Shown: positions 1-37,422, counted from the first letter of the stretch. The stretch is 37,422 nt of DNA from Candidatus Micrarchaeia archaeon (GCA_049976305.1 JBMFIM010000008.1:1-37422), one strand, 5' to 3'. The notes: generated by a model from the sequence alone, not told the origin. Numbers and translations: made by a program.

Positions 1-272
1 CCTAAGTCCCCTGTTTTCTTGAAGCTTTTTTCTACTTCCTCCTTCGAATAGCCGCTAGCTATTGCTATCGATTCCTCTGCAAGCTTCTCCGCTATGCCTA
101 TCTCTACGCCCTCGAATGGTGGGGCCAGCATGCCCTGGGTCATGTAAATGAGAGGTTTCATCTCTTCCTTCTTCGCCTTTTTGAGCATTTCTGTGAGTAT
201 GTCTATCATGCCCAGCCTTGAGGATATGCCCTCAAGCTTCTCATAGTATTTTGCTACCTCTTCGAACAGCAT
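1..272 (-). CDS. lig: ATP-dependent DNA ligase, N-terminal part (runs off window start)
   Basis: Manual translation from ATG at 272: MLFEEVAKYYEKLEGISSRLGMIDILTEMLKKAKKEEMKPLIYMTQGMLAPPFEGVEIGIAEKLAEESIAIASGYSKEEVEKSFKKTGDL, the typical archaeal ligase DNA-binding domain start (TGDLG motif). Not in the ORF track. Confidence 0.9.
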   Translation of the reverse strand, partial: MLFEEVAKYYEKLEGISSRLGMIDILTEMLKKAKKEEMKPLIYMTQGMLAPPFEGVEIGIAEKLAEESIAIASGYSKEEVEKSFKKTGDL

Positions 273-336
273 GCTCCCACAAGTAAAACTAGCATTGATG
301 ACTTTTTAAGCCTTGCTAATGCCTGCTTTAGAGAGG

Positions 337-1313
337 TTAGGAAATGCCCAAGCTGGAGAGCTGTGTGGAATTGAGTACGGGCCCAGGCAAAGTTGCTAAG
401 TTGCCAGGCACGACGTTGCTTAGAGCGGTTTCATTTAGGCTCATGGTCATAGAGAGCGAAGCTGATGCGTTAGTAGTAGGGTTTGTTATGGTGGAATGGC
501 TTGTGACTAAGAGCGACAACAGCATGTTTGTATTTTCAGCTAAGCACATGCTAAAGTTTGCAGTCATGTTCCCCAGGTTTGAAGCAGGCGTTGATAAGCT
601 TGAAAGCGAACTTGTCAAAGAGCTTTCATTTGCACGCAAATAGCCTTTTACTAGAATGCAAGGCCTGCCATTGTATGAAGACTTTGTGGAAGAGAGTACA
701 TGGACTATGCCGCTTACATTGTTTCTCAAGCCAATGAAGTTAGACATAGCTGCCTGGTAAATGCAAACATAAGAGGAGTTTGTTGAATTTACAGAGCCCA
801 CTGGCAGAGAGGTAGAGTTGATGCAGGCATAGTACTTACCGCCTTTCGATATTTCAATTATGCTGAGATTCCCAACGTAAGGCATTTTTACAGACAAATA
901 TGCACGCCCATCGCTTCCATTCTTTAGAAGGGTCATGTGCATCGGTACAGTGTAGCCTGTCGAGAAACTGCTTGAAGACTCATTAAAACTTATAGCACCA
1001 GAATAGCTCACGTTTGTTCTGTTTGCGTAGAAAATGGAGCTGTTTATAAGCTGCACAAATTTGTTTAGTGGCAATGTTTTGCCAGGAGCAAGCGAAGAGT
1101 AGATTGCGCTACTGCTTGTTGGTTTCTGCAATAGCAGCAAGTATGCTGCTACGATCAAGACAACAACCGCCAAACCAGCTATTGCTTTTTTGCTTTACCT
1201 TTGCCCTTTTTAGGTGCAGGTGCAGCTTGGGTATTCGGCTGTGTAGCTGCAGGCTCGGGAGCTGCTTCAGGCTGTGAAGCCTGCTGAATTTGTTGTTGAT
1301 CTATTTGATACAA
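337..1313 (-). CDS. Single-pass membrane-anchored, Ser/Thr/Asn-rich surface glycoprotein, interrupted by a -1 frameshift at about 1185-1191
   Basis: AGGAGG (1326-1321) lies 7 nt before TTG at 1313, giving MYQIDQQQIQQASQPEAAPEPAATQPNTQAAPAPKKGKGKAKKQ*. The -1 frame continues KKAIAGLAVVVLIVAAYLLL into ORF 337..1173, which has about 16 N-x-S/T sequons. Confidence 0.7.
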
Positions 1314-1375
1314 ACACTCGCCTCCTTCAGCATATTGCAACACAGATTAATATATTAGCAAGGTATTACTTTTGG

Positions 1376-2005
1376 ATGGAAGATTTAGAGATAGGCTCAT
1401 TTTCAGTTCCTGGAAGCACGCACGCCTATCAGGACAGGCTGCTCATAGATTCCAAGCGCGGGCTTTTTGCAGTTGCCGATGGCGTTAGCATTCCAGACTT
1501 TGGCGACAGCGGAAAAGCAGCAGAATTTGCATTGGCAGCACTGGAAAAGAGTTTTAGCGGGGACTTAGCGAAGGCGATAGAATTAGCAAACAATGAATTG
1601 TTGAAGGAGAGAAAAAGGCTTAATCTCGGGCTTACTACTATTTCTGCTGTGCATATCTCAGGCATGCGCGCTACATTTGCAAATGTAGGCGATAGCCTAT
1701 CTTTCTTGCTCAGAGACAAAAGATTAATTCAGATGGGCCAAATTGACAACAACGGCTTTTACATTACACAAGTATTAGGGCAACCTGGCATAACAGTCCA
1801 CAGCAAAGAGACGGAGCTTAGAAGAAGCGACATAGTTATTTTAGCAACAGATGGAGTTGAGCACGTGCTAAACGAGGCAACGCTACTTCAAGCACTTGCT
1901 AATTCTTTGACCATGAAAGAGTTTGCATCAAACATTTTGCAGGAAGCAAAAGAGCACCCAAGCGCGTATGACGATGACAAAACGCTCTTGTGCATAAGGC
2001 TGTGA
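1376..2005 (+). CDS. PP2C/PPM-family protein Ser/Thr phosphatase
   Basis: Motifs QDR, FAVADGV, TTIS, ANVGDS, ITQVLG, ILATDGV, DDKT. ATG 1376 preferred over the track start 1274, which overlaps the divergent gene. Confidence 0.9.
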   Translation: MEDLEIGSFSVPGSTHAYQDRLLIDSKRGLFAVADGVSIPDFGDSGKAAEFALAALEKSFSGDLAKAIELANNELLKERKRLNLGLTTISAVHISGMRATFANVGDSLSFLLRDKRLIQMGQIDNNGFYITQVLGQPGITVHSKETELRRSDIVILATDGVEHVLNEATLLQALANSLTMKEFASNILQEAKEHPSAYDDDKTLLCIRL

Positions 2006-2011
2006 AATTAG

Positions 2012-2097
2012 TGCAGGGGGTGAGATTTGAACTCACGCACCCACAAAGGGAACGGGTCCTAAGCCCGCCGCATTTGGCCAGGCTCTGCCACCCCTGC
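2012..2097 (-). tRNA. tRNA-Leu (anticodon UAG), long variable arm, no intron, no encoded CCA
   Basis: Reverse complement GCAGGGGTGGCAGAGCCTGGCCAAATGCGGCGGGCTTAGGACCCGTT...GTTCAAATCTCACCCCCTGCA; anticodon loop CT-TAG-GA. Confidence 0.95.
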
Positions 2098-2153
2098 TTC
2101 TATACAAAAGCTTTAAATCGTTTAAAAATAAAAAGTTGCTTATAAGTGGATAT

Positions 2154-3452
2154 ATGCTAACAACTAGATGGGTTAGAGAGAATCTCGACGCTATAAGGAA
2201 ATCGCTTGAAAAAAGGAAGAGCGACTTCCCGCTAGACGAGCTGCTCAAGCTTGACGAGGAAACAAGGCAGATGGTAACAGAGATACAAAGGCTGAGGACT
2301 GAGAGGAACAAGGGCAGCTTGGAAATAGCCAACAAGAAAAAGCAGGGCGTTCAGCCAAGCCAGGAAGAGCTGAGCAGGCTGGCAAGCTTGAAAGAGCAGA
2401 TAGACAAGCTAGAGGCAGAGCTCGAAAAGAAGAAGGAGAGGCTAGACAAGCTACTCTGGAGCATGCCGAACATACTGCACGATTCTGTTCCATATGGCAA
2501 AGACTCTAGCGACAACGTAGAGCTAAGGAAGTGGGGAACGCCAAGGCCAGACAAGACCCCAAGCCACATAGACATACTTGAAAAGCTGGGCCTTGTAGAC
2601 TTGGAAAGGGCAGCAAAGGTAGCTGGGGCGCGCTTTTACTACCTTAAAGGAGATATGGTAAAGCTCTCGCTCGCTCTTGAGCATTTTGCAATAGACGAGC
2701 TTTCTAAGAAAGGCTACATACCTGTGCTTCCTCCTTTCATGATAAAGAAGGAGTACTATCAGGGAGTTACGAGCCTTGCTGACTTCGTTGACGCACTTTA
2801 TGCAGTAGGCGAAAGCTCCGAGGCAAAAGGTGCGGCTGAGATAGAGCACGTTAATGAGCAGCTTTATCTCATTTCCACATCAGAGCATGCGATAGCGGCT
2901 ATGCACGCGGGCGAGGTCTTCTCCAAGACAGACCTGCCTTTGAAATATGTTGGCATAAGCACGTGCTTCAGAAGAGAGGCAGGCGCTCACGGGAAAGACA
3001 CAAAAGGGATCTTCAGAGTTCACCAGTTCGACAAGATAGAGCAGTTCATATTCTCCCGAGCAGACGACTCTTGGCAATACTTCGATGAGCTAGTCAGAAA
3101 TGAGGAAGAGATGTTCCAGAAGCTTGGCATTCCCTACCATGTAATAGAAATATGCACAGGCGACATAGGAATAGTTGCTGCGAAGAAGAATGACGTTGAA
3201 GGTTGGTTCCCTAGCCAGGGGCAATACAGGGAGCTAACTTCTGCTTCTAACTGCACAGACTGGCAGTCCATGAGGCTTGACATAAAATATGATGAAGGAA
3301 ACGAGAGGAAATACGTGCACACGCTCAATGCTACTGGCATAGCAATCGAAAGGGCGCTGGCTGCTATAGTAGAGAACTATTACAACGATGACGGCACGAT
3401 TACAGTGCCAGAAGTTCTTGTTCCTTACATGGGCAAGCGAAAGATAGGCTAA
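2154..3452 (+). CDS. serS: Seryl-tRNA synthetase
   Basis: N-terminal coiled coil; motifs LISTSEH, FRREAGAHGKDTKGIFRVHQFDKIEQ, ELTSASNCTDWQ, HTLNATGIAIER. ATG 2154 is the likely start. Confidence 0.97.
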   Translation: MLTTRWVRENLDAIRKSLEKRKSDFPLDELLKLDEETRQMVTEIQRLRTERNKGSLEIANKKKQGVQPSQEELSRLASLKEQIDKLEAELEKKKERLDKLLWSMPNILHDSVPYGKDSSDNVELRKWGTPRPDKTPSHIDILEKLGLVDLERAAKVAGARFYYLKGDMVKLSLALEHFAIDELSKKGYIPVLPPFMIKKEYYQGVTSLADFVDALYAVGESSEAKGAAEIEHVNEQLYLISTSEHAIAAMHAGEVFSKTDLPLKYVGISTCFRREAGAHGKDTKGIFRVHQFDKIEQFIFSRADDSWQYFDELVRNEEEMFQKLGIPYHVIEICTGDIGIVAAKKNDVEGWFPSQGQYRELTSASNCTDWQSMRLDIKYDEGNERKYVHTLNATGIAIERALAAIVENYYNDDGTITVPEVLVPYMGKRKIG

Positions 3453-3463
3453 GAAATGATCTT

Positions 3464-4723
3464 ATGAAGGAGGAGTACGATTTGCTAAAAGAAGTAAAGA
3501 GGCTAAAGTCGATAAGAGGAAATGGAACTGAGCTGATAAGCATCTACATACCGGCTGGATTCCAGCTCAGCGACGAGATAGCTAGGCTGAGGCAAGAATA
3601 CAACCAATCTGGAAACATAAAGTCAAAGACAACAAGGACAAATGTGCAAAGCGCAATAGACAAGATAATACAATACCTTAAACTTTTCAAGGAAACTCCG
3701 AAAAATGGCTTGGCTGTTTTCTGCGGGAACATCTCACCGGTAGAGGGCAAGGAGGATATAGAGCTCTTTTCAATGGAGCCTCCTGAGCCTATTAAGGTGA
3801 ATATCTACCGATGCGACTCCACATTCTTGCTCGACCCCATAGAGGCCATGCTAGAAACCAGAGATGTTTTCGTGCTCCTAGTCATGGATGGGAGGGAAGC
3901 AACCATAGCAACGCTGAGAGGCTCGCACATTCAGGTCATTACGAAAATCCATTCGATGGCGCATGCAAAGATGAAAAAAGGGGGCCAAAGCGCAAGGAGA
4001 TTTGCTAGGGCTAGGGAGGAAGATATAGAATTTTACTATACTGAAATAGCTGAAGCAATAAACGACCTGTTTGAGCGTAATGACTTCAAGTTCAATGGCC
4101 TTATTGTCGGAGGCCCAGGGCCTGCAAAAGAGAACTTTCTTAAGGCGAACAAGCTTAACTATCAAATAAAAGTGCTAGGAGTCTTTGACACCGGCTATAC
4201 TGATGAGTATGGGCTCAATGAACTTGTTGAAAAGGCTTACGACATACTCAAAGAACAGGAGGCAGCAAAGGAAAGACAGGTAATAGAGAGATTCATAAGA
4301 GAAATATCTAGCAACGGCCTGGCAGTTTATGGCTATGCAAACACCAAGAAGGCCCTGCAAGCAGGCAACGTTGCAACGCTAATTGTAAGCAAAGATCTCG
4401 AATTCTACATAGCACACAGAAAATGCAACAAGTGTGGCGCAGAGGTGGATCTTGAGATTGTGCAGCGTGCAAACGAGTCAGATGCAGAATTTGAAAGAAG
4501 AAAGCAGGAAATACTTGAAAACGAGGACCCTCCAGAGACCAGGCTGCACAAAGGGTGTGGCGGGTTTTTTGAAACTGTGTCGATGAAGGATGCGGTGGAG
4601 GAGCTCATAGACCTTGCTGACAAAATAGGAGCTGAGACTGTTTTTGTATCTTCTGAAAGCTCATACGGTAAGGAGTTCCTGATGGGCTTCACAGGCATAG
4701 GTGCAATACTCCGCTACAAATGA
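3464..4723 (+). CDS. prf1: Archaeal peptide chain release factor aRF1
   Basis: GTELISIYIP, NIKS, YRCD and GGQS motifs; C-terminal GIGAILRY. Confidence 0.97.
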   Translation: MKEEYDLLKEVKRLKSIRGNGTELISIYIPAGFQLSDEIARLRQEYNQSGNIKSKTTRTNVQSAIDKIIQYLKLFKETPKNGLAVFCGNISPVEGKEDIELFSMEPPEPIKVNIYRCDSTFLLDPIEAMLETRDVFVLLVMDGREATIATLRGSHIQVITKIHSMAHAKMKKGGQSARRFARAREEDIEFYYTEIAEAINDLFERNDFKFNGLIVGGPGPAKENFLKANKLNYQIKVLGVFDTGYTDEYGLNELVEKAYDILKEQEAAKERQVIERFIREISSNGLAVYGYANTKKALQAGNVATLIVSKDLEFYIAHRKCNKCGAEVDLEIVQRANESDAEFERRKQEILENEDPPETRLHKGCGGFFETVSMKDAVEELIDLADKIGAETVFVSSESSYGKEFLMGFTGIGAILRYK

Positions 4724-4877
4724 GCCAACGCTTCCTTCCCTTTGTACGCAAGTAATTTATTTCTATGTGGTCCAAGTATTAGGATTCCGAGGGGGCTTTG
4801 GAAAAATTAAGCAATATTATTTAAATAGGGGAGCCCAAATATGGGGGAAGGCGTAATGCTTATAAAAGGGTGAAAAA

Positions 4878-5855
4878 ATGTCGGCGAATCTTACAAAAAC
4901 CGAACTGAAAACATTGTCGAAGATCCTAGAAGAGGGGGAGGAAGTAATTGCAGTTGGCAGGCAGCACAGGCTTACAAAGCTCATTGCGCCTGCAATGACA
5001 TTAGCAACGGACAAGCGGCTTATAATAATGAAAAGGGATGTGCTTGGAATAAGGTCCGATATGCACTTCATACCTTACGAGCACATAGTAAGCTTTAGGC
5101 TTGTACATGGCTTTGTCTTTTCGTCAATAAAGCTGAGACTTCTCGGAGCGTCAAAGCCCAATGAGCATGCAGTTACAAGCTTAGAAGAGGATGAAACCGA
5201 AATAAATGGCCTGACAAGGGGCGCGGCAAGAATACTAGCAGGAAAGCTTAGCGCAAACATACACGAAAGACTAAACAGAAAAGATTCTGGAGAAACCATA
5301 GTCCACCACACAACGCCAGTAGTCAACATATTCGTAATGGGTAATGGTTACAGTGCTGCCCCAAGGCTCTATCTGCCAAATATACTTGAAGCAGGACATA
5401 ATGCAGTAATGAATGACTACGCAGTTCCGTTTGCTACAGAATATGCTTATGAAGATACAGCAATGGAGCAGAGTACAAGCGTGGAGGAAGAAACAGACGG
5501 TGAAGTGGCCTATGCTATCGAAAAGCCAGAAAGTGAAGAAGGCCACAAAGGCGAAGCCAAGTCAGCAAATTCGAACGCTGCATTGATAGAAATAAAAAGA
5601 ACTGAAAGCAAAGAAGAGCAGAACGAAAAGAAAGGAGAAAAGCCGGAGCATGCCCAGCATAACCAGCAAACAGAAGCGCAACCGCAGACCCAGACCCGTG
5701 CAGTAAGACCTGAAGACCTTCAAATTTTCAAAAAGCGTCTCCACAGGAATCCGATAGGGGAACTCACCTTCTTGCACAGGCTATTCTTCAGCAAGCAGCA
5801 GGATAAAGATGACTTCCTCGAAGGCATTGAAGGCAAGTACTTCGGCGGCTACTGA
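4878..5855 (+). CDS. Bacterial-type PH-domain protein with long acidic low-complexity tail
   Basis: N-terminus LEEGEEVI...ATDKRLII...IPYEHIVSFRLVHGFVFSSIKL fits the bPH pattern; E/Q/K-rich tail; GGGTGA SD upstream. Confidence 0.65.
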   Translation: MSANLTKTELKTLSKILEEGEEVIAVGRQHRLTKLIAPAMTLATDKRLIIMKRDVLGIRSDMHFIPYEHIVSFRLVHGFVFSSIKLRLLGASKPNEHAVTSLEEDETEINGLTRGAARILAGKLSANIHERLNRKDSGETIVHHTTPVVNIFVMGNGYSAAPRLYLPNILEAGHNAVMNDYAVPFATEYAYEDTAMEQSTSVEEETDGEVAYAIEKPESEEGHKGEAKSANSNAALIEIKRTESKEEQNEKKGEKPEHAQHNQQTEAQPQTQTRAVRPEDLQIFKKRLHRNPIGELTFLHRLFFSKQQDKDDFLEGIEGKYFGGY

Positions 5856-6115
5856 ATGTCGCCGTTTTCTCTTATTTTTTCGTCTTCGTAAGGGGCTACT
5901 TTCCTTCTATAAAATTCCTGCTTCACTGATTCCAACACGCCAATTGCACGGTTGTAGTTGAAATACCTAGGGCTGTAAAGGCTCCAAAGTAGCTTTGTTA
6001 CTACATAGTTCAGTTCTCCGTCTACTTCCTCTGTTTCTGCGCTTTTCAACAAGCCGATGAGTGGCTCCAGAAGCTTATCGATCTCCTGCCTCTTGTCTTT
6101 CTTTATATACGGCAT
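5849..6115 (-). CDS. Small conserved protein, DUF6899-like
   Basis: MPYIK...GELNY...YNRAIGVLESVKQEFYRRKVAPYEDEKIRENGDI matches a pattern I recall for this family; start placed at MPYI. Confidence 0.65.
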   Translation of the reverse strand: MPYIKKDKRQEIDKLLEPLIGLLKSAETEEVDGELNYVVTKLLWSLYSPRYFNYNRAIGVLESVKQEFYRRKVAPYEDEKIRENGDIQ

Positions 6116-6196
6116 GCTTAAAAACCACAAACAAAGAATTTAAATCAGATGGAGCAATCTTTTTATTTCTGCACAATAAAATCAATATGAAATTAT

Positions 6197-6269
6197 GCGA
6201 TCGTAGTCTAGCCTGGTAGGACATTGCCTTGCCAAGGCAGGAACCCGGGTTCAAATCCCGGCGGTCGCA
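6197..6269 (+). tRNA. tRNA-Gly (anticodon GCC)
   Basis: GCGATCGTAGTCTAGCCTGGTAGGACATTGCCTTGCCAAGGCAGGAACCCGGGTTCAAATCCCGGCGGTCGCA folds as a cloverleaf; anticodon loop TT-GCC-AA. Confidence 0.95.
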
Positions 6270-6314
6270 TATAACTACTTGCAACTTGGATGAGGAATTG
6301 GCAATGGGAACTCT

Positions 6315-7217
6315 ATGCTAAAATATTATGTGCTTGAGCTGCTAGATCCGAACTTCGTAATAACGCCTGTGAGCTCATTGGTCGGCATAGCCTTTGCAGC
6401 GACATATACAAGAATAAGCATATGGCTTCTTGTTCTTCTTCTTATAGGGCTTGCACTTGCGAACATGGCGGTCAATACATTCAATGCCTACACCGACTAT
6501 GCAACTGGTTTGGATAAAGAAGTGCCGCTTACCAAATTCAGCGGGGGCACGATAAAATCTGTATATCTCAGAAAAGGTCTTGTCAATGAGAAAGAGGTCT
6601 TATGGCTCGCTATTTTCGTATTTGCATTGGCTGTGTCAATAGGCGCGTATTTTGTCTTGCGTGTACCGGCGCTTTTGCCCATTGTTGCATTAGGGGCTGT
6701 AGTAATTGTCGTCTATACTACATTTTTGCTCAAGATACCATATGCAGCAGAGCCAATGCTCATAATTGTCTACACGCTCGTGCCAATAGGCGCATTTGTA
6801 GCTTTGACGGGCAAATTGGCTGAGGTGCAAAGCCTAGTTTTCAGCAGCATACCTATAGGCATTCTTGTCAGCATGGTGCTTTTGCTTAATGAAGTGCCTG
6901 ATGCTCCTTTTGACAGAAAGTATGGCAGGAAAAGCCTTGCAGTTATGCTCTCCGATCCGAAGAGGATAGCAAATACGTACCTTTTGCTCCAGGCTTTTGG
7001 CTATGCAGCACTAATAGCAGGAGTATTGGCCAAGTTGCTAAAGCCTCTTGCACTTTTGCCAATGCTTGCAATCCCTCTCATGCTGGCTGCTTATAAAGGC
7101 ACTTTGCATTTTGAAAGCTCGGAAAAGTTTGAGAAGTACATGGGCTACAATGTCGCCTTTTTCTTTCTCTTCGTCATCCTACTAAGCGTTGGCATCTTCC
7201 TCAACGGAGTTCTTTAG
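6315..7217 (+). CDS. UbiA-superfamily prenyltransferase, MenA-like
   Basis: About 9 hydrophobic helices; NTFNAYTDYATGLD, FSGG and LLNEVPDAPFDRKYGRKSLAV motifs. Confidence 0.85.
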   Translation: MLKYYVLELLDPNFVITPVSSLVGIAFAATYTRISIWLLVLLLIGLALANMAVNTFNAYTDYATGLDKEVPLTKFSGGTIKSVYLRKGLVNEKEVLWLAIFVFALAVSIGAYFVLRVPALLPIVALGAVVIVVYTTFLLKIPYAAEPMLIIVYTLVPIGAFVALTGKLAEVQSLVFSSIPIGILVSMVLLLNEVPDAPFDRKYGRKSLAVMLSDPKRIANTYLLLQAFGYAALIAGVLAKLLKPLALLPMLAIPLMLAAYKGTLHFESSEKFEKYMGYNVAFFFLFVILLSVGIFLNGVL

Positions 7218-8049
7218 GAAGCTTTATGCTTTCTAAGTAGCTGTTCAAAAGCCCCTTGCTTGGGAAGTCTGGAATGCTTCTAGACAGCAGGATTGCTTTT
7301 CTTAAATTCGCATTGTTGATCTTCACAGCTTCGTCAACAGCCTGCGAGACACTCCTGGTTTTTGAATAAATCACATCTATTATGTTGCTATGAGAAGCAT
7401 CATGTTCGCCTTCCAGGTAGTCAAGCACATCGTCCCTTATTTGGAATGCGATTCCGGCCATTGCACCTATTTCGTTAAGCTTTTCAGCAAGCCTGCTTTT
7501 GGCATAAATCGCTGTTACGCTAAGCGAAGCTCCTATGAGCGAGGCAGTTTTGAGATGGGCAATCTGAAGATACTGCCTTAGGGTTCTGGGCCTGCTTTCT
7601 ATCTCTAGCGCCTCCCCAGCGCACATAGCCATTGCAGCGCTAGAAAGATAGGAAACAACATCATTGCCATATGGAGCTGCAAGCTTGATTGCATTTGCTA
7701 TCAAAGCGTCGCCTGCAAGCAGGGCTTGGCTTGTTCCATATTTCACATGCACAGCCTCTGTGCCCCTCCTAGTGCAGCTGTTGTCTATTATGTCGTCATG
7801 AATCAGCGAGGATACATGCAAAAGCTCCACTGCTGCGGCTAAGTCTACAAAATCTTCTTTAAGGTCGAGCATCATTGAGCCTATAAAAACCAATGCTGGC
7901 CTAAGAAGCTTGCCCGGCTTTTCCAGCAGGTGCAAAGAAGCAGCGTAGAGTTTTGGGCTCGCGAATTCTTTTTTGTCTAGGCTTTGTATCTTTGCCACTA
8001 CCTGCTGAAGTCCTATTTCTACATTTCTCTGGGCTTGCAGCGCTTGCAT
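7201..8049 (-). CDS. Polyprenyl diphosphate synthase (IdsA/GGPP synthase family)
   Basis: GKLLRP, ELLHVSSLIHDDIID..RRG (first Asp-rich motif), LLAGDAL, LKTASL, FQIRDDVLD (second Asp-rich motif). Confidence 0.92.
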   Translation of the reverse strand: MQALQAQRNVEIGLQQVVAKIQSLDKKEFASPKLYAASLHLLEKPGKLLRPALVFIGSMMLDLKEDFVDLAAAVELLHVSSLIHDDIIDNSCTRRGTEAVHVKYGTSQALLAGDALIANAIKLAAPYGNDVVSYLSSAAMAMCAGEALEIESRPRTLRQYLQIAHLKTASLIGASLSVTAIYAKSRLAEKLNEIGAMAGIAFQIRDDVLDYLEGEHDASHSNIIDVIYSKTRSVSQAVDEAVKINNANLRKAILLSRSIPDFPSKGLLNSYLESIKLPKELR

Positions 8050-8078
8050 TGCATCGCTAATTTTTCCTATTACAAATA

Positions 8079-9284
8079 TTAATTCCTATTATCCACTATT
8101 CCAAACCCTGAAAAGTTGCCATCTGAGAGCAGAATGAACCTACCAAGTTCAGGATACTTCGCAAAAGAAGAATAGGCTATGGGCTTGCTAAGCTCAAGCT
8201 CGCATTCTGCAGCAAAAATCTTGCCATGCGTGTAAGGCTTTCCTGTAAGTATATCTGTCTTCCTTCCAATCTTTCCTATTTTGCAGCCTAGCAAAACGCC
8301 ATTGAAGTTAATCTGCAGCTTGCCGGAAAGGCTAGATACAGCAAGGACCTTGGCATGTAGTCTCTTGCCAATGCTTATATCTGCATCATTGCTTGCTAGC
8401 ACTTTGCCCTTTGGCTCCTTTACATCTACACTCAGCTTGGCAGCTATGTTTTCACCTTTTTTCGCCTGTCCGCTTCTCTTTCCTTTGACAAGCATTGTAA
8501 GAAGCCTGACCTTCTTGTTTTCAGGTAGCAATAGAAGGTGCTGCTTAGAAGAGAGCTTGCCAGAGATCACGCGCCCTGCTATGAAGCTTTCACGCTCCCC
8601 TTCAACAGTACCGTTAAGCAGAACTACTGCCTGCCCTTCAGGATCATGGCTCCTCTTATGCAATCTCTCGTGTAGGATTTCGAGCAAGGGCTTACCTTTG
8701 TACCATCGCATATTTTTTGATAGCACAACAAGATTTTCGCCGGTGTACGCAGAAACAGGTACAAATACAAAGTTGTTTATGCCCACTGCCTTAAGATACG
8801 TTTCCACTTCTTCTTTTATCTTGTTGAAAGCCTGCTCAGAGTAGCCAACCGCGTCTAGCTTGTTTACCGCTACAATGAAGAAATCTATCCCCAGCATGTT
8901 AGCTATGAAAACATGCCTCCTAGTCTGGTCTTTGAAGCCTTCGCCCGCCTTTGCGGAAACAACCAATACTGCAGAATCAGCATAAGAGGCTCCTGTTATC
9001 ATGTTTTGTATGAGCTCCTTGTGACCTGGCACGTCTATGAACTCATAGGCAGCGCCTTTGTACTTGAGCTCTGCCCTTGTAGTATCTAGCGTAAGGCCGT
9101 ATGCCCTTTCTTCTGAAAAGCTATCTAGCAGGAAGGCAGGCTCAAATTTTTTGCCTAGCCTTTCGCTTGCTCTTTTCGCTTCTGCTATTCTTGACTCGAA
9201 TACCGAATTGGTTTGTATGAGAAGCTGACCTATTAGCGTAGATTTGCCATGGTCCTTATGCCCCAACACAACTATCCTATCCAT
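8079..9284 (-). CDS. cysN: Sulfate adenylyltransferase subunit 1 (CysN-like EF-1alpha-type GTPase), no fused APS kinase
   Basis: GHKDHGKST, LLDSFSEER..GLTLDTT, DVPGH, NMITGAS, NKLD, VSAYTGEN, LGRFIL; directly downstream of cysD. Confidence 0.82.
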   Translation of the reverse strand: MDRIVVLGHKDHGKSTLIGQLLIQTNSVFESRIAEAKRASERLGKKFEPAFLLDSFSEERAYGLTLDTTRAELKYKGAAYEFIDVPGHKELIQNMITGASYADSAVLVVSAKAGEGFKDQTRRHVFIANMLGIDFFIVAVNKLDAVGYSEQAFNKIKEEVETYLKAVGINNFVFVPVSAYTGENLVVLSKNMRWYKGKPLLEILHERLHKRSHDPEGQAVVLLNGTVEGERESFIAGRVISGKLSSKQHLLLLPENKKVRLLTMLVKGKRSGQAKKGENIAAKLSVDVKEPKGKVLASNDADISIGKRLHAKVLAVSSLSGKLQINFNGVLLGCKIGKIGRKTDILTGKPYTHGKIFAAECELELSKPIAYSSFAKYPELGRFILLSDGNFSGFGIVDNRN

Positions 9285-9306
9285 GACCAGCGCCTATACA
9301 ATTTTG

Positions 9307-10095
9307 CTACATATATCCGAGAGCCCTAAGCCTCTGCATGATATAAGCCTTTTCCTTGTCCTGCTCTCTGCCTGATCTTTCTTCAACATTGGTTGTTTTT
9401 AGTTCATTTATTATGTCATCTACTGTTTTTGCGTCTGATTTTATTGGCACCGTACAATGTGTGCAGCCAAGGCTTCTATAGCGGTAGCCATTCCTAGAGA
9501 AGTACAGAGGGTTTACAGGTATATGCTCCCTTTTGATGTAGCGCCAAATGTCTATTTCATTCCAGTCCAAAAGCGGGTGCACCCTAACGTGCCCTCCTTC
9601 CTCTATCTTTGAAGAGTAGTCATCCCAAAGCTCTGGTGGCTGATTCTTGTAGTTCCACTTGAAGTTCTTGTCCCTGACGCTCATGTACCTTTCCTTAGCC
9701 CTTATCGCGTGCTCGTCTCTTCTTATCGACACTATTAAAGCTTTAAACTTGTACTTTGCCATTACCTTCTTCAGTGCTTCAGTCTTATTGGCCCCGCAAC
9801 AGCTAAACCCAGAAATCTCAGGTTTTATCTCGCTTTTCGCCACTATCAGGTTGAGCTTCCATTTTTTAACGAGGTCGTCCCTGAATTTATAGGACTCAGG
9901 AAAATCTATGCCGTTATCAATGTGAATTACTGGAAAAGGCACCTTGCCGAGAAAAGCCTTCCTTGCAATTGCAAGCATTGTAGTGCTGTCCTTTCCCATG
10001 CTCCAAAGTGCGGCAATATTGCCAAACTTTTCCTTTGCTTCTCTCATTATGTATATGCTCCTCTCTTCCAATTCATCAAGATCTTGCTCTATCAT
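9307..10095 (-). CDS. cysD: Sulfate adenylyltransferase subunit 2
   Basis: LDELEERSIYIMREA start, PP-loop WSMGKDS, RRDE..RAKER, NQPPELW, RVHPLLDW, YRSLGC, ERSGREQD, C-terminal RLRALGYM. Confidence 0.92.
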   Translation of the reverse strand: MIEQDLDELEERSIYIMREAKEKFGNIAALWSMGKDSTTMLAIARKAFLGKVPFPVIHIDNGIDFPESYKFRDDLVKKWKLNLIVAKSEIKPEISGFSCCGANKTEALKKVMAKYKFKALIVSIRRDEHAIRAKERYMSVRDKNFKWNYKNQPPELWDDYSSKIEEGGHVRVHPLLDWNEIDIWRYIKREHIPVNPLYFSRNGYRYRSLGCTHCTVPIKSDAKTVDDIINELKTTNVEERSGREQDKEKAYIMQRLRALGYM

Positions 10096-10106
10096 TTTAT
10101 CAGCTC

Positions 10107-10424
10107 TTAAAACTTGTTAATATTAAGCAATCCTTTCAGATAGTAAGTTGCGCCCTCTATTTTCTTCTTTTCTTTTATGAAAATCGGTATCTTCGCTATC
10201 GGCCTCTGGGCAGAATCATAAAGCTCAACGTAGGACTTTGTAAGATCCTGCACGCCTCTCAGCTTGCCATCAATGTAGACTGTTTTGTAGTATTTGGCCT
10301 TGCTTTTTGGGAGAAGTTTCTGAAATTTTTCCCAGTTTTCCTTTACTGGATTTCTGTTCAATTCTTCAACGATTTCCTCAAATTTTGAAGCTACCATGGA
10401 ATTACCCGTATCAAACATAACCAA
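10107..10424 (-). CDS. Hypothetical basic protein (about 100 aa) in the cysDN cluster
   Basis: ORF fills the gap between the RHH gene and cysD on the same strand; no motif recognised; start uncertain. Confidence 0.6.
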   Translation of the reverse strand: MVMFDTGNSMVASKFEEIVEELNRNPVKENWEKFQKLLPKSKAKYYKTVYIDGKLRGVQDLTKSYVELYDSAQRPIAKIPIFIKEKKKIEGATYYLKGLLNINKF

Positions 10425-10650
10425 GTGCCTTAAGCTTTTCTATCACGCTATCTTTGCTTGAGCTTCCTTTGCTCTTTAGATCACTTACCATTTCACGCAG
10501 GATGAATGTAACATAATCTGAAACGGACGAGAAGCCAGTATCTTTTATCTGCTCCTGCAGTTTTTCGAATAGGGGCCTCGGAATAGTGATTGTAGTATAC
10601 TTTCTACCTTCTTCGCTCTCCTTGGCTTTTGCCCTTGCTGCTTGATTCAT
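10411..10650 (-). CDS. Ribbon-helix-helix (CopG-like) regulator with C-terminal LKALGY tail
   Basis: YTTITIPRPLFEKLQEQIKDTGFSSVSDYVTFILRE is a beta-strand plus two helices of RHH type; ends VIEKLKALGYV. Confidence 0.85.
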   Translation of the reverse strand: MNQAARAKAKESEEGRKYTTITIPRPLFEKLQEQIKDTGFSSVSDYVTFILREMVSDLKSKGSSSKDSVIEKLKALGYV

Positions 10651-10761
10651 AATTTAATTGAAATACATTAAAATATAAAAAGGTTTGCATAGAAAGAGAG
10701 CAGCACTGTACGCAGAAAAGACCGAAAAAATTTAAATTATGTTTGGACTTAATGAATAAGC

Positions 10762-11040
10762 ATGGATGCAGATGCAGAGTACGTGCTGCAACATGTCTCA
10801 AGGCTTGCAAGGCTCCAGCTAACCGACGAAGAAAGGCAGAAGTTTGCTAAGCAGATACAAGACGTACTTAATCTATTCAACAAGGTCGCAAGTGCAAATG
10901 TTGAAGGCGAGCCGGCGTATCACTGCATCGAAGCAGAGAATGGACTAAGGCCTGACAAGCCCGTAAAATTTGACTGGGATCCGCTTTCAAATGCAAAGCA
11001 TGTTGAAGGAAAATACATAAAAAGTCCAAAGATTGTTTAG
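10762..11040 (+). CDS. gatC: Asp/Glu-tRNA amidotransferase subunit C
   Basis: HVSRLARLQLTDEE...LRPD...YIKSPKIV; precedes gatA. Confidence 0.92.
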   Translation: MDADAEYVLQHVSRLARLQLTDEERQKFAKQIQDVLNLFNKVASANVEGEPAYHCIEAENGLRPDKPVKFDWDPLSNAKHVEGKYIKSPKIV

Positions 11041-11058
11041 GGTGAGCTTATTGAATAC

Positions 11059-12462
11059 ATGCGCACTTTAAAGGAGCATATTGAAGCAGTAAAATCAGGT
11101 AGCATAGACCTTGCTGATTTTTCTGCAAAAGTTGTCGAAGAGGCAAAGCGCGTGCAAGCAGCCTATGCTCCCTTCATTTCCGTAGCTGAATCTATAAAGT
11201 TTGAAGTAACACCACAAAGCTTGCTTCCTGGAGTACCCGTGGCAGTAAAAGACAACATCTGTACAAAAGGCATGAGAACTACTGCTGGATCGAAGATTCT
11301 TGAAAACTATGTACCACCATTTGATGCGACTGTTGTGGAAAAGGTAAAGAAGGAGGGAGCAGGCATAGTCGGCAAAACCGCAATGGACGAATTTGGGTTT
11401 GGAACTTTCTCTACAAACTGTGCGTTTGGCGTGCCTAAGAACCCTTTAGATCCGGAGCGTTCATGCGGTGGTAGCAGTGGCGGATCTGCCGGGGCTGTAG
11501 CTGCGTTCAAGCTGCCGATAGTATCGATAGCTGAATCTACTGGTGGCAGTATAACATGCCCTGCAGCATTTACAGGCACAGTAGGCATAACTCCAACCTA
11601 TGGCCTCGTATCAAGATGGGGGCTTATCGATTACGCCAACTCGCTTGACAAGATAGGCACCATAGGAAAGAGCGTTTACGATGCTGCACTTTTGCTATCT
11701 GCTATTGCAGGATACGATGAAAAAGATGCCACTTCTCTGCGAACGCAGAATACAGATTATGCAGCCTTTGCAAAGCCTGACGGAAAGAAGCTAAGGATAG
11801 GCCTGCCAGAAGAATATTTCTCAAGCGCGGTAGACAGTGGCATAATCAAAGAAGTAGAAAGGCTTGCAGACAGGCTAAACTCGCTAGGCTTCGAATTGGA
11901 GCGGATCTCTCTTCCTTCTACAGAACTTGCAATACCCACATACTACATAATTTCAATGTCTGAAGCTTCTACAAACCTTGCGAAATTCAGTGGCCTAAGG
12001 TACGGCCTACAGCTGGAATTTGATGAAAAGCAGAACATAGAGGAATACTTTACTAGGGTAAGGACTGAGGGCTTTGGAGAAGAAGCAAAGAGAAGAATAA
12101 TACTTGGCACGTTCACAAGAATGGCTGGTTACAAAGACCGGTACTATCTCAAGGCTCTGAAAATAAGAAAAAGGATAATAAATGAGTTCAAGCAGGCATT
12201 TGCAAAGGTCGATGTACTGCTTGCTCCGTCAATGCCCATAATGCCGCCAAAGTTCAGCGAAATAGAAAAGTTAGAACCTGCACAGGTATACATGATGGAC
12301 ATACTTACCGTCGCGCCGAACATGGCCGGCATGCCCACAGTTGCTTTGCCTATAGGTCACATAAACGGCTTGCCTGTTTCAGTTCAGGTAATAGCGGACC
12401 ATCTGCAAGAAGGCAAGGCCATTCAAATGGCCAGCATAATAGAGGGATTGAATGGAAGATGA
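11059..12462 (+). CDS. gatA: Asp/Glu-tRNA amidotransferase subunit A
   Basis: Amidase signature VAVKDN, GKTAMDEFG, GGSSGGSA, TGGSITCPA; EASTNLAKFSGLRYG; GFGEEAKRRIILGTF. Confidence 0.96.
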   Translation: MRTLKEHIEAVKSGSIDLADFSAKVVEEAKRVQAAYAPFISVAESIKFEVTPQSLLPGVPVAVKDNICTKGMRTTAGSKILENYVPPFDATVVEKVKKEGAGIVGKTAMDEFGFGTFSTNCAFGVPKNPLDPERSCGGSSGGSAGAVAAFKLPIVSIAESTGGSITCPAAFTGTVGITPTYGLVSRWGLIDYANSLDKIGTIGKSVYDAALLLSAIAGYDEKDATSLRTQNTDYAAFAKPDGKKLRIGLPEEYFSSAVDSGIIKEVERLADRLNSLGFELERISLPSTELAIPTYYIISMSEASTNLAKFSGLRYGLQLEFDEKQNIEEYFTRVRTEGFGEEAKRRIILGTFTRMAGYKDRYYLKALKIRKRIINEFKQAFAKVDVLLAPSMPIMPPKFSEIEKLEPAQVYMMDILTVAPNMAGMPTVALPIGHINGLPVSVQVIADHLQEGKAIQMASIIEGLNGR

Positions 12463-13867
12463 AGTAATAATAGGGCTTGAAGTGCACGTCAGGCTCTTGA
12501 CAAAAACAAAGTTATTCTGCTCGTGCGAGAACAAGGAAGTAGAAGAGCCCAATACGAACGTCTGCCCTGTCTGCATGGGATTTCCTGGCACAAAACCTAT
12601 GCTGAATGAAAAAGCGATCGAGCTCGCCACGCTTGCTGCCATGGCGCTTAATTGCAAAATCAACAAAACCTTCTCCTTCTCTAGGAAAGTTTATTTCTAC
12701 CCAGACCTGCCAAAGAACTTCCAAATAACGCAATATGATGCGCCGATAGGCGTAGAAGGAGAGCTTATGCTTCTGAAAGCGGGAAGGAAAATAAGAATAA
12801 GAAGAATACATGTAGAGGAAGACCCTGCAAGGCTTGTGCATGTTGGCGGCGACATTACTTCAGCTTCGTACGCCCTTGTTGATTACAACAGATCAGGCAT
12901 GCCGCTCATTGAGATTGTTACAGAACCAGACCTTAAAACACCTGCAGAGGCTAGAGAGGCTGTAGCTACGCTTGCGCTAGTGCTAGGCCACATAGGCGTG
13001 TGCGACCCCTCTGCAGAAAGCGCAATAAGGGTTGATGCAAACATATCGCTCGCTGGTGGAAAGAGGGTCGAGATAAAGAACATAACAGGCTTTGCAAACG
13101 TTGAAAAGGCGCTTTTGTTCGAAATTGCTAGGCAAAAACAGCTTCGTGCAATGCATATGGAGGTTGAGCAGGAAACAAGGCATTTTGACGAGATAAAAAA
13201 GACCACATCTTCGCTTAGGACCAAGGAAAGTGAAGAAGATTACGGCTACATATTCGAGCCGGATTTGCTGACATACCGCATCACAGACTCTATGCTAGGT
13301 TCTCTTGCACCGGCCTTAGAGGAGTTGCCAGGTAAAAGAATAAGCAGACTTATTAGCAAATACCAAATACCTGAAAACTATGCACGTATAATCGTATACG
13401 AAGGCAAAAACTTTGCAGACTTCTTCGAGCACACTGCGGACATATTCGGAGACAGAATTATGCTTGCAAAATGGTCAGTTGGCGACTTGCTTAAATGCCT
13501 CAACTATAATAGGATAGATGTTTCGCAGGCAAAGATAACACCACAATCCTATGCAGAATTTCTTTCAATAATAAAGAGCGGAGAAATAACCGAAAGACTA
13601 GGAAAGGAGCTTATAAAGGAGTTTGTAGCAACTGGCACAGATCCAAAGAGATTAGCAGAAAGATATAAAAATGAAAATTTTGAAAATTTAGACTTGACAC
13701 AGGTTATAGAAGCAGTCATCAAGGAAAACCCTAAAGCAGTAGAAGACTATAGAAAAGGAAACCAGAAGGCATTGCAGTTCCTTATAGGCAAGGTGCTTGA
13801 AAAGACCAACAATACTGCTGACCCCAAAAAGGTAAAGGATATGCTTAATGCCCGAGTAGCTCAGTAG
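12452..13867 (+). CDS. gatB: Asp/Glu-tRNA amidotransferase subunit B
   Basis: IGLEVH, KLFCSC, CPVCMGFPG, YFYPDLPKNFQITQ, HVEED, DYNRSGMPLIEIVTEPD, RVDANIS, YqeY-like tail; stop codon lies inside tRNA-Asn. Confidence 0.97.
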   Translation: MEDEVIIGLEVHVRLLTKTKLFCSCENKEVEEPNTNVCPVCMGFPGTKPMLNEKAIELATLAAMALNCKINKTFSFSRKVYFYPDLPKNFQITQYDAPIGVEGELMLLKAGRKIRIRRIHVEEDPARLVHVGGDITSASYALVDYNRSGMPLIEIVTEPDLKTPAEAREAVATLALVLGHIGVCDPSAESAIRVDANISLAGGKRVEIKNITGFANVEKALLFEIARQKQLRAMHMEVEQETRHFDEIKKTTSSLRTKESEEDYGYIFEPDLLTYRITDSMLGSLAPALEELPGKRISRLISKYQIPENYARIIVYEGKNFADFFEHTADIFGDRIMLAKWSVGDLLKCLNYNRIDVSQAKITPQSYAEFLSIIKSGEITERLGKELIKEFVATGTDPKRLAERYKNENFENLDLTQVIEAVIKENPKAVEDYRKGNQKALQFLIGKVLEKTNNTADPKKVKDMLNARVAQ

Positions 13868-13922
13868 GTAGAGCGACCGGCTGTTAACCGGTAGGTCGTC
13901 AGTTCGAGTCTGACCTTGGGCG
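13850..13922 (+). tRNA. tRNA-Asn (anticodon GUU), overlapping the last 18 nt of gatB
   Basis: GCCCGAGTAGCTCAGTAGGTAGAGCGACCGGCTGTTAACCGGTAGGTCGTCAGTTCGAGTCTGACCTTGGGCG; anticodon loop CT-GTT-AA; discriminator G. Confidence 0.96.
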
Positions 13923-13969
13923 CTCCCTGCTTAACTTTTAAATATTAAAGGGGATATAGTCGTGATAAC

Positions 13970-15283
13970 ATGTTGCGGGACACGTACATAAGCCAGGTGT
14001 CTACAGAGCCTGGGAAGGAGTATACAATCGGAGGCTGGATATCAAGGCTCAAAGAGCTGAAGAATGCAAGATTCATATGGGTGTCTGACAAGACTGGCAC
14101 CATACAAATAAGCCTAGTAAAGGACAAGGTAGATGCATCATTGTTTGAAATGTTTGACAATCTCAATCTGCATGATTTTGTAGTGGTAAAAGGAAAAGTA
14201 CCAGAACAAATAATGGCAAAGAATTTCAAAGAGCTTATACCAACGAAGATCACAGTAGTGGGCAAGGCTGAGAAGCCCCTGCCCATAGACATGTCTGGCT
14301 TGGTAGAGTCTGAGCTTGAGACGAGGCTCGACTGGCGTTCTATAGCACTAAGAAACAAAAATTTGATGTTCGTTCTCAAGGCAGAATCGAGCCTAATAGA
14401 AGGAATGGAAAACTACCTTAACAAACACGACTTTACAATAGTCTTCACTCCTAGCATAATTGGCGTAGCTGCAGAGGGAGGCTCAGAGGTATTCCCCATC
14501 GTTTACTATGACAAAACTACATATTTGAGGCAGGACCCTCAGCTCCACAGACAGCTTCTCATGGTAGCAGGCCTTGACAAGATCTACGAGATCGGGCCAA
14601 GCTGGAGGGCAGAGCTTAGCCACACTCCAAGGCATCTTTCTGAACATAGAACCTGCGCGGCTGAGATATCTTTCATAGAAGACGAACACGATGTTATGAA
14701 GCTAGAGGAGGAGCTTGTCCAGGCAGCTCTAAAGAATGTAGTTGATAGGCATAAGGATGAACTCGATGAGCTGGGAATAGAGGTCACAGTGCCTAAAACT
14801 CCTTTCCCAGAACTAAAATTTCCAGAGATCTATGACTTGCTTGAGGAGCTTGGTAAGAAGCTTGAACATGGAGAGGACTTAGACCACGAATCAGAGCTTT
14901 TGCTTGCAAAGTATGTTAAGGAGAAGTACAACAGCGAATTCTTCTTTGTAAACAGATTCCCTTACAAGGTAAAGCCGTTCTATGTCATGCGCGTGGATGA
15001 CGAGCCTGAGTATGCAAGAAGCATAGACCTTATCTATAAAGGCGTCGAGCTCAGCTCTGGAGGCCAAAGAGAGCATAGGTATGAGAAGATAATAGAGCAG
15101 GCAAAGGAGAAGGGGCTTAGCGAAGGCAGCTACATGTGGTTTGCCAAATTCTTCAAATATGGCGCTCCGCCACATGGCGGCTTCTCCATAGGCATTGAGC
15201 GCACTGTGATGCAGATGCTTAACATGCAGAACATACTTGAAGCCGCTGCTTTTCCGAGAACCCCTGAAAGAACAGTCCCTTGA
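13970..15283 (+). CDS. aspS: Archaeal-type aspartyl-tRNA synthetase (discriminating status uncertain)
   Basis: OB-fold N-terminus; AAEGGSEVF, YLRQDPQLHRQ, EIGPSWRAE..HTPRHLSE, ELSSGGQREH, YGAPPHGGFSIGIER, FPRTPER. Confidence 0.95.
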   Translation: MLRDTYISQVSTEPGKEYTIGGWISRLKELKNARFIWVSDKTGTIQISLVKDKVDASLFEMFDNLNLHDFVVVKGKVPEQIMAKNFKELIPTKITVVGKAEKPLPIDMSGLVESELETRLDWRSIALRNKNLMFVLKAESSLIEGMENYLNKHDFTIVFTPSIIGVAAEGGSEVFPIVYYDKTTYLRQDPQLHRQLLMVAGLDKIYEIGPSWRAELSHTPRHLSEHRTCAAEISFIEDEHDVMKLEEELVQAALKNVVDRHKDELDELGIEVTVPKTPFPELKFPEIYDLLEELGKKLEHGEDLDHESELLLAKYVKEKYNSEFFFVNRFPYKVKPFYVMRVDDEPEYARSIDLIYKGVELSSGGQREHRYEKIIEQAKEKGLSEGSYMWFAKFFKYGAPPHGGFSIGIERTVMQMLNMQNILEAAAFPRTPERTVP

Positions 15284-15359
15284 CCATCAACTACTAGGCT
15301 TGCTAGAATCGGAGAAATAGAAATAAGAAATTAATCAGAGAAGTTATGCTGTGTATAGT

Positions 15360-15635
15360 ATGCAAGAAGAAACGAATGTTGACGAAAAAACGAAAAATCT
15401 CAACAGAGCAAGGCAGTCCCTTATTGAGGAACTGCAGGCAATGATGTGGTACGACGAGAGAATAAGCGCAACGAAAGACAAGGAGCTAGCAGGCATACTT
15501 GCCCACAACAGAGATGACGAAAAGGAGCATGCAACGCTGCTGCTAGAATGGCTTAGAAGGAACGATCCAGCTCTGAAAAAGGAGCTCGAGGAGATACTCT
15601 TCAGCAACAAGCAATTCAAAGATCTCTGGGACTAA
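15360..15635 (+). CDS. Encapsulated-ferritin-type (EncFtn) ferritin-like protein without cargo-loading tail
   Basis: RARQSLIEELQAMMWYDER...ILAHNRDDEKEHATLLLEWLRRND matches the EncFtn two-helix ferroxidase pattern; ATG 15360 is the likely start. Confidence 0.88.
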   Translation: MQEETNVDEKTKNLNRARQSLIEELQAMMWYDERISATKDKELAGILAHNRDDEKEHATLLLEWLRRNDPALKKELEEILFSNKQFKDLWD

Positions 15636-15638
15636 GCT

Positions 15639-16337
15639 ATGGAGTGCTTTGTAGGCACGTCTGGTTGGCTTTACTCGTGGAACGAAGATGGAACTCTAGA
15701 TTGGTATATAGCACATAGCGGGCTCAATGCGATAGAGCTTAATGCAAGCTTCTACAGGTTTCCTTTCCCAAACCAGGTCAAGGGCTGGTCCTCTAAGGGA
15801 AGCAGCCTCACTTGGGTGGTAAAGGTAAATAGGCTAATAACCCATGTGCATATGCTTAACAAAAAGGCAGAGGAGCTCTATAGCAGGTTTCTTGAAATAC
15901 TGAAGCCTCTAGATAGCAGGATTGCTTTTTACCTCTTCCAGTTCCCTCCCCATTTCACCACAAACATGAAAGAGCGGCTTCTGGATTTCGCAAGAAAGTT
16001 CGATGAAAAGAAGATGGCTTTTGAATTCAGGAACAGCACATGGTATTCTTTTGATTTCTCTGAGCTTGACTTCGAAGGAGCAATAGTAACACCTGACTCG
16101 CCAGAGATCAGTGGGGAAGTGTGGACTAAGAACAGCACGATCTATCTCAGGTTTCACGGAAGGGAAAGCTGGTACGCCTACAATTATTCTGCTAAAGAGC
16201 TTGAGGAAATGGCAAGGCGTGCCTTGGCGCTCGAACCTAGAAGACTCTTTGCATTCTTCAACAACAATCACGACATGCTTGGCAACGCAAGGTCTTTTTT
16301 GCGTATACTTAGCCAGGTGGGACCTTGCAAAAAGTAG
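15639..16337 (+). CDS. DUF72 (YecE-like) protein
   Basis: VGTSGW, IELNASFYRFP, VKVNRLITH, LFQFPP, AFEFRN..W, YLRFHGR, FFNN. Confidence 0.92.
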   Translation: MECFVGTSGWLYSWNEDGTLDWYIAHSGLNAIELNASFYRFPFPNQVKGWSSKGSSLTWVVKVNRLITHVHMLNKKAEELYSRFLEILKPLDSRIAFYLFQFPPHFTTNMKERLLDFARKFDEKKMAFEFRNSTWYSFDFSELDFEGAIVTPDSPEISGEVWTKNSTIYLRFHGRESWYAYNYSAKELEEMARRALALEPRRLFAFFNNNHDMLGNARSFLRILSQVGPCKK

Positions 16338-17209
16338 TAGTTGCTAAAGGCCTTACTAAAAGATTCAAAGACGTAACAGCAATAAATGACATTACATTCA
16401 GCATGGAAGAAGGAAGCTTTAATCTGCTTGTAGGACCGAACGGCTCTGGCAAGACAACGCTGGAAAGGCTTATTGTAGGTCTCTATGAGCCGACTGAAGG
16501 AAGTGTAAAAATATTTGGCGAGGAGGCAAGCGCAGCGCCTGTTTCGGTTATGGCGAAAGTAGGCTATGTAGGAGAAAATTACGGCTTGTACGACAATCTT
16601 TCGGTGATTTCCAATCTACTTTTCTTTTCTAGACTTCTAGGAATCGAAAAGAGACAAGCACTAGAAAGGATTGACAAACTCCTCAGCATGCTAGGTGCGG
16701 GAGAGTTTGTAAAGAGGAAAGTCTCAACATTGAGCAGGGGAACAAAGCAAAAAATAGCAGTGTGCAGGGCTTTGCTTGCAAACCCCAGACTACTGGTGCT
16801 TGACGAGCCTACCGCATTCCTAGATCCTGAATCTGCTGAAAAGCTTAGAGAAGCGCTTGCAGAACTTGTAAAAGAAGGCACTACTGTAGTATATGCCACT
16901 CAGAGGCTTGACGAACTAAGCAAATTCAATGCCGATGTTCTTGTGCTTAAAAAGGGCAAGCTCGTTGGATACGGAGACCTTGACAGTGTTGTAAAAATGA
17001 TTAGAGGAATAGAGATAGAAATTTCATATTTGGGCAGACTTTCAAAGGAGCAAGAGAAGGCTATGAAGACTCTTGGCGGCAGGCTCATGGGCAAAAGGAT
17101 TGTATTCAGCATAGGAAGCATAGGTAAGATACCGAAATTAGCGAAAGAGGCGGTGGAGGCTGGGATCAACATTACCTCAATAACCTTCTTGGATTACAAT
17201 CTGCGATGA
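16325..17209 (+). CDS. ABC exporter ATP-binding subunit
   Basis: Walker A GPNGSGKT, signature LSRGTKQK, Walker B LLVLDEPT; TTG start preceded by AGGTGG. Confidence 0.93.
   Translation: MQKVVVAKGLTKRFKDVTAINDITFSMEEGSFNLLVGPNGSGKTTLERLIVGLYEPTEGSVKIFGEEASAAPVSVMAKVGYVGENYGLYDNLSVISNLLFFSRLLGIEKRQALERIDKLLSMLGAGEFVKRKVSTLSRGTKQKIAVCRALLANPRLLVLDEPTAFLDPESAEKLREALAELVKEGTTVVYATQRLDELSKFNADVLVLKKGKLVGYGDLDSVVKMIRGIEIEISYLGRLSKEQEKAMKTLGGRLMGKRIVFSIGSIGKIPKLAKEAVEAGINITSITFLDYNLR
16433..16463 (+). repeat. 31-bp exact direct repeat, copy 1 (Walker A codons of the ABC ATPase)
   Basis: GGACCGAACGGCTCTGGCAAGACAACGCTGG, identical to 23740..23770. Confidence 0.9.
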
Positions 17210-17213
17210 TAAA

Positions 17214-18002
17214 ATGAATGTAGCAAGAGTTTGGGCAATAGTTGGCAAAGACCTTGCTGACGCTTTTAGCAGTGCTGAAATATACGGCCCGATGCTTGGC
17301 ATACCGCTGTTCTTTGCAATACTGCTTCCTTTATTCACTGTTTATGTTTCACAATATGCAGGTACAGAACTTGCTGCAAAGCTTTTGGGAATAGAAGCAA
17401 GCATAATAGGCGGTAATGTTGCAAACAGACTTGCTTTTATTGTTTATTTCTCGATAAACATACTCGGCCCCATATTCCTTACAATGCCAATCATAACCTC
17501 CTCAGTCATAGCTGCTGACTGTTTTGTAGGAGAAAAAGAAAGCAAAACCGCAGAATCTTTGCTCACTTCCCCTATAACTAAAGGTGAGCTGTTTTTGGGA
17601 AAGATACTAGCTTCGGCAATACCTGCCTTTGGAATCACTATCGCAGTCTTCTTGATCTTTGGAGGCATAATAAACTATTTCACAAACCTTTACTACCACA
17701 CGTTAGTATTTCCGAATACGGACTGGTATCTTATGCTTGCAGATGCGCCGGCTTTGATAATGGCCACTATCGGACTTGTGGTAATAGTCTCGTCTAAAGT
17801 GAAGAGCATTAAAGAGGCGCAACAGATAAGCGCCCTGATCGCACTGCCCATATTCATTATACCTTTTGTTTCTGTATTCGCTCTTGTTTCGCTCTCCCCG
17901 GAGTTTTTCCTTGGCCTCCTTCTAGTTCTTGCAGTAGTTGCCCTCTTAGTTATATATCTGGGAATAAGGACCTTTAAAAAGGAAAGGCTAATCGCAGCGT
18001 AA
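17214..18002 (+). CDS. ABC-2 type permease
   Basis: About 6 TM helices; AADCFVGEKESKTAESLLTSPI...LFLGKIL motif; SSKVKSIKEAQQ. Confidence 0.9.
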   Translation: MNVARVWAIVGKDLADAFSSAEIYGPMLGIPLFFAILLPLFTVYVSQYAGTELAAKLLGIEASIIGGNVANRLAFIVYFSINILGPIFLTMPIITSSVIAADCFVGEKESKTAESLLTSPITKGELFLGKILASAIPAFGITIAVFLIFGGIINYFTNLYYHTLVFPNTDWYLMLADAPALIMATIGLVVIVSSKVKSIKEAQQISALIALPIFIIPFVSVFALVSLSPEFFLGLLLVLAVVALLVIYLGIRTFKKERLIAA

Positions 18003-18033
18003 ATATTCGACGTAAAAGAAATAAAGAACAGCA

Positions 18034-18324
18034 ATGCTTAAATATGGGGAAAGACTAAATAAAAATCAGGTGAAGGGGGTGGCGGGTAGAACGGCACTCG
18101 AAGCGCTAGAGGTAGAATTGAGGGGGCGCCCAGGCAGGTTGACGCCTGGTATGATAAGGCACATGGCAGGCGAAGCAATCAGAAATCCTAAGCTAAGGGA
18201 TAGGACTGTAGAGTTCTTGGAGAAGATAGCAAAAGCTGACAGGGCAAGCGAGACAGGCACTGCGGCATATAAGGCGGTGGCAACTATACTGCTAATAGAA
18301 ATGCTGGAGACACTCAAGGAATAG
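18034..18324 (+). CDS. Hypothetical protein (96 aa)
   Basis: ATG-started ORF filling the gap between the permease and the convergent GT4; no motif recognised. Confidence 0.6.
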   Translation: MLKYGERLNKNQVKGVAGRTALEALEVELRGRPGRLTPGMIRHMAGEAIRNPKLRDRTVEFLEKIAKADRASETGTAAYKAVATILLIEMLETLKE

Positions 18325-18352
18325 TGTCAGCTGTCGCCTGGGTGTTTTAATT

Positions 18353-19492
18353 TTATTTTGCCTCTCTGGCACGCGATATGGCGTTATATACGGCTTCTGA
18401 AGCAGTCCCTGAAAATTCTGCAAGCACCTCTTTTCTTTGTTTTAAGTAGTTTTGTTTATAAGCAGCAGCGTTTTTCCTTATTTTTAATAATAAATCGTGT
18501 ACATCTTCAGTTTTTGACCTAAGGCAGTATTTGAGTATCTCTGGCGGTAATGAGGTGTTGCTAGACACAGCGACAGGCACGCCAAGCGAAAGGGCTTCGG
18601 CGGTGATGAGTGACAGGCCTTCACGCTCAGAGACCATGATCAAAGCCAAAGACGTGCAAAGCTCCTCATATAGCTGCTGCTCTGTAAGGTCGTGCTTAAA
18701 AACTACCTGCTTATCTACACCTAGCTGCTTTGCAAGCTCTTTGAGGTTGCTTAGCTCAGGTCCTTTGCCGATTATAACTAGCTTTGCGTCTACACCTTTG
18801 ATGCTTTTAACTGCTATATCGGTACGCTTGTGAAAAACAAGCCTGTTCGCCACTACGAACTTGTTCTCTTGTTTGCATGCATGCTTGGCTAGAAACCTTT
18901 CTACCTCTTCCTGATCTACTGCTGCCGGCAACACAAGCACCTTTTTGGGCTCAACGGAGAAATATTGCCTCAGAAGCTTCTTTGTGGTAGAGGTGTTTGC
19001 TATGTGCATGCTTGGCAGTTTGGCAGACAGGTATTCGAAGAAAAAGCCTACAGAGCCAAGCCTGTGAAGGTAGCCTTTCCAAAACTCCTTGCTCCACACT
19101 TCATGCCATGTGGTCACTAGGTATGTTCTCCTAAGTTTTGCATAAATATAAAGCAAGGGAATATGGAGAAAAGGGAATGAGTCTGTATCAATAATGTCAA
19201 ACTTGTATTTCCAAATGTGCAGAAATAGAAGCAGGGCAAACTTTATCGACATCAGCATCGAGCGCCTTGAGCCTTTATACATGCCACTGATTTCTGTCCC
19301 GACACCTACACAATGGTATTTCACTCCCTCATATTCAAACTCTCTTCCTGGCATACCTGGCCTATAAAGAGTAAACATGTGAAGCTCGTATTTCTTGCTT
19401 TTCGAGAGGGCCTTGAGAATGTTGTATCTCCTTTTTTCTATGCCCCCATTGAACCATGGATACGCTGATTCGTATGCAAATGCGATCTTCAT
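18353..19492 (-). CDS. Glycosyltransferase family 4
   Basis: YPWFNGGIEKR, TWHE, RLVFHKR, IIGKGPE, SEREGLSLITAEALSLGVPV (ExxxxxxxE motif). Confidence 0.93.
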   Translation of the reverse strand: MKIAFAYESAYPWFNGGIEKRRYNILKALSKSKKYELHMFTLYRPGMPGREFEYEGVKYHCVGVGTEISGMYKGSRRSMLMSIKFALLLFLHIWKYKFDIIDTDSFPFLHIPLLYIYAKLRRTYLVTTWHEVWSKEFWKGYLHRLGSVGFFFEYLSAKLPSMHIANTSTTKKLLRQYFSVEPKKVLVLPAAVDQEEVERFLAKHACKQENKFVVANRLVFHKRTDIAVKSIKGVDAKLVIIGKGPELSNLKELAKQLGVDKQVVFKHDLTEQQLYEELCTSLALIMVSEREGLSLITAEALSLGVPVAVSSNTSLPPEILKYCLRSKTEDVHDLLLKIRKNAAAYKQNYLKQRKEVLAEFSGTASEAVYNAISRAREAK

Positions 19493-20187
19493 TCCAAAAA
19501 CCTCTTTTTCAGCAAAAATATAACACCCATTATCCCATCCTTTGCTCTGATCTTCTTTCCCTCTTCAAAAGTCCTGCCTCTATAGTGTATAGGCACTTCC
19601 TGGATCTTTATTCCTTTCTTTGCAAACCCTACAGCAAGCTCTTCCTCTATCAAGAACCCGTTTTCTTTAAGCACAAGCCCTTTGAGCGCCGAAACCCTGA
19701 AAGCCTTGTAACCTACATTAATGTCATGGATTTTTTGGCCATAAAGTAAGCTGAAAATAAAGCTTGCAAACTGATTTCCTAGCTTTGCCAGAAAGTATTC
19801 ATGGCCTTCATTTTTCAGCACAAACCTATTTCCAAAAACAACGCTGCCTTTGTCCAAAGCGGCAATCAGCTTAGGATAGTCTTCCGGAGAATACTCTAAG
19901 TCAGCATCCTGAATTATCACAAGCCCATTTTTAATGAACTTGAAAGCCTTTCTAAGCGCATATCCTTTCCCTCTGTTTTTTTCATAGTGAATTAACTCAA
20001 AAGCTTTGCCGTGTTTGCTTGCTGACCTAAGCGCCTTTTTCGCCACAGTCAACGTTTTATCTCTAGATCCATCATCGACCACTATTATTTTGCTTACGAA
20101 TGGGATTCTGGACACATCCATCAGTACTTGCCCTATCGTCTTTTCCTCATTGAATACTGGAACTACTACTGTTACTCGGCCAATCAT
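19489..20187 (-). CDS. Glycosyltransferase family 2, dolichol-phosphate glycosyltransferase-like
   Basis: VVVPVFNEE, VVDDGSRD, NRGKGYA, IQDADLEYSP, DINVGYKAFR, EVPIHYRGR. Confidence 0.93.
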   Translation of the reverse strand: MIGRVTVVVPVFNEEKTIGQVLMDVSRIPFVSKIIVVDDGSRDKTLTVAKKALRSASKHGKAFELIHYEKNRGKGYALRKAFKFIKNGLVIIQDADLEYSPEDYPKLIAALDKGSVVFGNRFVLKNEGHEYFLAKLGNQFASFIFSLLYGQKIHDINVGYKAFRVSALKGLVLKENGFLIEEELAVGFAKKGIKIQEVPIHYRGRTFEEGKKIRAKDGIMGVIFLLKKRFLE

Positions 20188-20332
20188 ACAAATGGTTTAG
20201 GAACAAAATTTTAAAAGGGCCTAGTGTTGTCTTTTTCTTTCCTGCCACTCCCGCACGCCCCATTATTCAGATCCTGCGAACCATGGAAATAAGTTTTTAA
20301 ATATATCTTGTAATGTATAAGTCAGTGATAAA

Positions 20333-20704
20333 ATGGCAAAACAGACGCAGAATTGGGGGGCATTCGTCCTAGAATTTCTAGGCAGCTTGGCCTACCTCTT
20401 CGTAGCCTTTGCAGTTCCAGGCGGTTTGCTCGCCACAGCAGGTGGGGTTTTTGGTGGCAGCGCGGGACTGTGGCTACCGTTCTTCCTTGGGGCAGCAGTG
20501 ATCGGCAGCATAGCACTCTTCTTCATTAGCTTCGGCAACCTGCTAGGCTGGGACAGAATGGGCATAGCAAAAGCGGCAATGTGTGCTACAGTAGCGGCAG
20601 GGTTCGCATTAACAGTGCTCGTATGGACTAACACAGCATATCTTGCAACCGCTCTGCTAGGATTCGTGCTAGCATTCATCGGAAGCGGGCTAGCATACAA
20701 ATGA
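20333..20704 (+). CDS. Small Gly/Ala-rich membrane protein (about 4 TM)
   Basis: Four hydrophobic segments; upstream TTTTTAAATA and GTGATA; followed by a long T-rich tract. Confidence 0.8.
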   Translation: MAKQTQNWGAFVLEFLGSLAYLFVAFAVPGGLLATAGGVFGGSAGLWLPFFLGAAVIGSIALFFISFGNLLGWDRMGIAKAAMCATVAAGFALTVLVWTNTAYLATALLGFVLAFIGSGLAYK

Positions 20705-20710
20705 AATAAC

Positions 20711-20770
20711 TCTTTCTTTTTTGTTTTTCTATTTTGCTATTCTTTTCTTTTCCTTGTCGTCTTGTTCCTT
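20711..20770 (+). terminator. Oligo-T archaeal terminator region
   Basis: TCTTTCTTTTTTGTTTTTCTATTTTGCTATTCTTTTCTTTTCC immediately after the stop at 20704. Confidence 0.7.
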
Positions 20771-20785
20771 GGTATAGAGTCTAGT

Positions 20786-20825
20786 TATTTAAACCTTACC
20801 CCTCTTAAAATATAACAGAGTTATA
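20786..20825 (+). promoter_or_regulatory. suf promoter: TATA box plus palindromic operator TATAAC-N3-GTTATA
   Basis: TATTTAAA at 20786-20793; perfect inverted repeat TATAACAGAGTTATA at 20811-20825, over the expected transcription start. Confidence 0.6.
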
Positions 20826-20834
20826 AGTGAGTTT

Positions 20835-21149
20835 ATGAAAAGCGTTTATGAACTGGCATATATCCAGATCCTGCCAGCAATCCGCAAGGAGATAGCAAAC
20901 AGGCTGAGGGCATATGGTATGAAGGAAACAGAGATAGCAAAAAGGCTAAACATAACGCAAGCAGCTGTAAGCAAGTACTTGAAGGAAAAGCAAGAAACCA
21001 ATGAGAAGCTTGCAGAAAAATTGAGAGAGCATAAGGCTGCAATAGAGGAGTATGTTGAAAGCCTGCTTGGCGATAAAAGCCCTGCTTTGTGTGCGCTGTG
21101 CCAGAAAATAGGAGGCTTTTCATGCCAGCTTAGCAAAGCACAAGCATGA
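20835..21149 (+). CDS. HTH transcriptional regulator (COG2522-like) with C-terminal CxxC-x7-C, leading the suf operon
   Basis: LPAIRKEIA...ETEIAKRLNITQAAVSKYL helix-turn-helix; tail LCALCQKIGGFSC. Confidence 0.85.
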   Translation: MKSVYELAYIQILPAIRKEIANRLRAYGMKETEIAKRLNITQAAVSKYLKEKQETNEKLAEKLREHKAAIEEYVESLLGDKSPALCALCQKIGGFSCQLSKAQA

Positions 21150-21153
21150 TATC

Positions 21154-22563
21154 ATGGCAGAGAGCAAGCAACCAATTAACTGGAACGAGGATTATGAAAC
21201 AAAGTATGGGTTTAGGACTAATGTGGAGTATGTTCCTTTCAGGAAGGGCCTAGACGAAGAAGTAGTAAAGGAGATCTCAAGACTTAAACATGAACCGAAA
21301 TGGATGCTCGAAAAAAGACTGCTTGGCTACAAACTGTTTAAATCAAAGCCTTTGCCCAAGTGGGGTCCTGATTTAAGCGGAATAAATTTCGATGATATTT
21401 ACTACTACAGAGCGCCAAACGCACAGAAGGGCGCGAGCTGGGAGGAGATACCAGAGGAAATCAAGCAGACATTTGAAAAGCTAGGCGTGCCTGAAGCAGA
21501 GAGAAAGTTCTTTGCTGGCGTAGAGGCACAGTTTGATTCAAATGCAGTATACGCCAATATAAGGGATCAGCTTGAAAAACTAGGGGTAATATTCACCGAC
21601 ACAGACACTGCTGTGAAAGAACACGGCGACATAGTCGAAAAATATTTTGGAACAGTTATACCTCCAACTGACAACAAGTTTGCTGCGCTTAATACTGCTG
21701 TTTGGAGCGGAGGCTCATTCATCTATGTGCCAAAAGGCGTTAAAGTTCCTTTGCCACTAAATGCTTATTTCAGAATAAATTCAGAATCCTTCGGCCAGTT
21801 TGAGAGAACGCTAATAATAGCTGAGGAAGGGGCTGATGTTGTTTACACAGAAGGCTGTACAGCTCCTCTTTATTCCACAACAAGCCTCCATGCTGCTGTA
21901 GTTGAGGTAATAGCGAAGAGAAACGCGCATGTTAGATACATTACTGTGCAGAACTGGTCAAAGAATATATACAACCTTGTCACGCAGAGGGCGCATGCTT
22001 ATGAGAATGCAAGCGTGGAATGGTACGACATGAACATAGGAAGCAGGATAAACATGAAGTACCCAAGCATATTCCTCAAAGAACCAAATTCGAAAGGCGA
22101 AATCATATCTGTTGCGCTGGCAAGCGATGGCCAAGTGCTCGACTCTGGGGGCAAAATATATCACCTTGCCCCCAACACATCTTCAAGGCTTATCTCAAAA
22201 AGCGTAGCGAAAGGAAGTGGCATTGCTTCTTTTAGAGGCTTAGTAAGCATAGCAGAAAATGCAGAAAATGCTGTCGCAAGCACCTCTTGCAACACGCTGC
22301 TGCTAGACACCAATACAAAAACAACTACATATCCTTATTTCGAAATAAAGAACAAAACCGCAACATTGGCACACGAAGCAAAAGTAGGCAAGCTCAGCGA
22401 CAAGATGCTGTTCTACCTTAAAAGCAGAGGGATAAGCGAAGACGATGCGATATCGCTTGTCGTCTTTGGCTTCATAAAGGACTTTGCAGAGAAGCTGCCG
22501 CTGGATTATGTGCTTGAGCTCAAAAGGCTCATAAAGCTTAACATGGCAGGCTCGGTGGGCTAA
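21154..22563 (+). CDS. sufB: Fe-S cluster assembly protein SufB
   Basis: DNKFAALNTAVWSGGSFIYVPKGV, GQFERTLII, EGCTAP, LHAAVVE, MKYPS, HEAKVGK, FYLKSRGI, GSVG end. Confidence 0.97.
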   Translation: MAESKQPINWNEDYETKYGFRTNVEYVPFRKGLDEEVVKEISRLKHEPKWMLEKRLLGYKLFKSKPLPKWGPDLSGINFDDIYYYRAPNAQKGASWEEIPEEIKQTFEKLGVPEAERKFFAGVEAQFDSNAVYANIRDQLEKLGVIFTDTDTAVKEHGDIVEKYFGTVIPPTDNKFAALNTAVWSGGSFIYVPKGVKVPLPLNAYFRINSESFGQFERTLIIAEEGADVVYTEGCTAPLYSTTSLHAAVVEVIAKRNAHVRYITVQNWSKNIYNLVTQRAHAYENASVEWYDMNIGSRINMKYPSIFLKEPNSKGEIISVALASDGQVLDSGGKIYHLAPNTSSRLISKSVAKGSGIASFRGLVSIAENAENAVASTSCNTLLLDTNTKTTTYPYFEIKNKTATLAHEAKVGKLSDKMLFYLKSRGISEDDAISLVVFGFIKDFAEKLPLDYVLELKRLIKLNMAGSVG

Positions 22564-23633
22564 TGCTAGAGTGGCTAGAAGACTTTGAAGAGCTAGAAAA
22601 AGAAAGAGCTGAGCTTTACAAAAGACACAGCAGGCTCATACCTATTAGACCCAAAAACAGCTCGGGCAGAGAAAAAAGAACAGGCAGGGAATACGATATT
22701 ATGGCATTTAGCTCGGAGCATGCTGCTAGCGTAGAGAGCAAGAACATAAGCATAGCCAGCGATGCAGAGATAATAAGCTTGACAGAGAACATTGACAATC
22801 CATTGACAATCAACATAGAAGGCGGCAAAGAGGCTACAATGAGCCTAGCGTTCAATTTCGACTCCTCTCTACCTTCAAAAATCAAAATAAGGCTAGGAAA
22901 GCAGGCATCCTTGAATATTTATGAAACGTTTTTGTCTGACTTTTCATCAGATGGTATTTTGTTGCAGGAAATAGATCTCGATGATAGTTCAAAGCTAAAT
23001 CTAGTGGCGCTCCATAAAGAGCCAGAAAGTGCAAACTATGCGCTGCTAAGCCTTGTGCATTCAGGCAAAAGGGCAGAAGCAAGACTTACAAATGTATTTG
23101 CAGGGGGCAACAAGTTGCACCATGGCACAATAGGCGTTGCCGAAGATGATGGTTCGATCACTTCGAGCACAGTCGCTATTGCAGGCAGTTCCCAAACAAT
23201 AGATGCTTCTTCTTTGCTAGTTAACGAAGGGCACAAGTCTAGTATAGATTCGCTTACAAGGGCAGTGGTAAAAGACAATGCCGAATGCCTAGTCAAGGAG
23301 CTGGCAAAGGTGAGACAAAACGCAGAGGAAGCTAGCACCTACATAGAAGAGAAAGGCTTACTGCTTAACAATAGTGCAAGCTTTGTGCCAATGCCAGATA
23401 TGGCTGTAGATACAAACAATGTTGCAAATGCAAGCCACAGCTCGGCAGTATTCCCGCTAAGCAAGAAAAGCGTATTTTACATAATGTCAAGGGGAGTGAG
23501 CGAAGGCAATGCGAGGCAGCTGTTTGCTACAGGGTTCTTGGAGAAGCTGCTGGCAGGGAAATTTGAAGGCGAAAGGGGCAAAATAATGCTTGAAGAGGTG
23601 AAAGCTTCGCTAAATTCGAAGTTAAGATCGTGA
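22563..23633 (+). CDS. sufD: Fe-S cluster assembly protein SufD (divergent)
   Basis: Beta-helix-like composition; GLLL..., PDMAVDTNNVANASHSS, FYIMSRGV; lies between sufB and sufC. Confidence 0.85.
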   Translation: MLEWLEDFEELEKERAELYKRHSRLIPIRPKNSSGREKRTGREYDIMAFSSEHAASVESKNISIASDAEIISLTENIDNPLTINIEGGKEATMSLAFNFDSSLPSKIKIRLGKQASLNIYETFLSDFSSDGILLQEIDLDDSSKLNLVALHKEPESANYALLSLVHSGKRAEARLTNVFAGGNKLHHGTIGVAEDDGSITSSTVAIAGSSQTIDASSLLVNEGHKSSIDSLTRAVVKDNAECLVKELAKVRQNAEEASTYIEEKGLLLNNSASFVPMPDMAVDTNNVANASHSSAVFPLSKKSVFYIMSRGVSEGNARQLFATGFLEKLLAGKFEGERGKIMLEEVKASLNSKLRS

Positions 23634-23637
23634 TAAC

Positions 23638-24366
23638 ATGGAAATAGAAGTAAATGATTTGTGCGTAAGCATACAGGGAAAAAAGATACTAGAGCATGCA
23701 AGCCTTAGCATGAAATCCGACGAGATTACTGTGCTCATGGGACCGAACGGCTCTGGCAAGACAACGCTGGGAATGGCTATTATGGGCTATCCTGGCCTTA
23801 CAATCGATTCCGGAGAAATTTTGGTCGACGGAAAAAGCATACGAGACATGGGGCCCGACGAAAGGGCAAAGCTGGGCATATTTATGCAGTTTCAAGAGCC
23901 GATTGAAATAGAAGGCGTAAACCTGGAAAACTTCATCTTTGCTGCAAAAACAGCACAGAGCAAAGTAAATGCAAGGCAGATAGAAGAGGATATTGAAAAG
24001 GCAATAAAGATCCTTGACGTGAAAGAGGAAATGCTCAAAAAAGACGTGAATGTAGGCTTCTCAGGAGGGGAGAAGAAAAAGGTAGAGATCATGCAGATGC
24101 TTGTTCTCAAGCCAAAGTTTGCGATTCTTGACGAACCAGATTCAGGCCTAGACATTGACACATTGAAAAAGGTGGCAGAAGCCATAAATGCCTATGAAAA
24201 AGAGTCGCATGCCGGCATTCTTCTCATAACCCATTATACACGCATACTAAGCTACATAAATCCGACAAAAGTTTACGTAATGGATAAGGGCAGGATAGTC
24301 GCAAGTGGCGGAAGAGAACTGGCTGAAAAAATAGAAAGAGAGGGATATGGCTTTATAGAGGGATAG
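23638..24366 (+). CDS. sufC: Fe-S cluster assembly ATPase SufC
   Basis: [58 protein letters not shown]. Confidence 0.97.
23740..23770 (+). repeat. 31-bp exact direct repeat, copy 2 (Walker A codons of sufC)
   Basis: Identical to 16433..16463. Confidence 0.9.
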
Positions 24367-24367
24367 T

Positions 24368-24549
24368 ATGTTCGACGTAGATGAAATAAGAAAGGATTTT
24401 CCAATACTGCAGACGAAGATGAACGGCAAGCCGCTTGTTTATTTGGACAGCGCCGCAACCTCGCAAAAGCCAATTCAAGTAATACAGGCGATAGTAGAAT
24501 ATTAAAAGCCATAGAAAAAGCAAGAAGGCTTCTGCTGAGAAAGAAATAA
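24368..24549 (+). pseudogene. sufS: sufS (cysteine desulfurase) remnant: first 45 codons joined out of frame to the probable last ~14 codons
   Basis: 24368-24505 translates [45 protein letters not shown] (the SufS YLDxAATSQKP start); 24502-24549 in another frame gives [15 protein letters not shown], resembling the SufS terminal helix. Confidence 0.88.
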
Positions 24550-24579
24550 AACATTGAATCTTGAAAAAATATCGAGGAC

Positions 24580-25293
24580 ATGGGTGGAAACAACATAGTT
24601 TTCAGCATAGTGATACCAGCGCTTAACGAAGAGAGGTATTTGCCATTAGCGCTCGATGGCGTAAAAAGACAGAAAGTGCCACATGAAACAATAGTGGTAG
24701 ATGGAGGAAGCACCGATCGCACTGTTAAAATAGCAAAGGCGTTTGGTGCTAGAGTAATTTTAGAAAAGAAAAAAGGCGCAGCGCCGGCAAGAAATGCAGG
24801 CGCAAAGATTGCAAGGGGAAAGTATTTGCTTTTCCTTGATGCGGATACAGTGCCTTCGGACAGCCTACTTGAATATTATGTAGAAGCATTCAAACGCAAA
24901 GAGGTTATAGCTGCCACAGGCCCCATACTTCCTCTAGAAAAAACGGCAAAAAGAATTTACCTAGGATATAAGTTTGTTTCAGTCTATTTTGTAAAGCTTT
25001 CTTGGCTATTTAACAGACCTACAATAAACGGCATGAACTTCGCTGTAAAAAAGGGCACTTTTGAGAAAGTTGGCGGATTCAATGAAAAATATGTGACATA
25101 TGAGGACTGGGATCTTTCGCATAGGCTTGCAAAATATGGCAAGTTTGCATTTGTAAATGAAGCAATAGTCTACAGCAGTGCAAGACGCGTACTCAAATGG
25201 GGCCTTCTCAAATTTGTAAGATACCACATAGGCAATATGCTTAGGTATACTTTTACCAAGAAGCCGAAGTCCGAATACGAAGTAGTAAGATGA
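24580..25293 (+). CDS. Glycosyltransferase family 2
   Basis: SIVIPALNEE, VVDGGSTD, ARNAGA, FLDAD, GGFNE...EDWDL, SSARR. Confidence 0.93.
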   Translation: MGGNNIVFSIVIPALNEERYLPLALDGVKRQKVPHETIVVDGGSTDRTVKIAKAFGARVILEKKKGAAPARNAGAKIARGKYLLFLDADTVPSDSLLEYYVEAFKRKEVIAATGPILPLEKTAKRIYLGYKFVSVYFVKLSWLFNRPTINGMNFAVKKGTFEKVGGFNEKYVTYEDWDLSHRLAKYGKFAFVNEAIVYSSARRVLKWGLLKFVRYHIGNMLRYTFTKKPKSEYEVVR

Positions 25294-26598
25294 TTACCAA
25301 TTTTCTTTCCTTTCGTGTTCTATTATCCTTCTAAGGTGCTTGCCAGTTGCGAAGTAGTAAGCAGAAACTCCAACAAGCACACAGGCAAGTATCTCTAAGC
25401 TAAGCGGCGTTAGGAAAACCAGCAAGCTGATAGTAGTAAATGCACCGATTATAGGTAACAGGAAGGCATTGCGCTTGTTTACGATTAATTTTTCTGGATT
25501 TTTTCTATTAGCCAAGGTTAGCTTTATAGCGGCAATGTTGGCAAGGGTATAGGAGAAGAGAGATCCTGCATTGCTCAATGAGACGATTTCCTTGAAAGCA
25601 AGAGGCAGTATACCAATCATTACAATTGCAGAAGCAAGTATGCTGAAATGAGGGACACTGTACTTGTTAAGCTGGGAAAAGTGCCGAGGTATAGCTTTGT
25701 CATGTGACATTGCAAAAAGAACACGCGAAAGGCCCAAGATCATAGCAAGATCTACGTCGAAAGTTGCAATTAGGGCCCCAACATCTATCACATATCCAAA
25801 AATCGGAATCTTGGTAGCGGAAATGAGAGCATAGGCTAGAGGCGAAGAAGAACGGCTGACGCTTGAGTATGAAACTATGCCAATAAGAACAAACATTACT
25901 GAGGCATAGACAAGCGTTGAGATGAGTATGGAATAAATAATCGCCCTGGGTATTGTCTTCCGGGGTTCCTTTATTTCATCGCCAAGCATCGTAACCCTTG
26001 CAAACCCCGTATAGGCAAAAAACACAAATGCAGATGCAACAAACATGCTGCTTAATCCTTTTGGGAACACAGGAACGTAATTGCTAGGTTTGATAAAAAA
26101 TATGCCCACTAGCACAAAGAAAAGCAGAACACAAATGTTAAGTATTGTAAGAAAAGTAGCCAATTCAGCAGAACGCTTTATGCCGAAGTAGTTGATCAAG
26201 GCAAGCACTATAACAAGAATGGCTGCCTCTATAGCCTCACTAAAATGAATATCCAGCAAGGAATTAAGATAGCCCGCAAAGCTTAGTGCTATTGCTGCGC
26301 CTCCGACCATAGATCCTAAAACCCACACAATGCCTGCGATGAAACCTGCATAGTTTCCAAGCACCTCCCTAGAGTACTCGTAGTTCCCTCCTTCGCTAGC
26401 ATACAAGTGGGCAAGCTCAGCAAAGCTAAAACCAGTAAAAATGCTCGCAATGCCACCTATAAGAATTGCAATGATGGATGCAGGACCTGCAGTACCTGCC
26501 GCGAGGCCGCTGATTACATAAATACCTGCGCCTATTATGGCAGCGAGGTTTATCGATAAAGCTTCCCTCAATGTGACAACGCGCTTAAGCCTAGGCAA
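25294..26598 (-). CDS. APC-family amino acid permease
   Basis: About 12 TM; IIGAGIY, AGPAS, FAELA, GGNYEY, FFAYTGF, EIKEPRKTIPRAI, SRVLFAMS. TTG 26598 is the likely start. Confidence 0.93.
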   Translation of the reverse strand: MPRLKRVVTLREALSINLAAIIGAGIYVISGLAAGTAGPASIIAILIGGIASIFTGFSFAELAHLYASEGGNYEYSREVLGNYAGFIAGIVWVLGSMVGGAAIALSFAGYLNSLLDIHFSEAIEAAILVIVLALINYFGIKRSAELATFLTILNICVLLFFVLVGIFFIKPSNYVPVFPKGLSSMFVASAFVFFAYTGFARVTMLGDEIKEPRKTIPRAIIYSILISTLVYASVMFVLIGIVSYSSVSRSSSPLAYALISATKIPIFGYVIDVGALIATFDVDLAMILGLSRVLFAMSHDKAIPRHFSQLNKYSVPHFSILASAIVMIGILPLAFKEIVSLSNAGSLFSYTLANIAAIKLTLANRKNPEKLIVNKRNAFLLPIIGAFTTISLLVFLTPLSLEILACVLVGVSAYYFATGKHLRRIIEHERKENW

Positions 26599-26605
26599 GC
26601 AATCA

Positions 26606-27802
26606 CTATACAAACATGCTTGCAAAGATTTTAGTATCATCTACCATGTTGCTTATTACTGCATATTCATTTGGCTGGTGTGCAACGTCATCTTGGGAAG
26701 ACCATACTGCTGACTCAACACCGTATCTGCGCAAAAACTTAGCTACTGTACCGCCTCCGATACCTACAAGCCTAGCCTCCTTGTGCTTTACCTGCCTGAT
26801 GGATCTTTGCAATATTTGAATTATTTTGGCATTTTTTGGCAGAGGCTTTAATGCTTCATCTCTGCTTACCACTTCCACATATATTTTCGCTTTTGTCTGC
26901 CTCTCCACACGCTTAGAAATATTCTTTACAAGAGCCAACACGCTGTCAAGCTTGTAATTAGGCAGAACTCTGCAGTCCATGAAGAATGTCTCAGTTCCAG
27001 GAATTATGTTTACGCTCTCGACATTCTTTTCATGCTTTGTCATCTCGAATGTAGATTTTGGAGGCTCGAAAAGCGGATCTGCTTTGTTAAACCTTTTGTG
27101 GAGCGCATTATCGAGAAGGTCTAGAAGCTTGACAGAGACTCTGTATGCATTTAAACCCTGCTCGGGCGTGCTGGCGTGAACCTGCTTGCCGACAACCCTG
27201 AACTTTAGCCATAGAATTCCTTTTTCTGCTATTTCTATCTCGTCGCCTTTTGGCCTACCCCAGTCTGGCACTACTGCAAGGTCCTTTTTGCTAAACACGC
27301 CTTCTTTCAACAGCTTCTTAATTCCGTATTCGTTGCCTACCTCCTCATCTGCCACTAATGCTATGCCAAATGTAAACTTAGGATTTACACCTGCTTCTTT
27401 TACTGCTTTCAGGGCAAATATGCTGGAAATTACGCCTTGACCATCATCATTTGTGCCTCTGCCATAAATCTTCCCATCTTTTATATAGGCATCGAAAGGA
27501 TCATGCTTCCAAAGGGAAAGATCGCCCGGCGAGACTGTGTCTATGTGGCTCAATATCCAAATCCTTTGAGCCGCCTTCCCATACTCCACTATTAGGTTCG
27601 ACCTTATCTTGCCAAACTCATCAGTATAGTCAAACCTTTTGACCTCCAACCCCATTTTTTTAAGCAAGTCTTCAAGAAAATCCGCTCTTTTGCTTTCTCC
27701 TTCGCCGCCACTCAAGGGTGAAATGGCAGGTATGGCGATCATCTTGGCCATTGCCGAAACCATTTCTTTTTTGTAGGAATCTATACGTTCGAAGATGTCC
27801 AT
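26606..27802 (-). CDS. M20-family metallohydrolase (DapE/ArgE-like)
   Basis: SHIDTV, YGRGTNDDG, ADEEVG, AEKGILW, GKQVHAS, IGGGT, AHQPNE. ATG 27802 is the likely start. Confidence 0.92.
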   Translation of the reverse strand: MDIFERIDSYKKEMVSAMAKMIAIPAISPLSGGEGESKRADFLEDLLKKMGLEVKRFDYTDEFGKIRSNLIVEYGKAAQRIWILSHIDTVSPGDLSLWKHDPFDAYIKDGKIYGRGTNDDGQGVISSIFALKAVKEAGVNPKFTFGIALVADEEVGNEYGIKKLLKEGVFSKKDLAVVPDWGRPKGDEIEIAEKGILWLKFRVVGKQVHASTPEQGLNAYRVSVKLLDLLDNALHKRFNKADPLFEPPKSTFEMTKHEKNVESVNIIPGTETFFMDCRVLPNYKLDSVLALVKNISKRVERQTKAKIYVEVVSRDEALKPLPKNAKIIQILQRSIRQVKHKEARLVGIGGGTVAKFLRRYGVESAVWSSQDDVAHQPNEYAVISNMVDDTKIFASMFV

Positions 27803-27932
27803 GAAAGCATTCTTTGACGGCAATTTATAATAAACTTCTGTTTCATGCTACGCCGGCGGAAAACTTGCCTACAAAAGAGGTCTATAAGTCAACTCTATCA
27901 AATTAGCAATAATCTTCAACGACAACATTAAT

Positions 27933-28006
27933 TGCCGCAGGCCGGATTTGAACCAGCGACATCCCGGTCTTCAGCCGGGCGCTCTCCCGGACTGAGCTAC
28001 TGCGGC
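27933..28006 (-). tRNA. tRNA-Phe (anticodon GAA)
   Basis: Reverse complement GCCGCAGTAGCTCAGTCCGGGAGAGCGCCCGGCTGAAGACCGGGATGTCGCTGGTTCAAATCCGGCCTGCGGCA. Confidence 0.96.
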
Positions 28007-28064
28007 ACTCTTTATCTATTGGCGTACATTCTTTAAATTCTTTTCCTAAAATAATGCAGAGCAA

Positions 28065-29615
28065 ATGGAGCTGGCAAATGCTGATTGGCGCGGCCTAGGA
28101 GAGTATGTTAACCTGCTAAACCTAGAGGGCATAGAATTCAGGAAGTATCAATACAACATAATAAAGGCAATAACAGAAAAGGGAAACACGCTTGTTGTAT
28201 TGCCCACTGGCCTTGGCAAAACTCTCATAGGCGCCGCGCTGATAGCCAAAGCGGTTTATGAGGGTAAAAGGGCGCTGTTTCTTGCACCTACAAAGCCGCT
28301 TACCGAGCAGCATTTCTCCACGCTTAAAAAGCTGCTTAAGCTACCTAGCGAAGACATAGCACTGCTTACCGGCTCTGTAAGGAAAAAAGACAGGCTTGAG
28401 GCTGAGGCCCATGCAAAGGTGATTGTTGCAACTCCGCAGACAGTGGCAAACGACCTAAAGTCTGGAGCATTCTCTCTTGTCGGCTTTGGAGTTGCAATTT
28501 TTGATGAGTGCCACCATGCAATAGGCAAATACGCTTATACCTACATAGCCAACGAGCTCGCGGCAAGGGGCGTGCTTATTGTGGGCTTGACTGCATCGCC
28601 TGGAAGCAAGCCGGAGAAGGTAATGGAGCTTGTAAATGCGCTAAACATAAGGCACATAGAGTCGAGGACTTCGATGGACGAGGATGTGAAGGAGTACGTA
28701 ATGCCAAAATACCTTCACACGATCAGCGTTGAGCTAAGCGAACAGATCAAACGTGTGGCTGAGCTTGTAAAGACGGTAGGCGAGGAAAGCCTTGCATCGC
28801 TAAGGCAGCAGGGCTTTGCAAACTTCAAAAGCATAGACACAATACCGAAAGGCAGGCTGATAGAACTGGGAAATGAGCTTAAGAAGATAAGCGCCCCTGG
28901 CTACAGGTTTGGCCTTTTCTTCAGCTATGTCAAACTTCTGCACGCTGTGCATGCATATGACCTGCTAGTAACAGAGGGATTGTATCCTTTTGTGGCGTAT
29001 CTTGATTCTTTAGACGGCAGAGAAGTAAAAAGCAGGGCGGTGAAAAGCTTCCTTCAAAACAAAAATATAAGGCAAGCCTTGAATGAGGCTAAAAGGCTTA
29101 TGGAGATTGGGGAGGAGCACCCAAAAGTTGGCGCTGCCTTGCAAATTCTTGCAAACTATAATAAGAAATCATGCATAGTATTTGCCCAATATAGGTCTAC
29201 GATAAAGATGCTTGTTGAGAAACTCAACAAAAATGGATTCCTTGCTAGAGCATTCGTAGGCAAAAAGGAAGGCGTAACACAGGAGCAGCAAAAGCAGACA
29301 ATAGAAGACTTCAGAGAAGGCAAGTTCAACATACTTGTAGCCAGTTCTATTGGTGAAGAAGGGCTTGACATACCTAGTGTAGACGTAGTGGTGTTCTACG
29401 AGCCCATACCAAACGAAATAAGAAACATACAAAGGAGAGGCAGGACAGGCAGGTTCAGAGCAGGCGATATATTCATATTACTAACTAAAGACACCAAAGA
29501 CGAAATATACTTTTTCGTCTCCAGATCGAGGGAGAGGAAAACTGCAGCCTTACTGATGAATGTCGAAAGCAAGCTGGAAAGCATGCAAAAGGGCCAAACT
29601 AAGTTGGTTGCATGA
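28065..29615 (+). CDS. hef: Hef/FANCM/MPH1-like SF2 helicase, helicase-only (no ERCC4 nuclease domain)
   Basis: RKYQ, LPTGLGKT, APTKPL, ATPQ, DECHHA, GLTASPG, EHPK, GEEGLDIP, YEPIP, QRRGRTGR; ends at 516 aa. Confidence 0.92.
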   Translation: MELANADWRGLGEYVNLLNLEGIEFRKYQYNIIKAITEKGNTLVVLPTGLGKTLIGAALIAKAVYEGKRALFLAPTKPLTEQHFSTLKKLLKLPSEDIALLTGSVRKKDRLEAEAHAKVIVATPQTVANDLKSGAFSLVGFGVAIFDECHHAIGKYAYTYIANELAARGVLIVGLTASPGSKPEKVMELVNALNIRHIESRTSMDEDVKEYVMPKYLHTISVELSEQIKRVAELVKTVGEESLASLRQQGFANFKSIDTIPKGRLIELGNELKKISAPGYRFGLFFSYVKLLHAVHAYDLLVTEGLYPFVAYLDSLDGREVKSRAVKSFLQNKNIRQALNEAKRLMEIGEEHPKVGAALQILANYNKKSCIVFAQYRSTIKMLVEKLNKNGFLARAFVGKKEGVTQEQQKQTIEDFREGKFNILVASSIGEEGLDIPSVDVVVFYEPIPNEIRNIQRRGRTGRFRAGDIFILLTKDTKDEIYFFVSRSRERKTAALLMNVESKLESMQKGQTKLVA

Positions 29616-30861
29616 TCGGCGTCACAGTTCTTTTCTTGCTTCTCTCTGGCGTGGCCTTTTTAGGCTACATACTGAACGATTTGTTTTACAAATCAAAATA
29701 ACGAGCGTTTTGCCGCTAATGCTCATAGGCCTGCTTATAGGACCTGTGTTCCACTTGGTAAACACCTCTAAAACAAGCACAGTAGTGGCAGTAGTTCCAT
29801 ATATTACAGCTCTTGCTGTTTCTTTCTTGCTTTTTGATGTAGGGCTTCGAATAAAAATTAAAGACCTCGGCATTTCATACGCACTTAAGTTCACTTTTGC
29901 ACTGGCTACTGCAACCGGCATATTACTAGGGATAGGAATATACCTTTCTACAGGCATGAATGTTTACTTGTCTTTCGCGGCAGGCTTTGGGCTTGCAGGG
30001 CCAAGCGCAGTAGTAATACCTACTCTTATGAAAACAGCAAAGGTAAACCCGAAGCTTAAAGCTTTGCTCAACTTCGAAAGCGTGGTAGTAGACACTGTAA
30101 CGCTTATTATTCCGCTTCTGCTTATAGAGTTGCTGGCTCAAAAATCTGTAGGCTTGGGATCTTTGGGCAGGCTTTTTGCTAACTTCCTTATAGGCTCGAC
30201 AGCAATAGGCATTATTTCTTCATTCTTTTGGATATTCATCCTTCACACATTCAGAAGCCACAGCGAGGAATATAGTTGGATGCTTACTATAACAATGGTC
30301 ATAGCAACCTATGGGCTTGCCCAGGCATTTGGCGCTAGCGGAGCTGTAGCTGTATTTATATTTGGCTTGATCTTGGCCAATACACAAGAAATGGGTAAAG
30401 CCATAAAGCAATATACTGCTAGCATGCAAAAGATGATTTCGCACATTTCCCGGTTCCAAAAAGAGGTCGTGTTCTTTGTAAGCACATTCTTCTTTGTTTA
30501 TATCGGCCTCTTGTTCAAAATAAGTGCGAACGACTTGTGGCTGTTGCTAATAAGCGCTCTGTTGACTATAATAATCTACTTTGTAAGGAGCATGTTTATA
30601 CCAATGATAAAACTGACTTTTGAAGAAAAGGAAGAGGGGGCAGAGCACACTATCGCAAGGTTCAGCATTGCTAGGGGATTATCGCCTATAGTAGTGGCTA
30701 CCTTGCCCGCTGCCTATGGAGTTCATGCGCCGAGCAAATTTGTAGACCTGCTGTTTCTATCTGTATTGATTACTAACATAGTAACTACCTATGGTATGTA
30801 CTTGTTTGCCAAGCAGCTTACAAAATCAGGACAGGCGCAGAAAAAGCCAGAAAAATCATAA
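29612..30861 (+). CDS. CPA1/NhaP-type cation:proton antiporter with a 1-nt frameshift near 29690
   Basis: ATG 29612 overlaps the hef stop (ATGA) and gives the hydrophobic MIGVTVLFLLLSGVAFLGYILNDLFYK before TAA at 29699. The -1 frame continues IKITSVLPLMLIGLLIGP with LLFDVG, GPSAVVIP, FESVVVD, FFFVYIG and ARGL motifs. Confidence 0.85.
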
Positions 30862-30885
30862 AATATAAAGCTTAAGATTCAAAAT

Positions 30886-33159
30886 TTGACCATGAAAAGG
30901 CAGAGGAGAGTAAGCCTATATTTGATATTTACCATTGCACTAATGCTATTTGCACTACTTTACTCGATAATAAACGTTGGTGGCCCATCTTTTTATGGTG
31001 ATGACACCACCTATCTGGAGCTAGCATATACGGTGCTGACGCATACATTCAGAGAAAGCCCATACATATTTAGCGTAAGACTCTTGCAAATCTATCCTAT
31101 CGCGTTCTTTTATTATCTATTCGGAATAAATATGATATCTGCCTCGCTATGGGACATAATTTCTTATGTGCTTACCATAGGCGTAGTATTCTGGATAGGC
31201 AAAGAACTCTATAACGAAGAGGCAGGCTTTATCTCTGCGCTACTTTTCACTTTTTTCCCGCTAGTTGTTAGGCTCTCTGCAACAATAAGCGACGATATTC
31301 CGATGATGTTTGTCACTTCATTGGCTGTATTGGCGATGGTACTAGGCGAAATAAAAAATTCAAGACTTTGGTACTTCTCTAGTGGTGTTCTAGCTTTAGC
31401 ACCGCCCATAGTGACGCCAGAAGGTGCTATAATAGTGGTTTTTCTTCTTATATTTTTTGTAATAGAGATTTTAAGAAGAAAAATAAAACTGAAGCAGGGA
31501 ATTTATGCAATCGTAGGGTTTTTATTTGCAGGATTCCTGCTAATGCTTGCTAATTATGCACTTTCTGGAAACCCGCTAATAACACTCACAGTCAACAGCC
31601 ATTTTTATAGCGCTGTCGGAGGAAAAAACACCATCCCGTCTACCAACACCAATTTGAATTTTTACCCCAGCACAATGTTTCCGTATATGCTCATTTCGCT
31701 TTGGTCTACAAGCCTGAAATCAGGCAATTTTGCCAATGCTTTTTCTTTCCTTTCGCCTTCAGTTTTTGTACCAAATAGCCGCGTAGGCTTTTACTTCTAC
31801 ACTCTTATAATTGCAATAGTTTACTTGCTAGTGAAAAGAGAGAGACGCGCATATGTGCCTTTGCTATGGTTCGCAATATGCTTTACCTACTTAGAGCTAG
31901 GGCCGATGCATGTTAGCTTGCATCCTTTCTATTATCTTCTTTCATATAGGCTCGGCAGGTTCCTTACGATAATAGCTCCTCCAACAGCGTTGCTGCTCGG
32001 ATTTGCGATTGAACGCGCCATGCAAAAGGGATCTAAGATCAAAAGAGCTTTTGGGATTGTAGTAGGGATTGGTGGGGTTGTGTTCCTAATTGCAACCTCA
32101 ATACCAATAAACCTACTTTGGCATGAAGGCTTAGTGGCGCAGAGATATGATCAAATAGCAATCGCACAGTATTTGAACAAACTGCCAAGTACTACGAAAA
32201 TTTACATGAGTGGATTTGCATCTCTAGTAGAGTTTTATATGAAGTATAGCAATCTCACAAGATTCTACGCATATGATTCAATATACAACTGCAATGACAT
32301 ACCTACAGGAGCGTATGCGATCCTTCCTTACTTCGAACTTTGGAATCTTACCTATACTGCCAACCCAAGCGGTTGCAGAGGCTGGGTTTTGGTTTATGCA
32401 CCTCAGCCCAACATACCATCAAACTCACCATATAAAACACTAATCCAGCAATGGAGCTTTCCTTTCGAAGCCAGACTATACTATGTAGGAGGAGAAAACA
32501 CAACCATTTCTAATGCGACTTCCACTACAACAGTTACCACAAGTATCAGCACTTCAACAAGCTCTACCTACACACCATCAAAGTTCACATTTTTCAACCT
32601 CACCGGAGTAGGCTTCTATAACACAACCAATAAGCTGCAATTCATACAAGTCAACAATGTAACTCAGGTTATTGTAAGCCTCAACAAAAGCACTGCTACA
32701 CCAGGCGAATATGTACAGTTAAATGTGACCTTTGTTGGCAATTTTCTTTGGAGCAACACCACAATACCATTCGTTAATGCAACAGTGGCCTACTTGGCAT
32801 CACCTATAATAAACATACACTACTATGGTGTTGAGTTGGCAAATCAGACAGGCAATCTGCTAGTTCAAAACAATGGGCCATGGCAAAAATACGTAACCCA
32901 AATAGGTGAGCCCCATCAAACATTAAGTAGTAATCCACACCATTACCTAAATGTTATTTGGACCATAACGCCTAATGCCACAATGACAGGAAAAGTAATC
33001 AAGATATGCGGAGGTTACTTTGCTACTTATCAAAATACAACTCTTGAAGGGGGTTGGGGAAGCTTGTATAATATATTAGCATTACAGCAAAAAAGGGTAG
33101 TAAACAACAGCGTAATAAACATTCCTTCTGAAAATTGCACCTACCTTAATGTTGCTTAA
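30886..33159 (+). CDS. GT-C fold membrane glycosyltransferase (PMT/ArnT, GT39-like) with a large glycosylated C-terminal extension
   Basis: GDDTTY acidic motif after TM1, many TM helices, DDIPM, RLGRFL; then a Thr/Ser linker and a sequon-rich domain. Confidence 0.85.
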   Translation: MTMKRQRRVSLYLIFTIALMLFALLYSIINVGGPSFYGDDTTYLELAYTVLTHTFRESPYIFSVRLLQIYPIAFFYYLFGINMISASLWDIISYVLTIGVVFWIGKELYNEEAGFISALLFTFFPLVVRLSATISDDIPMMFVTSLAVLAMVLGEIKNSRLWYFSSGVLALAPPIVTPEGAIIVVFLLIFFVIEILRRKIKLKQGIYAIVGFLFAGFLLMLANYALSGNPLITLTVNSHFYSAVGGKNTIPSTNTNLNFYPSTMFPYMLISLWSTSLKSGNFANAFSFLSPSVFVPNSRVGFYFYTLIIAIVYLLVKRERRAYVPLLWFAICFTYLELGPMHVSLHPFYYLLSYRLGRFLTIIAPPTALLLGFAIERAMQKGSKIKRAFGIVVGIGGVVFLIATSIPINLLWHEGLVAQRYDQIAIAQYLNKLPSTTKIYMSGFASLVEFYMKYSNLTRFYAYDSIYNCNDIPTGAYAILPYFELWNLTYTANPSGCRGWVLVYAPQPNIPSNSPYKTLIQQWSFPFEARLYYVGGENTTISNATSTTTVTTSISTSTSSTYTPSKFTFFNLTGVGFYNTTNKLQFIQVNNVTQVIVSLNKSTATPGEYVQLNVTFVGNFLWSNTTIPFVNATVAYLASPIINIHYYGVELANQTGNLLVQNNGPWQKYVTQIGEPHQTLSSNPHHYLNVIWTITPNATMTGKVIKICGGYFATYQNTTLEGGWGSLYNILALQQKRVVNNSVINIPSENCTYLNVA

Positions 33160-34069
33160 CAGCGTAGGCCAGTGCGCTAGCAGCTCCGTATAGCTTGTTC
33201 CTGCCTTGCTGCCATACCACCGACTTTGGTCCTTCAAGCACTTCTTCTGTTATTTCCTCTCCGCGGTGTGCAGGCAGGCAGTGCATTACTATGGCATCAT
33301 TTTTTGCAAAGCGTAGCAATTCTTTGTTTATTTGGTATCCTTTAAAGTCCCTTTTCCTTTTCTCCGCCTCCACCTCTTCGCCCATACTTACCCATACATC
33401 TGTGTACAGTACATCTGCCTCAGACACGGCTTCCTTGGTACTATGCGTGAGCAAAAGATCACTCTTTGACTTTTTTGCAAATGCTTTTGCCTTCTCAAGC
33501 AAGGCCCTATCTGGATCGTAGCCCTCTGGATAGGCTATAGCGAAGTTTATGCCCAAAATAGCACATGCAAGCATCAGGGAATTGGCCACATTACTAGTAT
33601 CGCCTATGAATGCAATCTTAAGCTCGCTCAACTTTTTCTTGAATTCCTGTACAGTAAGCAAGTCGGAAATTATCTGCGTAGGGTGCTCTTTATCGCTAAG
33701 TGCATTTATGACTGGCAAACCAGAAAATTTTGCTAGTTCCTCAAGCATTTCGTGCTTGAAAACCCTAGCAACAAGTATGTCTAGCCATCCAGGAAACATT
33801 CTAGCAGTGTCTTTGACAGGCTCCCCTCTGCCCAGCTGGAGCTCGCTGGCTAGCAACGACACAGCATGGGCGCCTAATTTCTCGGCTGCGACATAAAAAG
33901 AGATTTTTGTCCTAGTTGAAGGCTTTTCAAATATCAGCCCTACAAACTTGCCTTGAAGCAAAGCGTTTGCCTTTCCAGTATTGAATGACTCCTTAAACTC
34001 GGCCGCTTTTTGAATCAAACCGAGAAGCTCCTCCTTGGAAAGATCTGCCACAGATATAATATTCGGCAC
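33146..34069 (-). CDS. argF: Ornithine carbamoyltransferase
   Basis: FEKPSTRT, GRGEPVKDTAR, INALS..EHPTQ, YTDVWVSMGEE, MHCLPAHRGEE. Confidence 0.96.
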   Translation of the reverse strand: MPNIISVADLSKEELLGLIQKAAEFKESFNTGKANALLQGKFVGLIFEKPSTRTKISFYVAAEKLGAHAVSLLASELQLGRGEPVKDTARMFPGWLDILVARVFKHEMLEELAKFSGLPVINALSDKEHPTQIISDLLTVQEFKKKLSELKIAFIGDTSNVANSLMLACAILGINFAIAYPEGYDPDRALLEKAKAFAKKSKSDLLLTHSTKEAVSEADVLYTDVWVSMGEEVEAEKRKRDFKGYQINKELLRFAKNDAIVMHCLPAHRGEEITEEVLEGPKSVVWQQGRNKLYGAASALAYAVKQH

Positions 34070-34154
34070 ATTTTAACTTTCTTTACAAAACTATTTTAAA
34101 ATTATCTAACTGAATATATACTATCTTATCGCCTATTTTCTCGCGGTGCGTTTT

Positions 34155-34325
34155 GTGGAGTATACGAGGTTTGAAAAAGCCAGGATTATAGGCGCCAGAG
34201 CGCTTCAGCTAGCTTATGGTGCACCTCCTTTGATAGAAGTGCCTAAAGATGTTAAAGATCCGTTGAGGCTTGCAGAACTAGAGTTTGAGGCAGGAGTAAT
34301 ACCTATTGTGGTAATCAGGGAGTAG
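34155..34325 (+). CDS. rpoK: DNA-directed RNA polymerase subunit K (Rpo6)
   Basis: Manual translation from [59 protein letters not shown]; 56 aa, not in the ORF track. Confidence 0.97.
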
Positions 34326-34335
34326 GGGCGAGTTT

Positions 34336-35781
34336 TTGGAAGAAGCATATGACGTTATAGTTGCTGGAGGAGGCATAGCCGGCACGCTTGCTGCAACAGC
34401 CGCTGCAAAAGGTGGTGCTAAGACCTTATTGCTTGACAGAAACAAAAGAGAAGAAATCGGCAAAAAAACCAACTGGGGCTGGGTATGCGGCGATGCTGTA
34501 GCAAAATCCCACATAGATTTCATAAAAGAAAAGCTTGGCATAGCGCTTACAGAAAAAGAGCTCGACTTGAAGGTAGATGGGGTATATGCACTAAGCCCTG
34601 ACCTGCAGACAAAGATAATGTTTGAAGGCGAGGGCTATTCGTTAAACAGACCTGCGCTAGCAAGGAGGCTGTTAGAAGAAGCAATAAAGGCAGGCGCAGA
34701 ATTTAGAGAAGGCTATGAAGTCGAAGGGCCAATCATAGGCTCAGACGGTAAGCTTGAAGGGGTTTTCGGAAAAGATGACAAAAAACAGGAATTCAGAATA
34801 AAAGGAAAAATCATAATAGATGCTCTAGGAATGGCGAGCACACTTAGAAGAAGGCTTCCTCAAAACAAATACATAGAAAGAGAGATAAGCATAGAAGATA
34901 TCGAATCTACCGGCAGGTATATTCTACACTTCACCCCTGCAGAAAAAGATGAAAACTTCTACGACCCGCACAATGCGCTAATCCACCTGAACCAGCTTTG
35001 GGCTCCTGGAGGCTACGGTTGGGTTTTTCCAAAAAGCGGCAACAGGGTAAACATTGGCATAGGCGTGGAGAAGAGAAGCTTGGAAAAGAGAAACAAGGCC
35101 CTCAACTCAAACGACACGCTCCACAAGCTTATAGACGATTATGTTGCTCTCAACAAGGTCCTCAAGGATACTAGCATAGACACCTCAGATAACAATGGCA
35201 AGGGCTATTGGTCGGTATCGGTAAGAAGGCACCAGCATAGCCTAGTGTATGCCAACTACATGGGAGCAGGAGACTCTATGTCTATGCCAAACCCACTCAG
35301 CGCCGGAGGCATAGGCCCGGCAATGATAGCAGGAACACTTGCAGGCAAAATCGCTGCTGAAGCCATTGCTGCAAACAATGCCTCTATGGAATTCCTGTGG
35401 AAATATAACTTAGAGTTCAACAAAGAATATGGTAGCAAAAGCGGGGCTCTAGAGGTATTTAGAGTTTACCTGCAATCGTTGAACAACGACATGCTGAACT
35501 ATGGAATGAAGCACTTTATAACGCCAGAAGAGGCGAAGGTGCTTGCATATGGCGGCGCAGTTCCTGAGCTCTCAGTGTTCAAAGCGGCCCAGAAGTTAAT
35601 AAGCGGCATAGCTAATATGAAGGCGTTCAAGAACCTTGTGTTTACGGTAAGGAAGATGAAAAGGCTTATGGAGCTTTATGCTAATTATCCAGCTTCGCCA
35701 AACGGCTTTGACGCTTGGAATGAAGCAGTAAAGGCTGAGATTGAAGAAGTAAAGAAAAAATTCCCAGTAAACCCAGTATAA
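34336..35781 (+). CDS. Geranylgeranyl reductase family flavoprotein (DGGGPL reductase-like)
   Basis: GGGIAG FAD motif, VCGDAV, IIDALG, PGGYGWVFP, NIGIG, AGDS..MPNPLSAGGIG, LWKYN. Confidence 0.9.
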   Translation: MEEAYDVIVAGGGIAGTLAATAAAKGGAKTLLLDRNKREEIGKKTNWGWVCGDAVAKSHIDFIKEKLGIALTEKELDLKVDGVYALSPDLQTKIMFEGEGYSLNRPALARRLLEEAIKAGAEFREGYEVEGPIIGSDGKLEGVFGKDDKKQEFRIKGKIIIDALGMASTLRRRLPQNKYIEREISIEDIESTGRYILHFTPAEKDENFYDPHNALIHLNQLWAPGGYGWVFPKSGNRVNIGIGVEKRSLEKRNKALNSNDTLHKLIDDYVALNKVLKDTSIDTSDNNGKGYWSVSVRRHQHSLVYANYMGAGDSMSMPNPLSAGGIGPAMIAGTLAGKIAAEAIAANNASMEFLWKYNLEFNKEYGSKSGALEVFRVYLQSLNNDMLNYGMKHFITPEEAKVLAYGGAVPELSVFKAAQKLISGIANMKAFKNLVFTVRKMKRLMELYANYPASPNGFDAWNEAVKAEIEEVKKKFPVNPV

Positions 35782-36474
35782 TCAAACAACACTCTTTACT
35801 TTTATCTTCGCACTTTTTGTATATACCCAGGCGTTGTAGAAATCAAACAAACTGCTCCTAAAAGCAGGTATGTGCTTAGCAGTAGAAAAACTTATAGGAT
35901 TTCCTGCGATTATCGGGTTTATTGGAGGTATCAAAACAAGCTTTGCTTTTATTCCCTTTTTGGCAGGTTTTGCAATAAGAAAAGCCTTTTCTTCAGTACC
36001 ATCATGTAGCAACGCGGTGTGGCCGTGAGCCTCAAAAATGTAAGAGCAAGCCAGAGCTTCCTCATTGGGCAAGGCATTGCCATGCAAAAACGCCATGTTG
36101 TCTAGTATAAGCGCTCTTTTGATCTCTATGTCGTAGCCTAGCCTTTCCAAAATTTCCTGCAAGTGCGCATCATGGTTTCCTCTTACTATGCTTATAGGCA
36201 TATTTCGCAAGTCGTAAAAAAGCTCTTGGAGCTCTACATACTCGCCCTTGCTCGGATACCCTATAGACTCCTTTATATCCCCAAGCAGTATCAGCCTTGA
36301 TGCAGAAGTCATAGTGAAATATTTTGCTATCAAGCTAGCAATTACTTTGTGCGGATTAGGAAAATTTATTCCTTTTTCCTTTATCCGCTCTTCTAGGCCG
36401 ATATGCAAATCGCCAACGACTAAGTATTTGCCTGCCAACACTCCCGGAAGATCATATAGGAAGTGGATTTCCAC
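35782..36474 (-). CDS. Calcineurin-like metallophosphoesterase (archaeal ICC-like)
   Basis: GDLHIG, LLGDIKE, RGNHD, FLHG, AHGH. Confidence 0.88.
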   Translation of the reverse strand: MEIHFLYDLPGVLAGKYLVVGDLHIGLEERIKEKGINFPNPHKVIASLIAKYFTMTSASRLILLGDIKESIGYPSKGEYVELQELFYDLRNMPISIVRGNHDAHLQEILERLGYDIEIKRALILDNMAFLHGNALPNEEALACSYIFEAHGHTALLHDGTEEKAFLIAKPAKKGIKAKLVLIPPINPIIAGNPISFSTAKHIPAFRSSLFDFYNAWVYTKSAKIKVKSVV

Positions 36475-36523
36475 AAAAAGATAGGCAAGAAAGGATATAT
36501 AATCTTTTCAACGAAATTAGTTT

Positions 36524-37422
36524 ATGCAATCGCCAAAAATAGGAAGGCTGTTCGGAGTAGATATAGAACTCCATTGGCTTTCCGTACTTTTCCTTTTGCT
36601 TTTTTTACTTGTAAGCCCTTACCTTTTCCTTCTTATGCTTCTTCTGCTTGTCGCAGTGCTTCTTCACGAATTGGCACACTCAATCACTTCGTTGCACCAC
36701 AAGATAAAAGTAAGCAAAATAATTCTTATCCTGCCCATAGGCGGACTTTCCGTTCTAGACGACACCAACCTCAAGCCAGATGTCGAGTTCAAAATAGCAG
36801 TGGCAGGGCCTTTAATGAGCATTTTCTTAGGCCTGCTGTTTGGCTTTTTTGTAGTATTCACGCCTCCAGGAATCCTTACCCAAATATTCCAGTTTATGTT
36901 TGAGATAAACATACTGCTCGGAGTTCTCAACCTCTTGCCTGCATTTCCTACAGACGGTGGCAGAGTGTTTAGAAGCTACCTTGAGAAAAAGTACACAAGA
37001 TACAAGGCAACAATGCTCACTGTTAAACTTAGCAAGGCAATAATGTATGCGTTGATATTGGGCACTCTTGCCTATGTGCTTTCAATAAAAGCGACATTCT
37101 ACTATAAAGAGACGTTGTTTATAATCGCGCTCTTTACCGTATTCATCCTATATGGCGGCGCTGAATCGGAGGAGCAGAATGCAGAGCTAAGAGAAAAAAC
37201 GAAGCATCTTACAGTCAAAAGCGTTATAAACAAAAACTTCTTCTTCATAAATTCAGACAGCAGCCTTTCTGTTTTATATAATAAGATAAAACGGGAAAAG
37301 AAGCACATAGCAGTGACTAAAATAGGAAATACCTACGCTTACATAAATCTGTTTGATAAGAAGAAACTTGCAAATGCTAAAAAAGTCCAGGATATTGCTG
37401 TTGAAATGCTAGAGCTAAAAGA
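36524..37422 (+). CDS. Site-2 protease (M50) with probable CBS domain, runs off window end
   Basis: Manual translation from ATG 36524: MQSPKIGRLFGVDIELHW...LLHELAHS...LPIGGLS...IAVAGPLMS...NLLPAFPTDGGRVFRS; frame open to the end. Not in the ORF track. Confidence 0.93.
   Translation, partial: MQSPKIGRLFGVDIELHWLSVLFLLLFLLVSPYLFLLMLLLLVAVLLHELAHSITSLHHKIKVSKIILILPIGGLSVLDDTNLKPDVEFKIAVAGPLMSIFLGLLFGFFVVFTPPGILTQIFQFMFEINILLGVLNLLPAFPTDGGRVFRSYLEKKYTRYKATMLTVKLSKAIMYALILGTLAYVLSIKATFYYKETLFIIALFTVFILYGGAESEEQNAELREKTKHLTVKSVINKNFFFINSDSSLSVLYNKIKREKKHIAVTKIGNTYAYINLFDKKKLANAKKVQDIAVEMLELK

Follow-up and report, generated by a model that had tools for sequence, protein, structure and literature searches.

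A gatB gene that ends inside the gene for its substrate tRNA-Asn in Micrarchaeota, with a GatB core position encoded by the tRNA

Introduction

Protein-coding genes that end inside a downstream tRNA or tmRNA gene are known from bacteria. The survey of Hudson, Lau and Williams (2014; PMC4131195) reports 250 overlaps with an upstream coding sequence on the same strand among 115,660 bacterial t(m)RNA genes. In the same text, the smpB-ssrA overlap of Carsonella, which is found in half of the strains, is discussed as possible feedback, and the SmpB extensions are described as apparently random. Similar to smpB-ssrA as described there, the gatB gene examined here ends inside the downstream gene of its own RNA partner, and maturation of that RNA should yield a non-stop mRNA. 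It differs from the bacterial cases that the text presents in being archaeal, in recurring across lineages, and in having RNA-encoded residues at a conserved structural position.

A second relevant system is the secG-leuU transcript of E. coli, where secG mRNA decays within 30 s of the release of leuU by RNase P (Mohanty and Kushner, PMC2241853). It is an mRNA-tRNA co-transcript split by RNase P, as is proposed for the locus studied here, and fast mRNA decay is also the likely fate of the gatCAB message. In contrast to gatB-tRNA-Asn, that account describes the pair without an overlap, secG and leuU have no functional relation to each other, and their processing was shown experimentally.

In mitochondria, stop codons are completed by polyadenylation: the cut mRNA ends in U or UA, and the poly(A) tail completes UAA. 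Where mitochondrial tRNA genes overlap, they share 1-6 nt, and the missing bases are restored by 3' editing (PMC4284800). As described, they resemble the gatB case in that compaction has made neighbouring genes overlap, and an intact downstream tRNA is obtained at the cost of the upstream RNA. In gatB, however, 18 nt would be lost, and the remaining AAT end cannot be completed to a stop by the addition of A.

On the enzyme side, the account of GatCAB in PMC2811023 places Leu472 of Staphylococcus aureus GatB in the hydrophobic core of the tRNA-binding tail domain. The archaeal GatCAB of that account shares with the present one a YqeY-like tail, binding of the tail to the D-loop region of the tRNA, and a G1-C72 tRNA-Asn substrate. 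Unlike it, the enzyme described here has the C-terminal turn of its last helix, including the equivalent of Leu472, encoded by the substrate tRNA gene.

A search of titles and listings, mainly in the open literature, returned no report of a gatB/tRNA-Asn overlap or of this gene cluster, and nothing on such an overlap stands in the available parts of PMC4033280 and PMC3239211; a complete list of overlaps, should one accompany PMC4131195, may affect this novelty.

The gatCAB-tRNA-Asn-aspS locus

The locus lies in a window of 37,422 nt, the whole stretch of DNA analysed, from a Candidatus Micrarchaeia archaeon with a very small genome (GCA_049976305.1, JBMFIM010000008.1:1-37422). Its features are collected in Table 1. 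The gatB stop codon lies 18 nt inside an intact tRNA-Asn(GUU) gene: the GatB C-terminus reads ...DMLN-ARVAQ-stop, and codons 467-471 together with TAG are tRNA nucleotides 1-18. This had been claimed in the first-pass annotation, and the open reading frame, ARAGORN (tRNA-Asn(gtt), 13850-13923) and Rfam (RF00005, 13850-13922) agree on it. GatB passes the TIGR00133 and PRK05477 cut-offs, and gatC and gatA adjoin it. By sequence, the case belongs to the known class of same-strand CDS/tRNA overlaps, since a Pfam-positive coding sequence has its stop inside a valid downstream tRNA gene; the structural dual coding described below is the new part.

Table 1. Features of the cluster, with positions in the window
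Feature	Position	Strand	Remarks
BRE/TATA-like site, likely gatCAB-tRNA promoter	10725..10740	+	about 30 nt before gatC start; matrix score 12.2, top within 10550-14000
gatC	10762..11040	+	TIGR00135 above cut-off
gatA	11059..12462	+	TIGR00132 above cut-off
gatB, 471 aa	12452..13867	+	TIGR00133 and PRK05477 above cut-off; last five codons and stop within tRNA gene
Two TATA-like sites inside gatB, candidate internal promoter	13657..13688	+	186 and 170 nt before tRNA; scores 11.4, 11.8
tRNA base -1 (T), third base of gatB codon 466	13849	+	RNase P cut would fall 3' of T
tRNA-Asn(GUU)	13850..13922	+	G1-C72, G73, extra A17 in D-loop; CCA not encoded
18-nt dual-coding overlap	13850..13867	+	Ala-Arg-Val-Ala-Gln-stop = acceptor 5' strand, U8-A9, D-stem, D-loop
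Codon GTA, Val469, tRNA G7-U8-A9	13856..13858	+	at S. aureus GatB Leu472 position
gatB stop TAG, tRNA U16-A17-G18	13865..13867	+	tRNA nt 16-18
T-rich/TATA-like stretch 3' of tRNA, possible terminator and/or aspS promoter	13930..13945	+	matrix score 6.2
aspS, archaeal-type aspartyl-tRNA synthetase	13970..15283	+	TIGR00458 and PRK05159 above cut-off

Among named records, the nearest GatBs come from Micrarchaeaceae. An identical 18-nt overlap is found in all six genomes of the Micrarchaeaceae genus to which the source belongs, with GatB identities of 69-96%, so that the conservation which the annotation had proposed to check in relatives is present, and assembly error as the source of the overlap is ruled out. 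The aspS gene of the cluster encodes the sole AspRS found in the source genome. The score of the stretch between the tRNA and aspS barely exceeds the 95th percentile of random sites, and is similar in five of the six genus genomes.

Elsewhere in the window, a CysD-like and CysN/EF-1alpha-like gene pair lies beside prenyltransferase genes (8079-10095, minus strand), and a gene for an encapsulin-cargo-like ferritin follows aspS (15351-15635, plus strand).

A tRNA-encoded residue of the GatB core

The GatB model aligns over residues 1..471 to residues 1..474 of 3ip4_B (Z 37.4), with the cradle, helical and tail domains full, and in the AlphaFold model residues 458-470 lie in one helix. Ala467 aligns to S. 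aureus residue 470, which makes Val469 the equivalent of Leu472. The protein has a complete YqeY-like tail, and the hydrophobic residue at its Leu472 position is Val469, encoded by the tRNA. Of 80 GatBs whose genes do not overlap a tRNA, 79 carry L, I, V, M or F in the corresponding column (+11); one later-added GatB (L286) has Thr there.

The tRNA base U8 is near-universal, and a codon of the form N-U-A always specifies Val, Leu or Ile. Among the 21 overlaps found across the module, 10 enter the last GatB helix, six of them in the source genus. In each of these 10 the overlap starts nine residues past the DP motif, with ARV, ARL, ARI or ASV, and puts Val, Leu or Ile at +11. The remaining 11 begin at +13 or later, and the core residue stays upstream of the tRNA. 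What is new here is that tRNA nucleotides 7-9 encode the GatB core residue Val469, and that all 10 helix-entering overlaps share one register.

With the trait columns left in the alignment, eight register rows fell into one group (SH-aLRT 89). When the trait columns were removed and 10 rows were used, the best tree needed four changes, but the AU test does not reject a single clade (p 0.136). The structural register may have arisen once or up to four times independently; whether it had one origin or several, the overlap register is, as far as the alignment goes, filtered by protein structure. The dual coding of Val469 explains the conservation of the overlap without regulation. The overlap is not undone by a simple new stop, because a stop before the tRNA would delete the core residue. 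By extrapolation from S. aureus, loss of Val469 would be expected to damage the GatB of the source genome.

The overlapped tRNA and its second copy

The overlapped gene scores 72.4 bits against RF00005 (gathering threshold 29, model positions 1-71), the top score among the four tRNAs of the window. The full cloverleaf, GUU anticodon, G73 and acceptor pairing are intact. Across the genus, one of the 73 tRNA positions varies, namely position 15 (G or A), which is synonymous for Gln in gatB; just upstream of the tRNA, 45 of 50 gatB third positions vary among the six genomes. Nucleotides 19-73, which are non-coding, are invariant in all six (55 nt), while 38 of 40 nt downstream vary. This comparison indicates that the overlapped tRNA is under purifying selection as RNA outside the overlap. 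In two of the six genomes (L003 and L005), A15 stands opposite C48, a mismatched Levitt pair that is synonymous in gatB.

The annotation had asked whether this is the only tRNA-Asn gene. It is not: a second lies on contig C9 of the source genome, and a second copy is present in all six genus genomes. AsnRS is above cut-off in five of the six, the exception being a genome that is 75% complete. Two types of tRNA-Asn can be told apart by the D-loop, which has an extra A17 or none. In a sample mostly collected via gatB, A17 occurs in 43/43 tRNA-Asn genes at gatB loci and in 0/27 at other loci. A tRNA-first search of 151 Micrarchaeota genomes placed all 16 A17-type genes within the order behind gatB; 6 of 22 A17-type genes lie away from gatB, all of them outside the order.

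A spare copy is found in 14/17 genomes with an overlap versus 8/17 with a gap, which is a hint only, given the relatedness and incompleteness of these genomes and a search pattern that misses copies with introns. In G039, an assembly of one contig with an 18-nt overlap, the 40 Rfam matches include no tRNA-Asn besides the overlapped gene, and Phe, His and Cys tRNAs are also absent from them; redundancy is thus not required for the overlap.

Introns, one or two per gene and in part at non-canonical positions, interrupt several of the tRNA-Asn genes linked to gatB (L063, L066, L076, L090, L286, L292, L294 and L297). In L076, the gatB stop is supplied by a D-loop insertion. In L087, from Bathyarchaeia, two tandem tRNA-Asn genes follow gatB, and the first is overlapped by 10 nt.

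Transcription and processing

The BRE/TATA matrix used to score promoters was built from the other tRNA genes of the source genome in a leave-one-out scheme. The overlapped tRNA-Asn scores -0.5 (rank 35 of 38), and 45% of 5000 random positions score as high. The Phe, Leu and Gly tRNAs of the window score 11.5, 8.3 and 4.5, which bears out the remark in the annotation that these three have TATA boxes, and this tRNA no clear one. A polycistronic tRNA-Leu scores -1.8, similar to the overlapped tRNA-Asn. For most other tRNAs of the source genome the best site is 24-40 nt upstream; no promoter was found at -40..-24 of the overlapped tRNA in any of the six genus genomes (scores -5.7 to 1.8). TATA-like sites at -67 and -18 were rejected as the tRNA promoter, being not conserved or too close for an intact 5' end. 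Leaderless transcription of the tRNA, free of RNase P, is ruled out by the presence of RNase P and the lack of a TATA at the usual distance.

The source genome encodes RNase P RNA (RF00373 above cut-off) and Rpp29. The base before the tRNA, a synonymous site, is T in all six genus genomes across Asn, Ser and Asp codons, and is among only five invariant third positions of 50. C-ending Asn, Asp and Ser codons are usually commoner in these genes, yet T is kept at -1, and C occurs at this base in only 1 of 40 junctions. A C-1/G73 pair is described as promoting miscleavage by RNase P (PMC3035440). The T at -1 fits an RNase P substrate with a 5' extension, whether the extension comes from a gatCAB transcript or from an internal one. 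The tRNA is probably cut from the gatCAB transcript, as the annotation had proposed; the missing promoter at the usual distance in all six genomes, the presence of RNase P and the T at -1 point this way.

Such a cut should leave a non-stop message for a truncated GatB. The mRNA would end in a complete AAT codon, and added A residues would give no in-frame stop. The annotation had expected the loss of the stop, which stands as a prediction; the consequence would be stronger than it claimed, as Val469 would also be lost. Pelota, a factor described as acting in non-stop ribosome rescue (PMC6514570), is present in the source genome (TIGR00111 above cut-off) and could serve such a message.

Distribution of the module and of the overlap

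The gatC-gatA-gatB-tRNA-Asn-aspS cluster is common to DPANN and Bathyarchaeia genomes. In a GatB tree of 97 rows, tRNA-Asn adjoins gatB in 35 of the 44 rows of one clade (SH-aLRT 95) and in none of the 53 rows outside it. The clade holds Micrarchaeota, Aenigmarchaeota, Bathyarchaeia, one Marsarchaeota and one record labelled Patescibacteria. The latter (L091) has an archaeal-type gatB-tRNA-Asn nested in Bathyarchaeia rows, which reflects mislabelling or transfer.

After removal of duplicates there were 40 distinct loci (one gap row being from the unpublished genome G038), with 19 overlaps of 10, 15, 18, 24 or 42 nt and 21 gaps of 0-175 nt. Five new genomes added two overlaps and three gaps, bringing the stop inside the tRNA in 21/45 loci and upstream of it in 24/45. 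Some gap loci are close relatives of overlapping loci, and the overlap state requires at least five changes on starred branches of the GatB tree. By these counts, the overlap comes and goes across the module. The gatC-gatA-gatB-tRNA-Asn cluster is an old module for the indirect route to Asn-tRNA with a tRNA-Asn of its own, which in most cases is a second copy in the genome.

The GatB of the source genus groups with Aenigmarchaeota-type proteins and not with GatBs from the rest of its family; a transfer of the module may lie behind this. Other genera of the family (L014-L024) have a distant GatB type with no adjoining tRNA, often followed by a longer AspRS (about 600 aa).

Other genes that end inside tRNAs

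Background was taken from four Micrarchaeota genomes, with all tRNAs of G000, the source genome, and about 30 each of G022, G035 and G039. At 42 other same-strand gene-tRNA junctions within 60 nt, five overlap, four of them Pfam-supported. The fifth, a 157-aa ORF in G022, was not counted as real, since it has no Pfam match and is antisense to a helicase. Three G000 ORFs of 100-117 aa that overlap Leu-TAG, Ser-GCT and Thr-TGT tRNAs from upstream on the same strand were left out of the background as unverified. Overlap is thus commoner at gatB-tRNA-Asn (21/45) than at background junctions (4/42); when the count is limited to gaps of at most 17 nt, the background rises to 4/14. Overlap is an ordinary minority state, and the gatB excess comes partly from a tight junction and two early UAGs in the tRNA.

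As a control, the promoter-less rpoD-tRNA-Leu junction shows 0/30 overlaps, with gaps of 0-23 nt, six of them exactly 0; these are 30 loci of 39 matches, and the comparison is confounded, as tRNA-Leu has no early stop codon. This junction (G000 contig C1:79294-79965; loci L153-L182) often carries tRNAs with short introns, which ARAGORN miscalls as Phe, Arg or Ser.

Among the background overlaps, a gene for a class I/II aminotransferase extends 10 nt into tRNA-Val(UAC) (G000 contig C20:106-1323, minus strand; locus L350), and this tRNA has a good TATA site (8.4) inside the upstream gene. The tRNA-Val(UAC) genes of G022 and G035 lie 5 and 3 nt downstream of ORFs of similar length. Also in G035, a gene of the metallo-beta-lactamase fold that matches a tRNase Z Pfam family (L268:1563-2474, minus strand) extends 10 nt into tRNA-Val(GAC). 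This tRNA lacks a promoter-like site, and the upstream gene may encode a tRNA-processing enzyme and overlap one of its substrates. On the opposite strand, tRNA-Glu(CUC) of G000 (contig C6:37946-38018) has a 19-nt overlap with the 3' end of a 1936-aa ORF.

Origin and consequences of the overlap

The explanation preferred here, with a probability of about 0.6, is tight packing that became locked in. The tRNA would lack a promoter of its own, and RNase P would cut it off the 3' end of the gatCAB transcript. Since there would be no promoter that had to be kept, the spacer would shrink, and repeated deletions would have carried gatB into the tRNA, where early stops are available at nucleotides 8-10 and 16-18. 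In the source genus, the deletion would also have removed the last turn of the final GatB helix. This was presumably viable because, by alignment, the N-U8-A9 codon of tRNA nucleotides 7-9 lands on the conserved core residue in this register. The junction would now be locked, as an earlier stop would lose the core residue and the tRNA bases are not free to change.

Full-length GatB would come only from uncut transcripts, and a cut message would code for a 466-residue GatB without a stop or the core residue. Cutting probably follows rounds of translation and ends the life of the message, with Pelota clearing stalled ribosomes. Given the fast decay of secG after the release of leuU, translation followed by cutting needs no special control. 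Coupling of enzyme and tRNA levels would be a by-product. Co-transcription, cleavage at this site and this sequence of steps are what we infer. Counting against locked packing are a strong TATA-like site 170-186 nt upstream of the tRNA in 3/6 genomes, the excess of overlaps at gatB, and the rpoD-tRNA-Leu junction, which never overlaps.

The upstream site might be a tRNA promoter inside gatB, giving a leader of about 150 nt. The supply of tRNA would then be independent of gatCAB mRNA, and the overlap would matter little beyond occasional cutting of the message. The two sites at -186 and -170 are the best of 34 bins in the source gatB, sites scoring 11 or more occur in ORF interiors at only 0.03 per kb, and G004 and G001 have similar sites (10.0 and 10.3; -170..-189 over the three genomes); the good promoter of the overlapped tRNA-Val(UAC) also lies inside its upstream gene. 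Against this, the same place scores -1.2 in G005, 4.3 in G003 and 4.0 in G002, three genomes in which the overlap is identical; the stretch is AT-rich, variable and not conserved, and lies outside the usual promoter distance. An internal promoter is therefore judged unlikely. Far less probable still is that this tRNA copy is rarely matured, and owes its persistence chiefly to its roles in coding and as a 3' structure of the gatCAB mRNA, with translation supplied by the C9 copy. The second tRNA-Asn in 6/6 genomes, the lack of a promoter at the usual distance and the A15-C48 mismatch in 2/6 would suit such a role; the invariant non-coding part of the tRNA amid variable downstream DNA, its intact anticodon, G73 and acceptor pairing with a high Rfam score, the base -1 kept as in an RNase P substrate, and G039, with no other tRNA-Asn found, do not.

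Another proposal is that the overlap is a selected either/or switch. Ribosomes finishing gatB would shield the tRNA from RNase P, and their clearing would release it and leave a non-stop message for a crippled GatB, keeping a tRNA that could be mischarged with Asp in step with GatCAB. The recurrence of the overlap at the gatB junction, the loss of a core residue upon cutting in 10 loci, the use of A17 in the stop, and an Asn codon as the last before the tRNA in 4/6 genus genomes all speak for it. However, that codon is replaced by Ser or Asp in 2/6, overlap length varies, A17-type tRNA-Asn also occurs away from gatB outside the order, and much of the excess is tight spacing, to judge from the tight-junction background. 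A ribosome footprint is large enough to cover the tRNA 5' end when terminating at gap 0, so that shielding needs no overlap. Unlike in a programmed non-stop switch (arfA-like, or as proposed for smpB-ssrA), 24/45 module loci, some of them close relatives, lack the stop-removing arrangement, which is thus not kept wherever the module is kept. The second tRNA-Asn and AsnRS would dilute any coupling. We regard a selected switch as improbable. A wider version, in which the tail and its substrate tRNA are co-encoded and coupled, is doubtful, if slightly less so: U8 would supply the core residue and A17 the stop, in a register reached up to four times, and the RNase P cut would leave a message for inactive GatB, so that tRNA release is gated by gatB translation and mischargeable tRNA-Asn stays in step with the amidotransferase.

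The annotation had gone further than these data allow in two respects. It saw a possible device coupling enzyme and substrate levels, against which stand the second tRNA-Asn with AsnRS, the upstream stops in 24/45 loci, and the unrelated genes that also end inside tRNAs. It also held that one transcript yields either GatB or tRNA, but under locked packing a transcript can be translated first and cut later.

Implications

Annotation pipelines that forbid CDS/tRNA overlap would falsely truncate GatB in these DPANN genomes. The catalogued coding sequences that end in tRNA genes usually gain dispensable residues at their end; in GatB, by contrast, a position conserved for structural reasons is occupied by a residue that the tRNA encodes. 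The universal tRNA base U8, read in an N-U-A codon, can replace a hydrophobic core residue and lock an overlap, in the one register that 10 loci share. If the coupled reading were true, it would represent archaeal control by non-stop mRNA that matches tRNA-Asn to its amidotransferase. The locus would also let one see, in a natural setting, how non-stop messages created by RNase P are dealt with in archaea, and whether rescue through Pelota suffices.
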